Translations under genes and position numbers: made by a program
Notes under the pieces: generated by a model
What the model saw: the letters and a program-made list of their open reading frames with translations, nothing else
Database searches by the model: none
What the model was told of the DNA's origin: nothing
From: a virus
Lineage: Duplodnaviria; Caudoviricetes
DNA length: 64,000 nucleotides
Virus record (IMG/VR): IMGVR_UViG_2882238243_000002
Span: 1 to 64,000 of that record
Strand: one strand, 5' to 3'
Part shown: piece by piece, positions 1 to 64,000 of the stretch
Position numbering within the stretch: the stretch's first letter is position 1
How the letters are laid out: each line of letters starts with the position of its first letter

Positions 1-243
1 ATGAAACAAATTGAATTCAGGATGGAAAGACCAAATCTGGTAAAAGTTGGGGATGAGGTGGAGGTAAGCGGCAGAGACCTTCAGACGCTTCAGGGAATGA
101 TGTACTGCTATATGATTGAACCGGCGGTTGCGATGAGCGGAAATATCCCGATCAGCGATAAGATTAACACGACAAAAGGGGTAGTCAGTAAGCTGGAAAC
201 CGGCCCGAGCTATTGGACGGTGACGGTTGATTTTGAAGATTAG
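1..243 (+). CDS. Host hypothetical protein (80 aa)
   Basis: ORF with higher GC than the prophage; lies upstream of the tRNA. Confidence 0.7.
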   Translation: MKQIEFRMERPNLVKVGDEVEVSGRDLQTLQGMMYCYMIEPAVAMSGNIPISDKINTTKGVVSKLETGPSYWTVTVDFED

Positions 244-305
244 CTGGAAAAAGAGGATGAAAGTTGTCTGAATATTAAGAATTTTTGCATTTTTCCAAAA
301 AACTC

Positions 306-334
306 TTGCATATTCCTTAAAAAGTATATATAAT
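306..334 (+). promoter_or_regulatory. Sigma70-type promoter of tRNA-Thr
   Basis: TTGCAT(306-311), 17-nt spacer, TATAAT(329-334). Confidence 0.75.
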
Positions 335-358
335 CACATATAGTTGATTTTTCAACAG

Positions 359-431
359 GCTTCCGTGGCTCAGTTGGTAGAGCGATTGATTCGTAATCAA
401 TAGATCGTGGGTTCGAGTCCCATCGGAAGCT
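359..431 (+). tRNA. tRNA-Thr(CGU), probable prophage attachment site
   Basis: Acceptor stem GCTTCCG/CGGAAGC; anticodon arm ATTGA-TTCGTAA-TCAAT; T arm GGTTCGAGTCC; no encoded CCA. Confidence 0.96.
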
Positions 432-473
432 TTAAAAATGTAGCGTGTTTACAAGGGTTTTATGGATTTTACT

Positions 474-491
474 TTGATTACCTTGATTACC
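474..491 (+). repeat. Tandem TTGATTACC x2, possible integrase arm-type sites
   Basis: Exact 9-bp tandem repeat about 40 bp from the tRNA 3' end. Confidence 0.45.
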
Positions 492-566
492 TCAATAGTA
501 TAATAGAATAAAATAAGGAGGAAATTTTGTATATTGGATAAATCAACGCAAATAAATATAAATCGT

Positions 567-620
567 AAAAAATAGGGTAGAAGAGAAATGATAATATATT
601 TTCTCGACTACCCTATTTTA
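567..620. terminator. Bidirectional intrinsic terminator at the end of the lysis operon
   Basis: AAAATAGGGTAG...CTACCCTATTTT inverted repeat. Confidence 0.75.
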
Positions 621-640
621 TTTATTTACCTCTATCCAAA

Positions 641-1075
641 CTACCCAATTAATTTTTGCAACACGACTATAACAGCACCCAAGGAGCCAGCACCCAAAAT
701 AACAGGAAATAATTTATCTCTAATAAAATCTCGCAAATCAAACTTCATCTTATTACTTTCTAAATCTACCTTCGAATTAACAGCATCAACCCTCTCTTGT
801 AATTTCTGCTCTAATTTACCTTGTCCATTTTTCACTTCATCAATCTGATTATCTACTTTATTAGACAACTCTTTTTGACCTTGTTTAACTTCAACTAAAT
901 CATCTTTCATGGTATCCATACTGGTGGCCATAACTTTTATAGATGCAGCTATATCATAAATTGCCTTCTGCTCGGATTTTATCTCTTTAATTTCATCTTT
1001 GATATCTTCAATCTGATGTGTATTACTTTTTGTTCTTTGCTCGACTTCTGCAAGCTTTACTTCTACATCGCCCAT
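641..1075 (-). CDS. Coiled-coil protein with C-terminal TM helix (XhlA/BhlA-like lysis accessory)
   Basis: GAGGAGG RBS before ATG 1075; EQRTKSNTHQI motif; hydrophobic C-terminus; next to the endolysin. Confidence 0.65.
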   Translation of the reverse strand: MGDVEVKLAEVEQRTKSNTHQIEDIKDEIKEIKSEQKAIYDIAASIKVMATSMDTMKDDLVEVKQGQKELSNKVDNQIDEVKNGQGKLEQKLQERVDAVNSKVDLESNKMKFDLRDFIRDKLFPVILGAGSLGAVIVVLQKLIG

Positions 1076-1113
1076 CACATCCTCCTCGTCTTCTTTATAA
1101 TGTCTAAAATGCC

Positions 1114-2055
1114 TTATGCTAAAGCTTTGTTCCATGTTATCTTTCCAACAACCTTATCTTTCTCTAATCCTTTTGCGCTTTGATATTCATATGTAGCGGT
1201 AGCAGTGTCAGCATTAAATGTTGTACTGAAATTCTGTGGATTAAAACCATTTACAAATAATAATCCATTCCATGCTTTTACCATGTCACCAGTATTATTT
1301 AGTTTCAAAGTTGGCAATAAAGACTTAGTTTTATCTCCTAAGACTCCATCAACTTTTAACTTTTTTTTTACATCTGTAATGGTTTTATTTATTGCAATTT
1401 GAACAATCGTAACCATTGCTTTTTTAGACAAAGTTCCAAAAACACCATCGTCATCAATTTTCGTATATGTGAACGTAGGCTGATAAGATTTTATCTCCGA
1501 AAGATTAGAGTTGATATATTCATTAATCCATTTCTGTACGATCTTAGTATTTGCTTTAGTGGCACTTTCTGAAGTAGTAGTAGTGGTTGATGTTGTTGAG
1601 GTTTTATATTCACTCATAAACAGTTCAGCTTCACGTTTTCTTCTCGCAACTAAAGCAGCCTTATACGTTGTTGCACTACCCCAATATATAGGAAAATTCT
1701 TATAATAATCGTTAACAGAGCTGCTATGCTTTATTAATTGCATTAATCCATTTGAACCGTCTGATTTTCCAAGTCCCCGATTAAAAACATAGCTCACCAA
1801 TGCATCGAAAGAGGATTGATTCAAATTTATATTTGTAACATACTTATTAACGTATCCTTCAAATTTAACCAAATCCTTGCGCAAAAGTTCTATTGCTTGT
1901 GCCTTTGTTATGGTCATACCTTTATATACATCTACTCCATAGTGTCCAACTCCGATGGTAAAATATTTCTCGCCACTTAGTTGATAAGCACTTAGTTTAC
2001 ATCCTTCTTCTTTGATGAGGAATTCAATCCCTTTTTCTGATGTTTTGTATCCCAT
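1114..2055 (-). CDS. Endolysin (GH24 lysozyme plus C-terminal peptidoglycan-binding domains)
   Basis: EEGCKLSAY...TIGVGHYG, FDALVSYVFN, LVARRKREAELF; repeated DGVxG motifs after a Thr-rich linker. Confidence 0.92.
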   Translation of the reverse strand: MGYKTSEKGIEFLIKEEGCKLSAYQLSGEKYFTIGVGHYGVDVYKGMTITKAQAIELLRKDLVKFEGYVNKYVTNINLNQSSFDALVSYVFNRGLGKSDGSNGLMQLIKHSSSVNDYYKNFPIYWGSATTYKAALVARRKREAELFMSEYKTSTTSTTTTTSESATKANTKIVQKWINEYINSNLSEIKSYQPTFTYTKIDDDGVFGTLSKKAMVTIVQIAINKTITDVKKKLKVDGVLGDKTKSLLPTLKLNNTGDMVKAWNGLLFVNGFNPQNFSTTFNADTATATYEYQSAKGLEKDKVVGKITWNKALA

Positions 2056-2135
2056 TTAATTCCTCCATTTCCTAAAAATAAAAGAAGAGCAGATTTAAAA
2101 ATCCACTCTTCTCACAATTCATTTTTTATAATTTA

Positions 2136-2435
2136 TTACTTTGATATAATTTGTTCAATTGCCTGTTTTACTTTATCATAACTCGTCATCGATACTAATG
2201 CTGAAGCTAATCCTATAAGCAGCATATAGATTATATTGTTTAAATCAAAGACTATACCAGTCAACTGATAATATGTAGCCGTACCTACGATACCTACAAT
2301 AAGAGCTACAATTAAAGCTAATACATTTGTAGAATAATTGACCTTATCTGTAGTTAGATTTTTTATAGCTTCGACCACCAAAGTAGTCAACGTTGAAAAC
2401 GCTGTAAGTAAGAGTAAAAATAAATTAATTGTCAT
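2136..2435 (-). CDS. Putative holin
   Basis: 99 aa with three hydrophobic segments directly upstream of the endolysin. Confidence 0.75.
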   Translation of the reverse strand: MTINLFLLLLTAFSTLTTLVVEAIKNLTTDKVNYSTNVLALIVALIVGIVGTATYYQLTGIVFDLNNIIYMLLIGLASALVSMTSYDKVKQAIEQIISK

Positions 2436-2455
2436 AATAATTCCTCCTGGTCTAA

Positions 2456-2782
2456 TTAAAATTTACTAGTTTCGATTTCTGGATTTATATTTGCTTCATC
2501 AACCAGTCCGTTTACAAGATTTATAGATCTACTAATAGTGTCTTGTTCGGCACTGTCTAATAGATCCACACATTCTTGTTTGTTCTTATATTTTATCTTT
2601 AGTTTCAGGATTGTCTCTAGATTTTCCATCTGAAACTGACTTCCCTTTTCACTCGTTGATTTCTTCATGTACCAAATTATACTGCTTATTGCCAAAGAAC
2701 CCGATATCCCAACTACACCTGTAAAGAAAGCGACAGAAGAATAGTCGGTCAAGTTTATAACGATAGGTATGCACTTATTCAA
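2456..2782 (-). CDS. Hypothetical membrane protein (lysis region)
   Basis: ORF with one TM segment. Confidence 0.55.
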   Translation of the reverse strand: MNKCIPIVINLTDYSSVAFFTGVVGISGSLAISSIIWYMKKSTSEKGSQFQMENLETILKLKIKYKNKQECVDLLDSAEQDTISRSINLVNGLVDEANINPEIETSKF

Positions 2783-3006
2783 TACATAAAAAAATTGAGC
2801 GAAGCAAAATATTGTAACCAGTTTTGAAAAGTTTGGCTTGAGTTGTTTTAGTTTAAATTTTCTTATAAAAACACTTCCTTTTTGAATAAAATTCGGATAA
2901 ATAATAAAAATTTATTGGTTGAAACTGTCGTTTCATCTTGCTAAATATACTGTTATACCGTAAAATAATTTTATATATGAGTGGGTAAGGAGAGTATGAC
3001 TATCGA

Positions 3007-3288
3007 ATGTTTACCGAAAAAGACTTTTGCGAAATTAATAAAAATCAATATGATATTATTCGATTGGCTGAAAACTGTATTGAGTTGAAATCTGTTTTAA
3101 CAGGTCATTACTGGTTAATCATTTCATGTGATAATCCTAAATTTTTATTGTTTCATAAATACTCGGCTTATCAAAATTATCATAAGCAAGAGATAAATGA
3201 ATATGCTCACACCCGCTTAGTGTTACGCTATATTAAGGGACATGATAAGGCGTATTATTCACGCACCCCAGACGTAAACAACCTTTAG
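3007..3288 (+). CDS. Hypothetical protein (counter-oriented moron)
   Basis: AAGGAG RBS; opposite strand to the late operon. Confidence 0.65.
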   Translation: MFTEKDFCEINKNQYDIIRLAENCIELKSVLTGHYWLIISCDNPKFLLFHKYSAYQNYHKQEINEYAHTRLVLRYIKGHDKAYYSRTPDVNNL

Positions 3289-3401
3289 TTATTATCAATA
3301 ATCTGCTGCTTATCTTCTTCGGTAATCCACCCTTTTTCTACAGCTTTAGTTAGCACAAGTTCTCCATTTGATTTGTATAATCTAGTCAATGTATAAACCA
3401 T
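3285..3401 (-). CDS. XkdX-like small protein (38 aa, below the ORF-track cutoff)
   Basis: MVYTLTRLYKSNGELVLTKAVEKGWITEEDKQQII; the V.KGWIT.E motif is typical of XkdX; GGAGG RBS. Confidence 0.75.
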   Translation of the reverse strand: MVYTLTRLYKSNGELVLTKAVEKGWITEEDKQQIIDNN

Positions 3402-3402
3402 A

Positions 3403-3759
3403 TTACTCCACCTCCAAGCTATTTAAGATTAGGGCATCTACTGTGTCCTCAAGATACTTAATTCTCTTTGTTGTACTGTCAATGTTCTTTAAATTAAATG
3501 TTGCGACCAAGCTAACCACTTCTGCATCTTCATCCGTTACCGTCTCTAATTTTGCGCTAGAGAGTGTTTTATCTATAAAGGTATTGCATAACACACCTTC
3601 GTCATTTAAGAAGCTGATTTGCGACAAATTATCGTCTGTGAACTTATTGTAAAGTTCCTTGAAAGCATCCAAGCTTTCAACTTCCACACTGACAAAGTTT
3701 TCGGACGCTCCGTTCTGGATTTCAATTTGCTCGCCGCTTTTTAATTCTAATTTTTCCAT
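3403..3759 (-). CDS. Tail-associated hypothetical protein (XkdW-like position)
   Basis: Acidic ORF between the baseplate gene and the xkdX-like gene. Confidence 0.65.
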   Translation of the reverse strand: MEKLELKSGEQIEIQNGASENFVSVEVESLDAFKELYNKFTDDNLSQISFLNDEGVLCNTFIDKTLSSAKLETVTDEDAEVVSLVATFNLKNIDSTTKRIKYLEDTVDALILNSLEVE

Positions 3760-3852
3760 GATTGTTTCCTTTCTGCTCTTTTGAGCATAAAAATAAGACC
3801 GATTAAGGTCTTTGCTGTTACTTAGTTAAAGTGTGGATTACTATCTATGCGA

Positions 3853-6102
3853 TTACGCTACAAAGAAATGTCCACTTATAAAGAAATACGGATTTGAAAT
3901 AGTTGCCCCTATCGCTATATAAATTTTACCGTCTGCGTCAATATAAGCACTTGATGAACCAACACTTCCTCCGTTTCCATTTGCGTCGGAGTTTGATGCC
4001 AGATATGTGTTTCTAATTGGTTTTTCTGAAGATGTAGCGACATGATAATATGCCCCCGCTGCAAAGGAACCCCCATTAAACTTAATTGCTAATGACACGT
4101 CGCAACGTTTATTAACTTTGTGCAACGACGCTAAATTTGAGTCTACTATGCAATTTGTATTTGGTGTTATCGTGAACGAATTATCAGCTAAAGTCTCCTT
4201 TATGTCGTCAATTTCACCTTGAATAACTGGACCCATATCTGCACCAAGTACCATATCAGTGTTGGTCGTTAACAGATTGTGAACTATATTTGCTTTATCA
4301 ATTTTCTCATCAATTTTTCTATCAGTCATCCAAAACCTTGACTTAAAATCTACAGTCGGTATTACGCTATCGGCTGAAGTTACTATAGTATTATTTCCCT
4401 CATAGATATCAAGTTCTATCGGCTCTGAAAAGCTTGCTGGAATATATGCACCATTAACCTCTTGCTCATCTGACAATAGACTTAAAGACACTGCAAACGT
4501 GATCTCCTCAGTTAATATTGCGTTTGGCGAAACGTTTATTGATAACTTTGCTCCTGACGGACTATCGACAGGGTTTGTAAATTCAACCCGATTATATGGT
4601 ACACCCTCCATCACATTTGCCGCTTCTTCAAAAACGCCGCTACTATTAAGTAACCATAGCGTAAATGATATATCCCCATTACCTGTATTACTTCCTGATA
4701 TAGTAGGTGCCTTAAAGACAAAATCAGTACCTGCTTCAATAGGGTCAATATCGAGCAAAATAGAAATATCTTTATTTACTGATGTAGGCTTAAGTGTGAT
4801 AAAGTTTGTGCGTTCATTAGCTTTAAAATAAGTACCGTTGATATCACTTGAGAGATATAAATAGTCGGTGCCTTTTTTAACTTTAATATAAGCCCCCTCC
4901 GTATTTCCAGTAACTTTTGTTACGATTGCCTTTCCTTCAGAAGGACTCTCATAAGTGAACAAGGAAGCAGTTACTTTATATTCTGTATCTGAAAATTTAT
5001 CAGCCAATCTTAAAAGTGCAGACTTGATACTCTTGAATAAGTTTTTCAATGAAGAACCAGAAATAATTGTTTTGAGCGAAGTCGAAAGACTTGGAGCCGA
5101 TGAAGTTGTACTGTAATCTTCAAACTGTATTGGAGTATCTGCCGTAACATCTTGTAATATCTCCCAATCATTATTTTCATTACTTGGTTCAGATGTAGTT
5201 GATGATACTTTACAATACCAATATGCACCATTGTGAATAACCCAATCATTCAACACATAAGTACCAACAACCCAATGTCCTCTAGGTACTAGTCCGATTC
5301 CGATACCTTGAACGCCCTGTGGTATTTTAAAGTCTAATACTTGATTATATGATGTCCCCGAATTTGTTACAGTAGCCTGTGTGCCAGGCTCGCCAGTTGT
5401 AACAGTTCCAATTTCAACTGTAGTTGATGGTAAATCAAAGTCAAAGACTGCGTGCTGTGGATCGTCCGAAGTATTTACAACAGTTGCCATATTGTAATCA
5501 ACGACACTTACATTTCCAACGTCAGCGGTAGCAGTAAAATAACCCTCTGAAATCTTAGTTTCAGTGTCTTCAATAAGATTTTCCATTTCTGTAATTTTTT
5601 CTTCTGCATCTGCCGTAATCACATCGGCTTTGTTTAGGGCATTGTAGAAAAAAGTAAAATCATCTGTACTCATGATTTCACCTATAGCTGAATCATTAAC
5701 TCTAATTTTAAAAATACAAGTAGTTATCGCTACCTCTACGTTGGTGTTTGTATCGGGATCTAATTCTTCTTTTGTTAATGTTATTTGAGCAGTACAATCA
5801 CCGACTGACTGACACATTTGGTCTGTAATTGGCATCGCTATGTAGTTATAATGTTCCTCTAATTCATCACCAAAAACAGTCTGTTTATTAAAAGCCAATG
5901 TCCCATCTGGTTTTTTAAAAATTAAATAAGCAGTCATATTGTCGGGGATGACATACGTCTTACCATATTGTTTTAATCCTACCCACAAAAGGCGAGAGTT
6001 TTGTTCGCCTTGATTTACAGAATACAAAATTTTATCTGAACTTCTGTCTAAATCGACCTGAATAGTATCTTGCTTTGCATATTGACTTATATCTAATGCC
6101 AC
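3853..6102 (-). CDS. BppU-family baseplate/tail fibre (receptor-binding) protein
   Basis: N-terminal QGEQNSR..KKPDG (BppU/DUF2479-like); VTTGEPGTQATVTNSG..LDFKIPQG repeat; gp53/RBP-like C-terminus. Confidence 0.8.
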   Translation of the reverse strand: MALDISQYAKQDTIQVDLDRSSDKILYSVNQGEQNSRLLWVGLKQYGKTYVIPDNMTAYLIFKKPDGTLAFNKQTVFGDELEEHYNYIAMPITDQMCQSVGDCTAQITLTKEELDPDTNTNVEVAITTCIFKIRVNDSAIGEIMSTDDFTFFYNALNKADVITADAEEKITEMENLIEDTETKISEGYFTATADVGNVSVVDYNMATVVNTSDDPQHAVFDFDLPSTTVEIGTVTTGEPGTQATVTNSGTSYNQVLDFKIPQGVQGIGIGLVPRGHWVVGTYVLNDWVIHNGAYWYCKVSSTTSEPSNENNDWEILQDVTADTPIQFEDYSTTSSAPSLSTSLKTIISGSSLKNLFKSIKSALLRLADKFSDTEYKVTASLFTYESPSEGKAIVTKVTGNTEGAYIKVKKGTDYLYLSSDINGTYFKANERTNFITLKPTSVNKDISILLDIDPIEAGTDFVFKAPTISGSNTGNGDISFTLWLLNSSGVFEEAANVMEGVPYNRVEFTNPVDSPSGAKLSINVSPNAILTEEITFAVSLSLLSDEQEVNGAYIPASFSEPIELDIYEGNNTIVTSADSVIPTVDFKSRFWMTDRKIDEKIDKANIVHNLLTTNTDMVLGADMGPVIQGEIDDIKETLADNSFTITPNTNCIVDSNLASLHKVNKRCDVSLAIKFNGGSFAAGAYYHVATSSEKPIRNTYLASNSDANGNGGSVGSSSAYIDADGKIYIAIGATISNPYFFISGHFFVA

Positions 6103-6138
6103 AAAATCACTCCTTTCCTATATTAAAAAAGAGACTGA

Positions 6139-6384
6139 TTATTCAGCCTCTTGGTTATTTGTATTATTCTGTTCTTCTAATTGAGTGATTTTTGTATTAT
6201 ATTCCTCAATTTCTTTTTGGGCTTGTAAGTTGTTAGCTTCAACTAATTGTCCAAGCAAATCACGTAAGATATATGTTTTAATTGACAGTGAGAGAGGAGT
6301 ATTATTAATTAATTCTGCAAGCTCATTTGAAAAAATATTTATTTGCAAACTTTCTGGTACTTTAATATCTTCGATTTTCTGCAT
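6139..6384 (-). CDS. Hypothetical phage protein
   Basis: ORF with GAAAGGA RBS in the tail module. Confidence 0.7.
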   Translation of the reverse strand: MQKIEDIKVPESLQINIFSNELAELINNTPLSLSIKTYILRDLLGQLVEANNLQAQKEIEEYNTKITQLEEQNNTNNQEAE

Positions 6385-6531
6385 AGATTTCCTTTCATAG
6401 TAAAATATATAGTGTGTACTTCATGTTGACGAGTCAGTTTTTAATAGATATAATGATTGTATAGATATGTAAAAGATGGAATTTGTTTTTGGCTATACAA
6501 AGGGAGAATATAAAAATACGGAGGTTGAGAT

Positions 6532-7275
6532 ATGAAAAATATTATTATAAAAAAATTGTCGTTGTTAGCTGTTTTAGTTTTAATTATCAGTTTGATTGTG
6601 CCGAGTTTTACAACAACATCATTGGCTGTAAAATTACCTAAGAAGAGAACTGTGATATATTACAATACTATAGTCATTGCAAAGGGCGAGAATATAAATC
6701 AATACTTTTATAAAAGTGGTAAAGATTATACCAATAAAGCAAAATGGTCTACTAGTAATAAGAAAATTGCCACCATTGATAAAAACGGTAAAATCAAAGC
6801 AAAGAAAAAAGGAAAAGTTACAATAACTGCTAAATATGGCGGTAAGAAATACAAATGTATTGTATACGTTGTTAGTAGAAAAACGTTATACGAAGATAAA
6901 TATATTAAAATTCAAACCAAATATATGACTCAATCAAATAATGGAGCACTTCCAGAACAAATTGATGAAAAAGAATTAAAAGAAATAAAACTAAAAGTTA
7001 CAAATAAAACAGAAAAAGAATATTTATTTGGCGCTACCAAGCTTAAATTAAACAGTCGTAATTTAAAACTTGGATCGCGTGGATATGGGAATACTTATTT
7101 GGAACCTAAGTCCGCTAAAGACTGGAGTATTATTACTACATGGAGCTTTGGAGATGCCAAATTTCCAGAGAATATATCTAAGCTAAAAACCGTTACGGCA
7201 ACTTTTAAGTTAAGCGACAAAGACAGCAATAAGAAAATAAAAACAATTAACATAAAGAACAAAAAGGTGAAATAA
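6532..7275 (+). CDS. Secreted Lys-rich protein with Ig-like (Big_2) domain; moron
   Basis: Signal peptide; KWSTSNKKIATIDKNGKIKAKKKGKVTITA is a Big_2 motif; counter-oriented. Confidence 0.8.
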   Translation: MKNIIIKKLSLLAVLVLIISLIVPSFTTTSLAVKLPKKRTVIYYNTIVIAKGENINQYFYKSGKDYTNKAKWSTSNKKIATIDKNGKIKAKKKGKVTITAKYGGKKYKCIVYVVSRKTLYEDKYIKIQTKYMTQSNNGALPEQIDEKELKEIKLKVTNKTEKEYLFGATKLKLNSRNLKLGSRGYGNTYLEPKSAKDWSIITTWSFGDAKFPENISKLKTVTATFKLSDKDSNKKIKTINIKNKKVK

Positions 7276-7295
7276 CACGAAATAAAAGAGGCTAT

Positions 7296-7480
7296 TTAAA
7301 TAGTCTCTTTTAATTTATTTAATTCTTCATTTTGTTCTTGGACTGCCTTCCATAAAATAGCAATAGTTGAATATAAATCTATAGCATCTTTTTTTTCATT
7401 AATTAATTCACTCGGTGTTTCTCTTTCAACAATAAACCCATAGTTTAATCTATCAATACCCTTCTTTAAATCTTGTTTCA
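7296..7480 (-). pseudogene. Detached 3' fragment of the tail-tip gene (peptidase S74-like chaperone C-terminus)
   Basis: Removing the IS and one AAT copy rejoins ...IIYQYNL-KQDLKKG...YGFIVERETP...LWKAVQEQ in frame. Confidence 0.88.
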
Positions 7481-7563
7481 AATTGATGTTAGAATTTAAA
7501 TAGTACAAGTCAAAATGAGAAATTCCAATATAAAAAATTATGGTACAATACTTGTACTGAATC

Positions 7564-7863
7564 ATGGAGGGTCTCATTATGCCGAAGAACTATGACAAAC
7601 AATTTAAATTGGATTGCATCCAGTACTATCATGACCACAAGGAGCTTGGTTTGATTGGCTGTGCCAACAATCTTGGAATCAGCCACCAGTCTATATCAAG
7701 ATGGCAAAGAGAATTTCGTGAGACAGGTGATCTCGAATCTAGAGGCTCTGGAAATTTCTCTTCGGATGAAGAAAAGGAGATTGCCCGTCTTAAGCGTGAA
7801 TTGCGCGACACACAGGATGCACTTGATGTGTTAAAAAAAGCCATCGGCATTCTGGGAAAATGA
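7564..7863 (+). CDS. IS3 transposase OrfA (HTH)
   Basis: YDKQFK..ANNLGIS..ISRW HTH, EIARLKREL zipper; AAAAAAAG slippery site at 7833-7840. Confidence 0.92.
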   Translation: MEGLIMPKNYDKQFKLDCIQYYHDHKELGLIGCANNLGISHQSISRWQREFRETGDLESRGSGNFSSDEEKEIARLKRELRDTQDALDVLKKAIGILGK

Positions 7864-8774
7864 CGCAAGCCATTTACCTCGAAGTATCTGAGAAGACAGA
7901 AGCTTCCAAGAAAAACGGACGCCGTGTTTCTGTCTCCAGAGTGCTGCGAATCTTAGGCGTTTCACGATCGGGATATTTCGCATTTTTAAGAAAAACTCCT
8001 TCAAATACACTCGTACGAAAGAAAACTATAAAGGCCAAAATAAGAGAGATTTATGATGGCTCCAAACAAAACTATGGTGCTCCCAAAATCACCAAAGAGC
8101 TCAAAAAAAAGGGAGAAGTTATTGCAGAACGAACGGTTGGTACCTACATGAAGGAAATGGGAATTAAAGCGCAATGGGTAAAACCATGGACAATCACTAC
8201 AAAAGATTCTGATTTTAGTAACGAACTTCAAAATATCCTTGATGAACAATTCAATCCTGACCGCCCTAACGCTGTTTGGTGCACCGATATCACTTATATT
8301 TGGACCGTAGACGGATTTGTCTATCTGACAAGCATTATGGATTTGTATTCCAGGAAAATCATTGCATGGACACTTTCAGAAACGTTAGAGGTTTCTTGTG
8401 TAATTGATGCCATAACCAAAGCAAAAGCACGTCGCAAAACAGATCTTCCGTTGATTATACACAGCGATCGCGGCTCTCAGTATGTTTCAAAAGCCTACAA
8501 CGAAGCAACCGAAAATATGAAGCGTAGTTATTCAAAAAAGGCCTTCCCATGGGATAATGCATGTATTGAATCATTTCATGCACTCATAAAACGGGAGTGG
8601 CTGAACCGATTTCATATCCTCGATTTCGACCAGGCTTATCGCCTCGTATTTGAATATCTAGAGGCATTTTATAATACAAAACGTATCCACAGTCACTGTG
8701 ATTATATGTCACCAAATGACTTTGAAAAACTATATGAGCAGAGCCAAGATGGCCGCCTGCTTCTAGCAAGTTAA
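7860..8774 (+). CDS. IS3 transposase OrfB (DDE)
   Basis: WCTDITY, DLYSRKII, HSDRGSQY, DNACIESFH motifs. Confidence 0.95.
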   Translation: MTQAIYLEVSEKTEASKKNGRRVSVSRVLRILGVSRSGYFAFLRKTPSNTLVRKKTIKAKIREIYDGSKQNYGAPKITKELKKKGEVIAERTVGTYMKEMGIKAQWVKPWTITTKDSDFSNELQNILDEQFNPDRPNAVWCTDITYIWTVDGFVYLTSIMDLYSRKIIAWTLSETLEVSCVIDAITKAKARRKTDLPLIIHSDRGSQYVSKAYNEATENMKRSYSKKAFPWDNACIESFHALIKREWLNRFHILDFDQAYRLVFEYLEAFYNTKRIHSHCDYMSPNDFEKLYEQSQDGRLLLAS

Positions 8775-11700
8775 TGTGAGGAATTTTTTCTCATTTTAAC
8801 TTGTACTAAATCTTGACATAGGACCAAATTATATTGATAAATTATTGAATTGTTTACTAATGACAGCGCGGAATTATCATATGTTGATATGTTTGTTTTA
8901 ATCTTTTCAGTAGAAGATTCATATAACTTAGTACATGCCATATTACCAGTGCAACCTATATCACCTCCTTCTACATATATAGCATTATCTAGATAATCTC
9001 CGGGAGCTTCATTTCTACCAATAAGTAATTTGCCCCCATTTGTTATTTTTGTATATTTTGAGCCTTGTGTAGTTCCAAAAACAGCTTCGGTATGACATTG
9101 TATTTTATCTGAATCTAGCTTACCACCATTGAGATATACATCTCTAGCATTATCAACAAAAATCTCGCCATTCGTATAAATTTTACCACTACTTCCACAC
9201 TCAAATAAGTGCTTGCAATTGGCTTGTCTATTGCCTTTGTTATCAATTACTTCCTTGCCATTTACAGCGCACACATAATAATCCTTCGAACTATTTGTGA
9301 TTGAGAAGGTTGCTGCCTTTTTAACTTCAATATAAGCATCTTTGTCTTCATTTGGAGAAAAGTTAATTGTTGCGTAGTTTGTTCCTCCTTTTGAAAAATT
9401 TATAAAACCATCTTTGATAGTTACAATATTTCCTGTACTTGTACTTGTACAAGTCAATGTACCATATATATCTGCGTCAGTGCATGTTACCTTACCGGCA
9501 CTATCAACATAAAATTTACTGCCAACAGATAATCCAAGATTACCGTAATACATACTACCTGTCTTTTTGTAGTAAGGAGTGGCACTATTATCGTCATTTG
9601 CATTATAACCTGCCCGATAAATAGCGGCATTTGTTATATGCCAATCACCAAAACTAGATCCGCTTTCGGCAGTAAGAGTGCCTTTTATTGTAGCCTTATT
9701 TGCAACTAATTCCCCATCGTTATTTACAGAGAAAGTAATTCCTTTTGCAGTATTATAAATAGCGATACTTCCACCAACAATAGAATTACCAACAATTTCA
9801 GAACCACCAATATATCCCGCAATGACAGCTTCTGCTAAGAGTCCATATTTAGTTTGAGTTGTTCCAGAGATGTCTTTGTAGCTAAATTTACCTAATGCAG
9901 ATTTGGCTGTCTTAAAGTTATCATCAGAATAAAGAAATACATTGCCAGTTATCCAACCTTCTTCACCTGAATATGTAATATTACCCGAACCATCAGTAGA
10001 TTGAATTTTGCGTAAGTGAATGCCCGATCCATCCATTGTAACTTCATTCATATTACCTGTTGATTTTACTTGTGTTACCGCTGCATCCAAGCCTTCCTGA
10101 ATAATAGAAGAGAAGTCTTGAATTATATTCTTATTCTCATCTACAAAAGCCTTGTATTCGCTTATTGCATTTCCGGCAGTTACCGCATTAGCAAGTAATT
10201 CTGCATGTATATCTACCTCGGATCTCAGGCTAAGTAAATCTCCAAACTCACAACTAAAGTCTGTCAGATCGTCAAAGTTGAAAGTATAACCTAAAATTCT
10301 AACCTTTTTTACATAGTCTTTTCGAATTTCAACATTAATATAGTTGCCTAATTCAAACTTATCAGTAATTTTCTTAAAAGCTGGAATTGCAAAAATATTC
10401 TTCATTTCCATACTAAAAGATAATTGAGGAGAGGATATCTTTACTAGATTCTTGTAGGCTGCTTCATACAACTCTTGTTTTATTTCAACTCTCGTTTCAG
10501 CACTATCTGAGTCGTATACAGCGTAATTAGAGTCATCATACTCGTTCTCATGAATAAAACTCTCCAACTTTTGTTTCTGTTTTGTGGTTAGAAAATTGCT
10601 GATACTGGCACGCTGTACACAGGCGGTAACTTTAACTTGCGTTTCACTTATATATGTATCAATCGTAGTAAGTCGCTTATTCAGATTGACAATTGCATTT
10701 TTAACACCTAACTTCTTGCCAAGTGTCAGCATATACCCAGCATAAGTGGTTGGGTTTGTACTTTCGTGAGCTTTGTTTTCTAGTTGAACCGCAAGTACAT
10801 TTTCAAGAGAAGTCAATTCTGTATTAAGTTGGTACATTCCAAAATTGTCATAGTAAGTTGTTGTACTATTTGAACCCTCGGTTTCAGCATAATTATACCA
10901 AAACTGGGCAACATCTTTACCTTCTTTCATTTCCGTTTCGGCATCAGTTAAAGTATATATACGATTATACAAAGTTGATTTTAATGAACGATAATATACC
11001 AATCCTAATTCGCCGCTAGTATCGCCATTTAATTTTGTCTTTTCTATAGTTATAGAATTTTGAAGTGCCACTTTTGTAACAGTAGCAGTAGTGATACACT
11101 GATTTACCGCACGTAATTTTCCAACACACACTTTATAATCTTCATATTCTGTACCAGCTTCTTGTTCATAAATTTGAATTAAATCCTCTAATCGCTCTTT
11201 TTCAACTAATAATTGATTGTATCCAAAATTATCATAATACATTGCTGGGTGAGAAGAAGTCGGGTAGTTGATCCAAAAGCTGTTATCATATAGTCCATAT
11301 TCATCTGAAGCAACGGTACATATTTTATTTATCAACGTGTCAAGTTGAGTGGTGTAAGTTACTAAGTCGCTTACACCACCAACAGTAAGATTTTGATAAA
11401 TTACTTTTTCAATAGCAAAATTATCGAGATAATTCTTATATGCCACAACTAAATCTGCACCCATCCATTCATCAGTGTGGTAAAAGGATAAGTCAACTAT
11501 ATTTGATTGTCCGAGATTTAACTCTCTAATGTTAAGATTTTCGCCATCACTTCCTTTATCTTCTCCACCATTTACCTTTAAAGAAGTGATAATGTCATCA
11601 CACTTATAATCTACATTTATCTCTTTGATTAAATTTTGAAATGACACATAAATACTTGTATTTTCGCCTATGTTATCTTCCTCGTAGATATTAATTGTAT

Positions 11701-12304
11701 TATTGTAAGTATTAAATAGAAATACACAACCAAGAGAGTCGGATACGTTCTGTTTGAGAAAACTGTATACATCCTGATAATCTATACTGAAAGAGTGTTT
11801 TTTTGTTGTTAGTCCAATGTCAATATGCCCGATTGACCAAGCCGACATTTTTTCTAGACAAATATGCAAAAGACTTAATGATGTATTGTTCGTATTATAG
11901 AATTGCACATCATCGATACTATTATCTTCACCGGTATTAATATCAAAATCATCCAAGTATACCCTTGTAAACCTATATTCAAGGCTAAATGCAAGTATTT
12001 CTTTATATTCTTTACTGTCGCCTTCTTTGACAATTTTTGGTTCTTGAATTTCAAAATAACCTAATTCCTCTACATAAATCACACGCAAGGCTTCAATTTT
12101 GTCATAGTACGGACAAGTTATTCTATTACCGTTAATATCATAATAAGAACGCGGTACATTGAACGATAACTCATTTATATCGTTAAATTTTGCGGTAAAA
12201 TTTAACTCATTTACCTTTAATGCTCCAATTAAAGATTTATCTACTTCACATAGATAGACATTTGGATATTCGACTACATCAAATGGATTAAAACGAAATG
12301 ACAT
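8771..12304 (-). CDS. Large tail-tip/tail spike protein (Tal-like), truncated by IS3
   Basis: Follows Dit; prophage-tail-like N-terminus; SSTEKIKTNI start of the chaperone domain; last ~17 aa come from the IS. Confidence 0.82.
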   Translation of the reverse strand: MSFRFNPFDVVEYPNVYLCEVDKSLIGALKVNELNFTAKFNDINELSFNVPRSYYDINGNRITCPYYDKIEALRVIYVEELGYFEIQEPKIVKEGDSKEYKEILAFSLEYRFTRVYLDDFDINTGEDNSIDDVQFYNTNNTSLSLLHICLEKMSAWSIGHIDIGLTTKKHSFSIDYQDVYSFLKQNVSDSLGCVFLFNTYNNTINIYEEDNIGENTSIYVSFQNLIKEINVDYKCDDIITSLKVNGGEDKGSDGENLNIRELNLGQSNIVDLSFYHTDEWMGADLVVAYKNYLDNFAIEKVIYQNLTVGGVSDLVTYTTQLDTLINKICTVASDEYGLYDNSFWINYPTSSHPAMYYDNFGYNQLLVEKERLEDLIQIYEQEAGTEYEDYKVCVGKLRAVNQCITTATVTKVALQNSITIEKTKLNGDTSGELGLVYYRSLKSTLYNRIYTLTDAETEMKEGKDVAQFWYNYAETEGSNSTTTYYDNFGMYQLNTELTSLENVLAVQLENKAHESTNPTTYAGYMLTLGKKLGVKNAIVNLNKRLTTIDTYISETQVKVTACVQRASISNFLTTKQKQKLESFIHENEYDDSNYAVYDSDSAETRVEIKQELYEAAYKNLVKISSPQLSFSMEMKNIFAIPAFKKITDKFELGNYINVEIRKDYVKKVRILGYTFNFDDLTDFSCEFGDLLSLRSEVDIHAELLANAVTAGNAISEYKAFVDENKNIIQDFSSIIQEGLDAAVTQVKSTGNMNEVTMDGSGIHLRKIQSTDGSGNITYSGEEGWITGNVFLYSDDNFKTAKSALGKFSYKDISGTTQTKYGLLAEAVIAGYIGGSEIVGNSIVGGSIAIYNTAKGITFSVNNDGELVANKATIKGTLTAESGSSFGDWHITNAAIYRAGYNANDDNSATPYYKKTGSMYYGNLGLSVGSKFYVDSAGKVTCTDADIYGTLTCTSTSTGNIVTIKDGFINFSKGGTNYATINFSPNEDKDAYIEVKKAATFSITNSSKDYYVCAVNGKEVIDNKGNRQANCKHLFECGSSGKIYTNGEIFVDNARDVYLNGGKLDSDKIQCHTEAVFGTTQGSKYTKITNGGKLLIGRNEAPGDYLDNAIYVEGGDIGCTGNMACTKLYESSTEKIKTNISTYDNSALSLVNNSIIYQYNLVLCQDLVQVKMRKNSSH

Positions 12305-13116
12305 TAAAAATCACCTATCTTTCTTATAAATCTATATTTAAACTCAATTGTACCAGTACCGCTGATTTCAAGATTATTTATTCCAGATTTCATTTCAACC
12401 CACTTAAGATTAAACATATCTTGAATTGGACGATATGTGCTGGTGTCATCTGTAATAATTTGATTAAAATTGTCTATTACAATAGTTTCAGCATTAACTA
12501 ATCCAGTTAATTGTGTAACTCTATTTGTAGACATATTTTTAATTGTAAAAATTGAGCTTGTGTTTGAAACTAAAGCGGGAGTAGCAATAGTAACAATAGG
12601 ACATAAATATCCCTCATAATCAGAGTCGTTGTAAAATTCCATTTTAAATGGAATATCCAATGTGTGATTAATCTTATACCTTTCAGTTTTCTCACTAGAA
12701 AATGAGAATGGTGAAGTGCAAGTCCATGCTAATTCCAATCCGGCAACCTGACTACCTATTTTCTTTTTTGTGATATTTGTACATCTACAATGAAAGTTAA
12801 TATCCTCAATTTCTTTGTCAAATACCTCTAACCACTGAGGCTTATTAAGACCTAATAACCATTGAGATATTTCTCTAATCTGTGACCTTGTAAAATATGA
12901 ATTATTTTTATGAACAACCTGAATTTTAAATTCTAGAACTCCACTGTATTTTATACCATAATCAGTTAAAAAAGGAGAGTGTCCTTCATCAGAAATGACC
13001 TCAATTTCTAACCCTGTATCGGCATCATAAAGTCCCGAATCATCAAATGAGGCAATACATAATCCAAAATCTCTCGAATCATATCCATTATAATTAAAAG
13101 AACTTCCGTAAACCAT
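12304..13116 (-). CDS. Distal tail protein (Dit)
   Basis: FNYNGYDSRDFGL...CTSPFSFS...GINNLEISG; downstream of the tape measure gene; AGGAGG RBS. Confidence 0.85.
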   Translation of the reverse strand: MVYGSSFNYNGYDSRDFGLCIASFDDSGLYDADTGLEIEVISDEGHSPFLTDYGIKYSGVLEFKIQVVHKNNSYFTRSQIREISQWLLGLNKPQWLEVFDKEIEDINFHCRCTNITKKKIGSQVAGLELAWTCTSPFSFSSEKTERYKINHTLDIPFKMEFYNDSDYEGYLCPIVTIATPALVSNTSSIFTIKNMSTNRVTQLTGLVNAETIVIDNFNQIITDDTSTYRPIQDMFNLKWVEMKSGINNLEISGTGTIEFKYRFIRKIGDF

Positions 13117-13207
13117 ATTAATCCTCCTTTCATCATAGTTTCGCTTATTTATATCATAAAAATCCACCCAACCTAGATGGACTGAATTACCGTTTTTTGC
13201 ATCAAAA

Positions 13208-13238
13208 ATAGCACCTATTTTTAATCAGTAGGTGCTTA
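13208..13238. terminator. Hairpin AGCACCTA/TAGGTGCT closing the GNAT module
   Basis: Inverted repeat with A/T tract. Confidence 0.65.
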
Positions 13239-13260
13239 GTATTGTATTTGCTATATTAAA

Positions 13261-13788
13261 TTATCTTAGTTTCATATACATTGGAACACAATTTTCATTA
13301 AAATGTTCCCTTGGAATTTCTTCAAAACAATTATTTATACAATCGAATTTTAACTTTTTATAAAATCCTTCTGCTTTGGGATCTGCACACAAAACAATAT
13401 ATTTTACACTTGAAACTTCGTTTAGCTCGTTTGCTGTATTTATTGCACTCATAACCATTATTGTACCAATTTTATTATTGACATATTCTTTGTGAACGGC
13501 AAGTTCTGATATTTCTAAAGCAGGATAACCATGTTTTTTGCAACCGTCTACGTCTTTGATTAAAGAAGACATTCTTAATGTTATGTATCCTATAATTTTT
13601 TCATTATTAGAATCATCTGCTTCTATAAATAGATATGTAACTCCGTGTCCGTTATTTAAATCTAAAAGAGCATTATATTTTAAATAGTCTTCATAGTGTT
13701 GTGGGTTATCACACATGTCCTCAGAAACTTTAAATGCCCACGCTAGTTCTATATTTTTTGTGTTGATTTTCGTTTGATAGCGTTCCAT
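13261..13788 (-). CDS. GNAT acetyltransferase (TacT/AtaT-like toxin candidate)
   Basis: PALEISELAVHKEY..KIGT and AEGFYKKLKF motifs; ATG overlaps the upstream TAA. Confidence 0.8.
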   Translation of the reverse strand: MERYQTKINTKNIELAWAFKVSEDMCDNPQHYEDYLKYNALLDLNNGHGVTYLFIEADDSNNEKIIGYITLRMSSLIKDVDGCKKHGYPALEISELAVHKEYVNNKIGTIMVMSAINTANELNEVSSVKYIVLCADPKAEGFYKKLKFDCINNCFEEIPREHFNENCVPMYMKLR

Positions 13789-14000
13789 TACCTTTTTGGA
13801 TATTTTGCCGCAACTTTTTTGCAAGCTTCTAAAAATTCCTTAGATACTACCTTTTCTTCACATTTGTTATCTGTTTTTACTTTTACTTCATATACATAAT
13901 TTCTTGCTACTGCTGACATAATATCATCCCCTTTATTCTTCTTCGGTTCACTTTGTTCATTTTCGTTTACTTTTTTATTATCCATGATTTGTTCCTCCAA
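13788..14000 (-). CDS. Small protein coupled to the GNAT gene (antitoxin candidate; alternative start 13919)
   Basis: TAATG overlap with the GNAT gene; AAAGGGG RBS before 13919. Confidence 0.6.
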   Translation of the reverse strand: MEEQIMDNKKVNENEQSEPKKNKGDDIMSAVARNYVYEVKVKTDNKCEEKVVSKEFLEACKKVAAKYPKR

Positions 14001-14275
14001 TAATCATTTATATTAATAAGGTTAATAATTTATGACTATTATTGGACATTTAGATATTTTTTATGTGGGATTTTCTTTGTAATTACATCTTAGCACCAAA
14101 ACACTCTTATATCAAGTGTTTTTTGTTATGTAATACTTTGCATAGCTATGTTTACTTTGAGTGTTATTAATTTGGTTATGAAACTAATTTACTCAACGTA
14201 ACAAAAATAATAAAACATAAGATGCCTAGCACTTAAATCTACTTAGCGTTTTAGAACATTAATAATATTTTGATA

Positions 14276-14303
14276 ATAGCACCTCTAAGTAGGAGGTGCT
14301 ATT
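14276..14303. terminator. Hairpin after the tape measure gene
   Basis: ATAGCACCTC-taagtag-GAGGTGCTAT. Confidence 0.7.
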
Positions 14304-14306
14304 TAA

Positions 14307-17300
14307 TCAGGAACCACTCTTTTTTAAAGAATAGTTCAAAGTCTTGAATGTTTTATTAATCTGAGCTGTGACGACCGACTTTATTTCATTTAAATTAGAG
14401 TCGCTTACACTTCCTTCAATATTGACCAAATTTCCAATCTGTACAGTTTTACTTGAGGAATTTGTTGTTACATTTGGAGCAGAAGATAGAATATTACTGG
14501 ACAACGTATTACCAAATAAAGAACTAGGACTAATATCCCAATCTGCCAATCTAAAAAGATTATCAGTTTGTTTTTTAGTGAGGACTTGGTCTCCCTCCTC
14601 CATTATTCTCCATTTTCCGGACTGTGCCTTACCCAGAATTAATTCTGCGCCTTCTTCATCGACATTAGCTAGTCCAGCTTTTGCACTTCGAGTTCCGTTT
14701 TTATAAGCTGATACAGAAACGGTTTTCCCTTTTGTTTTGGCATAACTTGTAGCAATTTTCTGTGCATATGCTTCAGCTTCGGCTTTAGAGGAGAACTGTT
14801 TAATTACAGTCCCACTGCTGTCAACAACTTGGTATCCATTTACTTTGCTCGAACTTCCACCACTTGAAGAACTACCAGAGCCACTAGAACTAGAAGAACT
14901 ACCGCTTGATGCATCAGGGATGTCAGCAGTACCAACACTCTGACTATTTAAAGCATTTAAAATACTTGTAGCTGCCTTATCAGCAGATGCGGCGATATCA
15001 TCAATCGCATCTTTTACATTATTTAGTTCGCCTACAAATGCGCTTGAAGCACTCGAAAGAGTTTCACCATAACTAGCAATAGCACTCTCTCCTTGTGTCC
15101 AAGGGTTCATAATTGCATCAGATACAGTGAGATTATATTCGCTTGCTAATCCGTTCAATGTCGAATATACAGTTTCATAGTTTGCTTGAACTAAAGCCAA
15201 AGAAGTAGAAATTAATAATTCTTCATTTTTTAGACTTGCTTCCAATGTGTCAATTTCGGACTGCTTTGTTTCTTTGTATTTCTTTAATTCAGCATCTAAC
15301 GCATCAACTGCCGCATCATAAGCATTATCATGATAGGTATCATCTAAGTCTGATTGAGCATCAGCCAACTCTGCTTCAAGTTTTCTACGTTTTGCCACTC
15401 CAGAAACACTAGTATCTCCAGACAAAGCATCAATTTTACTTTGTATCGTATCAACGTTATCTTGTTGTTCATTTAGCTTTTTCTGTAATTGATATTCTTC
15501 TTCAGCAACTTCTAATGCTTCTTTTCTCTTTTCGATTAACTCTTCATAAGCATCTATTTCATCTTCAATTATAGATTTGGCAGCTTCCACACGTTCTTTA
15601 TTTAATTCGATTATTGCCTGACGTTCTTCTTCAGCAGCATTTACCGCTTCAAGTTGGGCAGCCTTTAATTCATTGAGCTTCTCCATATATTCCGTTGTGG
15701 AATATTTACCCTTGCGATAATCCTTTTCTAAATCGTCGATAGCTTTTGCATATTGTTGTGCCTTGTAGGTACTTGTTTCATACTGTTGAGCCAAAAGTGC
15801 AAGAGAAGTAATACCTGCGTCAGACCAACTTCCGTCCTCATTAGTCATGGACTTATTGTCGAGCAAATCCATTAGTCCGTCAATTTCATTTGATATATTG
15901 TCAATCTGATCCGTCAACAATTCGAACTTTTCCCATTTGAGATCATTAATTGCATTTTGAAATTCTTCAATCTCAATGGTACACTGCATGATTTCGTCTT
16001 TGGTGTCTTCGATACCCTGAGTTAATTTATACCAATTTTCATCATACTTATTAATTGTACCATTAGCTAATCCGTCATCTAATAACTTTTGATACTCGGA
16101 GATTTTCTTATTTAAAAGAGACATCTCTTTATTTGATTCAGATATTAACTCTTTATACAACTTAGACGATACTAAATTGCCTTTTGTTTCTTCAAGTTTA
16201 AGAGCATTTTGAATTTTCTCTAAACGGTCAGTTAGAAGAGTAGACATCTTATCGTAATCAGACTCTAATTTAGAAATTGCATCAGCCAGTTCTTCAACGG
16301 CCGTCTTAGCTTCTTTAGCTGCCTTTTCTGCATCCTTTAAGTTATCAGCCAATGCATCTGCCGTTTTTGCGCCACCTGAATAGTCAATAGAAGGAGCCGA
16401 ATTTGATAATGAAGTCGTTGATTTTAATGCACTATCTAAAGCGGCTTGTGCCTCTGATAAAGCATTTTTCTTCATTATCTCCATATCTGCTTGGCTTGTT
16501 CCGCCCATTCCAATCTGACCGGATTTAGCAGCATTATAAATGCCAATAGCGGTAGTAGCTCCACCGAGTGCTGCAACAAGAGCTTGCAGATTTTGAATGT
16601 CAGAGGCCGTGCCTAAGACATTTTCACTAGCTAATTCTTTTTGTAATGCATAAATATAAAGAGCTTTAGCTGTTTCACCCGTAATCTTTTCTTCATTTAT
16701 TAATGCCTGAACCTCTTGATATGTAATATTCGCAAGGTCAATGCCACGCTGAGCGGCAATAGCTTTAAGTTGAGCATATTGGTCGATTGTTAATCCTAAT
16801 TGTGAATAGACATATTCCTCTGCATTGACAACACCCATTTCTTGTAGTGCCTGAACTACAAAGTCAGCTGTAGCTAAGGTCAAGTTATCCATTGCGCCAC
16901 TGTTATTGATGTATTCTGTAGTTAAATCACTAAATGCTTGTTGTACTTCTTCAGCAGTAGAAGCAGTATTGGATATAACAGAGGCAAAATTTTCAAATCC
17001 ATCTAGTTCACCAAAAACTTCGTTGAGAGAAGTTAAATCAGAGAAATCTATTTTGTCATCGTTTGATATGATTTTTGCACGGGCTTCATCTAGCTTTGTC
17101 ATTCCATCTGAAATTTTAGACAGCGAATCGATTGCATCAGAAGTATTTAAATCTCCAATACGGTTTGATGTTTCTAAAATTTGATCTGCAATAGCGGTTA
17201 TACTGTCAGTTAATTCAGTAGGAGCAGAAGTACCTAAAGTTTGTAATAATGCCTTTAATTCGTTGCTTATGAGTTGTTTTATTGCACCTTGTAGATTATC

Positions 17301-19130
17301 AGTTTCACCGGAAAGTGTTGGAAATTCTTGAATTAAATCTACCAAGTCTGAGTCTGAAAAATCACCAGATTTCAAACTTTCTAAAGTCGTAGAAAGTGAA
17401 GATACTTTTGACTGAAAATTATCTATTGCGGTTGACTGGTCATCGGTGAGAGAGAATGAAATTGGGTTTTCATTTGACGATGTGTTTTTTACACTTTCAT
17501 ACATATTTACAGCTTGTGCAGCACTTTCTGCACCATCTGTTACATCATTCCAATAATCGACCTCTTCACGAGTATTTATTGAATTTTCTTTAAAATAAAC
17601 ATCTAAATCTACAGTACTCGTGTTATCTTTGAACTTATTAATAGCACTTTTATAGTCAGCTACTAAAGTGTCAGTATCTTCAAAGCCTAAAGCGATTTTT
17701 AATTGGAGCTTTCCTTCTTCACCAAGATTAAGAGCATTTGCAATTTCTGTTAAAATAACATCAATTTTTTGCTGAATTTCTTCTGGTGATAACGTAGTTG
17801 CATCAAGATCTAAATTAAATAACTCATTAAACGCATCATTAACTCCATCTTTGTTGTCTTTCAGCGAAGAGATAAGGCTATTTACAAAGTTTTGCATACC
17901 TTCTTCTGTATCTAAATTATTAGTATCAACAAAAGCTGGAGTAATTCCATTTAACAATGTTTGAAAGTATGTTTGTAGTTCTGAATCTAATCCCCAGTAA
18001 TTGTCAGACATTTTTCCGTATGTGATAGCAGTAGAAGCAATTTGAGCCATCTGTGTGTCTATATCAGTCTGTAACCCCTGTAAGTCTGTTTTAATATTTT
18101 GACGAACAGTTTCAATTTCTTGGTCTGTGCTATCTTTATCTAGTCCATATTGCCTTAATATATTGCCTAATATAGAATTATTTTCTTCAACACTTCCTTC
18201 AGAATAATGAAGATATCGTTTTGTAGATAATCCTACTAAATCTAAATTACTTAACTTGGATAACTGTTCAAGAAAATCAAGCTGTTGATTTCTGGAAACT
18301 TTTGTATCATAATAATTTGCAAGTAACTTCCAATCATATGATGGCATTGAAGAAGCTGACTTGGAGTTCTTATAATTATCAAATATTGATTCAACGTCAC
18401 CGTCGTTGTATGTTTTTATTGCCTCGTTTTGCTTGTATTTTTCATATTCGGCATTTAAGTCAGCTAAATTTCCTTTGACAGTTAGTATTGCATTTCCTTG
18501 ATCATCATAGCCCTTTACTAAATCAGGTATAATACTGGCAACCTGATTACAAATATCTTGATAGCGAGAATATTCGTCGGTCGTTAATGATACATTTTCT
18601 CCAAGTCTATTTACTCCATCTGAAAGAGCCTTATATTCATCATTAAGTTCAGAAATAGTAGAAGAGTTTGAATTTTGATTTTCTTTTAAATCATTAAAAG
18701 TATTTGTTAGTTCTTCTGCATTTTTCCTTGCTATATTTGCTTGATTTGCAAAGTTATACAGTCCCTCAACAACTTTTGAAACGACGATAGCTATCGCCAT
18801 CCCGGCTATCATATTACCTGCAAGTGCAAGCCCCTTTAATGCCACTGTACTTGCTTTAGTAGCTACAGTTGTTTGTTCAATAGAAGCTCTAAATCCTTTT
18901 TCTGTTAGCTCACCAGCTTTAGCTGTCTTAGCATAATTTACAACTGAACTGTCAACTTCTCCGTAAGTTTCAGATAAAGCCTCTGCACTTAATCCGGTTT
19001 CCATCATTTTTTTTCTGAACGCTGTAAATTGAGGAATTAAATCATCTACATTTTTTTGTACACTCTTTAACGAATTTATCCACGTTTTTATTCCAGTTAC
19101 ACTTTTTGTAGTATCATTATATTTGAATAT
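14307..19130 (-). CDS. Tape measure protein, exon 2
   Basis: Long helical/coiled-coil ORF ending YKNGT..A.VDEEGAELI (typical tape-measure C-terminus), directly upstream of Dit; no SD before the TTG at 19133. Confidence 0.88.
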   Translation of the reverse strand: MFKYNDTTKSVTGIKTWINSLKSVQKNVDDLIPQFTAFRKKMMETGLSAEALSETYGEVDSSVVNYAKTAKAGELTEKGFRASIEQTTVATKASTVALKGLALAGNMIAGMAIAIVVSKVVEGLYNFANQANIARKNAEELTNTFNDLKENQNSNSSTISELNDEYKALSDGVNRLGENVSLTTDEYSRYQDICNQVASIIPDLVKGYDDQGNAILTVKGNLADLNAEYEKYKQNEAIKTYNDGDVESIFDNYKNSKSASSMPSYDWKLLANYYDTKVSRNQQLDFLEQLSKLSNLDLVGLSTKRYLHYSEGSVEENNSILGNILRQYGLDKDSTDQEIETVRQNIKTDLQGLQTDIDTQMAQIASTAITYGKMSDNYWGLDSELQTYFQTLLNGITPAFVDTNNLDTEEGMQNFVNSLISSLKDNKDGVNDAFNELFNLDLDATTLSPEEIQQKIDVILTEIANALNLGEEGKLQLKIALGFEDTDTLVADYKSAINKFKDNTSTVDLDVYFKENSINTREEVDYWNDVTDGAESAAQAVNMYESVKNTSSNENPISFSLTDDQSTAIDNFQSKVSSLSTTLESLKSGDFSDSDLVDLIQEFPTLSGETDNLQGAIKQLISNELKALLQTLGTSAPTELTDSITAIADQILETSNRIGDLNTSDAIDSLSKISDGMTKLDEARAKIISNDDKIDFSDLTSLNEVFGELDGFENFASVISNTASTAEEVQQAFSDLTTEYINNSGAMDNLTLATADFVVQALQEMGVVNAEEYVYSQLGLTIDQYAQLKAIAAQRGIDLANITYQEVQALINEEKITGETAKALYIYALQKELASENVLGTASDIQNLQALVAALGGATTAIGIYNAAKSGQIGMGGTSQADMEIMKKNALSEAQAALDSALKSTTSLSNSAPSIDYSGGAKTADALADNLKDAEKAAKEAKTAVEELADAISKLESDYDKMSTLLTDRLEKIQNALKLEETKGNLVSSKLYKELISESNKEMSLLNKKISEYQKLLDDGLANGTINKYDENWYKLTQGIEDTKDEIMQCTIEIEEFQNAINDLKWEKFELLTDQIDNISNEIDGLMDLLDNKSMTNEDGSWSDAGITSLALLAQQYETSTYKAQQYAKAIDDLEKDYRKGKYSTTEYMEKLNELKAAQLEAVNAAEEERQAIIELNKERVEAAKSIIEDEIDAYEELIEKRKEALEVAEEEYQLQKKLNEQQDNVDTIQSKIDALSGDTSVSGVAKRRKLEAELADAQSDLDDTYHDNAYDAAVDALDAELKKYKETKQSEIDTLEASLKNEELLISTSLALVQANYETVYSTLNGLASEYNLTVSDAIMNPWTQGESAIASYGETLSSASSAFVGELNNVKDAIDDIAASADKAATSILNALNSQSVGTADIPDASSGSSSSSSGSGSSSSGGSSSKVNGYQVVDSSGTVIKQFSSKAEAEAYAQKIATSYAKTKGKTVSVSAYKNGTRSAKAGLANVDEEGAELILGKAQSGKWRIMEEGDQVLTKKQTDNLFRLADWDISPSSLFGNTLSSNILSSAPNVTTNSSSKTVQIGNLVNIEGSVSDSNLNEIKSVVTAQINKTFKTLNYSLKKSGS

Positions 19131-19203
19131 CAAATTTGCTTGGAGGCACTATATAATATTTTTTTATTTTATGATACAATATAAAAAAAGTAGGGGGATT
19201 TTT

Positions 19204-19617
19204 ATGAGCGATATATATTTATGTACTAAATGTGGGTATTTTAAATTCTTTTTCAAAAAACCAGAAAGTTGCAATATTTGTGATGGTGATGTTGTCGAAA
19301 TCACAACTCTAGATGACTACACTTTTGCACACATGACCGACACTGAAAAAGAGCAATTCGCAATCAACTATGTAGGTCACGATTTTGATCCCGTACTTAA
19401 AAATAAACGTATAGATTATGATGCAAATAGGAGAGCAGAGATACGAGAAAATTCTAATAAATTTGAAGCAACACATCCTGAATGTCCTTATTGTCACGGA
19501 AGAGACACTAAGAAAATTACAACAACTGCAAAAGCAATAAATACAGTTGTGTTTGGATTACTAGGAACCAAAAGACATAAACAATTTCATTGTAATAATT
19601 GTAAGAGTGATTTTTAA
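19204..19617 (+). CDS. Double Zn-ribbon hypothetical protein (intron cargo, antisense)
   Basis: CTKC..CNIC and CPYC..CNNC; AGGGGG RBS before ATG 19204. Confidence 0.75.
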   Translation: MSDIYLCTKCGYFKFFFKKPESCNICDGDVVEITTLDDYTFAHMTDTEKEQFAINYVGHDFDPVLKNKRIDYDANRRAEIRENSNKFEATHPECPYCHGRDTKKITTTAKAINTVVFGLLGTKRHKQFHCNNCKSDF

Positions 19618-19723
19618 ATATTTTTATTTATCGGCAATGAAGTAATTTATATTTTCACATTAAAATAAGATAAAAAATGAACTTCAACCGAGAATGAACT
19701 GAGTTATCATATTTTTGCATATA

Positions 19724-19756
19724 AAAAGCACCTTCAATTAAATGAGGTGCTTAAAA
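19724..19756. terminator. Bidirectional terminator between convergent cargo genes
   Basis: AAAAAGCACCT-tcaattaaatg-AGGTGCTTAAAAA. Confidence 0.75.
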
Positions 19757-19766
19757 ATTTATGTAT

Positions 19767-20267
19767 TTAGTTTTGTTCTTCTGTTGCAGCTACTTGGGCT
19801 TTTATGTCATAATTTAAATATATCGATTCTAATAATTTGAAATCACAACATGCATAATTGAGTTTATGATTTTTGTTACATCCTATTTTATATACAGATG
19901 TAGCCTTTTTGTAGATTTCATCCTTATGTTTTAAACAATACATATATTCCGAATACAACAAGTCTGCATATTTTTGATCTTGTTTCGCAATCTCTTTAAA
20001 TTTTTTTTCGACTAGCACGTTGTCATACGCTGGTATCATAAAAGAAAATTTTATCGTTGAGATGACTTTGTCATCTTGAAAAATTTGTAAGTTTGTTTGT
20101 TGTTTATTTGTAATATGAGAAATGGGAGCATAATAAGCTATCCCATTACATTTAAATACAACTCCACAGACAAATTTATTATTGGTTGAGTATTCTATAT
20201 TTGGCACTTTCTTATCAAATTTTTGCAGATATTTAACATAATCTTTATCAATATCGTAAAATTTCAT
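19767..20267 (-). CDS. toxN: Type III TA toxin, ToxN/AbiQ family endoribonuclease
   Basis: MKFYDIDKDYVKYLQKFDKKVPNIEY..KFVCGVV..YYAPISH..IKFSFMIP..CCDFKLLE; downstream of a repeat array and terminator. Confidence 0.9.
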   Translation of the reverse strand: MKFYDIDKDYVKYLQKFDKKVPNIEYSTNNKFVCGVVFKCNGIAYYAPISHITNKQQTNLQIFQDDKVISTIKFSFMIPAYDNVLVEKKFKEIAKQDQKYADLLYSEYMYCLKHKDEIYKKATSVYKIGCNKNHKLNYACCDFKLLESIYLNYDIKAQVAATEEQN

Positions 20268-20289
20268 TATATTCTCCCATATGTACAAT

Positions 20290-20316
20290 AAAAGAGCGAA
20301 GATATTATCCTCGCTC
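20290..20316 (-). terminator. toxI-toxN internal terminator
   Basis: GAGCGAGGA-taata-TCTTCGCTC-TTTT on the minus strand. Confidence 0.85.
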
Positions 20317-20317
20317 C

Positions 20318-20430
20318 GCATTAAGCTTTCACCTTTTCGGTAGTGAGACACCTAGCATTAAATCCTTCTGTCACGGTCGAAGAACACCTCGCATTAAACC
20401 CTAACTTATGGTGCTAGAAACCAAGCATTA
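20318..20430 (-). ncRNA. toxI: ToxI-type antitoxin RNA: three degenerate pseudoknot repeats
   Basis: UAAUGC linker recurs at 34/36/37-nt spacing; each unit has a GGU..ACC stem 1 and a pairing stem 2. Confidence 0.85.
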
Positions 20431-20525
20431 CTTAAATTAAAAATTATATTATAATAGGCATTTGCCCAGTATAAACATTTATTAAACGTTAGATAATTGA
20501 TAACGTTATCACTTCTTGTATGTTT

Positions 20526-20554
20526 ACTATAACACAGTAAAGTAGAATACACAA
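20526..20554 (-). promoter_or_regulatory. Candidate host-RNAP promoter for toxIN
   Basis: TTGTGT-17-TATAGT with extended TG; a second TATAAT at 20448-20453. Confidence 0.5.
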
Positions 20555-21168
20555 TAGTTTTTATGAACAAAAGTTCAATATATTTGTTAAAAAACTGCCC
20601 AAACGGTGAACTACCCACAAGCTAAAGCTAATGGGATTTCTGACGGTTTTCTTGTTAAATTTCATCACTAGATGTACTATTAAAATAATAGAAGAGTAGT
20701 AGAACTCTTTAGAACAATATAAAAATTTGCCTCCAAGCAAGTGGCTAACGACGCCACCACAAAGTAATATCCATAATTCCCTTGTGTTTTGGACTGTATG
20801 TTTTGAGCTAATCAACTTAGCCCAGGATTGTCAGTCTCTGGGGCGTAACCCATTCGTTAATAAACGAGTTGTTCTACGCCTGCTTTCCTCTATAAAATAG
20901 AGTACCTATAGACCCTCCCTTAAACAGAATAAAAATATGGTCTGCCATATGTATATGTCTTTTGAACTTATACAAAATCAATATGTTTTTTCCGGATTTC
21001 TCCACCATTGCCGTATATTTGTTTCCAAATTCCGTTTTGGTATATTGATATAGTGGGGGAGTTCCCAGCATATTCTCCACGTAAAAGTCTGTTATCTTTC
21101 ATTTACTACGTTACACGAACGGTGCTTATAGTAAAGGGCAATTCAAATTATGAAAACTTGAGTGTTTT

Positions 21169-23142
21169 ACCTACGTCTTTTGCTCCTAATATAGAGCCTA
21201 TTCCCGCTCCCAAAGTTCCTAATGGAGTAAGAAAATCTACAATTCCAGTCCCCGCTTTTGTTAAAGCAGTACCAAAATCTATGAAAAAGTTTACTAGTCC
21301 AGAATCGAGCATAGTATTAGCAAATTCAATACCTGCATTCTTCATTTTTTCTAGATGAGCAGTTGTTGATTCCTGATAAGCATTGAATTTATCCATTGCT
21401 TGTCCAGAGGAATTTAATGATGCATCAGTATATCTAAGAGCCGTGTCATAGTTGTTCATCAACACAAGGAAGTTTTCCATGTGGTTTACACCGGCAAAAG
21501 CACTAGCAATTGCTCTTTGCTGAACGTCTGAATAAGTACCCCAATTAGCACCAGTTTCATCTAATACTTCATCAAAATCTCTAAAAGTATCCATAGAATC
21601 TCTTAAAGAAATTCCGACACCTTTAAGAACCGTTTCAACATTACTTAAATCTTCACCTGAGTTCTGATAATCTTTTAATCTTGCTAATTTAATATTACCC
21701 ATTCGTGAAAATACAGCATTAAGTGATGTTCCCACTTCAGACATGCTAGATTGAGTTACTTCACCAACAACTGCAGCATAACCAAGCAACTTGTCCATGC
21801 CTACACCGGCTAAGTTGGCATTATTAGCAACTTGACTCATTGCCTCGGCTAATCCACCTACGTCGGTTGCTGATATCAAGTCGACCGCCGACAATTTATC
21901 TACCACATCTAATGTATCTTTTGCGGCTACATTGTAACCTTTCATTGCACTGGTAAGGTATTTGGTACTATCCGCCGTTGACAATTTTCCGATTTTTGAT
22001 AGTACTATTGCATCTGTAATAAGTGTTTCAGTATCGGCTATACTTTGTCCCTGTTTTAACCATTCAGTACCAGATTCAGTAATGTCAATGACAGTAGCAC
22101 TTAATTTATCTCCTAATTGTGAATATGAATCCATATAAGATTCTATTTGCGTCTTGGAAGCACCAGTAGCCATAGTTAAGTCGGTTATTGCGTCATTAGT
22201 TTCCTTAACTGCTTTTGGGATTTTCTGTATTTGGTAAACTAATCCCATGACGGCAGAACTTACAGATATCCATTGAAGGAAACTATCTCGCGCTTGCGTT
22301 AATTGGTCTTTTACTGAAGCTCCAAGTTTTCCAATGCTTCGCATAGAATTTTCAGCAGTTTTAAAACCATTAACAATTTCGTTAAATTGCATTTTGGTCA
22401 TTTGAGAGTTTAGGGCTCGTAAACTGTCTATATATGCTTGGTTTGCAGCTCTAACAGACTTTGTTGCTCTAGTATTTTTTAGGTTCCACGCTTCAATAGC
22501 ATCAGCCTTACTTAGTCTTTGTTGGTTTGTGACTAATAAGCTATATTCAGAGCGAAGCATAGATAAGTCATTTTTTGTTTCACCAATCGCAGATTGAAGT
22601 TTGTCAAACTGTGCTACAATCGCAATATCATCGCCACTTTCCATAATAGATTTTAGCTGAGTAAACTCAGTATTTACAGACGACATTTTCTTTTCTACAG
22701 TTTCACTAGAAAGCCCAAGTTTAGTAAAACTGTTTGTAATGGTCTGTATTTGCGCAGTAGTGTCTCCGTTGTCACCAACAAGTACTTGAATCTTATCAAG
22801 CTTTTGATTTAATGCATTTTTAGTTCTTTGAGCTGTTTCCTCTGCCTTCTTTGCTGTTTTTTCTAGCTCAGTTTGCAAACGTCTATTGTCACCTATTACC
22901 TGATTTATAGTTTTTTCAATAGTCTTGTCATCAATTTTAATATCAATACCTGTGACCTTTTTCAATTCAGCTTCAAGTTCAGGTAATATTTGTTTAACTG
23001 TTTTTATTAATTCAGCTTTATTTAAGTCAGCAGCTAGATTTAAGTGATATTTATCTAAAACTTTTTGAACTTCTGAGATGTCTGATTTTCCAATTCCACT
23101 TGAATCTAAGACTGCTTGTAGTAGGACTTTAAATTCATCCAT
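21169..23142 (-). CDS. Tape measure protein, exon 1 (TP901-type domain); unspliced ORF runs to 21148
   Basis: EWLKQG..LSKIG..LTSAMKGY..VVDKLSAVD..GLAEAM..VGTSLNAVFSR motifs. Confidence 0.92.
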
Positions 23143-23215
23143 TTGTTTAATTTCTCCCTTCGTGAATTAATTTCTACATAAAAATAACTCCCCACAAAAG
23201 GAGAGCAGTGCAATC

Positions 23216-23704
23216 TTAATTAATTTTTATTTTACATTTATCACTCAAATATTTTTTGAAACTTTTAAATATATCATAAATTCCACCTTCGCCAATTTCG
23301 TCTAAAAACTTTTCCCAAAACCTACCGGAAGTTACCCCAAATTCAGTACTTCCGTGTATACCTTGTGACATATTTCGAAACACATCGTCGGCATCATCTC
23401 CCTTAATATAATAGGTAACTCCATGTGAAGTCCAAAATGACGGGTCGTAAGAAACTCTAGTTGGATCTAGATACAACTCAAATTCATATCCGTTTCCAAT
23501 ATCTCTAATTTCGCTTGTCATAATAGCTTCAAGAATACGAAATTTCCGTTCGTACATTTTTGGAGAGTATTGGTCGTAGTATTCAGAAATTATGAATTCT
23601 TCAAGATAGTCTGGTAATTTTTCTTTTATGTTTACCATCCATTTATAGAGCTGTTTTTTCAATACTTTTTGCAAATCATTATTGTTTTTAATAGTTTTTG
23701 TCAT
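23216..23704 (-). CDS. Hypothetical tail-region protein
   Basis: YYDQYSPKMYER motif; upstream of the tape measure gene. Confidence 0.7.
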   Translation of the reverse strand: MTKTIKNNNDLQKVLKKQLYKWMVNIKEKLPDYLEEFIISEYYDQYSPKMYERKFRILEAIMTSEIRDIGNGYEFELYLDPTRVSYDPSFWTSHGVTYYIKGDDADDVFRNMSQGIHGSTEFGVTSGRFWEKFLDEIGEGGIYDIFKSFKKYLSDKCKIKIN

Positions 23705-23913
23705 TATTTCTTATCATCTTTATGAACATCGTCATGGATAGCACCTGCTAATTCTTTCAAAAACTCCTTTTTTACTTCCTCAGGTGTCATATCTTTAGAA
23801 GCTATAGCCAGTTTAGTTAGCATACCAATATAGTCCTCACTGTGCTCCAATGCTTTAAATATTTCAATTTTTGATTTTGCATAGAATAATTTTGATTTGA
23901 TATAAGTTAACAT
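23704..23913 (-). CDS. Hypothetical protein
   Basis: AAGGAG RBS; coupled to the next gene. Confidence 0.7.
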   Translation of the reverse strand: MLTYIKSKLFYAKSKIEIFKALEHSEDYIGMLTKLAIASKDMTPEEVKKEFLKELAGAIHDDVHKDDKK

Positions 23914-23930
23914 ATTTCTAATTCTCCTTG

Positions 23931-24458
23931 TTATAATTTACTATCTGTAAAAAACTTTTCTAAGTTATATCTATAATTAGTTCTTAACAATGTATTATCT
24001 ATTTTAATTGGGTTCATCTGCAAGACATCATCAATATTAATTGACTTCTTTGATAACGTATTTGTATAGTCCAAAAACTCATCAATCATTACAAAATACG
24101 TTTGATTTGATTTATTGCGGAAGTTAAATACAAATCCAAATACACCTAAATGGCTACTAAATTTTAGCAACCCCTTTATTTGATTTTTCTTTATATTAAA
24201 ACTGCACTTCTTTTCTATATTCTCAAAATCTTCACGCCAAAATGTTAGTGAACCAATTGTTGATTTTAATTCAAGTCCATAAAATGTTCTTGTGTTATCA
24301 TCAAACATAATAAAATCACATTCATTAGTTGTGGTAAATCGTGTACCAGATCCGCCATTCCAAGATGATGCACTGTCGTTTAATCTCTTGACTAATATAT
24401 GGTTGGGTACTGACTTAACAAATGAATCCTCGAATATTTTTCCTGGATTTTTTGCTAT
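23931..24458 (-). CDS. RecU-like Holliday junction resolvase (probable ATA start)
   Basis: NPGKIFE..CDF..LELKST..IKKNQIKGL PD-(D/E)xK pattern; AAAGGAGTG RBS 6 nt before ATA. Confidence 0.75.
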   Translation of the reverse strand: MAKNPGKIFEDSFVKSVPNHILVKRLNDSASSWNGGSGTRFTTTNECDFIMFDDNTRTFYGLELKSTIGSLTFWREDFENIEKKCSFNIKKNQIKGLLKFSSHLGVFGFVFNFRNKSNQTYFVMIDEFLDYTNTLSKKSINIDDVLQMNPIKIDNTLLRTNYRYNLEKFFTDSKL

Positions 24459-24795
24459 TTTATTCACTCCTTTTCTTGATTGTAGGATAGGAGAGTTGTT
24501 CAGCTGATTGCTCTCCAAACAAAAAATACCCACAAGTATGCAATAGAAAATAGATGTAGATATCTTATAATTGAAAATGTTCCAAATAAAAAGAACCTCT
24601 AAATTATAGAGATTCTTTATGACAGTACGAGAGAAGTAATAAATGTCTCCCATATATATTTAGTCGGGTCAATAACTTCCGACAGTTAGATATTTAAAAT
24701 ATCTATATCAACTTATTGGTGCTCATATAGATATTCTCTGATTTTATTAAAATTGTTCCTCCCATCTTAAAATAGGATAGGAGGAAACTGTTGTT

Positions 24796-24975
24796 TCATT
24801 TTGAATAAACTTCCTTGTAAAATTCGGCTAGTACCAAAAATAACCTTTCATTTTTCTCATATTTCCAGACGGATATTCCGTTTACTTCTTTTGCGAAGGT
24901 ATATCTAATCCCATGTGAGGTTAAATAATTAAATTCCTCCCACCACAAGCAGGAATATTCTTTATCAATTTTTAT
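24796..24975 (-). CDS. Hypothetical protein (probable ATA start)
   Basis: AGGAGTG RBS before ATA; DKEY..E..YL..GIRYTF.K. Confidence 0.6.
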   Translation of the reverse strand: MKIDKEYSCLWWEEFNYLTSHGIRYTFAKEVNGISVWKYEKNERLFLVLAEFYKEVYSK

Positions 24976-25080
24976 TTTATTTTCACTCCTATCGTAAAAA
25001 ATAGGCAAGTCATATATAATAACCTAAAAATAAATAGATTAGCATATATTACTTGCCTATATAATTACACTAATCTATTT

Positions 25081-25266
25081 TCACACATAATACTTACAGC
25101 CACTTATTTGTTTATAAGGTATATATTTATCCTTATCTGAACAAAATCTCTGACACGTACACAATCCCAATAATTCGGATTGTTCCATTTCCTTTGATTT
25201 TAATTTACAAAATAGCATAGTTTTTTCACTACGTTCTACATATTTTTCGTAGCAATTTCCACACAT
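25081..25266 (-). CDS. Small Cys-rich protein
   Basis: ORF with 7 Cys; GGTGA RBS. Confidence 0.6.
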   Translation of the reverse strand: MCGNCYEKYVERSEKTMLFCKLKSKEMEQSELLGLCTCQRFCSDKDKYIPYKQISGCKYYV

Positions 25267-25276
25267 AATATATCAC

Positions 25277-25480
25277 CTACAACTTATATTCGAAATTAGC
25301 TGTTCCTATTTCTCCACGATACTTGATATACGCAAATTCACCAATTTCAACAGTAATGTTTATTAATCGAATACCATAACCACGGAAATCAACATCTAAT
25401 TCTCTTGTTTCTTTATTGTAAGATAATACTTTACATTTCTCTGTTTTAAATTTTTCAACAGCCATGATTTCCTCCAACAT
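25277..25480 (-). CDS. Hypothetical protein
   Basis: ORF; GGAGG RBS before the internal ATG. Confidence 0.6.
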   Translation of the reverse strand: MLEEIMAVEKFKTEKCKVLSYNKETRELDVDFRGYGIRLINITVEIGEFAYIKYRGEIGTANFEYKL

Positions 25481-25522
25481 AGGAGAGGGCGGTAGTGTTA
25501 ATACTACAACCCTCTACAATAT

Positions 25523-26512
25523 TTATTCTACTGTAACTTTAATAACGTCCTTTACACCATTGTAGTCAATATTAATAAGTGTATTTCCGGCGGAAATACC
25601 CGTAATGACACCGGCAGAAACCGTTGCTACAGTTGGATCGTCAGACGTAATAGTACAATCTGCTACATCAATTCCTACATTGCTATACAAACCACCTTTA
25701 ATACCAATGATTGAAATTGACTTCGTTCCATCTACAACAAGACTAATGGTAGCTGGTGTAGCTGCTATATCAGATACAATAACAGATGTTTCATTTGAAG
25801 GAATTTCAGTAATATAAGCATATACAGAACCATCAGAGCATGTATCGCCTTCGACTGCCAACGCATCACCATCTAAGTTAGTAGTCGTACTGCCAGTTGC
25901 TTCTAAAGTAATATCAAAATTACCGGACAACTGGAATGAAGGAATTTCAATTTGAACTTCTCCAACTTTTCCTTTCTTGCTGTTGTGCTTGTCGGCTGAA
26001 AGCACTAATCTACCAACGAGAGGACTGGTTTCAGCATCAATGGTAACTCTCTTAACATTGGTATTATACTGATATGTAACTTTGATGGTATCATTATCAT
26101 TTCCAACAGTAATAGTAGAACCGACTGGTTCTACTTCGCTAGTAGAACCATCTGTTTTTTCCACAAATACTTTCCCCGTAGGGATTTTCGCAAGAGTTCC
26201 TAAGCCATTAACTAAAGTGACACACTCTGCAACAGCATATACGTCTTTCAATCCCTCTGAGATTGTCGAACCCACGTTAGCTGCGATATAAGCCAAGTTC
26301 CATTCTGCCATCTCAATTGAAGAAGCTAGTTTCCTTCCATACTTATATTTATAAAGTGTCTTTCCGCCTTTTCCCCCTGTTATTTCCTGATCCTCGTTTG
26401 ATACATTTATAGATGTGTTGAGAGAAGTTGTACCAGTAAAAGCTAACACATCGTTATGAAAAAACGCTACGTCAGCGGTTGATACTAAAAAGTCTTTTGC
26501 ATTACCTGCCAT
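25523..26512 (-). CDS. Major tail (tube) protein with C-terminal Ig-like domain
   Basis: EITGGKGG motif; SDDPTVATVSAGVITG Big_2 motif; position in the tail module. Confidence 0.8.
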   Translation of the reverse strand: MAGNAKDFLVSTADVAFFHNDVLAFTGTTSLNTSINVSNEDQEITGGKGGKTLYKYKYGRKLASSIEMAEWNLAYIAANVGSTISEGLKDVYAVAECVTLVNGLGTLAKIPTGKVFVEKTDGSTSEVEPVGSTITVGNDNDTIKVTYQYNTNVKRVTIDAETSPLVGRLVLSADKHNSKKGKVGEVQIEIPSFQLSGNFDITLEATGSTTTNLDGDALAVEGDTCSDGSVYAYITEIPSNETSVIVSDIAATPATISLVVDGTKSISIIGIKGGLYSNVGIDVADCTITSDDPTVATVSAGVITGISAGNTLINIDYNGVKDVIKVTVE

Positions 26513-26573
26513 TATAAGTTCCTCACTTTCTTTTTATAAATCATTTTTTGTGCATAAAAATAAGAGGTAGTCA

Positions 26574-27353
26574 TTAACCGACTTTACCTCTTAGCTCATC
26601 CTCATCTGTTTTGAGGTTAGCATATTTATCTTCAACTTCAATACTGGTCATCCAATGTTGTATTGGTTCTTTTAAAGTGACCATTCCCGACATTTTAGCA
26701 GTGCATGAAGTCTGATAATTTTCATGTTTATTTATTCGCTTGATATATCTCCAAAATTTTCTGATGCTTAAATTAGATATATATTCTTCAGTAACCTTTA
26801 ATCCAATAACCAACGAATCAATGTAATCCTCAATGTCAGCCTTTTCTTTATTTTTCTTAGCTTCAAATTCTCTTGCTTTTTCTAATGCTTTTATTGTCTC
26901 AATGTTCATAAATTCATCGACATCGAAATCAATATCGTTTTGAATTAATATTACCTTCCTTAAATCATCAAATATTTCATCAGTAATAATCTGACCATTG
27001 ATTGTAATATCATGATTTTGAGCATAAGCAATTTCCGCGTCAACACAAGCTAATCGAAATATATTAAGAATTAAATCATAATAAAAATCTAGTCCTTGAA
27101 CCTCATATTTACTAGCGAGTTCAAAATTATGATGGGCATATTTGATAAATTCAAAATAACTCATTTTAATCAATTCTTTTTCTTGAAATATTGAGTCTTT
27201 CCGCAATGTTAAAGCAGACTGGCATTGTTGAAATAATAGTATGTTTTTCATCCTAATAGGAGACAATACTATATTTTCATTATAGGGAATTTCAGAATCA
27301 TATAATAAATATGAATGTAATTGTTGATGATTAATCTCCACAATTATCACCAC
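26574..27353 (-). CDS. Hypothetical virion morphogenesis protein
   Basis: ORF in the head-tail module. Confidence 0.7.
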   Translation of the reverse strand: MVIIVEINHQQLHSYLLYDSEIPYNENIVLSPIRMKNILLFQQCQSALTLRKDSIFQEKELIKMSYFEFIKYAHHNFELASKYEVQGLDFYYDLILNIFRLACVDAEIAYAQNHDITINGQIITDEIFDDLRKVILIQNDIDFDVDEFMNIETIKALEKAREFEAKKNKEKADIEDYIDSLVIGLKVTEEYISNLSIRKFWRYIKRINKHENYQTSCTAKMSGMVTLKEPIQHWMTSIEVEDKYANLKTDEDELRGKVG

Positions 27354-27924
27354 CCGAATTATAGTTTGTTATTTGATATTTCAAGACCTTCCCATAATAT
27401 TTGCTGTTTGGTGAATATAAAGCCATATGATTTCTTGGTGCCGAAGATACCGAACCTATTCCATATATTTTATCAGTTCCATTTAGCGTTCTATCTATAC
27501 AATCACACAATACGCCAATACGGTTTCCATAGGTACTTGCAAAATAGCCCATGTTTTTGACCTGCTTTATAGTTGGAGAAGTGGAAGAGTTTAATCGTAC
27601 AAGTTTTTTACTTGTGAAAACAAAAACATATAAGTTAAAGTCTGTGAAAATTCCATTTCGAATAGTATCTATGTCTGTTTCAACTAAGATAAAAGTTTTG
27701 TCTTGTGTCGTTGTATCATCAACAAAATTATAGTCAAATATATGACCTTGTTCTTCCCACTTGGTTCCGTTTATTACCCACGATCCGCCTAACATAACGT
27801 CAATGATATCCAAGTCCTCGCATTTACTAGGTGTTGGATTTACTAGTGTAATAAAGTTTTCATTTTTTAATAAAAGATTAATGATTTTACTTTTATATTC
27901 TTCTGCTACATATAAATTCGAAAT
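27331..27924 (-). CDS. Head-tail/tail-terminator-like protein (probable ATT start)
   Basis: Frame is open 37 codons upstream of the track start, back to an ATT right after a TAG, with a GGATGTGA SD-like site. Confidence 0.6.
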   Translation of the reverse strand: MSNLYVAEEYKSKIINLLLKNENFITLVNPTPSKCEDLDIIDVMLGGSWVINGTKWEEQGHIFDYNFVDDTTTQDKTFILVETDIDTIRNGIFTDFNLYVFVFTSKKLVRLNSSTSPTIKQVKNMGYFASTYGNRIGVLCDCIDRTLNGTDKIYGIGSVSSAPRNHMALYSPNSKYYGKVLKYQITNYNSGGDNCGD

Positions 27925-27945
27925 CTACATCACATCCCTCTACGT

Positions 27946-28965
27946 CTACATAACATCAACTATATTAATTTTAATATTCGACAAAACATTACCATCCACA
28001 ACAATTTCCAATAAAATAGAAGAGCCTATTAACTCTTCATCATTCACCTTCAATTTAATTGTATTTCCACTTACAGCTTGCTCAATTTTGTCAATAAAAC
28101 CACTCACAACATTCCATTCAAAGTTTACTTCATTAGTATCAATAACATTATCATCCAAATCCTTAAATGTAACAGTATAACTCCTTGCAAATCCTATTTT
28201 AAGGCCTGCATTTCCGCTGATAGTAGCAGATAAATTCGATGTTTCATCGGGTAAATTTTTGTCTGATGTGGTAGTGGTAGAGTGATAATTACATATCCAT
28301 ACAGATTTTCCATCTTCTAATTCTACCAATTTATCCTTATCTTTATTATACTGAACCTGTGTAAATACTAGATTTAAAACACCCTTTTCACCATATCCGT
28401 AAGCAATGTCATCTGGTCTAGTCAACTCGTAAGGTTTGCATTTTATATTGCTGCGAGACATATGCATACGAAGTCCATTATCCAACAGGAGAGTGTCATT
28501 ATCATATGGAATATATACCATAAACTGATTTGACTGTAAGGTGATTGTATTATTGCCAGATTCTCCATTGTTGTAAGCAGACGCATTCTGTACCCAAGCG
28601 TACCTTGATACGATATTACCATCTGCATTTTGCCAGAATAATTCATACTGGCATTGCCTTAAATTACCATCAATATAAATCTCATCATCACAATCTGCCT
28701 CATATACCAACCATATACTATTTGCCCATTCCACATAGTCACCAGCCAATATTTTCTGACCAGGTAAAGATTCGAATTCTTTGTAATAAGGTTTTGTACC
28801 GGTATTGATTATCAGATATGAATCTTCTCCATTTAGTTTGACTTCTTTGCACGATGGATTAGTTGGAGCATTTTTTAAAATGTTATATTTTGTTTGATTT
28901 TTACTTCGATCTCTTTGTGTTGTTCCATTTATTGTAAGACGTTTATTATAAGAGTTCCAATCCAT
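27946..28965 (-). CDS. Head closure/connector-like protein
   Basis: GDYVEW...WLV motif; position after the adaptor genes. Confidence 0.65.
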   Translation of the reverse strand: MDWNSYNKRLTINGTTQRDRSKNQTKYNILKNAPTNPSCKEVKLNGEDSYLIINTGTKPYYKEFESLPGQKILAGDYVEWANSIWLVYEADCDDEIYIDGNLRQCQYELFWQNADGNIVSRYAWVQNASAYNNGESGNNTITLQSNQFMVYIPYDNDTLLLDNGLRMHMSRSNIKCKPYELTRPDDIAYGYGEKGVLNLVFTQVQYNKDKDKLVELEDGKSVWICNYHSTTTTSDKNLPDETSNLSATISGNAGLKIGFARSYTVTFKDLDDNVIDTNEVNFEWNVVSGFIDKIEQAVSGNTIKLKVNDEELIGSSILLEIVVDGNVLSNIKINIVDVM

Positions 28966-28975
28966 ATAACACCGC

Positions 28976-29248
28976 CTATTCCTGTATCATTTTCTGCAAA
29001 ATGTTTGTACATCTTAAAACTTCACGCTTGCATTGTTTTTTTGTAAAACTTTCTTTTCTTAAGAAATTCACCGAATTGACAACAGAGACATATTTCTGAT
29101 TTGTCGCTAATTCAGGATAAGTATCTAACGCACCAACTAATTGAATTGCTACGGAATCTATATGGTCTTGAACACCATAATTATTTTCATCATTTAATGG
29201 TAATATTTTGTAAATACTACCTATCATGTATTTCAAAAATTCAGTCAT
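28976..29248 (-). CDS. Hypothetical head-tail protein
   Basis: GAGGTGG RBS; overlaps the upstream gene. Confidence 0.7.
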   Translation of the reverse strand: MTEFLKYMIGSIYKILPLNDENNYGVQDHIDSVAIQLVGALDTYPELATNQKYVSVVNSVNFLRKESFTKKQCKREVLRCTNILQKMIQE

Positions 29249-29682
29249 AAGCCACCTCGTTTCGGAAGTTTTCCATGACTAAATGAATAATTTGAAACCA
29301 TTATAGATGAATTTTTCTTTGCTAATGTGAATACATCAGTAAGTTTTGCTAATAGGTTTGCAGGACTATAAAGACTATAATCTTTTGTACTAAGTGAATT
29401 AACGAGATTATCTTCATTATTTAACTTTGGCTGTAACCATGCAACTACCATTGTTTCTGAAATAATATCTAATATTTCATCATTTAAGGTATTATTAAAT
29501 ACTCTTAATTCATCATCTCTATCTGTCAAATCCACCTTACAACACTTAAACTTCGCACATGCACTTCGCATATATCCATATACAATATCTTCTTTTTCAG
29601 TATCATTAAACATAGTAAGGCTATATGCGGTTACCTTATCAAGAAACCAACTGTATACTTCTGAATAGTTTGTTGTTTCCAT
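29245..29682 (-). CDS. Head-tail adaptor-like protein
   Basis: YSEVYSWFL..KDYSLYSPANLL; position after the capsid gene. Confidence 0.65.
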   Translation of the reverse strand: METTNYSEVYSWFLDKVTAYSLTMFNDTEKEDIVYGYMRSACAKFKCCKVDLTDRDDELRVFNNTLNDEILDIISETMVVAWLQPKLNNEDNLVNSLSTKDYSLYSPANLLAKLTDVFTLAKKNSSIMVSNYSFSHGKLPKRGGL

Positions 29683-29690
29683 AAGTCCTC

Positions 29691-30299
29691 CTAATCTTCA
29701 GGAGAAGCTAATTCACAGTTTAGGACTTCCTCTAACAGTTTTACTTTAGAAATAGAATCCAATGAGCCATCTTTGATTTTATCATTTGCTCTAATTACAA
29801 CAGTCCTCTTAATAGTATCAGACATAATAGAGATTGTTTCTCTCATTTCTTTTTCATTCATTGTGAAAATATCATCTAATTCAAAAGCAATAGCATTTTC
29901 ATCATAATATCTTCCAACTTGTAAAGCATCATAAATATCTTTGAGCGTATATATAGTCATATCTACACTGTGAGAGTCAATAATAGACACCCAATCTTCT
30001 TTAAAGAACATCTGTTGTCTTGCTTTCATGTCACGAATATCTTTGGCAGTAAGGGTTTGTTCTTCGCCGTAATTTTCCCAAATAAATTGATCGCCAGTTC
30101 TATCGTTAATATAAATTAATTCTCCAAAAACATTGCTTTTTACTACTAATTCATCTAAATCGCTTAATACTAATCTTTTCTTTTCAACTGCATTAGGTGA
30201 CGTAGCCGAAATAGTGGTGATTTTTATATCTTCATTTTCGATAACCTTTTTAGGTCTACCTGGCTTCTTTTTTACATCTTCCATTTTATTTCCTTTCAT
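29691..30299 (-). CDS. Hypothetical head-associated protein
   Basis: ORF directly after the capsid gene. Confidence 0.7.
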   Translation of the reverse strand: MKGNKMEDVKKKPGRPKKVIENEDIKITTISATSPNAVEKKRLVLSDLDELVVKSNVFGELIYINDRTGDQFIWENYGEEQTLTAKDIRDMKARQQMFFKEDWVSIIDSHSVDMTIYTLKDIYDALQVGRYYDENAIAFELDDIFTMNEKEMRETISIMSDTIKRTVVIRANDKIKDGSLDSISKVKLLEEVLNCELASPED

Positions 30300-30345
30300 T
30301 CATTAATTTAGGCACCTGTATAAAAACAGATGCCTAAATCGTTTA

Positions 30346-31344
30346 TTAAGAGATGGTATAAATACCAAGTTTGTTTGCGAATGCTACACCCACACCAGCT
30401 TCTTCAGCATAGAGATAATTCTGGGTGAAGTCAGGTGTCTGTAAAGGATCGGTTACTGATAAAATACCTTCGCCCTTTGTAACATACTTAATAGGTTTCT
30501 CGTCACCAGCAATAACGACAATCTTATTATCATTGAGTAAGAATTCGTCAGAGCCAACTTTATGTCTTTGAGGAACATAGATCATATTTGTACCATTGAA
30601 CTTACCATAGTAACCCATGTTATACAAATCTGTTTTTGCTTCATCAGAAACAGTAGCAGTAGTAATCTTTCTTAATGCAGACTTTGTTCCAATAATTGTA
30701 CCGATCGCTTCATTTGCTGCTTCGGTATGCTGAATCAATGTCAGAAGAGTATCCTCTGAGTATGTACCAGTCTTAACATAAGTAGAATTTAATCCACGAG
30801 TAGTGGCTGTAATTCCATCATATGCGGTGTAGATATTATCATATCTATCACGGATGAAAGCCTTAGATACAGCAGCAATAAACTGATTGAAGTCGGTTCT
30901 CTTTGCAAGCAATTTCTTTAGCTCTTCGTATACTTTTATAACCTTGAGAGTAGTATCAACATTGTACTTATCTTTTTTACCTAATCTCTGTCTACGAATA
31001 CCGCTTACGCCATATGCTGTATCAGCAACAATCAATTCGGTTTTATCCTCTGTCCAGAAATCAATATCATCACCAAGAGCAATGTTTCTATAATCAACCA
31101 TGTTCATAAAGAACTCATTACCCTGAAATCCTTCATGTACGATTAACGGAAGAATCTCTTCAATGATTTCAAAGCAAGCATTTCCTCTTTGAAATGTTTT
31201 CCAATTTAATTCGGTTGAGCCACCGTTTGCTGAGATTAATTCATCAATCATGGCGTCAGAATTTTTAGAAGCATCTGCAAAGTTACCAGAAACTTTATTT
31301 GTAATCATATCTGTAGCCAATTTAATCACTTTTAATTTATCCAT
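30346..31344 (-). CDS. Major capsid protein
   Basis: 332 aa; FEIIEE..IRRQRL..IIGTKSALRKI; follows the scaffold and decoration genes as in SPbeta-like phages. Confidence 0.82.
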   Translation of the reverse strand: MDKLKVIKLATDMITNKVSGNFADASKNSDAMIDELISANGGSTELNWKTFQRGNACFEIIEEILPLIVHEGFQGNEFFMNMVDYRNIALGDDIDFWTEDKTELIVADTAYGVSGIRRQRLGKKDKYNVDTTLKVIKVYEELKKLLAKRTDFNQFIAAVSKAFIRDRYDNIYTAYDGITATTRGLNSTYVKTGTYSEDTLLTLIQHTEAANEAIGTIIGTKSALRKITTATVSDEAKTDLYNMGYYGKFNGTNMIYVPQRHKVGSDEFLLNDNKIVVIAGDEKPIKYVTKGEGILSVTDPLQTPDFTQNYLYAEEAGVGVAFANKLGIYTIS

Positions 31345-31373
31345 GTTATAATATCCTCCTATTTATTTTTCAA

Positions 31374-31853
31374 TTAGCCATTAACCTTGACAGCGTATTT
31401 ACCGTTTGTAAAGTCAACAATTTTACCAATAACTGTAGATCCAGCGGTAGCAGTAGCAACAACTTTTAACTTATAACCAGCCTGTAACTCTACAATTTTC
31501 CCAACAGCAGGTGTGCCATCAAATCCTTCAGCAGTGAGAGAAAAGATATCTTTTGCTGTTAAATAATCACCAGTAGCTGGTAATAAAATATCTGCCTTAT
31601 TAATGAAGTCTGATAAGTTTTTCTTTCTTTCATCAGCATCAACTTCTGGTGTAGTAAGGATTGCGATATCAGTAAGTGCTGTACTTGCAGTTGGCTTAGT
31701 TGTAGCGAAAACTTCCCTCTTTCCACTTACTAAATCACCTACTACAACTACAGAACCGTTCTGTAAATCCTCATTAATTTTCAAAGATACTCTTTTAGTA
31801 CCGTCATATTCGCTCGCCATTTTTTCACGAGTAATTACTGCATAATCTGCCAT
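31374..31853 (-). CDS. Capsid decoration/cement-like protein
   Basis: LQNGSVVVVGDL; lies between the protease and capsid genes. Confidence 0.65.
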   Translation of the reverse strand: MADYAVITREKMASEYDGTKRVSLKINEDLQNGSVVVVGDLVSGKREVFATTKPTASTALTDIAILTTPEVDADERKKNLSDFINKADILLPATGDYLTAKDIFSLTAEGFDGTPAVGKIVELQAGYKLKVVATATAGSTVIGKIVDFTNGKYAVKVNG

Positions 31854-31920
31854 AATTGTATTTCCTCCTTAAAATTTGCATAAAAATAGAGCCTATTATT
31901 GGCTCGTTTAAAATGTGTTG

Positions 31921-33558
31921 TTAGTTGTACTTTCTACTTAAGATTCCACCGTATCCGTCATCTTCTGGTTCATCAACAGTATTATCAATGCCTGTATGAA
32001 CAACGTCTGGTGTATTTTTATTTGCTACTGAGAAATTAGCGTTTTTCTTTCCGAGTAAAGCAAAACATTTTTCTTCAATCGCATCTAATTCCATATTTGA
32101 GAAATTGGCTTTTAGAGTCATATAATCAGACATGTTTGCTAGAGACTCATCAAACTTTTCAAAGATAGCATTTACAGATGATTCAAACTGTGCATCAAGT
32201 GTATCTTTCTCAAATTTCTTCAATCTTTCAAATTCAGCATTTTGGGCTTCAAAAGTTACTCTTGCTTTTTCAATGCTTGCATTCTCTTCAATAGTTACCC
32301 ACTTTACAATCATTTTTTCAAAATCAGATGTGAGAGCTACAACATTGTTAACAATAACGTAAGCAAATCTTCCTTTAGAATAAGTCCACTTATTACCATC
32401 ATATTCCTCTTTTTCTACATAAACAAAATTATCATCGAAATCTGCAATCCAGTAATCAAGTGCATAGAGTAGTCTACCATCTTCATCACGTTCCTCACTT
32501 CGTTTTAATGCTCCTCTTAATAATTCACGTTTCTCATTATATGTAGAGAATACTGTACTTGTTGGGAGTTCTGCTTTAGGTTCAGTTGCTTTCTTTTCAG
32601 ATGCATAATTAGACACTAATGATCTAAAATCATTTTCTGAGATATCCATAGAAAATTCGCCAATTTCCTCTTTAGTTAATTCAAATTCAGCTAAGACAGA
32701 ATTGATTAATTCGTCACTCAATGAATCTTTCTTAGTAAATTCAGTAAGATATGTTCTTAATTCATCTTCTGTAGTAGTGTCTGTAATTTCAAAATCTATG
32801 TTGTCTAAAGAAACTGAAAATCCAGCTAGGATATTATCAATAAATTCCTTTGTCAAAATACTTCCTCCTTCCGTATTTTCGTTATTTATGTCATCGTCAT
32901 TAGACGTTTGACTTTGCTTTGAAAAATAAGTATTAAATTGTTCTAGTTTTGTTTTTATTTCATTTAATGTAAAGTTTGTATCAATTGAAGAACCAATCAT
33001 TGCCGGCGTTGTATTTTCACCTAATGCACAAGCACCGTAAAATACAATCTTTGAAAATACAAAATGTTTTTCCTTATCAAAATCGCCTTCTATAGAATCT
33101 TCATCTAATTCCATACTCTGTTTTTTGATTCCGTCTCGTAAGAAAATATCTGAGTCTTCAATTTTAGTCCATACAAGACCATCAACTACTAAATATTCTC
33201 TCTCGATTCCATCTTCACACATTTCTTTTTCATATCTTGGATTACAACTTTCTGGTATTACACCATATGAAGAACCTTTATATGTGACAGAAATTTTCTT
33301 TTTATCAATAGTTAAGACGCTTCGATGATCTGAAAAATCTTTGTCGCCATTTTTATCCTTTTCAACATAACCAAGTATTGGAGTGTTATATAAAGTTGGA
33401 ATAGCAGCATCAACAACATCTTTTGTAAAAATACTATTGTTCAGATTTAAACCGAGATGCATTAATTTTATTTTCACACGAGTAAATCGAGTGTCAGTTA
33501 TATCTACACTGTCAAGTTTTTCAAACGTAACAGGTATCGTACGTAATTCTTTGTCCAC
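31921..33558 (-). CDS. Prohead protease/scaffold protein
   Basis: HLGLNLNNS..PILGY..KQSMEL..ACALG..PAM N-terminal domain plus acidic scaffold C-terminus. Confidence 0.8.
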   Translation of the reverse strand: MDKELRTIPVTFEKLDSVDITDTRFTRVKIKLMHLGLNLNNSIFTKDVVDAAIPTLYNTPILGYVEKDKNGDKDFSDHRSVLTIDKKKISVTYKGSSYGVIPESCNPRYEKEMCEDGIEREYLVVDGLVWTKIEDSDIFLRDGIKKQSMELDEDSIEGDFDKEKHFVFSKIVFYGACALGENTTPAMIGSSIDTNFTLNEIKTKLEQFNTYFSKQSQTSNDDDINNENTEGGSILTKEFIDNILAGFSVSLDNIDFEITDTTTEDELRTYLTEFTKKDSLSDELINSVLAEFELTKEEIGEFSMDISENDFRSLVSNYASEKKATEPKAELPTSTVFSTYNEKRELLRGALKRSEERDEDGRLLYALDYWIADFDDNFVYVEKEEYDGNKWTYSKGRFAYVIVNNVVALTSDFEKMIVKWVTIEENASIEKARVTFEAQNAEFERLKKFEKDTLDAQFESSVNAIFEKFDESLANMSDYMTLKANFSNMELDAIEEKCFALLGKKNANFSVANKNTPDVVHTGIDNTVDEPEDDGYGGILSRKYN

Positions 33559-33572
33559 ATTTCACCACCTTT

Positions 33573-35060
33573 CTATGCATCAGCATGTCTATTATCATTT
33601 TCTCTTGTTTGAATGCCAGAATCAGACAGTTCTGTATCATCTACTTTTGGTCGTCCATCTTCATCTGTTGTATCAGAATTAGATTGTGTATTACTTGACT
33701 GAAGAGGCTTCCATGAGTTTACGATATCTAAACAATCTTCAAGAATAGAAGTGCCATAGGATTGTGCCGGTGTATAACCAAAACATGCTAATAGTTCATT
33801 TTTTATAGGCGCACCATAGGTACAAGCTTTTAACAGACTATCTATGTATTCTTTTTGGTTATATGTGGTAACATCAAGCATTTTCATTTCAAATTTATAC
33901 TTGTCTGGGAACTGCTTTAACTTTTTATTAATTACACGCTCAATCATTCTGTGGATATGGCATACCATTTCACTGTCATTTTTTATAGAGGATGAGATAG
34001 TAGCAGAAGATGATTTTGTACTATTAAATAATAGCTCTGAAACACCACTTGCGGTAAAGAAAGATGATACAGATTCACTATAGGCATTTACTTGACTTGC
34101 AGTGCCACTTTGTTCAAATGAGAAATCTTGAATCTCATATGGAGACATACCAATTCCAACATTGTCATCAACACATTCACTAAGAAAGTCATAATATTCT
34201 AGTGCTTTATCAAAATCACCGCCAGCAAAATTGCCTTGTTCATCAAGTGGTAATTTCATAAGTAGCAATTTATAAATATTGAGTTTATCTTTTGCTTTTT
34301 CTATTTTTCTTAAATCTTCTAAATCAAAGATAGTAGTAATTAAGTTTGCAAAAATTGGGATAGCATAGTTCACATTGTCAGATAGTTTTACAGCAAATGA
34401 ATATTCATCATTTAACTCTTGCCAACGATATTTTGTCCTGTCCTTCTTGTATGAATTATATTTGGCAATAAATTCTCCACCATAATTTGCAAGTTGTTTT
34501 GGATATTTATCAAAATATTGAAAATCAAATTGGAATTGTAATACGCCATCAATGTTACTTGACACTTCGCATCTGTCATATGGGAGCAATCTACAAAAAT
34601 AGCTGTCGTCAGTCTTATATTCATAAACATAAGCAACGTCAGCTACAAATAATTCGGTTATAATTTTTTCCCATTCGCTTTTGATATTCATTACACCAAG
34701 AACATCAATAGTGCTTTTATAACAATCTAAGAAATTTTTTTTGCTAAATCTTTTCATATCCAACTTATATGGAACAACCACATAGGACAAGAGAGACATT
34801 TTGCTGAAATAATCACAAATTCTTCTATAATGTGGACTAACCATGTAACAATACTTTGATATTTCTATCAATTTCTTTTCGAACTTTTGTGGCGTTTCAA
34901 TCCACTTAATTACATCTTCACGATTATACTTTTTGAAGAATTCGCCTTGCAAATTGGATTGATTCATATCTTTAAGAATCATTTTTGCTTGCTTGGCAAA
35001 TAATGCAAAGTTCATTAGCTTCATTTTTTGCTCATCAGTAATTTCATTTTTGTTAGGCAT
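33573..35060 (-). CDS. Portal protein
   Basis: Follows TerL; SGVSELLFN and PLQSSNTQS..GRP tail. Confidence 0.8.
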   Translation of the reverse strand: MPNKNEITDEQKMKLMNFALFAKQAKMILKDMNQSNLQGEFFKKYNREDVIKWIETPQKFEKKLIEISKYCYMVSPHYRRICDYFSKMSLLSYVVVPYKLDMKRFSKKNFLDCYKSTIDVLGVMNIKSEWEKIITELFVADVAYVYEYKTDDSYFCRLLPYDRCEVSSNIDGVLQFQFDFQYFDKYPKQLANYGGEFIAKYNSYKKDRTKYRWQELNDEYSFAVKLSDNVNYAIPIFANLITTIFDLEDLRKIEKAKDKLNIYKLLLMKLPLDEQGNFAGGDFDKALEYYDFLSECVDDNVGIGMSPYEIQDFSFEQSGTASQVNAYSESVSSFFTASGVSELLFNSTKSSSATISSSIKNDSEMVCHIHRMIERVINKKLKQFPDKYKFEMKMLDVTTYNQKEYIDSLLKACTYGAPIKNELLACFGYTPAQSYGTSILEDCLDIVNSWKPLQSSNTQSNSDTTDEDGRPKVDDTELSDSGIQTRENDNRHADA

Positions 35061-35073
35061 TATGTCCTCCTCT

Positions 35074-36825
35074 CTACGTGTATTTTGGTTTACGGAATTG
35101 TAATTTACTCTTATCAAAAGGCTTTTCATTAGGTTTCTTTAACTTGGTTTCTAATTGACACTGAACCCAATAATTATAACCAACACTAGAAACCCTATCT
35201 TTGCGCATTCCGGCTTTTTCATAAACTTTAATGTTTACACCTTTTGCTTCATATTCAAGATTTATTAACTCATTAATTAATAGTGTTGTATGAATATAAG
35301 GGAGCTGCAATAGCATTTTGTCACTCATATTGAGCGAATTATATCCACGCATTCCTTTTAGTAACTCCTCCGCTTCAAATTCGTGCAATAAAAGGTTTAT
35401 TTTATGTTGTCTAAAGCCTTCACGCAATGATAAGTACATATCATTATTAAATTGAGCAGTAGCTTGGATAGCCCAAATAACTTTTGGAGCATTAGGAACC
35501 TTACACCTTTCAGCATACACTTTGTCATTACAACAACTTAATGCCCTATACGTTTCTCCTGTCATTGGATCATACATATCTTTGATTAAGCAATCATAGA
35601 CGCCCAATCCAATACCCTTAACATCTAATGCTATGTATGTACATTTAAATATTTCATAATATCTACGAATTATCAATGCAAGTTCATCTGTGTTTAAACC
35701 TTCATGATTTTCGGTATATATCATATTGCCAATGTATTTTTGATTCTCTGTTGGAATAGCACTATTGATAAATATAGAAGCCGCATCATTGTTTTGCTTT
35801 TTAGAAGCTAATAATGCAACGTCAGTAGAAATTATTCGTTGTTCTTGGGGTTTCAATTCTGGTATTTTTATTGATTTATCCGATAATAATTTGGAAATAT
35901 AATCTGGATATACACATCTTTTGAGCAACCTAGTTTTCGATGTGTCTTCATATGAAAAAAGACTACCATCCTTATCTCCGTACCAAAGACAACCCATTTC
36001 CATATCCCAAGCCATTTCGGAGAAGTCAGCCTCAGACATCTCGTCAGCTACTTGCTCTCTTGACAATAAATCTTCTTTAATTGATATTTGATATGGTAAA
36101 CCACAGATGAAGTATTTTTTTGTATCATTAACTAAATTAGCGCAATATGCTTTTGCCTTTTCAAAAGACCAATGGCTTTTAAACCAACAACTTGACATAT
36201 AAATTTCTTTGTTTCGTTCTACAAGATGTTTATATTCCTTTTTATTTAAGTATTTTGGCGTTCTTGGAGCTGTTAAGAATTTACGCAAAACAGTATTAAT
36301 TACGGTTAAATCTACCATTCTAAATTCGTCTGTGATAAGTATATTTGCTCTAGCAGACCGTCCAGAATCGGATGCAGTAACAACTTTTATCCATGAACCA
36401 TTTTTAAAAAGCACATAGGCTTTATTTTGACCGACTGAATAGTCATCAATTTCTAATTTTAGATTGTCCGATTTATCTAAAAAATCAGTAGTTATCTTTT
36501 CGAGAACTTCGTTTGCCTGATTACGATTTTTTGAAGCAACACAAATTTTTGTTCCGGGATAAAGGATACATCTAATTGTACAAAAGAGAGCAGTTAACCA
36601 TGTTTTTCCTTGCCCACGAGCTGCAAGGTACATGAAATAATTGCTCACATTCATCATATATAGCAAAATTATCTGAAATAGTTTTAGGGTAATTCCTAAA
36701 TAGTCTTTTGCAAATCTATGTGGGTTAGCACGATAGAAACTGCACCATGTCGCAACACCGTTCATTATTTTGGCAGCTTTATCATTTGCAACTTCTTGTT
36801 CTGTTTTTTTATTAGTTTGAATCAT
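35074..36825 (-). CDS. Terminase large subunit
   Basis: AARGQGKT Walker A, ILITDEFR Walker B, STDVA..D..DRVSS nuclease domain. Confidence 0.92.
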   Translation of the reverse strand: MIQTNKKTEQEVANDKAAKIMNGVATWCSFYRANPHRFAKDYLGITLKLFQIILLYMMNVSNYFMYLAARGQGKTWLTALFCTIRCILYPGTKICVASKNRNQANEVLEKITTDFLDKSDNLKLEIDDYSVGQNKAYVLFKNGSWIKVVTASDSGRSARANILITDEFRMVDLTVINTVLRKFLTAPRTPKYLNKKEYKHLVERNKEIYMSSCWFKSHWSFEKAKAYCANLVNDTKKYFICGLPYQISIKEDLLSREQVADEMSEADFSEMAWDMEMGCLWYGDKDGSLFSYEDTSKTRLLKRCVYPDYISKLLSDKSIKIPELKPQEQRIISTDVALLASKKQNNDAASIFINSAIPTENQKYIGNMIYTENHEGLNTDELALIIRRYYEIFKCTYIALDVKGIGLGVYDCLIKDMYDPMTGETYRALSCCNDKVYAERCKVPNAPKVIWAIQATAQFNNDMYLSLREGFRQHKINLLLHEFEAEELLKGMRGYNSLNMSDKMLLQLPYIHTTLLINELINLEYEAKGVNIKVYEKAGMRKDRVSSVGYNYWVQCQLETKLKKPNEKPFDKSKLQFRKPKYT

Positions 36826-37885
36826 CTAATTCACCGCCAAAAACAGCATCAAAAAGAGCTTCATCATCATCCTCGTATTCGGGCTTATTTACTTTGTATT
36901 TTTCCATTTCATCTTCATACATACGAGAATAAGTATTTTTAATGCCCATCATTTTGCATAGATGCCCAAGGAAATAAACAGTAATATATTTTACAATACC
37001 ATCTACATCTTTCCATTCTGGGTCTGGTTCAGGAATAGGCTTTTCATTTTCCCATTTTCTGATTAAGGTTCCGAATGTGTTTTGTTCTGCTAATGTATTG
37101 TCTTTTGTTTGCTTTGGTTGTAAATTTGCTGTTGCTAACAAATCTTGAAATGTCTTAGTTAAGTCTTTGGTTGAAAGACCCTCTCGTTTTGCCTTTAAAA
37201 TATCTAATTGGGCATAACATATTTGTTTAAAGACTTCTTCTTGAGATTTAGTGCTACATTCATGTCTGGTAGTCCAATCCAAGTATTCATCTTCAAGAAA
37301 TACATAATCGTCCTCATCAAAGCCGATTCCGAAGAATTTAACCGTTTTTAATTTAGCCTTTTTTGAATCTTTTATGTCGTCAAGTGTTTCAATTACACCC
37401 TCAACACGTTCCTCATCCAGAGTGGTATCATAAGTTTTTCCTGAATATTGGGTTAAGTTGGATTTTGATATGTAACTGTGAATGCGAGATCTATTTTTGG
37501 TTATTTTACGACTTGCACTCAATAAACTGGAAGAATAATAAATATCATATTTCTCGCACATCCTTCTTATTGCTGCGTCTTCGTCACCACCATAAGCAGT
37601 GGTATAATGCTCAAATAGTTTATCCGTACATTTTTTGCAAATAGGTAAATGATAGTTCCAACCAGCATATAATTCACTTTGAGATGAAGGAAAGTTATCA
37701 TCTAGCTTAGTATAATTTGTAGAACAAGTAGGGCATTTGTAAAAATTAGGTTCCTCATCTTTTGAGTATCTTATTTTTTGAATTTCTGTACTTTTAGACG
37801 GTGCAGTTACGACAACACGTCTATTTGATTTTTCTTGTGCCAATACAAACGCACCACCTTTCTTTGCAATAAAATAAGCACTCAC
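36812..37885 (-). CDS. Putative terminase small subunit (YonG-like, Zn finger)
   Basis: CPTC..ICKKC; directly upstream of TerL. Confidence 0.6.
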   Translation of the reverse strand: MSAYFIAKKGGAFVLAQEKSNRRVVVTAPSKSTEIQKIRYSKDEEPNFYKCPTCSTNYTKLDDNFPSSQSELYAGWNYHLPICKKCTDKLFEHYTTAYGGDEDAAIRRMCEKYDIYYSSSLLSASRKITKNRSRIHSYISKSNLTQYSGKTYDTTLDEERVEGVIETLDDIKDSKKAKLKTVKFFGIGFDEDDYVFLEDEYLDWTTRHECSTKSQEEVFKQICYAQLDILKAKREGLSTKDLTKTFQDLLATANLQPKQTKDNTLAEQNTFGTLIRKWENEKPIPEPDPEWKDVDGIVKYITVYFLGHLCKMMGIKNTYSRMYEDEMEKYKVNKPEYEDDDEALFDAVFGGELDDSN

Positions 37886-37950
37886 CGCCAGAGCAGTAGT
37901 ACTTGCAATTAATTTTCTTATTTATTTTTACTACCATATGAAAGCGCAGT

Positions 37951-38595
37951 TTAATTTGAAAATCCAATAACAATATGATTTTCCATAAGTTTATCTAATT
38001 GTTCTTGACTTAATCCAGAACCTTCATCAATAAAAAATATTTTATTTCTGTATTGACGTAAAGCCATAGCGTCTTTGTATGTAATAATAGTTGTTTTAAA
38101 ATCAAATAATTTACAATTATTATCTATACCAGTAGCAAGATGCCTGTTTTTATCAACAACAATACATCCATTATATTTATCACAAAGACTGGCTAACGCA
38201 TATGATTTTCCAGTTCCTCTGTGGTGCTTACCATTACAATAAAGATGACTTTTACCAGAAATAATATAATCTTCAAACATCTTTGACCATCTATTTGTAT
38301 CTTCTTTTCCTTGAGGTACAACACGCCATTTTTTATGCCTCTTAATTTCACCACAATGATTTTGTTCCCATACTGCGATTTCTTTATGACCATCTGTTTC
38401 ATATTCAGAATACATCAATTTCCAATCGTATTCTTTAATAAGTGAGAGAGTGTCTTTCAAAAGTCGCATGGTGTCAAGTGCACCACGAAAATCATTCTTT
38501 TCTTGTAGTGCGGTGAATTTCTTTTGCAGTGATTTTGCATCACTAATTAATGTCTCAACTGTTTCCTTAAAAATGTTTTGGTTTGTATTGCTCAT
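37951..38595 (-). CDS. Hypothetical protein with P-loop-like motifs
   Basis: RGTGKS and FFIDEG. Confidence 0.6.
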   Translation of the reverse strand: MSNTNQNIFKETVETLISDAKSLQKKFTALQEKNDFRGALDTMRLLKDTLSLIKEYDWKLMYSEYETDGHKEIAVWEQNHCGEIKRHKKWRVVPQGKEDTNRWSKMFEDYIISGKSHLYCNGKHHRGTGKSYALASLCDKYNGCIVVDKNRHLATGIDNNCKLFDFKTTIITYKDAMALRQYRNKIFFIDEGSGLSQEQLDKLMENHIVIGFSN

Positions 38596-38653
38596 AATTT
38601 TCCTCCGGCAGTAAGTTGCAAGCTATTAATTATAATGACAATAAATGTCATAA

Positions 38654-38726
38654 CCTGAATAGCAGGGCTTGAACCTGCAACGTCTGGCTCCCAAAACCAG
38701 CGGACTTCCAATTGTCCTATATCCAG
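38654..38726 (-). tRNA. tRNA-Pro(UGG)
   Basis: CTGGATA/TATTCAG acceptor; CTGGT-TTTGGGA-GCCAG anticodon arm; GGTTCAAGCC T arm. Confidence 0.85.
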
Positions 38727-38804
38727 ATAAAAAAGATGTGTGTAGCAAACACATAAATAATTTCTAAAATACACATACTATTACCAAAAACGGAGGTAAT
38801 TAGA

Positions 38805-39584
38805 ATGGCAGCTCATAAATCAGCGATATCAGTAGGTCTTTTATATATTCCGGTCGGATTATATAAAACAACTAGAGACACCAGCATATCTTTCAATCAA
38901 CTGTGTAAAGATACTCATGAAAGAATTAAATACAAAAAAATTTGTCCTTCGTGTAATAAAGAAGTTAGTAGTAGCGATATAATAAAAGGCTACGAATACG
39001 AGAAGGACAGATATGTAACTTTCACAGAAGATGAGCTTGAAAAAATTAAATCTCAAAAAGATAAAACTATTCATATCGAAAATTTTGTAAAAATGTCAGA
39101 AATAGATTCCATGTACTTTAACAAAAATTATTATCTTATACCAGAGCCGGGTGCTGAAAAAGCATACGAACTATTACGTCAGTCTTTACTATCTAAGAAA
39201 GAAGCAGCTCTAGCTAAGACTGTATTAACAACTAATGAAGACCTTTTAGTTTTATATCCAACCAAAGAATGTATAATAGCAAAAATGCTTTATTATCAAG
39301 AAGAAATTCAAGAAATCCCCAAAACTATTCCGAAGGTTGAACTTTCAAAGCAAGAAGTAGATATGGCTAAATCTCTAATAGATTCAATGACAAAACGTTT
39401 TGACATATCAGCCTATCACGATGAATATCAACAAAAACTTCGTGAAGCAATTACAACAAAAATTACAGGGAATGAAATTGTTAATTCCGATACAAGTGCT
39501 CCTAACAACATTATTAATCTAATGGAAGCTTTACAAAAATCAGTAGAGTTAGCGAATAAAAATAACATTAAAGGAACAGCTTAA
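38805..39584 (+). CDS. ku: Ku protein (NHEJ end-binding)
   Basis: AISVGLLYIPVGLY..FNQL..RIKYKK..IIKGYEY..YYLIP..AYELLR..YHDEY..NLMEALQKS. Confidence 0.95.
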   Translation: MAAHKSAISVGLLYIPVGLYKTTRDTSISFNQLCKDTHERIKYKKICPSCNKEVSSSDIIKGYEYEKDRYVTFTEDELEKIKSQKDKTIHIENFVKMSEIDSMYFNKNYYLIPEPGAEKAYELLRQSLLSKKEAALAKTVLTTNEDLLVLYPTKECIIAKMLYYQEEIQEIPKTIPKVELSKQEVDMAKSLIDSMTKRFDISAYHDEYQQKLREAITTKITGNEIVNSDTSAPNNIINLMEALQKSVELANKNNIKGTA

Positions 39585-40516
39585 TGAGTGATATCTTTGA
39601 TAAAAAAGGAATTAAACCAATGTTAATTTCCGAAATGGTTGAGCCTTATGACGATGAGAATTCTATTTTTGAATTAAAACTAGATGGCATAAGATGTATA
39701 AACTATTGTGATAAAACATCAACTGATTTGCGCAATAAAAGAGATATGAAATTATTACCTAGATTTCCAGAGTTGCAATCGGTATTTAAAAACTGCAAAG
39801 AAAAATGCATTTTAGACGGAGAATTGATTACGTTAGTTAATGGAGTACCAGATTTCTATGTATTACAAAAACGTACTTTGCTAACCGATCCTTTTAAAAT
39901 AGATCTTGAAAAAACAAGACATCCTGCCAGTTTTGTTGCTTATGATATTATTTATTATAAAGATAAATTAATCAAAGACTTACCATTAATGGAACGAAAG
40001 GAAATATTAAGTAATATAATATCAGAAAATAATCTGATATCTGTATCGAGATATATTGAAACTAATGGCATTGCGTTATTTAATCTAGCAAAACAACAAC
40101 AGCTTGAAGGAGTAGTAGGCAAGAAGAAAAATAGCCTCTACTGGCTTGGTAAAAATACAAAAGAGTGGAATAAAGTTAAGGTTATGAAAGACGATGACTT
40201 TATTTGCATAGCTTATATAGTAAAAGAAAAAGCTACAAGTCTTGTACTTGCAAAATATGACATAAATAATAATCTTGTTATTACTAATCATGTTACTCTT
40301 GGCGTAAGTCTTTCTAAATTGAAGCAAAACGGCGCTACTCCATCAAAGTGCCCATTAAATGACATACCCAAGGGTCATGAAAACGCAACATGGATTAAAC
40401 CACTAGTTTGCACGGTAGAATTTATGCCTTCAAATAAAGAGGGACTTAGACAAGCTGTACTCAAGGGTTTTAGGGATGATAAATCACCTGAAGAATGTAG
40501 AATAGGAGAGAAGTGA
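39584..40516 (+). CDS. ATP-dependent DNA ligase (LigD/LigC-type ligase domain only)
   Basis: PML, ELKLDGIR (motif I), LDGEL, YDII, EGVVGK..Y..W.KVK; coupled to ku. Confidence 0.92.
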   Translation: MSDIFDKKGIKPMLISEMVEPYDDENSIFELKLDGIRCINYCDKTSTDLRNKRDMKLLPRFPELQSVFKNCKEKCILDGELITLVNGVPDFYVLQKRTLLTDPFKIDLEKTRHPASFVAYDIIYYKDKLIKDLPLMERKEILSNIISENNLISVSRYIETNGIALFNLAKQQQLEGVVGKKKNSLYWLGKNTKEWNKVKVMKDDDFICIAYIVKEKATSLVLAKYDINNNLVITNHVTLGVSLSKLKQNGATPSKCPLNDIPKGHENATWIKPLVCTVEFMPSNKEGLRQAVLKGFRDDKSPEECRIGEK

Positions 40517-40529
40517 ATTCTCTCCTTAT

Positions 40530-40784
40530 TTATAATATTAAATCATTATCTCGAATTATCTCTTCTTGATATTTGTTCCAGTCAACTTTAGTAACTTTTG
40601 CTTCATCATATGTCCATAATGTGATAATTTCACCTTCCTCAGAGGATGATCTCTCAACTTGCTCAATATTCTTACGAATATATACATATACCTTTGAACT
40701 TATGTCGTCAAATGCATCTGGTTTAGTATCTTGTGAACCTTCTACGTGTTCCCAATCCAATAGTTTTTCCATAAACGTTTTCAC
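40530..40784 (-). CDS. Hypothetical fibre-accessory protein
   Basis: SSKVYVYIRKNI..WTYDE; follows the fibre gene. Confidence 0.6.
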   Translation of the reverse strand: MKTFMEKLLDWEHVEGSQDTKPDAFDDISSKVYVYIRKNIEQVERSSSEEGEIITLWTYDEAKVTKVDWNKYQEEIIRDNDLIL

Positions 40785-40794
40785 CCACTTTCAA

Positions 40795-42162
40795 TTATTC
40801 AGTTCCAGCCAATGGTCTACATGAAATAAACGTTCCTATAGCTGTGCCAGTATTAGTTGGTGTGGCATTATTGTGCATAGAGAATATTCCGCCTTGCTGT
40901 GTATTGGATGTTCCAACGTTCGACATTCCCATAGCAGGACATCTTAGGCCTGTGTCAGTTGTACCTCCATTGGCATAATCACACCAATATGTACTTGACG
41001 ACCCAGTTCTAGTATTTGGAAAGAAGCCATATTCGCTAATATTCATAGTGTTAATATACCCACCTGATGCGGCTGTGGTATTTGATTCGAATGGCATTGC
41101 TATATACCCACTCCCAGTATCATTGTAATTAGCGGTGGTTGATCCATCATACATCCCTTCAGTTAATTTAACTTTATAAATATGGTTCTGATAAAGTAAT
41201 CCAGCAACTCTACCAGATCTAGCTCCCCAGTAGTTTTCGATACCAAATAACTTGAGGTCTGTATTATTTGCGTTATTTCCCCAGAATAGCCCTTTTGCAT
41301 TAGCAGTTCCATTATAACTTGCAGACATACTATCCCCACCAGACGAGCATCTACTATATCCGAAACGAGCCTGACTGTTTCTAGATTTACCCATTAATAA
41401 TAGAAGTATCTGAAACAGCAGCCTATTGGCATAAGTATCTATATTCCAGATATCCTTGTTACTTGGGTTATTTGCTTTTGCTCTGGTAAGTTCAGATGAT
41501 AGAGAAGAAGCACCATATATATTATTGGACAAACTTCTATATCTAGGATTAATATATGAATGACTGTAAATTGCTATGTAGAAATATGGTATTACATCAC
41601 CGTTTATATCAATATGAGACCAACACTTAAAATCATCATCCACTTGTTTATCAGACACCAACACCGTTGTTAGATTTGTAGTTTCGTTATGACTTATTTT
41701 ATAATATACCAGCGGTATTCCAACCATCGCATTCCCACCGTACGATGTATTACTAATGTCTGATGCCGTACCATCTAATTTCTTGGTATAATCATTTGGG
41801 TCTAACAGATATCCAACTGTACCATCATACTTTAACATACATGGTTTCAATCCTTTTATAAACCAAGCATCTGTCCAACTACCATACTCAAATTCACCTG
41901 TGGTGAAATTCATCTTCGCGGGTGTAAAATATTTATTATCTTCTATATATGAAATACTTGCATAAGGGTCTGATTCATTGTTATCAATAACAAACCCATA
42001 CAACGTGTAGTCTCGGTCATCATCGCCTTTTTTCTTTTGCCAAGTTATATCTAAGGGAAATTGTCTAGGTGAATCATATGATTTACTTTTCGCTTGCAAC
42101 CAAGAATTTTCCAGTGGTGATTGTCTTGGAATATCAGTTATATTGTCTGTCATCTTAATCAC
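40795..42162 (-). CDS. Fibre/adhesin-like protein with C-type-lectin (Mtd/FGE-like) C-terminus
   Basis: GNAMVGIP, KLFGIENYWG, terminal G.F....IG...SC pattern. Confidence 0.6.
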   Translation of the reverse strand: MIKMTDNITDIPRQSPLENSWLQAKSKSYDSPRQFPLDITWQKKKGDDDRDYTLYGFVIDNNESDPYASISYIEDNKYFTPAKMNFTTGEFEYGSWTDAWFIKGLKPCMLKYDGTVGYLLDPNDYTKKLDGTASDISNTSYGGNAMVGIPLVYYKISHNETTNLTTVLVSDKQVDDDFKCWSHIDINGDVIPYFYIAIYSHSYINPRYRSLSNNIYGASSLSSELTRAKANNPSNKDIWNIDTYANRLLFQILLLLMGKSRNSQARFGYSRCSSGGDSMSASYNGTANAKGLFWGNNANNTDLKLFGIENYWGARSGRVAGLLYQNHIYKVKLTEGMYDGSTTANYNDTGSGYIAMPFESNTTAASGGYINTMNISEYGFFPNTRTGSSSTYWCDYANGGTTDTGLRCPAMGMSNVGTSNTQQGGIFSMHNNATPTNTGTAIGTFISCRPLAGTE

Positions 42163-42169
42163 CGCCTAC

Positions 42170-43573
42170 TTAAAGTAAATTTGTTACATAAATAAAATAA
42201 TCAATACTAGTCACTGAAGTTCCTTTGTTATTAAATTTAATATGTATGCTTTCACTATTATCTTTATCTTCGCATGGAGTATTAGCAATATCTTGTATCG
42301 ATGATGCTTCCAAACTTTCATAGATAATTAATCCATCGGTACTTTTATTGTAAATTTCGACAGATATATTTTCATTTGAAGAATTACTAATATATAATGT
42401 ACGGATATCGTACTTATTAAATCCCGTATTTAAGTGTAAAAACGAACTGTCACCCGCAGCAACAGTCACCTGTCCTGATATTTCCTTTAACTGTGGCACG
42501 CCACCACCTCCTCCTACATTATCCCAATAACTAGCATCTGTTTCAAATGATGTACTTGACAAATGGTTTGTGTTACATCTCTTTGTGGTATTATTTATCC
42601 ATACTAAATCACCAATGATATAACTTGTTGTCGATTGCCATTCTAAAACAGCCATTCTTAAGCTAGGCTTATTTGTCAAATCATTGTAATTTCCACTAAA
42701 ATGTTTGTTCCAGCTCTGTATCATTTCAGTAGTAATGGTTTCGAGAAGTGGAAGATTGCCGTGAGTATGCAATTCTTCATGTGTATGATTTGTATTTGAT
42801 TTTTCATTCAAGGCTGATTGTAATTGAGAAGTTGTAATATACTCTTGTAAATCAATATTTGTACTTCCGAGGTTAGCCCAACTATTACTTATGTACATAT
42901 ATTGATTATATACAGACTCTCCGGCAGACATTAAATAAATAGTGGTAGGAGATATGTCTATAGTTGGTAATTCTTCAACTATTAAGGTTGTAAGTTTATT
43001 AATATTACTTACAAGATTAGTTACTTCATTTTTTGTATATACTTCATTTTTTGAATAATAATTAAGAAGATTAGTTACCGTATTTTTGATAAAGTTTTCA
43101 TCATTGGTTAGCTGAGACAATGCAGTTGGAATAGTAGGTATATCAGTCAAATCATTAAAGCTTATGATTGTATTAGGCACAGCAACATAGCCAGTGTCGT
43201 AATCACCGATAAACCATCGTCCAGTAGTATCGTCAATACGAGGAGTAGTACCAGCTTCGCCACGTTCCCCCTTAATTGTCGACAATGAACCAACCGGTAT
43301 GGTATTACCATTTGATAAAATAGCAGTTATATTATTGTCTTCTGAAATGTTCATAGAAACAACATAAATGCCGTCTTGTCCCTTAGTTCCCTTTATAGAT
43401 TCTAACCAATCAGACTCAGTTCCCTCAAATCCATTTAAAACGGCTATTTCATAAGCGGATTTTCCGTTTTCTCCTGGATCTCCTTTTATGGCACCACCAC
43501 CCACCATTGTCTCTTCAACAAAAGACTTAGTGAATGATTTGGTTAAAGATGAACCAATAAAATCTATTGCCAT
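42170..43573 (-). CDS. Collagen-like fibre protein
   Basis: GENGKSAYEIAVLNGFEGTESDWLESIKG; DLTDIPTIPTALSQLTND; GGAGG RBS. Confidence 0.75.
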   Translation of the reverse strand: MAIDFIGSSLTKSFTKSFVEETMVGGGAIKGDPGENGKSAYEIAVLNGFEGTESDWLESIKGTKGQDGIYVVSMNISEDNNITAILSNGNTIPVGSLSTIKGERGEAGTTPRIDDTTGRWFIGDYDTGYVAVPNTIISFNDLTDIPTIPTALSQLTNDENFIKNTVTNLLNYYSKNEVYTKNEVTNLVSNINKLTTLIVEELPTIDISPTTIYLMSAGESVYNQYMYISNSWANLGSTNIDLQEYITTSQLQSALNEKSNTNHTHEELHTHGNLPLLETITTEMIQSWNKHFSGNYNDLTNKPSLRMAVLEWQSTTSYIIGDLVWINNTTKRCNTNHLSSTSFETDASYWDNVGGGGGVPQLKEISGQVTVAAGDSSFLHLNTGFNKYDIRTLYISNSSNENISVEIYNKSTDGLIIYESLEASSIQDIANTPCEDKDNSESIHIKFNNKGTSVTSIDYFIYVTNLL

Positions 43574-43575
43574 TT

Positions 43576-43815
43576 TTACACCTCCGATAAATTTTTCCAA
43601 CCGAAGCCGAAAAGCATATATACCATAATTCCTCCGCCTACGTTGCCAACAACACAAGTTGAACCCATTGGTGCAAATTGCTGATAAGAATTAAACGCCC
43701 CTTTTCCTCTTGACGTAGTTGTGGGCAAATCATTTATTTCTTCTTCTGTATCACAAACAAATTCCATTAGTCCAACGGTTGATTTGTCTCCGTATCTAAT
43801 ACATGTTCCTGCCAT
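43576..43815 (-). CDS. Small hypothetical protein preceding the fibre gene
   Basis: EFVCDTEEEINDLPT..MGSTC; GAGG RBS; track extension overlaps the tRNA. Confidence 0.7.
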   Translation of the reverse strand: MAGTCIRYGDKSTVGLMEFVCDTEEEINDLPTTTSRGKGAFNSYQQFAPMGSTCVVGNVGGGIMVYMLFGFGWKNLSEV

Positions 43816-43913
43816 TTTGTTTCCTCGCTTTCTTTTGTGTATTGTCGATTTTTGACATAAATAAAACCGACAATCATAACTTGAAAGTCGGATAAATAGT
43901 TGCTTATTTTCTA

Positions 43914-44000
43914 AGGAAAGGGTGAGATTCGAACTCACGGTGGTTTTACCCACTCCTGTTTTCAAGACAGGCGCAACAAACCAAGCTCTGTCATATTTTC
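43914..44000 (-). tRNA. tRNA-Ser(UGA), degenerate acceptor stem (possible pseudo-tRNA)
   Basis: CCTGT-CTTGAAA-ACAGG anticodon arm, long variable arm, GAGTTCGAATCTC T arm; acceptor GAAAATA/CCTTTCC has 3 mismatches. Confidence 0.7.
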
Positions 44001-44190
44001 ATTTTATGTCAGCGTGAAGCATTGTAATTAGCTGATTTCGGCGTGTACTTTGCCAGTTTTGAATCCACATAATGGAAACTGCTTAATGTCTTTACTCGGT
44101 GAAAAAACTTTAAAGAGACAATGTAATATTTGCCACTTTATACAAAACTCACAAGCCAAGTTTTAATCCTGTATAATAATGCTTCTATGA

Positions 44191-44415
44191 TTAACTAAAT
44201 GTAATATCAATCGAAGCGGTTACATCACTTACAATTCTAATAGAATCTGTCGGATATTCTTTATATAATTCTAATAATACAGATTCTAATTCCTCTAAAT
44301 CATCGGTTTCGAAGATGGTAGTGGTAGAGCTTGACTCTGTTGTAGATGTAATCTTGTAATATTCCCAAAGATTCTTATTTTGGGTGCCATATTTCATAAG
44401 AATGTTGTATTTCAT
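44191..44415 (-). CDS. Hypothetical protein
   Basis: AGGGAG RBS. Confidence 0.65.
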   Translation of the reverse strand: MKYNILMKYGTQNKNLWEYYKITSTTESSSTTTIFETDDLEELESVLLELYKEYPTDSIRIVSDVTASIDITFS

Positions 44416-44449
44416 TATTTATTCTCCCTTTCAATCATTTTTCTGTTAA

Positions 44450-44524
44450 TGGGCATAATAGGATTTGAACCTATGACTCATCGCTTAAAAGGCGATTACT
44501 CTAACCAAACTGAGTTATATACCC
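44450..44524 (-). tRNA. tRNA-Lys(UUU)
   Basis: GGGTATA/TATGCCC acceptor; ATCGC-CTTTTAA-GCGAT anticodon arm. Confidence 0.92.
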
Positions 44525-44866
44525 ATGAAAAATAGGAGAGTACTGACGACTCTCCTAGGAATTCCGTGGTTGTCATGTTATTTTAGAAGGTGACTAGACC
44601 TTTAGGCTCCACTGGCACGTTATTACCTACGATTTTAAGCTATTCACTGCTTTTTTAATAAATTATCCAACCACAATTGGACAAATAGACCTTGAACCAC
44701 GCAGGTTATCAAGGTACGATCACTTATTATTATTGGCTGCTTTACGCTCCATTATGCCCATAGGATTGACCACATTTAATCTAACTTCCCACGCACGTCA
44801 GAACCAATAATGTTATATATTATTGCTTATATGTATATATTCTCCGTTTGAAATTTGGAATTCAAA

Positions 44867-45820
44867 TTAAATAATTACATTATCTTTTAGTTTTCTTACT
44901 TTAGACGTATCGGTTTTGATGTAAAATTTCTTAGTTACATCGGTTCCGGCGTGGTTCAACATAGTAGAAACATCCTCTAAGCTGATACCAGAATTTTTAA
45001 GCAATGTAGCATACGAATGGCGAAAATCATGAGGATGTAGCGTAGGAACTGCAATCATATTTCCAATTTTCTTACACCATTCATTCAAAGTCCCATCTTG
45101 AATAGGCTTATCTTCCCTCACATACGGAGTGATAAATAACCAACCGTAATCATTTATATTATTTTCTTTACGATAGTCTATAAGTTTTTCTAAACATTCT
45201 TTTGTTTCCACACTAAATGATAATTCAACTAACTTTCCCTCTTTTTCAAGTACATTAGAACAAATACGTTCTTCCAAGTTAACTTGATCCCATCTTAAAT
45301 TTGCAACAGCATGAACTCTTGCCATTGTAGTTAAAGATAGAAAAGCATACGTTTGTAACTGAACATCACCATATTCCTCAAGCTTTTCACGCATTAATTG
45401 TACTTGTTCTTTTGTAAGATATGTTTGAACAGCTATAGGTTGTCCTGCTTTCGGTCTGTCTATAAATTCGACAGGGGATTCTTTAATAATTTTCTTTTTT
45501 CGAAGGAATTTATAAAACGCTGATATAGAAGACATAACTCGCTTTTGTCGATTTACGTTATTGCCCTGTTGCTTTCGCCAATAATAGTATTCGGTAATAT
45601 CGTCTTCTGATGCTTCAGTAGCGGATAGATTGAACTGCGTATCATGCATAAATATAAACCATTGCTTTAAATCTGAGTTATATGCATCAATAGAATTCTG
45701 TGATAAATCTCGAATTGACATATCTACCTGATATTTCTGAAATAATTTCAATGTTTCTGGATTAATATTTTTAAGTTTTTCTTCATCGTGCATTTTAATT
45801 CGTTTACTACGTTCTGCCAT
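44867..45820 (-). CDS. Tyrosine recombinase (XerC/D-like)
   Basis: TMARVHAV, EKEGK, HPHDFRHSYAT, LNH..T..FY catalytic pattern. Confidence 0.9.
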   Translation of the reverse strand: MAERSKRIKMHDEEKLKNINPETLKLFQKYQVDMSIRDLSQNSIDAYNSDLKQWFIFMHDTQFNLSATEASEDDITEYYYWRKQQGNNVNRQKRVMSSISAFYKFLRKKKIIKESPVEFIDRPKAGQPIAVQTYLTKEQVQLMREKLEEYGDVQLQTYAFLSLTTMARVHAVANLRWDQVNLEERICSNVLEKEGKLVELSFSVETKECLEKLIDYRKENNINDYGWLFITPYVREDKPIQDGTLNEWCKKIGNMIAVPTLHPHDFRHSYATLLKNSGISLEDVSTMLNHAGTDVTKKFYIKTDTSKVRKLKDNVII

Positions 45821-45908
45821 TTTGTCACTTCCTTTCCGTCCATTTACTAACCAGCCTCATTTACTGGTAGGTAGCTACTTTCACCGCCCACATATTCTCT
45901 AAAATAAA

Positions 45909-46685
45909 TTACGCTACTTCCTTAAAATACTCTAACAACTTCTTTGTAAGCCAAATTTGTCCTTTTCCGGATAATAGAGGGGTATAGGTTATGTATTTCT
46001 TACCATTTCTTTCATTTATATTTTCCTTGTATTTCATATATCCTGAATCTAGCATTTGTTGTGAAGGTTTATTTTTTAAATTGTAACTTGAACACAAATA
46101 TCCTTCATCTCTACACCAATCCATTATTTTGTTTCTACCAAAAGATATATTGCTGTTATTTTGAAACGTTCCAGCAAATTCGCCAAAATTTATACAATTT
46201 TCAGCGACCGCTATAGCATCATGAAATTCCTCTTTTGGTTTCATTCTTTCGTTATCAGCTATAAGTGGAGCAGTGGCAAGTTCTACTAATTTATTGTGGG
46301 CATTGACAACTTCTAAAGAATCTTTACTAAACAATTGTAATTTGAGTTTTTCTTCTTCTGAAAGGTAACTGCCTGCTTTTAATTTTTCTTCCATAACATT
46401 AAAAGCATTAATGTATTTTAATTTCCATTCTAATGCTTTCTTTCCTGTAAATCCCATAGCTAAAAGCGAAAATCCGTCACGATTAATATCAAAACATCTA
46501 TATTCTTTTCCACGATTTTTGTAGGTAGTTTCATAAAACATTTCGCTATCCAAATTTGGACAGCCAGATATCAAATTATCAATATCTCTTAATACGTGAT
46601 TGTGATTCTTTCCAAACTTTTCAGAAATGTCACGACTGCTTGCTAAAATTTCTCCATTTTTACTTTGTAAAACGATTTCATTCAT
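45909..46685 (-). CDS. Rha-family regulator / antirepressor (Rha plus ANT/KilAC domain)
   Basis: SSRDISEKFGKNHNHVLRDI, RDGFSLLAMGFTG..EWKLKYINAF; GRNK..PSQ..TP..SGKGQ. Confidence 0.88.
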   Translation of the reverse strand: MNEIVLQSKNGEILASSRDISEKFGKNHNHVLRDIDNLISGCPNLDSEMFYETTYKNRGKEYRCFDINRDGFSLLAMGFTGKKALEWKLKYINAFNVMEEKLKAGSYLSEEEKLKLQLFSKDSLEVVNAHNKLVELATAPLIADNERMKPKEEFHDAIAVAENCINFGEFAGTFQNNSNISFGRNKIMDWCRDEGYLCSSYNLKNKPSQQMLDSGYMKYKENINERNGKKYITYTPLLSGKGQIWLTKKLLEYFKEVA

Positions 46686-47037
46686 AAATAACTTTCTCCT
46701 TTTATTTTATATCTGTGTGGTTATTCCCACATATTTTTTAATAAAAGGAGAGGATTTATTACTGTCTCACGACATGTACCTCTCCATGATGTAATCAACA
46801 TTTCGCTGATTACTTGATAGATGGAGGCTCGGTGTTCTCCGAGAAGGTATCCTTTTGTGCAATTAGGAACGTACCCTAATATTCGTTTGCACAAGTGAAC
46901 CGCCCACGCCAATGGAAACGGTCATTTTGTGTTAATTGATATTTAATCTGGCAGGAGAGTAATCTCTCTAATGAGTTATTCTCCAAACAAAAAGAAGATT
47001 GCGCTATAACACACAATCTTCCTATAAATTACATTTA

Positions 47038-47631
47038 TTATTTTCGTCTACCATATAATCCGCATAGCAAATCATCAAACTTATATATCTCGTCTAACAT
47101 ATCTTCGAGATAGTCCTTGCTCTTTAATATAGTAGAAAACATAATCATCCAATCGGTAAAATTATCAAGTCCGTCGCTTAGCTTGTTATTTAATGTGTTT
47201 GATAATGTATTACAATTACATTTTTCACACCCACATTCGTAATCTTCATCAACTTCTTCACCAATCTCAAACGCATAAACTATATCACTTTTTACATATG
47301 GAATTATCTTAGAATTGCATTCGTTGGAAATATATGTAATTGTAGAAGCCTCGACAACATAGTTATTATTTCTTTTAAATTTTTCACACCAGATTCCGTC
47401 AAAATTAAGAGAAATTACGTACTCGTCCCAATAATCTTCAAATTCTTCACGATGAATATCTATGGATGCAATATCATATCCGAAACAGATTAATCCTTTA
47501 ATGATTTCTCTTGCTTCTTCGTATTTTGCAATGATTGATAAATCACTATAATTCTCTTTATTTAAAGATTCAAATTTGTCTGCAATATCACAGCACAGTT
47601 CTTCTACATTCTCAAAATATAATGTTTTCAA
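47038..47631 (-). CDS. Hypothetical acidic protein
   Basis: ORF with GGTGGTG RBS. Confidence 0.7.
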   Translation of the reverse strand: MKTLYFENVEELCCDIADKFESLNKENYSDLSIIAKYEEAREIIKGLICFGYDIASIDIHREEFEDYWDEYVISLNFDGIWCEKFKRNNNYVVEASTITYISNECNSKIIPYVKSDIVYAFEIGEEVDEDYECGCEKCNCNTLSNTLNNKLSDGLDNFTDWMIMFSTILKSKDYLEDMLDEIYKFDDLLCGLYGRRK

Positions 47632-47652
47632 ATAAATTCACCACCAATCAGA

Positions 47653-47937
47653 TTAAGCCAACTGCTTGGCAGTTTTACTCATCTTAAACGTAATCTCATC
47701 ATGCTCAGGAACACAGTACTCTTCGCCCTTGCGTTCGCCTAACATAATCTTTCCGGTTCTTTCAGGAACATTTTTTACTTTAAATGCACCAAGATTACCA
47801 AGTGCAACCTTTTCATCTTTGTTTTCTGCTAAAGTTTCAGTAACAACATCAATGTATGCTGATAATACTGCCTCGACATCTTTTCTTGAAATTTCCACCT
47901 TTTCTGATACTGCTTTTAATAATTCGTTCTTTACCAT
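47653..47937 (-). CDS. hup: HU-family DNA-binding protein
   Basis: MVKNELLKAVSEK..KVALGNLGAFKV..ERTG..VP...FKMSK. Confidence 0.9.
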   Translation of the reverse strand: MVKNELLKAVSEKVEISRKDVEAVLSAYIDVVTETLAENKDEKVALGNLGAFKVKNVPERTGKIMLGERKGEEYCVPEHDEITFKMSKTAKQLA

Positions 47938-48254
47938 ATATTTTAAATCTCCTTAAATTCTTTAATTTATTTTTTTAATAAAATAGAAGAGTAGTACAAA
48001 CCATTCTTCATAGATAAGCACACGACGCCTACAACATCTGTACTTTGCAGCAATAGTTTTTTCTTGTGTCATTGCTGAATTGTCCACATTATTTAGTAGG
48101 AATTTTCTTTTCGGCTAATCCTAACTGCCATATTACGTAATTATGCATTGCCGTAATCAGAAGGCTCATGGACTCAGGTTTGGTCAACGCTACTATAATC
48201 CATTTTTCGCATAATAATAGCCAATCTACTTGTGATTGACTTATTGTTGTTAAT

Positions 48255-49439
48255 CTAATGTAGTTCTATCGGACAATAAGCCCTTACACCTTTATTAGTA
48301 CAAATACAAACCATTTGACTAGGTTTGCCCGTTAAACGTTTCTCGATGGTATAAGAGTCACCACATCCAGCCAAAGAGCCACCACGAATCATTTTTACAC
48401 TGTTTGTTTCATCAACAGAGCAAGTGTGCATATGTCCAAATGTGATTGCGTAAGGTAAAAAACCTAAACTCATACATAGACTTGAAACTCCAGATTTACT
48501 AAAAGCATCGTAGTCACCATGTACCCCGATATATGTTTTTCCTCGAATGGATATGTCAGATATACCAGTATCTAAATTTCTCTTAAGCACATGAAAATTT
48601 TCAATATGTTTCAATGATAATTCCACGCCCCAACTAATCACATCATCAAGTCTCTCGTCGTGAATAGAATCGTCTTTTCTGTCCATACGAGAGTGATTGC
48701 CGCTAACATTGGACATGAATACTGTCTGAAAACATTTTGTTAATTCATAACAAAAAGATGATATTAATTCTGTCGCTATTTTTATCTGCTCAATTACATT
48801 TTCTCTATTTGTGACTTGTATTGACTTATGAATATTTCCTGAAATAAGGTCACCTTGGCAAGAAACATAGCATTTTTCAGAATTGTGCAGTTTTTGAATT
48901 GCAATAACTTCGTTCAATAACTGATTTAACCTTCTTTTAGCTACGTCAGAATTATATTCTCCAAAAAAAGAGGAAAATGTTTGTCCAATATGTAAATCAC
49001 TCAAAATAATTAAAATGTCATTGTCTGAGTCGATAGTTACTTTTTCGTGAGTTTCAAAATTTGCATTACCTAAAGAAAGCAATTCATCTTCGAGTTTATC
49101 TAGTTTTTGTTCAACTCTAGCATCAATATAATTTTGCTTTTGCCATGCATTTCTTTCATCTCTGAACTTAATTTTTTCCCGTTCCAAATTTCGCCTTTGA
49201 ATTTCAAATTCTTTTAATTGATTATCTGACTCTATAAATTTGGTTTTGTTTGCATTAAGCATTTTTTCAAAAGCTTGATACTGCTTCCTGAATTTCGATT
49301 CTGTAAATACTGTGTTTAAAAGATTATTTAAAATATTAGCAACTTCTTGCCAAGATCCTATAACTTCTTTATTAGAACAAATTCTATATATTAATTCTTC
49401 ATCTGATTCATTCTCTAATCTTTTTAAGTCAATTCCGAT
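48255..49439 (-). CDS. Metallophosphoesterase (YonJ-like; probable ATC start)
   Basis: SDLHIG, GDLISG, GNH, HGD, GHMH motifs; frame open 59 codons above the track start, back to ATC after GGCGGTG. Confidence 0.85.
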   Translation of the reverse strand: MGIDLKRLENESDEELIYRICSNKEVIGSWQEVANILNNLLNTVFTESKFRKQYQAFEKMLNANKTKFIESDNQLKEFEIQRRNLEREKIKFRDERNAWQKQNYIDARVEQKLDKLEDELLSLGNANFETHEKVTIDSDNDILIILSDLHIGQTFSSFFGEYNSDVAKRRLNQLLNEVIAIQKLHNSEKCYVSCQGDLISGNIHKSIQVTNRENVIEQIKIATELISSFCYELTKCFQTVFMSNVSGNHSRMDRKDDSIHDERLDDVISWGVELSLKHIENFHVLKRNLDTGISDISIRGKTYIGVHGDYDAFSKSGVSSLCMSLGFLPYAITFGHMHTCSVDETNSVKMIRGGSLAGCGDSYTIEKRLTGKPSQMVCICTNKGVRAYCPIELH

Positions 49440-49453
49440 AAGTCACACCGCCC

Positions 49454-49669
49454 TTACTCATTTGATAAATCAGAAGTATCCGCAATTTCTTCTTCCGTCT
49501 TTTCTTTCATGGAAACATCAATGTGCTTGCCTGCAAATTTCTTGTAAAAATCAGCAAGGTGTTTAATTTCTCCGTCTAAATCCATTGTTAATCCATCTTC
49601 GGATACGATACCTGATAACTTAATTTCTTCGGTAGTTGTTACTTTATGTACAATTGCATTCTTTGCCAT
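49454..49669 (-). CDS. YonK-like small protein
   Basis: Size, sequence pattern and position upstream of the phosphoesterase as in SPbeta. Confidence 0.6.
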   Translation of the reverse strand: MAKNAIVHKVTTTEEIKLSGIVSEDGLTMDLDGEIKHLADFYKKFAGKHIDVSMKEKTEEEIADTSDLSNE

Positions 49670-49742
49670 ATTATAAAATCTCCTTTTCATTACTAAATTT
49701 GAGCATAAAAATAGAAGAGTAGTGTCTACTCTCCAAATTAAT

Positions 49743-49925
49743 TTACATTACCTGTTTAACAATATTTGATTTTCGAATCTTATTTAGATCAATCATACCT
49801 TTTCTGGATTCGGTAAAATAATACTTTTTGTATCTGGTGTAAGTATGATGTAGATCACCTTCATTTCCAAACGAATAACCTAACTTCTGTAACTCAACAC
49901 TTTCTGATTTTGTAATCTGAATTAT
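49743..49925 (-). CDS. Hypothetical protein (probable ATA start)
   Basis: GAAAGAAGG SD before ATA-ATT-CAG; track start lies inside a tRNA. Confidence 0.55.
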   Translation of the reverse strand: MIQITKSESVELQKLGYSFGNEGDLHHTYTRYKKYYFTESRKGMIDLNKIRKSNIVKQVM

Positions 49926-49969
49926 GAAAAAACCTTCTTTCTTGTTTTGTATTCCGTAAAATACGGTAA

Positions 49970-50043
49970 TTGGGCATGAGTGATTTGAACACTCGACATC
50001 CTGATCCCAAATCAGGTGCTCTGCCAAACTGAGCCAATGCCCA
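49970..50043 (-). tRNA. tRNA-Pro(UGG), second copy
   Basis: TGGGCAT/ATGCCCA acceptor; CCTGA-TTTGGGA-TCAGG anticodon arm. Confidence 0.88.
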
Positions 50044-50256
50044 TAAAAATACCAATGACAACACTACCAGAACGGTAATGTTGCCATCGGCTTGAAAGGA
50101 AATAAGATTATTATTAATCACTTTTATATTCTCTTCCTATGGTTCCCTTATTTTTAAAAGAGGAAAAATCACGGGAGTTACCCGTATAGCATATGGAAGT
50201 ATCCCATATTTTTTAGATGGGTCGGTTTTCTCAAAAAGTAACTTTTCAGTAACTAT

Positions 50257-50544
50257 TTAATGTTTATATGTATTTTTAACTCTGGTTTTTATAGTATTCG
50301 ATATGGAAAAAGAGGGATATATAACGCCTGCTATTGTTTTTTCTTTCACGCCAAATAAATTTTTGTACGTAGTTTCTTTTCTTGATTTCGTTTTATAAAC
50401 ACCTAGTCCGGGCACGTCAACACTTTCTCCATTAATTAAACTTTCAATAATTAGGTTAGAAGAAACATTATACATCTCCTCCACAGCATAGTTAGAAAAT
50501 CTTCCTCTCTTTGCAACTTCCTTGATAAATTCATTTTTTGTCAA
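50257..50544 (-). CDS. Second HU-family protein
   Basis: MTKNEFIKEVAKR..GESVDVPGLGVY..PSFSIS. Confidence 0.8.
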   Translation of the reverse strand: MTKNEFIKEVAKRGRFSNYAVEEMYNVSSNLIIESLINGESVDVPGLGVYKTKSRKETTYKNLFGVKEKTIAGVIYPSFSISNTIKTRVKNTYKH

Positions 50545-53362
50545 TCAAACTTCCTCCGTATCTCTTGAATTTTATGTCATATAGTTTTAAATCCCCATCG
50601 TAACTTTCATCAATATATGTATCAGATGGATTAAGTTTTTTCATTAATTCTAAAACTGCTTCATTTTCATAATTAAACAAAGCAAAAAATAATAATTTGG
50701 AAATATGAGAGTATTTTTTCATATCAACATATTCCACCAACGAAAACATAGTATGTACGTTAATTTTTATGTTTTGAATATTAAATACCAAATCATCTTT
50801 ATATTGAGACGTTAATAAATATTTTTCGCTTACTTCATAATAATCTTTCGACCAAACTGCATTAATTGACGACATTGTAGTTTCACACATTTTCACAATT
50901 TTGCTTAGCTGTTTTTTATTCACTGAGTTCTGATTAAATTCTGCAAATCTAAAACAGTGCGAGAGAGGAATAAAATCATTAGCATCAGTTTTTTTTGAAC
51001 GATATTGATTTATTTCTCTTAGCAAATAATCCATGGTTGTTTCATGATAGTTATATTTTTTTCTTTGTGAGTCTCTATAACCCTTTGTTTGAGCTATAAA
51101 TCCAAGAAAAGCCGGCTTAATTGTCTTATTACTAAATGTTGTCTTTTTCCACTTCTCTTTAATTTCTCTTATTTCTTTACCAGATGAAATGTCAAACTCT
51201 TTTTTTGCCTTATCAATCTCGATACAGCTTAAAACATTTAATATACAAATATCATGATATAATTCTTTGATCTCATCGTAGCATGAATTTAATGTTTTTC
51301 CAGACTTATTAATATAATCCCACATCAAAGTATTTAATTCCTGTGATAGATTCACGATTTCGCCAATCTTATTTTCACTGGTTTTATAATCCAAATCAGA
51401 TTTTTCTTTTGCCGTGTATATTCTTTTAACCTTATTAGCAGGGACTCTATTAGCTGGGACTTTAAATACATCATAGTTTTTTAAAGCAGCATTTATAAGA
51501 ATTGAATTGTTTGTCACTATCATCTGATCTGAGTCGTAGTCAGCACCAGAAAGTCTTTCCAGAATATTCTCTCCAATAGCATTTAAACACACGATTTCAT
51601 CAGTCAAGTTAAAATACTTATCAATCATATCGTGTTTAATATTTGTTGAAACAAGAAGGTTTGAAGTTGATATATGAGGACTTCGACAACCTAACACTTT
51701 TTCCCCAAATGGGTATCTGGTTGTATGTATATTTCCACACGGAATAGAAGAGTGTCCATTAAACAATCCTATACTATGGAGCAACATTTCATAGGGATTG
51801 CCAAATAAGACTGAATAATTTCCATCAATTAAAACGTGTCCTCTTTTCATATTTTTTAAATATGCCTTACAGGCTTCCCTTTTAAAGTCATAAAAATATT
51901 TTGTTTTATAAAATTCATCTGATAGATTCATCATAGTGTAAACAATATCATTTTTATCTTTGAATACATTTGAAAGACTTTCATCTATATTATCAAGTAA
52001 TGAACATTTTACATGATATTTTAATACATCTGTATCAGTATTTAATAAATTCACATAATCCAAAGATGGTTGTAATAAAGTATGAACGTCTTTCCTTGAC
52101 AATTGTAAAGTATTCAATAACTGATAGTGGCACTGAACCATCCTACCTCCAAAAAAATGAGTCTTTTTTTCATGTTTTACGACACTGAAAGTAGAGTTTA
52201 TATTTTTTAACCACTGCATAATAGGAGCAAATTTGGCGTACTTAATGCTATTTGGGGTTGTAATCAATTTTATATCTTCAATTTTGTCAGTCAATGTAAT
52301 AGATTCTGGGTGTAGTTGTGAAATTTGAGTAATGTTGTTATCAGAAAACCACGTTTGAATATTTGTATTAAAACAACAGGATTTGAAAAATCTATTCCTT
52401 AGAAGAACCATACCATATTCTTTATAATCACCCATTATGCTTATATCAATTAGAGATTGTCCATCGAAAATTGAATTTGACACTTCTACATCATCTTCTT
52501 TAACTGTAATTCTTTTATTTTCATCCATTCCGACAACTACAGAATTTTCCACAAAAGTACTATCATGGTCTGGTATGATTAGAATACTCTTTGGGTCAAT
52601 GGTAAGAATATCAATAGCACTACTAGTTGGAAGAGAGATATACGATTCCAAAGCCGCTAAATCTACTGCATCCCCCTCTGATATGTCTAATCCACACATT
52701 TCCCATAAATGAATTTCTGGATACAGGCTTTCCTCGACAAATAAGCATTTGCCAACCCTTGACGAACCAGACGTTCTTTTAAGCCTTATGTAGTGATATC
52801 CATTGCAATTAAAACCTTTTTCATAAAGATAATCTCGTAATTCCTTTTTAGAAAGAACAACTCCTACATTTTTGCTATCGTACACTAAATTTCCGAATTT
52901 ATCCTCAACAAAAACAAAACCACTTGGTAATTCTAACGAAGTCATGTTTTGCGTTGGAATAGAAGTAATTATCCCAACTATAACACCAGAATCCTGAGCA
53001 ACGTTATCTTTAAAACATAATTCTTCTAAAGAATATCCGTCCATTACATAGGTATTCTTTTTTACTTTATTAAAATCCCGACTAGTATATTTGAAGGTTA
53101 CATTTATGATTTTATCACTGTACTCTTTTCCATTATGGGAAAATGTAAACTTCATGTTTTTGGAATAGATAGACTTTACAATCTCTCTAATTTTTTCGCT
53201 ATCAAGGCTATAGTCTAAAGAGTTTACAAATCTGTTATAATTAATATTTCCTGATTTTGTCACAAGTCTGTAACCAATTTTATTTTTTTCTTCTTCTTTG
53301 AAATTGTTTGCCAAATATAAATCTTTGGCATCAACTGAAGGTATATAGATGGAATTTCTCAT
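50531..53362 (-). CDS. YonO-like single-subunit (two-barrel) phage RNA polymerase
   Basis: KRTSGSSRVG, FDGQSL, LRNRFFK, CRSPH, LSGADYDSD (DxDxD) motifs; at the head of the late region as in SPbeta. Confidence 0.88.
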   Translation of the reverse strand: MRNSIYIPSVDAKDLYLANNFKEEEKNKIGYRLVTKSGNINYNRFVNSLDYSLDSEKIREIVKSIYSKNMKFTFSHNGKEYSDKIINVTFKYTSRDFNKVKKNTYVMDGYSLEELCFKDNVAQDSGVIVGIITSIPTQNMTSLELPSGFVFVEDKFGNLVYDSKNVGVVLSKKELRDYLYEKGFNCNGYHYIRLKRTSGSSRVGKCLFVEESLYPEIHLWEMCGLDISEGDAVDLAALESYISLPTSSAIDILTIDPKSILIIPDHDSTFVENSVVVGMDENKRITVKEDDVEVSNSIFDGQSLIDISIMGDYKEYGMVLLRNRFFKSCCFNTNIQTWFSDNNITQISQLHPESITLTDKIEDIKLITTPNSIKYAKFAPIMQWLKNINSTFSVVKHEKKTHFFGGRMVQCHYQLLNTLQLSRKDVHTLLQPSLDYVNLLNTDTDVLKYHVKCSLLDNIDESLSNVFKDKNDIVYTMMNLSDEFYKTKYFYDFKREACKAYLKNMKRGHVLIDGNYSVLFGNPYEMLLHSIGLFNGHSSIPCGNIHTTRYPFGEKVLGCRSPHISTSNLLVSTNIKHDMIDKYFNLTDEIVCLNAIGENILERLSGADYDSDQMIVTNNSILINAALKNYDVFKVPANRVPANKVKRIYTAKEKSDLDYKTSENKIGEIVNLSQELNTLMWDYINKSGKTLNSCYDEIKELYHDICILNVLSCIEIDKAKKEFDISSGKEIREIKEKWKKTTFSNKTIKPAFLGFIAQTKGYRDSQRKKYNYHETTMDYLLREINQYRSKKTDANDFIPLSHCFRFAEFNQNSVNKKQLSKIVKMCETTMSSINAVWSKDYYEVSEKYLLTSQYKDDLVFNIQNIKINVHTMFSLVEYVDMKKYSHISKLLFFALFNYENEAVLELMKKLNPSDTYIDESYDGDLKLYDIKFKRYGGSLIDKK

Positions 53363-55188
53363 TAACAAGCCTCCATAAATCTTATTCCATAATTATTCTC
53401 TGTGTATTCTAATAAGGATTTCATATTATCAAAAATATCTTGCTTTATATCACTTGAATTACATAGTGAGATATATTTAAATTTAAGTTCTTTATTAGTA
53501 TTTGGTTCTATTAAACAAAGCATAATAAAATTTCCGTCAAAATTTGTAATTTTCCACATTTTGTTTTTACAAGAATTTACTAAGTCTATATACTTTGAAA
53601 TCTTTATATGCTGCTTATTTTGTTTTTCTATGCATTTTACAAACATTTCTCTTATATTTTTTTCAAAATTTCCAAACACATCTTGATTACTATACTCATA
53701 CTCAGAAACTAAAGTACACCCATTTAATAAAGTAATACGTCTATAATCATCAGAAACTCTTATTTTTAAATAATCATTTTGATTACACATCTCTGTTAGT
53801 TCAAAAACAACATTTTGATATAGTTGATTATTCATCAATGCTGCTTTAATTAGTTCATTTTCTAAATCAACTAATTTTCCACGTTTATATTCTTCATATT
53901 TTTCTTTGATAAAACTTTCAGACAGCTGTGTTGAAATGATTCTTATTTCTCCAATTAATTCTTTTATTTTTCCGCTATGTATATTATCTTCAAATTCGAC
54001 ATCAAAATATAACATGTGAAAATTATATTGCTGTGAAGCCCAATGACTATACGGAACAATGCTTTTGACATAGGATAATGTAGAAATATGTGTTATTCGT
54101 TTGAGCAAATTTTCGCATTGTTTAACACGTTCTTGGAGTCGAGAGAATCCTTTCTTAACATCTCCTTCATAATCCAAAGAAAGAATATCTCCTTTTTGAA
54201 TTTTTACCTTTATAATTTCTTCCTCAAACAATGTATAATCCATATATAAAAATTCTGTTCTGAACTGAATCTCATATATCTTAGGAGAGACTTGTTTTAA
54301 TGCATATACAATTTTTTTGTCCTTAAATGAATCTAACATATCAAAAAAATAATGATTAATATTATTTTTAAAAAGTTCCTTTAAATCAATACATGATTTT
54401 TTCTTAATTGAATAATAGCACCATAGTTTATCTGAATAGTCTAACTTATCAAAATACGCTAAAACATTTTCATCTGTATTTTCTCCATTTTTATATTTCT
54501 GTATTGCATTCCAGAACCAATCCAGTCGTTCCCATTGGATCTTGTAATTCAACTTATCCTGACGCTTCCATTCAATTTTTCTCAACGCGATAGTACTGTC
54601 GTAATCATTTCTCGTATAGGTTTTAATAAAACAATCTCCATCAGAATAAATTAAATTAAATACTGAAATATCGTTCTTGCATTTTTGATTAATAAAATAT
54701 CTAGTATCTACCTCAACAACATCATTCCCTAATTCGTCCCATTTAGGAATATATTGCTCCGTTTTTCTATTCGTTGTCCTGATCTCAAAATAAAATATTT
54801 TACCAGAAACAGTAGTTACGATAATATCTGGGCGATAATCTCCAAATGAAGTATGTAAAGTTTTTTCAGTCGATACATCTTCAACTTCATATTCAGTGTT
54901 ATTCACTATAAATTTGCAGCCCTTTTCAAATAGCCAAGTTTTACAAATATAGTGAACGAATGTTTCCTCATTGCAGCCACCCGTTTCATGATAGAAGTGT
55001 GGTTGTACTTGATAATTAATATCCTTCTTGTAGGCTCTTGGTTTAATAATCCCCTTGCAACACGGACAATAGTATTCTATACAATCTTTTGCATCGTCAA
55101 TATGAATGTAATTTGCCGACTCATCGGCAGAATCCAGGGCAACTATTAGTTGTGGTAAATCTCTTGTTTCAAATAAAATATCTTTTAT
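53362..55188 (-). CDS. CoiA-like Zn-finger/PD-(D/E)xK nuclease-domain protein (probable ATA start, ~608 aa)
   Basis: In-frame extension adds YYCPCCKG..PHFYH..ETFVH; RPDII..FEI; AAGGAGGG RBS 7 nt before ATA. Confidence 0.7.
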   Translation of the reverse strand: MKDILFETRDLPQLIVALDSADESANYIHIDDAKDCIEYYCPCCKGIIKPRAYKKDINYQVQPHFYHETGGCNEETFVHYICKTWLFEKGCKFIVNNTEYEVEDVSTEKTLHTSFGDYRPDIIVTTVSGKIFYFEIRTTNRKTEQYIPKWDELGNDVVEVDTRYFINQKCKNDISVFNLIYSDGDCFIKTYTRNDYDSTIALRKIEWKRQDKLNYKIQWERLDWFWNAIQKYKNGENTDENVLAYFDKLDYSDKLWCYYSIKKKSCIDLKELFKNNINHYFFDMLDSFKDKKIVYALKQVSPKIYEIQFRTEFLYMDYTLFEEEIIKVKIQKGDILSLDYEGDVKKGFSRLQERVKQCENLLKRITHISTLSYVKSIVPYSHWASQQYNFHMLYFDVEFEDNIHSGKIKELIGEIRIISTQLSESFIKEKYEEYKRGKLVDLENELIKAALMNNQLYQNVVFELTEMCNQNDYLKIRVSDDYRRITLLNGCTLVSEYEYSNQDVFGNFEKNIREMFVKCIEKQNKQHIKISKYIDLVNSCKNKMWKITNFDGNFIMLCLIEPNTNKELKFKYISLCNSSDIKQDIFDNMKSLLEYTENNYGIRFMEAC

Positions 55189-55353
55189 GATTTAACCCTC
55201 CTTTTCATTTCTACTTATTAATTCTCCAAACGATCCACAAACCGATTGAAATTTCTAATTCATTATTCTTTTTCAATCCTCAATGTGCTACAATACTTAC
55301 AATGCTATGTGGCAATAGCAGAAGTAAATTCAACCAATAAAGGAGGTTCATAG

Positions 55354-55524
55354 TTGAGTAATATTTTAATTGTTGCAATAATATCCATCACCATGTTGCA
55401 ATCAATATCAATTCTGCTTCTCATTTGTAATTCTCTCTCAAAGAATACAAAGAAATTTATCACTTGCGCCAACAAGAAGATAACGAAGCGAATTTTAAGA
55501 CTCTTGTTAATACATAAAGAGTAA
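55354..55524 (+). CDS. Small hydrophobic peptide (56 aa), counter-oriented
   Basis: AGGAGG RBS, TTG start, N-terminal TM segment, basic C-terminus; TGCTACAAT extended -10 upstream. Confidence 0.5.
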   Translation: MSNILIVAIISITMLQSISILLLICNSLSKNTKKFITCANKKITKRILRLLLIHKE

Positions 55525-55593
55525 CCTTATTGGGATTGAGTTTATGTATATATTGTGTAGGGTCTGGTGTCTGAAAAAATGATATCAGACCTT

Positions 55594-55824
55594 TCAATCT
55601 ATTAAATTCAAATCCTCTGTTTTTATTTCGTGTCCAAGCCAATCCAGTAACTGTCTAATTCCACGTATGCACTCATAATGAATAATGTCACCATCTATGT
55701 TCTCTAAAAATTCTTCACCATTTATAATACCTTGTCCGCAAATAGAGCAGTGGTAGTCATATTTTGGTGATATATAGTTGGGACAGTGGCAATTACAAGG
55801 ATCGAATAAGCAAATACTACACAT
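55594..55824 (-). CDS. Small Cys-rich (Zn-binding) protein
   Basis: CSIC..C..CP..CSIC..H..C. Confidence 0.65.
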   Translation of the reverse strand: MCSICLFDPCNCHCPNYISPKYDYHCSICGQGIINGEEFLENIDGDIIHYECIRGIRQLLDWLGHEIKTEDLNLID

Positions 55825-56206
55825 TTTCACCAACCTGACTTTCCGTATGCAATCTAAATCTTTCCTGCTCAAATAGCTCATTTCCTCTATCAAAGCATTT
55901 CATCATATACTCATATCTATCTATGTAATATTTAAAGAATCCGTCCGTTAGGAGAGTGGTAATATATCTAGTAACTTCCAATTTGATTTGGTTTCTCTCA
56001 GATGCAAATTCAACATTTGCCTGTTTTCCGATTAAATCAAGCATGGATACATCATTTCTTTTTAAATACATGGTGGCGTTGTATTTTTCAGTTTCCCTTT
56101 TGAATTCAATCATTGCAACGATTGAATAGTCGTTCATTAAATCTACCTCTATAGTATTAGCTGCTATTATTTTATATCTCAACATTTTAATTCCTCCATT
56201 TTTCAA
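55817..56206 (-). CDS. Hypothetical protein
   Basis: GGAGG RBS before the internal ATG. Confidence 0.7.
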   Translation of the reverse strand: MKNGGIKMLRYKIIAANTIEVDLMNDYSIVAMIEFKRETEKYNATMYLKRNDVSMLDLIGKQANVEFASERNQIKLEVTRYITTLLTDGFFKYYIDRYEYMMKCFDRGNELFEQERFRLHTESQVGENV

Positions 56207-56220
56207 TTTTTATTATTTAT

Positions 56221-56835
56221 TTAACTTAACCATACTTCCCAATATCCATCACAGTATTTTGTTTTTAATTCTCTGTTATTAAAATGAAATTTAGCAAGAT
56301 CCATAATCTGATATATGTAATAACAATAATCCCTTTGACCAGAGCGAATACAACTCAAAATATCATTTATATATGAACAATATTCCTGCCAGTTTGTACA
56401 TCCATTATATTCACCTTGTGTTTCTTCGTTCCATTTTCCAGATTCTTTTGAATACTTATTTCCAAGTTTTTTTACATCCTTACCATACGGACTCATAAAT
56501 AGTTTTCTAACATTAAATTCCTTTTGCCACTTTTCATCTGTTAAATTTGGTAGTGGTCTGCCATTTGTATTAGATACAATTTTCATTTCCCTTAATTCTT
56601 CAAGTGTCATATGCATGTATTTATTCTCCTCATCTTTGTGTTTTTTCTTTTCTTGTAATAGATTTTCTAACTTGTTAGCATCTATCTGATTACTAATTCT
56701 CTTTTTGTTTGGGAAACTAGTGTTAAAATCTTCAATGTTTATTTCACCTGAATAAATGGTAGTGCTAGTTTTAGTGTTGTGACCGGTGGTATTATGATTT
56801 CCTAAATCTGTGCAAGACGTAGTTTTTATTGTCAT
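56221..56835 (-). CDS. Hypothetical protein
   Basis: AAAGGAG RBS. Confidence 0.65.
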   Translation of the reverse strand: MTIKTTSCTDLGNHNTTGHNTKTSTTIYSGEINIEDFNTSFPNKKRISNQIDANKLENLLQEKKKHKDEENKYMHMTLEELREMKIVSNTNGRPLPNLTDEKWQKEFNVRKLFMSPYGKDVKKLGNKYSKESGKWNEETQGEYNGCTNWQEYCSYINDILSCIRSGQRDYCYYIYQIMDLAKFHFNNRELKTKYCDGYWEVWLS

Positions 56836-57035
56836 ATATTGCTTTGTTTCTCCTTTTCTGTTTCCAAATAAATTTGTTATTCATTGACTTCTCCTTTTGT
56901 GATTGCCAATTCTGGTTAATAGTTGTTTGACGATTGTTTGTTGATGTGGTAGGGTAGTGGTGTTGTATATTAATTCTCCGTTTAATTTTCATAAACTCAC
57001 TTATCTTGATTTTTCTTTCTTCTAATTTGATTTGG

Positions 57036-58010
57036 TTATTTCGTTTCCTTTCTAATAAAATCATATTTGTTAAAAATATCGGTGTCTCGTATTTTTTCCA
57101 AATATTCTTCATATTTATTTTTTTCATATAACAACTCATATTTTTTATTTTCAGAAACGACATAGTTGTATATATCTTGTATTTCTCCATTTGAATATTT
57201 GTTTTTTTCATTATTTTCATTTGACTTTTTTAATTGGTTAAACATTTGGGCAAATCTACGATTGTTATTAACCGTATTGATATTTTTTTGAATATATCTA
57301 TATGAAGATTTATATTTTTGCTGATTGGATGCGAAAATGTCTATATACTCTTTGTCACATGGCCTTCCGTATACATTTGATAGCTGCTTAATATTATTTT
57401 TGTCATCAATAACAAAATCATTTTGGCGATTAACATATAGTAATCCAAGTTCCTCTAATATTTTCGTATATTCAATTACAGTTCTAATAGATATACCTGA
57501 TTTCTCGGCGATAAAGTCAATTGTTAAATTACCGACTACTCTTGTTTTACTTTGATGTGCGTCCAGATATACTTCAATAGAAGCACTAATGGTTCCAATT
57601 AAAAATACACAGAACTTTAATAATAAAAAACAATTTACATTTTTTGCTTTAAATATAATCTGAACTTCATTAAAGCTTATAATGGTGAATCTTTCTTTTT
57701 CAGTGTCAAACCAAATACTATCGCAATTTAGAAAATAACAAGTCTGATATGAGCCTTCATGAATAACCACTCTGTTCTCAATTAATTCATCAAGCCCGGT
57801 TTTAATGTATTTAATCATTCGTTTTGTCGGCTTTTTATCCATAGTGAGATAGTATGTAATTTGATAGGGTGTTAAACAATGATGGTTTATGGATGAGTTA
57901 CACAAAGCCTTTATTGCACAATAAGTAGCAATGGCATAAGTAGAGTAAGTTTGTGAATTATAAATTTTTTCAGGAATAAATAATTGTAAATCGTATTTTT
58001 CTTCTTTTAT
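57036..58010 (-). CDS. HTH protein, candidate replication initiator (probable ATA start)
   Basis: TIDFIAEKSGISIRTVIEYTKILEELGLLYV winged-HTH; iteron-like repeats upstream. Confidence 0.55.
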   Translation of the reverse strand: MKEEKYDLQLFIPEKIYNSQTYSTYAIATYCAIKALCNSSINHHCLTPYQITYYLTMDKKPTKRMIKYIKTGLDELIENRVVIHEGSYQTCYFLNCDSIWFDTEKERFTIISFNEVQIIFKAKNVNCFLLLKFCVFLIGTISASIEVYLDAHQSKTRVVGNLTIDFIAEKSGISIRTVIEYTKILEELGLLYVNRQNDFVIDDKNNIKQLSNVYGRPCDKEYIDIFASNQQKYKSSYRYIQKNINTVNNNRRFAQMFNQLKKSNENNEKNKYSNGEIQDIYNYVVSENKKYELLYEKNKYEEYLEKIRDTDIFNKYDFIRKETK

Positions 58011-58059
58011 GGGATAAAATCTCCTTTCTCCTTGAAAATTCAAGGATATTTTTTATCAG

Positions 58060-58122
58060 GGTGCAAAAAACGTGCCAAAATGAACTTTCTATCCTATAGA
58101 CGTGGTGCAAAAAACGTGCCAA
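58060..58122 (+). repeat. 19-bp direct repeat GGTGCAAAAAACGTGCCAA x2
   Basis: Exact copies at 58060-58078 and 58104-58122. Confidence 0.85.
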
Positions 58123-58269
58123 TCTGGTACGTTTCGTGCACACTAATTCAACTACTAAGTAATTCAAATACTAAGATTATATAGGGTCTCTATTGATTTG
58201 GTTTTTGTGACGGTAAATGGGTACATGGTTTTATTCTCTATTCAATTTCTAATTCTTTTTCTTGTAAAA

Positions 58270-58601
58270 TTCCATATTGGCTATTCTCCTTATTTGGTTT
58301 GAACATTTCCTTCTCTGTTGGGTATCCATATCATATAAATTCTCTAATTCGTTTAAGATATTTCTGTATAAGGAACCTTTGTTAATATTGAAATGTTCTT
58401 CTAGCAGCGTATATTTTGGAGACATTTTTCTAAACCATGGATTATAAGGTTTTCTATATATAGGTTCTGTTAATGCTGTTTGTTGAAGAGATTGAGATTC
58501 TTCTAATTTAGATATCCGAATATCTCGTCGTTTCTATTGCGATAGAAGTCACATTCCATCTCTCCAAATTTTTCAGTTGTAATAAGTTTTAAATTGCTCA
58601 T
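58270..58601 (-). pseudogene. Antirepressor (BRO-N-like) remnant with internal deletion
   Basis: MSNLKLITTEKFGEMECDFY..NDEIF, then stop; another frame continues RISKLEE..PWFRKMSPKY..LYRNILNELE. Confidence 0.55.
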
Positions 58602-60110
58602 AAAATAAATCTCTCCTTTGCATATTGAAAATTTGTGATTTTGTTTCCAATATTTATTTCTCCGTTTGTGATGCGATTATTTGTAAAAATGACGATAAAA
58701 TATTGTCAGTAATAATAGGGATAGTGGTGTAAGATATAATTCTCTACTTGAAATTCAAAACTTGGAAAAATATTAACAATAATTTTGTTATGGTTGTGTG
58801 TAGTGAAATTTTCTATTTAATGTAAAATCTAATCCATTTGTTTTTTGAAATTAAATTAGTAGATATATAAAATTCTTTATATGCGATTGCTTAACTTTTT
58901 GGGTACTTCTAAGAGTAAATTTCGTTTTAAATAGTCTTGGCGATAATCAGATAGGGTAGAAGAGTAAATTTGAAATTTGAGTTGTGAGAGTGGTTTTTTG
59001 TAAGCAATAAAAAATAGATGAGATTATTCCCATCTATTTATAAATGTGATTAAGTAACAATATATTTTGTTACATTGATATTCTTCTTCATAAAATTTAA
59101 TGCTCACAAGATAAATTTCGATTTTTATTTATAAAATGATAAATTGGTCATGTGATTTAGTTTTATTGAAATTTGGTGCTAAAACGTATCATTTTTGCCT
59201 TATTTCTCGGTAAGAAATAGTTGAGTTTTGGTGAGATATTTAGATGATATTGTTTAGATGGCTGTGAAAGATGCAAGGAATTGCTATGTAAATTTACTAT
59301 ATAATTATAAATTAAAAAGGAGAGTTCGGTAGAAGGGTTGTTTAAAAATTTTTGAGTGGTGTAAAAGTATTAATATCAGTAGATTTGCGTGATTTTTAAG
59401 TGAAAATATTAGTGGAAAAATCTAGACTATAAGAGTGGTAAAATGAGATTTTGAGTATTGTTCGACGGAGAGTAGTAAAATCAAGGGTTTGAGGTAATTT
59501 AAGTGGTTATTTTGATGTGAAAACAATTATCAGAAAATTTAGTTTTGCTTGTGGTTGAGAGATTTGTTCGAAGTGTTAGTCGAAGTGAATTTGAGCAATT
59601 TGGGTTAATTGTTTGTATTCGAAGTGCAATTTTAGTGGTAATGTGTGAGTTGAACTGATAGGGGCTTTTCGCCGGTGGAAACTTTATTTTAATATGTAAA
59701 CGTACCCCCTATGCATAAAACATACCATAATACTACACTATTACGGTATGTTTTGCTAATAAAAGAACATATGATCAGTGACTAGCAGCAGTTGTTTTAC
59801 CGTTATGATATTATCAATATGATAATAACAATAGTTCGATTATCATCTTATCAATTAGATTAATATCGAAAATATATCAACTATATTTCGAATAGTAAAT
59901 ATAAAAATAATATAAACTATATAATATAAAGTAACTATAAAATATATACGTACTATCTAAAAGATACCAAACAATATATCAACGCTTTTAGCAATATCAT
60001 TAATAACATCATTCTTGATCAGTCGCCAATCAATCACCAATCATTCTATAATTCCGGTAAACTTATTTCTACATACATAATCTCTATTTACAGTTTATAT
60101 TGTAGTTATA

Positions 60111-60365
60111 TTATTCTTGTACCTTATCTCGCTCTACGATATCAATCACCAGGTCACAGCCGATCGCATCGCAATACATTTTTAAAGTATCTATAGTAGG
60201 ATTGGTACTTTTATATTTCAAGAAATTACTAACAGTGCCTTTATTCAATCCTGTATATTCTACAATATCTTTTTGTTTCTTTCTTGTATCAATCATTTTG
60301 TGCTTAATCAAATCTATAACTTTATCTGAATTACCATCATAAATCATTGTATTATTATACCTCAA
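60111..60365 (-). CDS. XRE-family HTH regulator
   Basis: QKDIVEYTGLNKGTVSNFL..NPTIDTL..CDAIG. Confidence 0.88.
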   Translation of the reverse strand: MRYNNTMIYDGNSDKVIDLIKHKMIDTRKKQKDIVEYTGLNKGTVSNFLKYKSTNPTIDTLKMYCDAIGCDLVIDIVERDKVQE

Positions 60366-60368
60366 TCA

Positions 60369-60575
60369 TCATATTATAAAACCCTTACTATCTAAATCAG
60401 CCTTAATTAATGCTTTGATATAGCTGTTTACACTTTGTCCGGTCTGATCTAAATATGCCTTAACTCTTTTACCTTCTTCTAAATCTTCTTTCTTATAAGC
60501 TGCACTTACAACGATAGGTTTATATTTCTCTCTATATCTTCTGTCTGCTTCTCTTTGTGCTTCAGTCATTGCCAT
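60369..60575 (-). CDS. Ribbon-helix-helix (Arc-like) regulator
   Basis: TEAQREADRRY..GQSVNSYIKALI; GGAGGG RBS. Confidence 0.75.
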   Translation of the reverse strand: MAMTEAQREADRRYREKYKPIVVSAAYKKEDLEEGKRVKAYLDQTGQSVNSYIKALIKADLDSKGFII

Positions 60576-60626
60576 TTTAAACCCTCCATATAATATAAAG
60601 TTTTTCATTATAACATAATATCATGA

Positions 60627-60763
60627 ATTGGTAAACCTATCAATTGAAATTGTACATATTATATAAATTGGTATACCTATACGGTATTACTTATTGTGAA
60701 CAATGCTATTTAATAAAAAACATTGGTTTACCTATTGATATATTGGTATACCTATGCTATAAT
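60627..60763. promoter_or_regulatory. Four ATTGGTWWACCTAT operators over divergent promoters
   Basis: Copies at 60627, 60667, 60722 and 60742; TTGATA-17-TATAAT (60735-60763, plus strand). Confidence 0.8.
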
Positions 60764-60873
60764 TATATCAAGATAAAGGTAAGGCAATCACACAATTCCA
60801 ATCACAAAATAAAAGCCTAACCTATTCACAGTAGGTCAAGCCTTTATCTAATAATTACATAGGAGGTGTAAGC

Positions 60874-60978
60874 ATGACGTATCCGATTGGATATCGTAGT
60901 AATTGCTTTCTAGCAATGATTAACGGCGAGTTAATGCAGTTTGCAAGCGATAGCGAATACTATGATTACATAAGCTAG
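60874..60978 (+). CDS. Small protein (34 aa)
   Basis: AGGAGGTG RBS; MTYPIGYRSNCFLAMINGELMQFASDSEYYDYIS. Confidence 0.65.
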   Translation: MTYPIGYRSNCFLAMINGELMQFASDSEYYDYIS

Positions 60979-61149
60979 CTAACACCATTCACAAGGCAGC
61001 TATAAGCGTAAGTCCTTGCGATCTTCCTAACAACAATTATATCAACATCATTCGCACCTTGTCAATTACACTTTCTAAATTGTCTATAACTATGATATAA
61101 TCATTGCAGTATAATAAATGTATTAAGGACAATAGGAGGTAATAACAAT

Positions 61150-61374
61150 ATGAATATAAAAACTAATCACGAACTACAACAAGCGGTGAACAAAGCTATT
61201 GAAGAATCAGGAATTAAAAAGACATTCATAGCCGATAAGCTTGGTATAAGTAGACAAGCATTCTATAAAATGATAAATGAAAAAGAGTCTTTTTCTTTAG
61301 ACGATGCAAATAAAATACTTTCTTTGTTAAATCAAGAGACAGAAACTGTAATAAAGAAAGTTGATAAAAAGTAA
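61150..61374 (+). CDS. Cro/XRE-family HTH regulator
   Basis: SGIKKTFIADKLGISRQAFYKMI. Confidence 0.88.
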   Translation: MNIKTNHELQQAVNKAIEESGIKKTFIADKLGISRQAFYKMINEKESFSLDDANKILSLLNQETETVIKKVDKK

Positions 61375-61383
61375 TAAAATAAG

Positions 61384-61412
61384 TTGACAGTTACTTCGAA
61401 ACATGATATAAT
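61384..61412 (+). promoter_or_regulatory. Consensus sigma70 promoter (early region)
   Basis: TTGACA-17-TATAAT with extended TG. Confidence 0.8.
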
Positions 61413-62343
61413 TATATTAAGTTAAAGGAAAGGAAACAGCGGATCATGAGCTGTTCTCAAAGGTTCATAACCTAACTTTCCAATCGCTCTAATAATCAAA
61501 TAAAGTAGACAGTAGGCAATTACGACACTGAATAGGTGCAAATCCTTAACCGATTATTAGGGTAACAAAAAAGTCCAGTAGCGACAACTACCAGACTTTT
61601 CGGGAATACTGAAATGTGTAAAACAAATTACAATACTCAACCTTCAACAAGTAGAGTATAACACATTTCAAAAAGATTTTCAATTCAGAAAATCAATTCC
61701 CAAACAGAGAATTAAAATGTAACAAAGTTTTACAACCGATTGACAATGATCTAGGCAGCCAGTCGTTAATCTTCAAAAGTTATGAGATAGACACAATTCA
61801 ATATCCTTACTATGAAAATGACAAGGATATCTATATCGTAACTTTCCTATTCTATAAGGGAAGAAGTGAAGCGAAAAGGGTTATAGCTTGAATATATTCT
61901 AGTGTGATTGTCAGAGGGTCACAAGCTAGACACTGTTAGTCAATCCTGTAAAAGTAGACACTTGATAGAATATATAGAAGCCGTTACGGCAGAGCCTAAT
62001 ACCACAAACAATAAAAGTTACTGGTTAAGAATGAAATAGGCTTGCATATAATACGGCATAGAAAAACATAACGAAAACAAAAAAACTTACAGACTTCCTT
62101 ATTATATAGGTAGTCTTTTTATATCTACAAAATTTATTATTTACACAATGCAAGTGATAAAAAGGATCATGAGTATAACGGCTTTTAAAGTATCACGAAC
62201 CACCGCCAAACGGGACATAGTAAACGCTTTCAAAGTAACAGTTAAGAAATGAAAAGCCATACATCGCTTGTATTAGTAAGTAATAAAACAGAGAATTAAT
62301 AAATGTGAACAAAACTTTTTAATTATGGAAAGGATGATAAAAA

Positions 62344-63234
62344 ATGAGACTATCAAAAATTAATGAAAATGATTTACTAGAAAACAAAGAATTAAGAGAG
62401 CAGATGGCAAATAAAGTCGAGGTGTTAGAAAAAGTAAAAGAATTACTTTTAATTCCAAACACAGACAAAGCAACTATACGCCAGGTTGCTGAATATTATG
62501 AGGTAGGGGAAGAAGCAATTAAATCAATCACAAAAAGAAATCGCGATGAACTAGAAGAAGATGGAACAGTCAATTATTCAGGTAATCAAACGAAAGATTT
62601 TTTAGTAGGGTTCAACCTGAACCTAACTAACGGCAAAGGCTATTTTGAAACGGAAGGAATTAAATTTGCATACAAAAGCAATACACTTTTACCACGTAGA
62701 GCAATCCTAAGAGTAGGAATGTTATTACAAGATTCCACCATAGCAAAGGAAGTGCGTACACAGCTACTTAATATAGAAGAAAAGACATCCAACGAAACAA
62801 AAACGCAAGATATTAACGAGGAGCAAGCATTGGCTCTAGCTTTAGGTATGGCACAAGTCAGCGGAGATATTACCGCTATTACAATAGCAACTGGTAATCT
62901 GATAGCCTTTAAAAATCGACACATCGAAAAACTAGAACAGTCGAACAAAGCACTTGCAAACGGCATTCTTGAATGGGAAGACAGAAGCCGGATTAATTTT
63001 GCGGTTAGAAAGATGGCAGCCTTTGCTAATATTCCAGTTGGACAGGCTTGGAATGAACTATACAAACAAATCAAGAATAAATTTCATATTGATTTACAAA
63101 GCAGGGGTATGAAGCCATGGATACAGCATATCAACGAAAAGGAATGGCAATGTGTTATAAAATCTTTTACTGCTTTATGCAAATACTATGAAATAGATTC
63201 AAATGAAATGTTTCATGATTTAAAGATTGAGTAA
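62344..63234 (+). CDS. Phage antirepressor-like protein
   Basis: ATIRQVAEYYEV..RNRDELEEDG..RRAILRVGMLLQDSTIAKEVRTQLL. Confidence 0.75.
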   Translation: MRLSKINENDLLENKELREQMANKVEVLEKVKELLLIPNTDKATIRQVAEYYEVGEEAIKSITKRNRDELEEDGTVNYSGNQTKDFLVGFNLNLTNGKGYFETEGIKFAYKSNTLLPRRAILRVGMLLQDSTIAKEVRTQLLNIEEKTSNETKTQDINEEQALALALGMAQVSGDITAITIATGNLIAFKNRHIEKLEQSNKALANGILEWEDRSRINFAVRKMAAFANIPVGQAWNELYKQIKNKFHIDLQSRGMKPWIQHINEKEWQCVIKSFTALCKYYEIDSNEMFHDLKIE

Positions 63235-63316
63235 CAAAACAGACTTTCACTTGTCAAAGATGAGAGTCTTTTCTAATTAATAACACGAACTTAACATTGA
63301 TTAGGAGGGCAATAAG

Positions 63317-63481
63317 ATGAAAATAAAAGTAGAAGATATAGGAAGAGGAACACTACTAGACACAAACGGAAATACCTACATTGTAGACGGTGAAGAAGTA
63401 ATGGACGATAACGGAAACGCTTATAATATTTCAGATTATGACGAATACGACAACGTGACAGAAATTGAAAAAATTGTTTAA
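63317..63481 (+). CDS. Small acidic hypothetical protein (54 aa)
   Basis: AGGAGG RBS; open frame. Confidence 0.55.
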   Translation: MKIKVEDIGRGTLLDTNGNTYIVDGEEVMDDNGNAYNISDYDEYDNVTEIEKIV

Positions 63482-63583
63482 ATTTTATCTTTATAGGTAT
63501 TCATAACTTAATTATTCATTTTGTTGTGGGTATCTATAAGAAATAAAATAGAATCAAATACAAGAAACTAGGAGGTTTAAATA

Positions 63584-63784
63584 ATGTCAAAATTTATATA
63601 TTACAAGGACAAGAACAGCGATAAAACTGCAATGCTCATTATTAGCGATACGGCAGAAATGAGAAACGAAAATAGATATATTTTACAAGTTGGTAAAACC
63701 ATCACGGATCACCCTACGCAGATGGAAGCAGAAATGGAACTGTGTAAGCATGGTATTGTTTGGACAGAACAATCTAAAAAATAA
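63584..63784 (+). CDS. Hypothetical protein
   Basis: AGGAGG RBS. Confidence 0.65.
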   Translation: MSKFIYYKDKNSDKTAMLIISDTAEMRNENRYILQVGKTITDHPTQMEAEMELCKHGIVWTEQSKK

Positions 63785-63800
63785 ACGGAGGAATGAAACA

Positions 63801-64000
63801 ATGAAAAATAAAATAGTTAAGTCAATTGCCTTAATATCACTTGTAACGTTTTCATTTTTAACTGGGCTGAACATTAACAAACAGCCGATTAGTAATTCAA
63901 TTCCTATTGCTGACATAGCTGAAATGAAAATTAATGACGATGGTTATTATCAGCTTACTTTAAAAGACATTGGACATATTGATGATGATATTAACAATGT
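63801..64000 (+). CDS. Hypothetical exported protein (partial)
   Basis: MKNKIVKSIALISLVTFSFL signal-like start; open to the window edge. Confidence 0.55.
   Translation, partial: MKNKIVKSIALISLVTFSFLTGLNINKQPISNSIPIADIAEMKINDDGYYQLTLKDIGHIDDDINN

What the first reader, a model, noticed from the sequence alone, without database searches (positions are those of the whole stretch)
19131..21168. Group I intron in the tape-measure gene that carries an anti-phage toxin-antitoxin system instead of a homing endonuclease
Seen (minus strand): exon 1 ends ...GAC GUA GGU (U at 21169) and exon 2 begins AUA UUC AAA right after a G at 19131. Joining them gives ...LGAKDVG|IFKYND..., 658+1607 = 2265 aa in frame, and exon 2 has no SD of its own. 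The internal guide AUUUGAAU-U-GCCCUUUAC (21148-21131) gives a U.G-containing P1 with GUAGGU and an 8-bp P10 with exon 2 (AUUCAAAU, 19128-19121). Core elements: P4 UGCU/AGCA, P6 GGCGUAG/UUACGCC, P7 G(A)GACUG/CAGUCC with the G-binding pair intact, P8 UGGGCUAA/UUAGCUCA, P9.0 AAA/UUU-omegaG. P3 is weak (about 3 bp by eye). Established: phage group I introns usually carry homing endonucleases, and IStrons carry transposase/TnpB. Inference: this ribozyme acts as a silent cargo bay for defence genes inside an essential structural gene. I know of no description of this arrangement.
Basis: partly seen in the sequence, partly recalled or inferred. Interest (0 to 1): 0.96.

Follow-up and report, generated by a model that had tools for sequence, protein, structure and literature searches.

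The report
Defence-carrying group I intron in tail gene
A prophage's essential tail-length (tape measure) gene is interrupted by a self-splicing-type RNA intron whose looped-out interior holds an anti-phage toxin-antitoxin system, and related gut phages carry other defence genes at exactly the same spot.

Summary
On the minus strand a 2,038-base insert (21168-19131) splits one tape measure gene. One tape-measure profile and 17 of 26 unbroken homologues cover both halves in order.

The insert has group I anatomy. There is a U.G 5' splice site, a guide pairing with both exons, a P2-P9 core in its first 440 bases, and a terminal G. The terminal G is found at 29 of 29 homologous junctions, and 12 of these lack a start codon. 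On four close relatives 94% of cells pair and 38 of 87 pairs show compensatory change. A 13-bp long-range helix loops out the cargo and co-varies in a relative.

The cargo is a ToxIN/AbiQ type III toxin-antitoxin system plus an antisense zinc-ribbon gene. The zinc-ribbon gene is present in 14 of 14 inserts. Relatives carry CptIN-, TenpIN-like, NsnA/GmrSD- and methylase-type cargo.

Against: Rfam's group I model finds nothing, P3 is only 3 bp, and no RNA data were available, so splicing is inferred.

Tape-measure introns and IStrons are in print; I found no description of defence cargo. This scan has already noted the same kind of element on other DNA. Verdict: real, and a new variant of a known kind.

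The parts
21169..23142 (-). Exon 1 of the tape measure gene (658 codons, ATG 23142 to GGU 21169). Unspliced, the frame runs on to a stop at 21148.
   Evidence: ORF list. PF10145 PhageMin_Tail, E 2.5e-24. phrog_4211 profile positions 551-942.
19131..21168 (-). The intron, 2,038 bases, from A21168 to the terminal G19131.
   Evidence: Sequence. Same junctions in relatives.
21137..21148 (-). Internal guide. AUUUGAAU (21148-21141) pairs with exon 2 bases 19128-19121 (P10). G21139 pairs with U21169 and C21138-C21137 pair with G21170-G21171 (P1).
   Evidence: P1 cells 90% paired. P10 changes with the exon in L109, L023, L026 and L256.
21102..21135 (-). P2 hairpin, UUUACUA (21135-21129) with UAGUAAA (21108-21102).
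   Evidence: Three of 7 pairs change on both sides among 4 sequences (helix 2).
20791..21078 (-). Catalytic core. P3 GGA 21078-21076 with UCC 20827-20825. P4 UGCU 21070-21067 with AGCA 20884-20881. P5 21061-21057 with 20919-20915, plus a P5 extension. P6 20880-20874 with 20848-20842. P7 20838-20832 with 20796-20791. P8 20824-20817 with 20811-20804.
   Evidence: Coordinates. Pair counts. P3 variants in 25 distinct combinations. Segment-wise likeness to the RF00028 consensus printed.
20741..20786 (-). P9 (20786-20780 with 20764-20758) and P9a (20757-20753 with 20745-20741) hairpins.
   Evidence: RNAalifold. Four of 7 and 4 of 5 pairs change on both sides (helices 16 and 17).
20728..20740 (-). 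5' strand of the long-range clamp (UUGCUUGGAGGCA).
   Evidence: Top inverted repeat of the region: 31 nt at 77%, with a perfect 13-nt core. Co-varies in L256. L109 has a different 7-bp helix at the same two places.
19136..19148 (-). 3' strand of the clamp (UGCCUCCAAGCAA), five bases before the terminal G.
20346..20430 (-). ToxI-like antitoxin RNA repeats: three units spaced 36 and 34 bases apart.
   Evidence: the repeat finder family D1. Tandem Repeats Finder found none.
20448..20475 (-). Promoter-like site for the toxIN cassette (TTTATA, 16 nt, TATAAT; 10 of 12).
   Evidence: A consensus match only; 15 sites were found against 12.4 expected.
20293..20317 (-). Terminator-like hairpin between the repeats and toxN.
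   Evidence: 11 pairs, then a T run.
19767..20267 (-). toxN/abiQ toxin gene (166 codons from ATG 20267).
   Evidence: PF13958, E 3.5e-35. PADLOC AbiQ, 5.3e-28. phrog_9764, 9.8e-30.
19204..19617 (+). Antisense double zinc-ribbon gene (136 aa). Its start lies 73 bases from the 3' splice site.
   Evidence: Homologues in 14 of 14 inserts. Only Cys, Gly and Pro columns are conserved. No family assigned.
14307..19130 (-). Exon 2 of the tape measure gene (1607 codons plus stop).
   Evidence: ORF list. phrog_4211 profile positions 907-1367 for its first 500 residues. Homologues.

Best explanation
The 2,038 bases between U21169 and A19130 are a group I intron inside a single 2,265-codon tape measure gene of an SPbeta-like prophage.

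The ribozyme (P1 to P9a) occupies the first ~440 bases. A 13-bp clamp then pairs bases 20740-20728 with 19148-19136. The 1.6-kb interior is thereby looped out and the terminal G19131 is brought back to the core.

Inferred mechanism. When the late tail operon is transcribed, guanosine attacks after U21169, which is held by the GGU/GCC P1. The guide AUUUGAAU then aligns exon 2 (P10). The exons are joined to give ...KDVG followed by IFKY..., and a full-length tape measure protein is made.

The loop is a cargo slot. Here it holds a self-contained ToxIN/AbiQ type III toxin-antitoxin cassette, with promoter-like site, three 34-36-base repeats, terminator hairpin and toxN. In a lysogen this could act as abortive-infection defence. 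The loop also holds an antisense zinc-ribbon gene that is the constant resident of introns at this site.

Shown: the gene is split; the RNA pairings are conserved with compensatory change; the cargo families; the same site holds other cargo elsewhere. Inferred: that the intron splices, that toxIN defends, and what the zinc-ribbon protein does.
For: One gene, split:
- phrog_4211 (a tape measure profile of 2625 positions) matches ORF-A at 551-942 and the start of ORF-B at 907-1367.
- Of 26 long unbroken homologous ORFs, 17 contain both parts in order. Four more contain the last 75-139 residues of ORF-A followed by ORF-B.
- L024 reads through the site.

Splice-site signatures:
- G precedes exon 2 at 29 of 29 homologous junctions (21 distinct sequences), where G makes up 8.9% of the upstream 200 bases.
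- The preceding codon is ACG, GCG or TAG in 12 of the 29, and the next in-frame start is 31-99 codons away.
- W itself has TTG with no Shine-Dalgarno.

Guide: the P10 strand changes with exon 2 in L109, L023, L026 and L256.

Core:
- RNAalifold on W and three relatives at the same site gives 99 pairs, 41 of them with compensatory change.
- My group I layout gives 94.2% paired cells and 38 of 87 pairs changed on both sides. The shuffled mean is 14.0, 0 of 500 shuffles reach the observed value, and slid controls give 2-7.
- P3, which with P7 forms the pseudoknot, has at least ten different complementary sequences at one place across 43 cores.
- The conserved segments resemble the RF00028 consensus printed.

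Clamp: it is the longest inverted repeat in the region. L256 has the A-to-C change matched by U-to-G, 8.3 kb away.

Cargo: for toxIN; for the relatives' cargo.
Against: - RF00028 gives no match to this region at gathering score or at E up to 10. Its 3 weak hits in the genome lie elsewhere. The model does ring in control genomes (over cut-off in 2 of 14) and in 2 of 121 genomes of the same family.
- P3 is only 3 bp and P4 only 4 bp here.
- P1 has 3 exon pairs plus 1-2 intron pairs.
- Two terminator-like hairpins lie between the core and the 3' splice site on the sense strand: 20317-20293 and about 19752-19723 (by eye). A late transcript must read through them.
- An antisense gene is transcribed against the late transcript.
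- 17 of 29 junctions do have ATG, TTG or GTG just before exon 2, so separate translation of ORF-B is possible in those, including here.
- The structure was partly derived from the same four sequences.
- No RNA run was listed, so no spliced product has been seen for this element.
Confidence: 0.8

Rival explanations
1. There are two separate genes with an accessory ('moron') island between them. ORF-A ends at the UAA at 21148. ORF-B is translated on its own from TTG 19133. The RNA pairings are relics or chance.
For: Gene callers in public data start many homologues at M-IFK. ATG, TTG or GTG precedes exon 2 at 17 of 29 junctions. The 120 listed ORF-B homologues are 1350-2400 aa, and only 1 of them also matches ORF-A. 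RF00028 is silent.
Against: There is no Shine-Dalgarno before 19133. Twelve of 29 junctions have ACG, GCG or TAG, with the next start 31-99 codons in, yet those frames stay open for 1100-2700 codons. G is invariant at -1 in sequence that is 8.9% G. The guide, P2, P3, P9 and the clamp all co-vary. Unbroken homologues read straight through.
Confidence: 0.07
2. This is a decayed intron in a defective prophage. The element descends from a group I intron but no longer splices (short P3 and P4, terminators inside). The tape measure gene is broken and only the cargo is kept by selection.
For: P3 is 3 bp and P4 is 4 bp. Terminator-like hairpins lie inside the intron. There is no RNA evidence. Relatives have longer P3 helices of 4-6 bp.
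Against: Both exons are intact open frames of 658 and 1607 codons. The closest relatives (L233, L154/L256, L109) keep the same short P3 with compensatory change, and 94% of cells pair, which indicates continuing selection on the fold. The clamp is perfect over 13 bp.
Confidence: 0.1
3. The two halves are joined in trans. Transcription from exon 1 stops at the toxIN terminators. A second transcript starts inside the cargo and carries the 3' clamp strand, the terminal G and exon 2. The 13-bp clamp then assembles the two pieces for splicing.
For: The clamp and the internal terminator-like hairpins fit such a scheme.
Against: No promoter for a 3' piece was identified: promoter-like sites in the region are no more frequent than in shuffles (15 against 12.4). 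Introns of 1.05 kb at this site (L023) have no internal cassette and need no such scheme.
Confidence: 0.03

Closest known systems
Group I introns in tape measure genes: TMP-IVS1/2/3 of Bacillus cereus-group prophages (PMC2504315, section 8 read) and the spliced HNH-carrying intron in the Vibrio phage ICP1 tape measure gene (PMC10448857, passages read)
   Same: A self-splicing-type intron sits in the essential tail-length gene of a phage or prophage. Different introns are adapted to one homing site through P1 and P10, as reported there for IVS3a and IVS3b. Here at least five sequence types occupy one site.
   Different: Those introns are a few hundred bases, or carry a homing endonuclease or its remnant. 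They are classed IA1 or IA2. This one carries a toxin-antitoxin defence cassette and an antisense zinc-ribbon gene. It has one hairpin (P8) between P7 and P7', so no P7.1 or P7.2 was seen. It is missed by RF00028.
IStrons (CdISt1, BcISt1; PMC4227781, abstract and introduction read)
   Same: Same layout: the group I ribozyme is at the 5' end, a block of foreign genes lies between the core and the 3' splice site, and the whole is removed as one unit so that the insertion is harmless.
   Different: IStron cargo is an IS200/IS605-type transposon that moves the element to many unrelated genes. Here the site is fixed (one codon of one gene), no transposase lies in this intron, and the cargo is defence-type. 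One relative (L028) has a TnpB-like ORF nearby (by eye; not tested).
ToxIN/AbiQ type III toxin-antitoxin abortive-infection systems (Pfam PF13958; PADLOC AbiQ)
   Same: A ToxN-family toxin is preceded by short tandem repeats (three units of 34-36 bases) and a terminator hairpin.
   Different: It is located inside an intron of a phage structural gene, in the sense orientation to the late transcript. The repeats are diverged, so Tandem Repeats Finder finds none. No Rfam antitoxin family matches.
Phage group I introns with the ORF downstream of the core (recalled: T4 nrdD/sunY type; no call)
   Same: The coding insert lies between the catalytic core and the 3' splice site.
   Different: Those hold a single endonuclease gene. 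Here there are two or more unrelated genes on both strands, and up to 8.3 kb in a relative.

Membership tests
Group I intron | The 5' splice site follows a U that forms a U.G wobble in P1 with an internal guide sequence. | tested here: met
   U21169 with G21139, and GG with CC. All 4 close relatives keep U.G plus two G-C pairs (helix 1).
Group I intron | The last intron base is G (omega G). | tested here: met
   G19131. G is found at 29 of 29 homologous junctions in sequence that is 8.9% G.
Group I intron | A P10 pairing joins the guide and the start of exon 2. | tested here: met
   Eight bp here, offset by two bases. Seven to 10 bp, changing with the exon, in L109, L023, L026 and L256.
Group I intron | A conserved core with P3-P8, a P3/P7 pseudoknot and the P4-P6 domain, supported by covariation. 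| tested here: met
   P3 is only 3 bp here. P7 could not vary in the wider set because it was the search pattern.
Group I intron | A match to the curated covariance model (Rfam RF00028). | tested here: not met
   No match at E up to 10. 0 of 13 related loci match. Controls ring. The core sequence segments resemble the printed consensus.
Group I intron | Removal restores one conserved open frame. | tested here: met
   In frame, 658+1607 codons. Colinear on phrog_4211 and on 17 of 26 unbroken homologues.
Group I intron | Guanosine-dependent self-splicing. | not testable with these tools
   No RNA run was listed. Bench work is needed.
Group I intron subclass IA1/IA2 (the class of published tape-measure introns) | Extra helices P7.1 and P7.2 between P7 and P3' (recalled definition). 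| tested here: not met
   Only 4 bases separate P7 and P3', and one hairpin (P8) lies before P7'. The subclass is left unassigned.
IStron | An IS200/IS605-family (or other IS) transposase within the intron's 3' part. | tested here: not met
   The only ORFs with family matches in the insert are ToxN and a zinc ribbon.
Type III toxin-antitoxin, ToxIN/AbiQ | A ToxN-family endoribonuclease gene. | tested here: met
   PF13958 at 122 bits against a cut-off of 25. AbiQ, E 5.3e-28.
Type III toxin-antitoxin, ToxIN/AbiQ | Tandem antitoxin RNA repeats upstream of the toxin gene, separated from it by a terminator. | tested here: met
   Three units spaced 36 and 34 bases apart. Hairpin at 20317-20293. The repeats are only 73-87% alike.
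Type III toxin-antitoxin, ToxIN/AbiQ | An abortive-infection phenotype. | not testable with these tools
   Needs expression and phage challenge.

The most novel reading that the evidence does not exclude
One codon of the tape measure gene of large gut Lachnospiraceae phages is a dedicated, ribozyme-protected 'defence slot'. At least five different group I ribozymes have adapted to it. Their looped-out interiors range from 0.6 to 8.3 kb and exchange the following:
- type III toxin-antitoxin systems of the ToxIN family (W, L035) and the CptIN family (L026);
- a weak TenpIN-like toxin gene in L036 and L038 (E 1.1e-07, 32 bits against a cut-off of 90); a full TenpIN gene lies about 3.5 kb upstream of the exon 2 start in L028, whose 5' junction was not found;
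- NsnA/GmrSD-type nucleases;
- MazF-type toxins;
- restriction-modification-like genes.

The constant antisense zinc-ribbon protein would be the factor that moves or regulates the element. Splicing in the late transcript would couple expression of an essential virion protein to removal, or processing, of the defence RNA.
Probability: 0.35. Interest if true: 0.9.

Novelty: new variant of a known kind. Interest (0 to 1): 0.78.

Why it matters
If the intron splices, it shows how a temperate phage can park defence genes inside an essential structural gene without breaking it. That place cannot be lost by simple deletion without killing the phage, and it can be refilled by recombination between related phages.

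It would add self-splicing introns to the list of carriers of anti-phage systems, alongside prophage hot spots, satellites and integrons.

It would extend the size and content known for bacterial group I introns (here 2 kb; 8.8 kb in a relative).

It also exposes a whole family of ribozyme cores that the standard Rfam model does not detect (0 of 13). Current annotation therefore calls such tape measure genes 'split' or 'hypothetical'.

Finally, it gives a testable case for asking how a ribozyme finds a 3' splice site kilobases away, since the co-varying clamp can be mutated and restored.

Tried and rejected
Searches that led nowhere:
- Rfam at gathering score and at E up to 10 on the window, on sub-regions, on 5+13 related loci and on the whole genome found no group I match for this family.
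- megablast of 18300-22000 against phages gave no match.
- blastn of the core against phages gave only chance-level hits at E about 6.
- DNA search in 60 relatives gave only short matches.
- The search for related loci with a single protein in genome contigs gave 0 confirmed of 90 stretches.
- Two DNA patterns in viral contigs returned L109 plus chance matches in coding sequence only.
- I tried to locate the 5' junction of the IFNYDK-type relatives from the P10 complement, and nothing was convincing. Their 5' ends are left unassigned, and they enter only the 3' junction count.

Other steps:
- RNA evidence: no RNA holder was listed.
- Tandem Repeats Finder found no array in 20250-20650. The repeats were found with a 6-base seed.
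- Zinc-ribbon protein: no family in Pfam, PADLOC, PHROGs or NCBIfam for the window's copy. The Atlas gave only unnamed clusters. PDB profile hits were generic zinc ribbons at E 0.01 or weaker. No structure was predicted. I reject 'homing endonuclease' only weakly, because no acidic or histidine column is conserved.
- My first look for the clamp partner in L154 hit the 5' strand itself on the other strand. The true partner was the one-mismatch plus-strand hit.
- MAFFT alignment A3 of 43 cores misplaces P4' of one subfamily and P8 of W. I therefore did not run the pair counter on it, and used a window-based own-versus-cross comparison for P3 instead (4.08 against 3.12, a modest difference).
- Group II intron and recombinase-excised element were rejected: no reverse transcriptase or recombinase family matched the insert ORFs of 68-194 aa that were scanned.

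Literature:
- Searches found tape-measure introns and IStrons but no defence cargo in a group I intron.
- These searches cover open-access text only.
Full report
WHAT IS THERE.

On the minus strand of the window two long frames face the same way. ORF-A runs 23142-21148 (664 aa) and ORF-B runs 19133-14307 (1608 aa from a TTG). ORF-A carries the PhageMin_Tail domain (PF10145, E 2.5e-24). Its best matches in annotated phages are tape measure genes of SPbeta-like Bacillus phages, at 26-27% identity (215 records, all under 60%).

Between the two frames lie 2,038 bases that hold:
- a ToxN gene (PF13958, E 3.5e-35; PADLOC AbiQ, E 5.3e-28);
- on the other strand, a 136-aa protein with two zinc ribbons.

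ONE GENE OR TWO?

The 120 best homologues of ORF-B in the protein collection are 1350-2400 aa. They begin only about 40-65 residues before the aligned part, and only 1 of 120 also matches ORF-A. Many begin M-IFKT..., exactly like ORF-B read from its TTG. That looked like two genes.

Three further results reversed it.

(a) One PHROG tape-measure profile (phrog_4211, 2625 positions) matches ORF-A at positions 551-942 and the first 500 residues of ORF-B at 907-1367. The two frames are therefore consecutive pieces of one family.

(b) I examined 26 long unbroken homologous frames from viral contigs and genomes.
- 17 contain an ORF-A-like part followed by an ORF-B-like part.
- 4 contain the last 75-139 residues of ORF-A followed by ORF-B.
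- 5 match ORF-B only.
- L024 reads ...KNVG then ITQL... without a break.

(c) I examined 29 homologous starts of the ORF-B part, which give 21 distinct sequences.
- The base before it is G in 29 of 29, although G makes up 8.9% of the 200 bases upstream.
- The codon it closes is ATG in 10, TTG in 6, GTG in 1, ACG in 9, GCG in 1 and TAG in 2.
- In the 12 without a start codon, the next in-frame start lies 31-99 codons downstream.
- Those frames nevertheless remain open for more than a thousand codons.

The 'M' of the database proteins is thus often what a gene caller makes of the last three intron bases. Upstream, 13 loci end their ORF-A part at ...(F)K(N/D)(V/I)G, followed by a short unrelated tail and a stop, 1.05 to 5.8 kb before the ORF-B part.

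IS THE INSERT A GROUP I INTRON?

The covariance-model test was negative.
- RF00028 gave nothing at its gathering score or at E up to 10 on 2.5 kb and on 481 bases.
- A whole-genome search gave three sub-threshold hits, all elsewhere.
- The model works: it is over its cut-off in 2 of 14 control genomes and in 2 of 121 genomes of this bacterial family.
- It also missed 0 of 5 and 0 of 13 related loci.

I therefore tested the structure directly. A pattern taken from the P7-P8-P7' region found L109 in viral contigs, 16 loci in genomes and 85 in metagenomes. About a dozen of these are chance matches in coding DNA, which I dropped by eye before aligning (one search lists them). The rest fall into subfamilies of one architecture.

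Three loci (L233, L154, L109) are close relatives of the window's element and sit at the same tape-measure codon. On these four sequences:
- RNAalifold predicts 99 pairs, 41 with compensatory change;
- my group I layout (P1, P2, P3 as a pseudoknot, P4, P5 with extension, P6, P7, P8, P9, P9a) gives 87 pairs in 17 helices;
- 94.2% of 346 cells pair, against a shuffled mean of 80.7% and 35-44% when partners are slid;
- 38 pairs change on both sides, against a shuffled mean of 14.0, with 0 of 500 shuffles reaching the value and 2-7 when slid.

Caveats: there are only four sequences, and the layout was partly derived from them.

P2 is UUUACUA/UAGUAAA here. It becomes UUUGCUA/UAGCAAA, UCUGCUA/UAGCAGA and UUCUCAU/AUGAGAA in the three relatives.

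P3 is GGA/UCC here, AGG/CCU in L154 and GGC/GCC in L109. At the same place in the wider set it is AAACC/GGUUU, UAACC/GGUUA, AGGUC/GACCU, GGCG/CGCC, GGCA/UGCC and CGGAA/UUCCG. Across 25 distinct combinations, the own-partner helix averages 4.08 bp against 3.12 for foreign partners.

P4 is UGCU/AGCA here and UGCG/CGCA in another subfamily.

The RF00028 consensus printed shows the same run of segments:
- J3/4-P4-J4/5-P5 (gAAUUGCGGgAAAcCcc), against GAAUAUGCUGGGAACUCCCC here;
- P4' (CCGCAG), against AGCAGG here;
- the P7 strand (UUCAaAGACUA), against CCAGAGACUG here;
- J8/7-P7' (AAGAUAUAGUC), against AACAUACAGUC here.

This family adds about 40 bases between P5' and P4' and a 150-base P5 extension, and it has short P3 and P4. 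That is a plausible reason for the model's silence, though this is my inference.

THE TWO ENDS.

The guide lies 21-32 bases into the intron. Its P10 part follows exon 2:

| Element | Guide (P10 part) | Exon 2 | Pairs |
|---|---|---|---|
| Window | AUUUGAAU | AUUCAAAU | 8 (offset 2) |
| L109 | CGAAUGU | ACAUUCG | 7 |
| L023 | UUAAAUAU | AUAUUUAA | 8 |
| L026 | UUUUGAAUAU | AUAUUCAAAA | 10 |
| L256 | UGAAUAU | AUAUUCA | 7 |

Right after P9a the sequence UUGCUUGGAGGCA (20740-20728) is the exact complement of UGCCUCCAAGCAA (19148-19136), five bases before the terminal G. This is the top inverted repeat of the 2.1-kb region, extending to 31 bases at 77%.

In L256 the 5' strand reads ...GGCGGCA. Its partner, 8.3 kb downstream and four bases before the terminal G, reads GCCGCC.... 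That is a double compensatory change.

In L109 a different 7-bp helix (UGUGGUA/UACCACA) occupies the same two places.

The cargo is thus the loop of a peripheral helix, as in other ORF-bearing group I introns. I found it independently and add the covariation.

THE CARGO.

toxN runs 20267-19767. It is preceded by three 15-19-base cores spaced 36 and 34 bases apart, a promoter-like site at 20475-20448 (10 of 12) and a terminator-like hairpin at 20317-20293. This is the standard layout of ToxIN/AbiQ systems, as I recall it from the literature on those systems.

The zinc-ribbon gene (19204-19617, plus strand) has homologues in 14 of 14 inserts whose two ends I could define. In each it is antisense, with its start next to the 3' splice site. 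L256 has two copies. The intron-less L024 has one copy upstream of the gene. Only cysteine, glycine and proline columns are conserved, and no library names it. I see no sign of a nuclease, but its role is open.

Other inserts at this codon carry:
- ToxN again, plus a PemK-type toxin (L035);
- a CptIN toxin (L026);
- a weak TenpIN-like toxin (L036, L038);
- GmrSD_N/NsnA genes (7 inserts);
- DUF3800 (3 inserts);
- DUF3825 and DUF6173;
- in the 8.8-kb L256, an HTH regulator with an N6/N4 DNA methylase.

HOW IT MOST LIKELY WORKS, AND WHAT IS NOT SHOWN.

Shown: a split gene, a conserved and co-varying group I-type fold, conserved splice-site bases, and variable defence-type cargo in a clamped loop.

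Inferred: cis-splicing of the late transcript to give a 2,265-residue protein; defence by toxIN in the lysogen; read-through of the two internal hairpins.

Against:
- the negative Rfam test;
- the very short P3 and P4;
- the start-like TTG before exon 2;
- the complete lack of RNA data.

I put 0.8 on a functional or recently functional group I intron, 0.1 on a decayed relic, 0.07 on two independent genes and 0.03 on trans-splicing.

WHAT IS KNOWN.

- Group I introns at three sites of tape measure genes in Bacillus cereus-group prophages were described in 2008, including different introns adapted to one site (PMC2504315, section 8 read).
- The ICP1 tape measure gene is split by an HNH-carrying intron and spliced, as shown by RNA-seq and RT-PCR (PMC10448857, passages read).
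- IStrons have the same 5'-ribozyme/3'-cargo layout, and group I introns with extra genes of up to about 20 kb are mentioned (PMC4227781, abstract and introduction read).
- Cluster J mycobacteriophages have spliced introns in capsid and tail genes (PMC3706429, passages read).

My five literature searches found no report of a toxin-antitoxin or other defence system inside a group I intron. The library is open-access only, and supplements were closed.

Within this scan the same kind of element has been noted before on other DNA. Ninety-nine notes in at least 60 genomes hold the search words, and several follow-ups reached the same reading. One reports a spliced junction in a public RNA library for a relative (e1-5820963; I did not check it).

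VERDICT.

The element is a new variant of a known kind.

Noticed in passing
L028:4806-5422: Two tandem copies of the orphan Rfam motif '6A RNA' (RF02925; 58.1 and 26.2 bits) lie directly upstream of a TenpIN-family type III toxin gene (NF047358, E 7.9e-45). The motif may be that system's antitoxin repeat.
   Followed up: partly
L026:8499-9088: A 'skipping-rope' RNA (RF02924, 74.7 bits) lies just downstream of a CptIN-family toxin gene. Both sit inside the 4.2-kb intron at the same tape-measure codon.
   Followed up: partly
L256:418-9184 (G327:C7): An 8,767-base intron of the window's type at the same codon. It holds an HTH regulator, an N6/N4 DNA methylase, several unassigned ORFs and two antisense zinc-ribbon genes. 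The codon before exon 2 is TAG.
   Followed up: partly
L040, L055, L065, L070, L077, L082, L083 (ORF starts); L026:12126-13842: The same tape measure family is broken at other conserved places. One lies before ...NRAN..ASLLQNW... in seven loci. In L026 a 1.7-kb insert with a 411-aa zinc-finger ORF lies inside the ORF-A part. These are probably further intron sites.
   Followed up: no
L043, L035, L038, L034 (first 60 bases of the insert): In one intron type at this site exon 1 ends GGC, not GGU, and the guide reads ACCGAC. A C opposite A would then replace the usual U.G at the 5' splice site (read by eye).
   Followed up: no
window:13261-14000 (-): Directly after the tape measure gene come a GNAT acetyltransferase ORF (PF00583, E 3.6e-09) and an overlapping 70-aa ORF with no family. 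They lie before the Dit-like tail gene (DUF6558) at 12304-13167.
   Followed up: partly
L028:3051-4151: A 367-aa ORF that looks like TnpB/IS200-IS605 OrfB by eye lies about 4.8 kb upstream of the exon 2 start (8925) in this relative. It hints at an IStron-like relative. It was not scanned against any library.
   Followed up: no
G327:C8:130749-131035 (L255): A second copy (95% over 287 bases) of the 3' part of the ribozyme core of L154 lies elsewhere in the same genome.
   Followed up: no
G139:C113:54991-55343 (L258): An RF00028-positive group I intron (63 bits) lies about 7.5 kb upstream of a 2439-codon tape-measure-like frame in another genome of the same family. It is a different intron family in the same kind of phage.
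   Followed up: no

Follow-up and report, generated by a model that had tools for sequence, protein, structure and literature searches.

What is known about introns that keep other genes between their catalytic core and their 3' splice site? The group I intron of the T4 nrdD (sunY) gene, which Michel and co-workers are said to have described in Genes Dev in 1992, reportedly encodes I-TevII in a segment that follows the core and uses a remote 3' splice site. Other group I introns are naturally split and spliced in trans, for example in mitochondrial cox1 of placozoans and lycophytes; their halves are encoded apart from each other or on different strands, are held together by pairing in peripheral helices, and still splice. 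IStrons combine a group I ribozyme with IS605-type cargo, which is joined to the 3' end of the ribozyme. The tape-measure genes of Bacillus cereus-group prophages contain the TMP-IVS1/2/3 group I introns, small IA1/IA2 introns that are mostly ORF-less or carry a homing endonuclease gene, and the available text of the same paper gives a general size range of 200 bp to more than 1 kb for group I introns (Tourasse and Kolsto, 2008; PMC2504315). Both sunY and I-TevII are mentioned in the available text of a further review (PMC3984707).

The locus analyzed here lies in a 64,000-nucleotide stretch of a Caudoviricetes record (the window; positions 1 to 64,000 of IMGVR_UViG_2882238243_000002), in which a prophage tape-measure gene appears as two reading frames on the minus strand. 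We consider it probable that an inverted repeat located between these frames is the RNA closing stem of a gene-carrying loop in a self-splicing group I-type intron. Such a stem is ordinary group I design, with genes placed in a helix-closed peripheral loop; less ordinary is the anti-phage toxin-antitoxin passenger. As in T4 nrdD/sunY, the putative catalytic core is at the 5' side, the genes occupy a peripheral loop downstream of P9, and base pairing would return the 3' terminal segment to the core. Unlike in sunY, the cargo is an AbiQ/ToxN-ToxI cassette together with an opposite-strand zinc-ribbon gene, with no homing endonuclease, the relatives have loops of between 0.5 and 8.3 kb, and the core is missed by Rfam. 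As in IStrons, long cargo other than an endonuclease gene separates a group I core from the 3' splice site, but the intron is devoid of TnpA/TnpB genes, and a long-range helix delimits its cargo, which differs from cassette to cassette. Compared by description, TMP-IVS1/2/3 are likewise self-splicing-type introns of prophage tape-measure genes, in which distinct introns are adapted to one site and related ones are spread over several; unlike for the intron studied here, defence cargo is not described in the available text (PMC2504315). The proposed intron in an essential late phage gene bears a complete AbiQ/ToxN-ToxI abortive-infection system; in the literature outside subscription journals and supplementary files, we found no description of defence cargo in a group I intron.

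The proposed intron comprises 2038 nt (19131-21168, minus strand), from AAAACAC... to ...AUUUG, as delineated by its junctions and covarying core helices. Upstream of it, exon 1 (ORF A; 21169-23142, minus strand) matches PF10145 PhageMin_Tail (E = 2.5e-24) and ends in ...AKDVG, with GGT at 21171-21169 as its last codon; the ORF as called enters the intron by 18 nt, up to a stop at 21150-21148. The tails of related exon-1 proteins all end in (K)N(V/I)G and diverge thereafter, and many homologues terminate within about 20 codons of the junction point, with P0123 and P0126 continuing. Downstream, exon 2 (ORF B; 14307-19130, minus strand) opens in the frame ATA TTC AAA and starts with IFKYNDTTKS.... 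The 120 ORF B homologues among the matches listed begin at (M)IFKTF, which is the exact opening point of ORF B, and none of these 120 includes an ORF A-like part. Comparison of viral loci assigns the terminal G (omega-G) to position 19131, with the predicted 3' splice site between 19131 and 19130: a G immediately precedes ATATTC in 16 of 21 related loci (ATG in nine, ACG in six, GCG in one), and the introns of the window and of its two counterparts, locus L140 and genome G617, all end in G. We also considered ORF B as a separate gene starting from TTG or ATG, possibly leaderless, and rejected this, because the codon is ACG or GCG in seven loci and neither a Shine-Dalgarno sequence nor another ribosome-binding site was found at the exon-2 start.

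Uninterrupted homologues of the gene exist. ORF A and ORF B are fused in one frame with equal spacing in L026, L027 and L029, and in the long tape-measure proteins P0123 and P0126 an ORF A-like tail leads into a SIKTW...NVQ stretch that resembles exon-2 residues 13-25. Removal of the intron joins GGT|ATA in frame, and the predicted spliced junction reads ...GACGTAGGT|ATATTCAAA... (GGU|AUA); we infer its exact residue with the help of continuous alleles that are homologues of the window gene and not an identical intron-less allele. The terminal GGU of exon 1 is common to the window, L140 and G617, and exon 2 of G617 is an open frame starting at the predicted junction. For another intron type found at this position, the 5' exon ends in C at 6 of 14 loci.

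The proposed ribozyme begins with a P1 region (21137-21161) in which GCC (21139-21137) would pair with the exon GGU (21171-21169), placing U21169.G21139 at the splice site. This GGU/GCC pairing, amounting to just three exon base pairs, recurs in L140, G617 and family members. P1 is prolonged by an extension helix of UCAAGUU (21161-21155) and AAUUUGA (21149-21143), a hairpin present in the fold of a 2100-nt RNA, and this layout is the same in L140 and family members. Judged from sequence, AUUUGAAU (21148-21141) and AUUCAAAU in exon 2 (19128-19121) are candidate strands of an 8-bp P10, a pairing not conserved in L140. By register comparison, the 5' strand of P3 is GGA (21076-21078) with UCC (20827-20825) as its partner; in the same register, the three inner positions pair in nine of ten distinct sequence combinations, the pair types being A-U/G-C, C-G/G-C/U.G and C-G/A-U/G-C. 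P3 pairs across P7 in a pseudoknot topology, with P8 between P3' and P7'. P7 (20792-20836), formed by GACUG (20836-20832) and CAGUC (20796-20792), and P8, formed by GGGCUAA (20823-20817) and UUAGCUC (20811-20805), emerged from both folding and RNAalifold. The intron types at this site contain compensatory variants of P7 (GACUG/CAGUC, GAGUC/GACUC, GACUA/UAGUC and GAGUG/CAUUC), and P8 shows many compensatory changes in the RNAalifold consensus. Over 22 related sequences, this consensus comprises 26 pairs in a P5-like hairpin, P6, P7, P8 and P9, and compensatory changes occur in 15 of the pairs. The region between the 5' strand of P3 and P7 is a large structured domain with several covarying helices, including the P5-like hairpin and a GGG/CCC helix; one of its helices is AUCAAUAU/AUAUUGAU in the window versus ACCAAUAC/GUAUUGGU in L140. 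P7 is followed (20741-20790) by a J7/9 of AAAA (20790-20787), a candidate P9.0 strand, by the P9 hairpin (20786-20758), which covaries in the family, and by the P9.1 hairpin GUGGC/GCCAC (20757-20741), which is GCGG/CCGC in L140 and AUAGG/CCUAU in G617. Together these two hairpins fold at -15.2 kcal/mol (z = -3.2), a value equalled by 1 of 200 shuffles.

The omega-G, the P1 with its U.G pair and the P3/P7 pseudoknot thus suggest a group I-type intron, although one that RF00028 does not match and whose P4, P5 and P6 are not assigned with confidence. RF00028 had no match in the window, either at gathering score or at E values up to 10, and Rfam group I models had none at the locus in a genome search, at 11 loci of other types or at 13 related loci. 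As the family is invisible to Rfam, such introns are likely annotated as 'split' tape-measure genes.

How is the remote 3' splice site connected to this core? The 5' arm of the inverted repeat, UUGCUUGGAGGCA (20728-20740, minus strand), starts 0 nt from P9.1, the second post-P7 hairpin, and the 3' arm, UGCCUCCAAGCAA (19136-19148, minus strand), is followed by AUUU (19135-19132) and the terminal G19131. The earlier note had claimed a perfect 13-bp complementarity between 20740-20728 and 19148-19136, with the 3' arm 4 nt before the terminal G, and both direct reading and an inverted-repeat search bear this out, yielding 13 of 13 pairs, seven of them G-C. All 13 pairs are contained in the minimum-energy structure of the 2100-nt RNA, with probabilities of 0.76-0.98, and the duplex energy of the arms is -23.1 kcal/mol. 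The length of the helix alone is unremarkable, because a perfect inverted repeat of at least 13 occurs anywhere in the AT-rich 2-kb stretch in 144 of 1000 dinucleotide shuffles, as would be expected of a chance complementarity devoid of function. A perfect partner for the particular 3'-terminal 13-mer, however, was obtained in 0 of 1000 shuffles. Also at odds with chance, both arms are kept in relatives with core identities of 86% and 75% that have unrelated loop-side flanks and, in one case, a compensatory change; the divergence of these relatives argues against recent copying of the window element. A fortuitous origin is therefore improbable in the extreme.

The helix can be compared over three complete examples, the window, L140 and G617, with one compensatory pair among them. 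In L140, the core is 86% identical over 456 nt, and 12 of 13 helix pairs are kept with paired bases identical to those of the window. In G617, with a core identity of 75%, the arms UUGCUUGGCGGCA (5') and GCCGCCAAGCAA (3') likewise form 12 of 13 pairs, and the window pair A20732-U19144 is replaced by C-G, a single compensatory change, so that the conservation and covariation of the arms that the earlier note had suggested looking for in homologues are both found. The position of the helix is conserved as well: in all three examples, 50 nt separate P7 from the 5' arm, which follows P9.1 after 0 nt, and 3-4 nt intervene between the 3' arm and the terminal G. This supports the earlier placement of the helix after the final P9-type hairpin and ahead of the 3' splice site, where it bounds the cargo. 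The enclosed loops measure 511 nt (L140), 1579 nt (window) and 8291 nt (G617), a 16-fold range, and just 20-27 of the 40 loop-side nucleotides beside each arm are identical among the relatives. In all three, then, a post-P9.1 segment is joined to a pre-omega-G segment around a loop that varies, as in a closing stem of the sunY kind.

An inverted repeat acting at the DNA level would also account for several of these features. The arms could be terminal repeats of a small mobile cassette, or recombinase or regulator sites, that bracket the zinc-ribbon gene and the insert, with their fit to an RNA structure being incidental. The variable DNA is bracketed exactly by the arms, and cargo has been swapped between introns, as cores and tails are mixed and two G617 loci with different cores share the start of their cargo. 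The helix is devoid of G.U pairs, so that RNA and DNA repeats are not told apart by pair type, and the double-arm change in G617 would also be retained by a DNA-level repeat, in which concerted evolution would likewise change both arms. However, the fixed spacing of the arms relative to P7, P9.1 and the terminal G in all three examples fits the needs of an RNA helix and is unexpected of an insertion. Moreover, the 511-nt loop of L140 is without a transposase or recombinase, the zinc-ribbon protein matches no such family, and no target-site duplication was seen on reading the three loci. We therefore regard a DNA-level repeat as very unlikely and return to the closing stem of an RNA loop.

What does this loop carry? 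On the minus strand, an AbiQ/ToxN-ToxI cassette (19767-20475) begins with a promoter-like site (20475-20448), followed by ToxI-like repeats at about 20405-20330. A repeat search located two 19-nt repeat cores 36 nt apart (20348-20402), and about 2.5 repeats are discernible by eye; TRF reported no ToxI array, and the number of ToxI repeats is therefore small. Between the repeats and toxN lies a terminator (20317-20293; -15.2 kcal/mol, z = -4.1). The toxN gene itself (20267-19767) matches PF13958 (E = 2.1e-35) and AbiQ (E = 8.8e-29). With a ToxN-family endoribonuclease, upstream antitoxin repeats and a terminator, the cassette has the features of a type III toxin-antitoxin system, as predicted from its sequence. 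A further intrinsic-terminator-like hairpin, followed by UUUUU, is located 3' of toxN (19726-19752, minus strand; -12.6 kcal/mol, z = -3.75, 0 of 200 shuffles). Three terminator-like hairpins had been proposed for the loop, and those at 20317-20293 and 19752-19726 prove strong, the former being the sole one listed by a terminator scan. The third, in contrast, located 17 nt past the 5' arm (20683-20710, minus strand), is weak: with a neighboring hairpin it folds at -6.9 kcal/mol (z = -1.6), and 13 of 200 shuffles are equal. On the plus strand, this hairpin carries TAGAAGAGTAGTA, a motif that in L013 lies at the stop of the zinc-ribbon gene; a zinc-ribbon coding remnant was not found beside the hairpin, which has the 13-nt motif alone in common with L013.

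On the plus strand of the window, the loop encodes a double zinc-ribbon protein of 137 aa (19204-19617) with eight invariant cysteines in the alignment and no family assignment above cut-off. This opposite-strand gene is conserved beside the 3' end of introns at the tape-measure site. In G617, the loop holds a type II restriction-modification system and a controller-like HTH gene in several transcription units, and this system likewise adjoins the conserved backward zinc-ribbon gene. The window cargo is better described as an AbiQ/ToxN-ToxI cassette inserted beside an older, conserved opposite-strand zinc-ribbon gene. Should the intron splice, phages could host accessory and defence genes inside a structural gene without any cost to its coding sequence, and exchange them as cassettes.

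In the RNA, the proposed order is P7, J7/9, P9, P9.1, the 5' arm, the 1579-nt loop, the 3' arm, AUUU, the terminal G and exon 2. The helix would then close the final peripheral element in the 3' domain, P9.2-like by position, and pairing of its arms would collapse the 1.6-kb gap completely. For the second step of splicing, this would bring within reach of the guanosine site in P7 the nucleotides that precede the terminal G, which may form P9.0 with the AAAA of J7/9, as well as the terminal G and the beginning of exon 2 with its candidate P10. As all sequence between the arms would be looped out and free to vary, the loop may be viewed as a cargo bay. In this scenario, the intron presumably splices and needs the helix for use of its 3' splice site. 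The precursor would presumably be a single RNA running through the loop, and with at least two good same-strand intrinsic terminators in the loop, its continuity would require read-through during late transcription.

Alternatively, the intron could be split, as had been proposed earlier. One RNA would comprise exon 1, the core and the 5' arm, another the 3' arm, the terminal G and exon 2, and the helix would allow their splicing in trans; the two RNAs could arise by a stop at the loop terminators and a restart within the loop, or by cutting of the loop, for example by ToxN at the ToxI repeats. The two strong terminators and the weak hairpin are in keeping with this, as are the promoter-like site and the ToxI-type endoribonuclease substrate within the loop, the several transcription units in the 8.3-kb loop of G617, and a duplex that, at -23 kcal/mol, could hold two RNAs together. 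While natural split group I introns resemble the present one in the pairing of a peripheral helix, their halves are dispersed, whereas here they are collinear in the DNA, on the same strand, in order and 1.6 kb apart. Upstream of the 3' arm no convincing sense promoter was found, the best site (19618-19589) having 9 of 12 matches, as in shuffles. Finally, in L140, the nearest relative, the same helix encloses a 511-nt loop in which no same-strand gene or strong terminator is visible; the helix is thus older than the cargo, and no trans function is needed. The split-intron proposal therefore finds no support, and we hold it to be quite unlikely. A facultative variant, in which the helix makes splicing independent of loop integrity, so that the intron could also assemble in trans from two molecules, is in our view unlikely too; joining would then survive termination and restart at the cargo terminators, or ToxN cleavage at the ToxI repeats. 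Were such tolerance real, it would make the loop a safe harbour for whole defence systems of up to 8.3 kb.

Other intron types at this site have a local hairpin in place of the helix, and their long-range partner is ambiguous. An unrestricted duplex search was uninformative in these types, and a GUUUGA/UCAAAC match to the loop of the tail hairpin was discarded, as it was no better than in shuffled tails and alternative partners existed. Within G617, contig 8 has a second variant of the 5' arm, UUGCCUGGCGGCA, next to a different core; this contig ends 2.3 kb downstream, and a partner was not found on it. Among 127 loci with the looser R...S pattern, the clamp of the window occurs in L140 only. 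The pattern of the helix arms is present at 117 or more loci in viral contigs, none of them in an intron context among the matches listed. Neither the region nor a family member had a BLAST match in a phage collection, and an exact core 20-mer occurred 0 times in viral and metagenome contigs. The 401 genomes of the family gave two short, weak matches only, and among the 113 genomes of the family of G617, the match was in G617 alone. In the window's own genome, a similarity search found the region in single copy, and two further matches to the arm pattern there proved to be unrelated coding DNA.

How do two separate reading frames come to encode one tape-measure protein? The two in question, both on the minus strand, are ORF A (21148-23142; 664 aa; PhageMin_Tail, E 2.5e-24) and, beyond a stretch of about 2 kb that has no long sense ORF, ORF B (14307-19133; 1608 aa). 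In three viral contigs (L026, L027, L029) the corresponding parts are found, with the same spacing, in a single open frame. In long homologues such as P0123 and P0126, the ORF A-like tail passes directly into a SIKTW...NVQ segment resembling exon-2 residues 13-25; many others terminate within about 20 codons past a conserved ...K(N/D)(V/I)G, which therefore marks a frequent site of interruption. ORF B has 691 homologues at E 0.001 or better; among the best 120 none contains an ORF A-like part, and they start with (M)IFKTF, the exact point at which ORF B opens (IFKYND). A G lies immediately 5' of the conserved ATATTC in 16 of 21 viral loci, closing an ATG (9), ACG (6) or GCG (1) codon there and a TTG in the window. 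No ribosome-binding site was found upstream of this codon in the related loci compared, and its use as a start codon is ruled out by ACG and GCG, which a terminal intron G can account for. As the exon-1 tails of all 14 loci end in ...KN(V/I)G and diverge straight after, we place the 5' splice site of the window after U21169, yielding a putative intron of 2038 nt (21168-19131, minus strand) whose removal would join GGT to ATA in frame.

Some related loci depart from this scheme. In one intron type, found in 6 of 14 loci (L035, L037, L044, L047, L049 and L054), exon 1 ends in C, with GGC rather than GGU before the divergence point, which is unusual at a group I 5' splice site; here, the true site may be shifted. 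The exon-1-like part of L049 is itself split (3-596 and 3794-4012), and the roughly 3.2 kb in between point to a second intervening sequence. Among viral relatives, exon 1 is most similar to L007 (4560-5150; 67-69% identity), where a group I-like sequence of another kind comes next (...AAGGTATAGTC...) and no exon 2 was found within 4 kb.

The case for an intron rests on comparison, because Rfam is silent: no group I match was obtained in the window at gathering score, in 18900-21400 at E up to 10, or at the intron locus in a genome-wide search, and the RF00028 model also failed to match any of the 13 related loci or of the 11 loci with other intron types that were searched. A two-block pattern from the P7 region of the window (CAGAGACTGACA, a gap of 20-50, ACAGTCC) matched 95 metagenome and 32 viral loci (L056-L182), marking a widespread group I-type core family in phage and metagenome contigs. 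With 22 pattern loci aligned to the window, the RNAalifold consensus comprises 26 pairs, 15 of them with compensatory changes, which span a P5-like hairpin, a GGG/CCC helix, P7, P8 and P9. Of 10 distinct sequence combinations, 9 allow the bases preceding GAAUAUGCUGG to pair with those following GACUGACAA at the three inner positions, in a single fixed register and through several kinds of pair. This P3 crosses P7, the pseudoknot topology of group I introns. Among the intron types at the tape-measure site, P7 is likewise compensatory (GACUG/CAGUC, GAGUC/GACUC, GACUA/UAGUC, GAGUG/CAUUC). P1 is short, pairing exon GGU with GCC 21139-21137, a U.G pair included, and is followed by an intron-side extension helix. 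The element thus appears to be a group I-type intron of a family outside the curated Rfam model, which it fails to match, with P4-P6 only tentatively placed.

The earlier note had described a 13-bp clamp that loops out 1.6 kb of cargo and docks the 3' splice site on the core. The complementarity is exactly as described: on the minus strand, UUGCUUGGAGGCA (20740-20728) is perfectly complementary to UGCCUCCAAGCAA (19148-19136), which is followed by AUUU and G19131, the 3' arm stopping 4 nt short of this terminal G. Perfect inverted repeats of at least 13 nt turned up in 144 of 1000 dinucleotide shuffles, so that such a length alone is unremarkable in AT-rich sequence; none of 1000 shuffles supplied a perfect partner for this specific 13-mer. 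When a 2100-nt RNA is folded, the minimum-energy structure contains all 13 pairs, at probabilities of 0.76-0.98. The 3' strand of P7 (20796-20792), the AAAA of J7/9 (20790-20787), the P9 hairpin (20786-20758) and a second hairpin, P9.1 (20757-20741; GUGGC/GCCAC), succeed one another on the minus strand, and the 5' arm abuts the last of these with a spacer of 0 nt. By its position, the helix most likely closes a P9.2-like element with the entire cargo as its loop. The structural reading of the clamp holds and amounts to an ordinary group I design. The AAAA of J7/9 could form P9.0 with the UUU preceding the terminal G, and AUUUGAAU (21148-21141), complementary to exon-2 bases 19128-19121, is a candidate for P10. 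In T4 nrdD/sunY, genes are carried 3' of the core and the 3' splice site is remote, and the window intron is alike in both respects. Its location in a prophage tape-measure gene is shared with TMP-IVS1-3, the published group I introns of the Bacillus cereus group (PMC2504315).

Conservation or covariation of the arms in homologues had been named as a test of the helix, and the comparison, a small one of three loci and one double change, favours it. The metagenome contig L140, with a core 86% identical to that of the window over 456 nt, has the same 5' arm and the 3' arm GCCUCCAAGCAA, followed by UUUU, G and then AUUUUUAAAUAU (IFKYSS...); 12 of the 13 pairs are kept, the outermost A-U being replaced by A.A. 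The genome G617 belongs to the same order as the window virus and has a core 75% identical; its 5' arm (UUGCUUGGCGGCA) finds its partner GCCGCCAAGCAA 8291 nt downstream, ahead of UUA, G and AUAUUCAGAAC with the exon-2 frame open, and the window pair A20732-U19144 has become C-G. Apart from these changes the arms are invariant, all three loci have P7 and the 5' arm 50 nt apart, and P9.1 is compensatory (GUGGC/GCCAC, GCGG/CCGC and AUAGG/CCUAU in the window, L140 and G617). A DNA-level inverted repeat would likewise preserve complementarity. Next to each arm, on its loop side, the loci agree at only 20-27 of 40 positions, about the level of unrelated AT-rich sequence. At another G617 locus (L189/L190, contig C8, around 130795), P9.1, the 5' arm (UUGCCUGGCGGCA) and the cargo start are nearly the same next to a different core, and no 3' arm was found before the contig end.

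More interesting than the helix itself is the defence-carrying loop that it closes. In the window, an essential phage structural gene carries a complete AbiQ/ToxN-ToxI type III toxin-antitoxin cassette (19767-20475, minus strand) within its intron loop. The cassette has a promoter-like site of its own (20475-20448) and, on the same strand, two ToxI-like repeat cores spaced by 36 nt (20348-20402), toxN/abiQ (20267-19767; PF13958 E 2.1e-35; AbiQ E 8.8e-29), a strong terminator between these (20317-20293) and a second terminator after the gene (19752-19726). No publication found in our searches describes ToxIN or another defence system as the cargo of a group I intron, though supplementary tables may hold relevant entries. 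On the plus strand, a double zinc-ribbon gene (19204-19617; 137 aa) adjoins the 3' end. It is kept, with 8 invariant cysteines, in L140 (1710-2129), in L013 (5168-5728, minus) and L028 (4980-5627, minus), and in G617, which has two (L187, contig C7, 8476-8880 and 7562-8023, minus); the protein has a hydrophobic FGxFG segment and matched no family above cut-off. Every intron type examined at the tape-measure site has such an opposite-strand protein beside its 3' end. In L140 the sole content of the 511-nt loop is an opposite-strand zinc-ribbon ORF of 140 aa, and next to it the window looks like the same intron after an insertion of about 1.05 kb of ToxIN, placed between 5' arm and zinc-ribbon gene end. 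The 8.3-kb loop of G617 (L187 677-8968) encodes an HTH protein and two type II enzymes, a methyltransferase (E 9.7e-121) and a restriction enzyme (E 3.9e-75), together with further unknown ORFs and the two zinc-ribbon genes. Hairpins at cassette borders are repeatedly followed by a motif, TACTACTCTTCTA (window 20683-20700; L013 around 1510, 1975 and 5155), whose reverse complement, TAGAAGAGTAGTA, forms the stop-codon region of the L013 zinc-ribbon gene; cassette exchange may have left this motif as a scar.

How would splicing proceed across such a loop? Most likely, late transcription traverses it, the core folds, the arms then pair, and the second splicing step takes place at G19131. In the lysogen, the loop terminators would probably keep transcription that starts at the cargo promoter out of exon 2; in lytic growth they would need read-through. 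Alternatively, the clamp could hold together two RNAs of a split, trans-splicing intron, an idea lent some weight by two good terminators within the loop, by a ToxN of a nuclease family that cuts ToxI repeats, and by the 8.3 kb to be bridged in G617. However, L140 already has the same helix around a loop of only 511 nt with little cargo, the intron halves are collinear, and no convincing sense promoter was found ahead of the 3' arm in the window, making trans-splicing quite unlikely and splicing of one continuous transcript the preferred reading.

At least five other 5' core types occur at the same tape-measure site, in intervening sequences of 3.4-7.9 kb. Cores and 3' tails are mixed among these loci: within L035-L054, the L044 core type is joined to the L043 tail and that of L047 to the tail of L042, and such differing combinations among phages imply recombination inside the introns. 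Ahead of the junction at ...AAUAGUAUG, by 10-25 nt, the tails of these types form a local hairpin whose stem covaries and whose UCAAACA loop is conserved. Candidate GUUUGA long-range partners recur in them, no better than in shuffled controls and not unique. A skipping-rope RNA (RF02924, 76 bits) lies within the intervening sequence of L020 (4491-4571), and elsewhere in the window there are four tRNA genes (359-431, 38654-38726, 44450-44524 and 49970-50043; Rfam, 57-73 bits).
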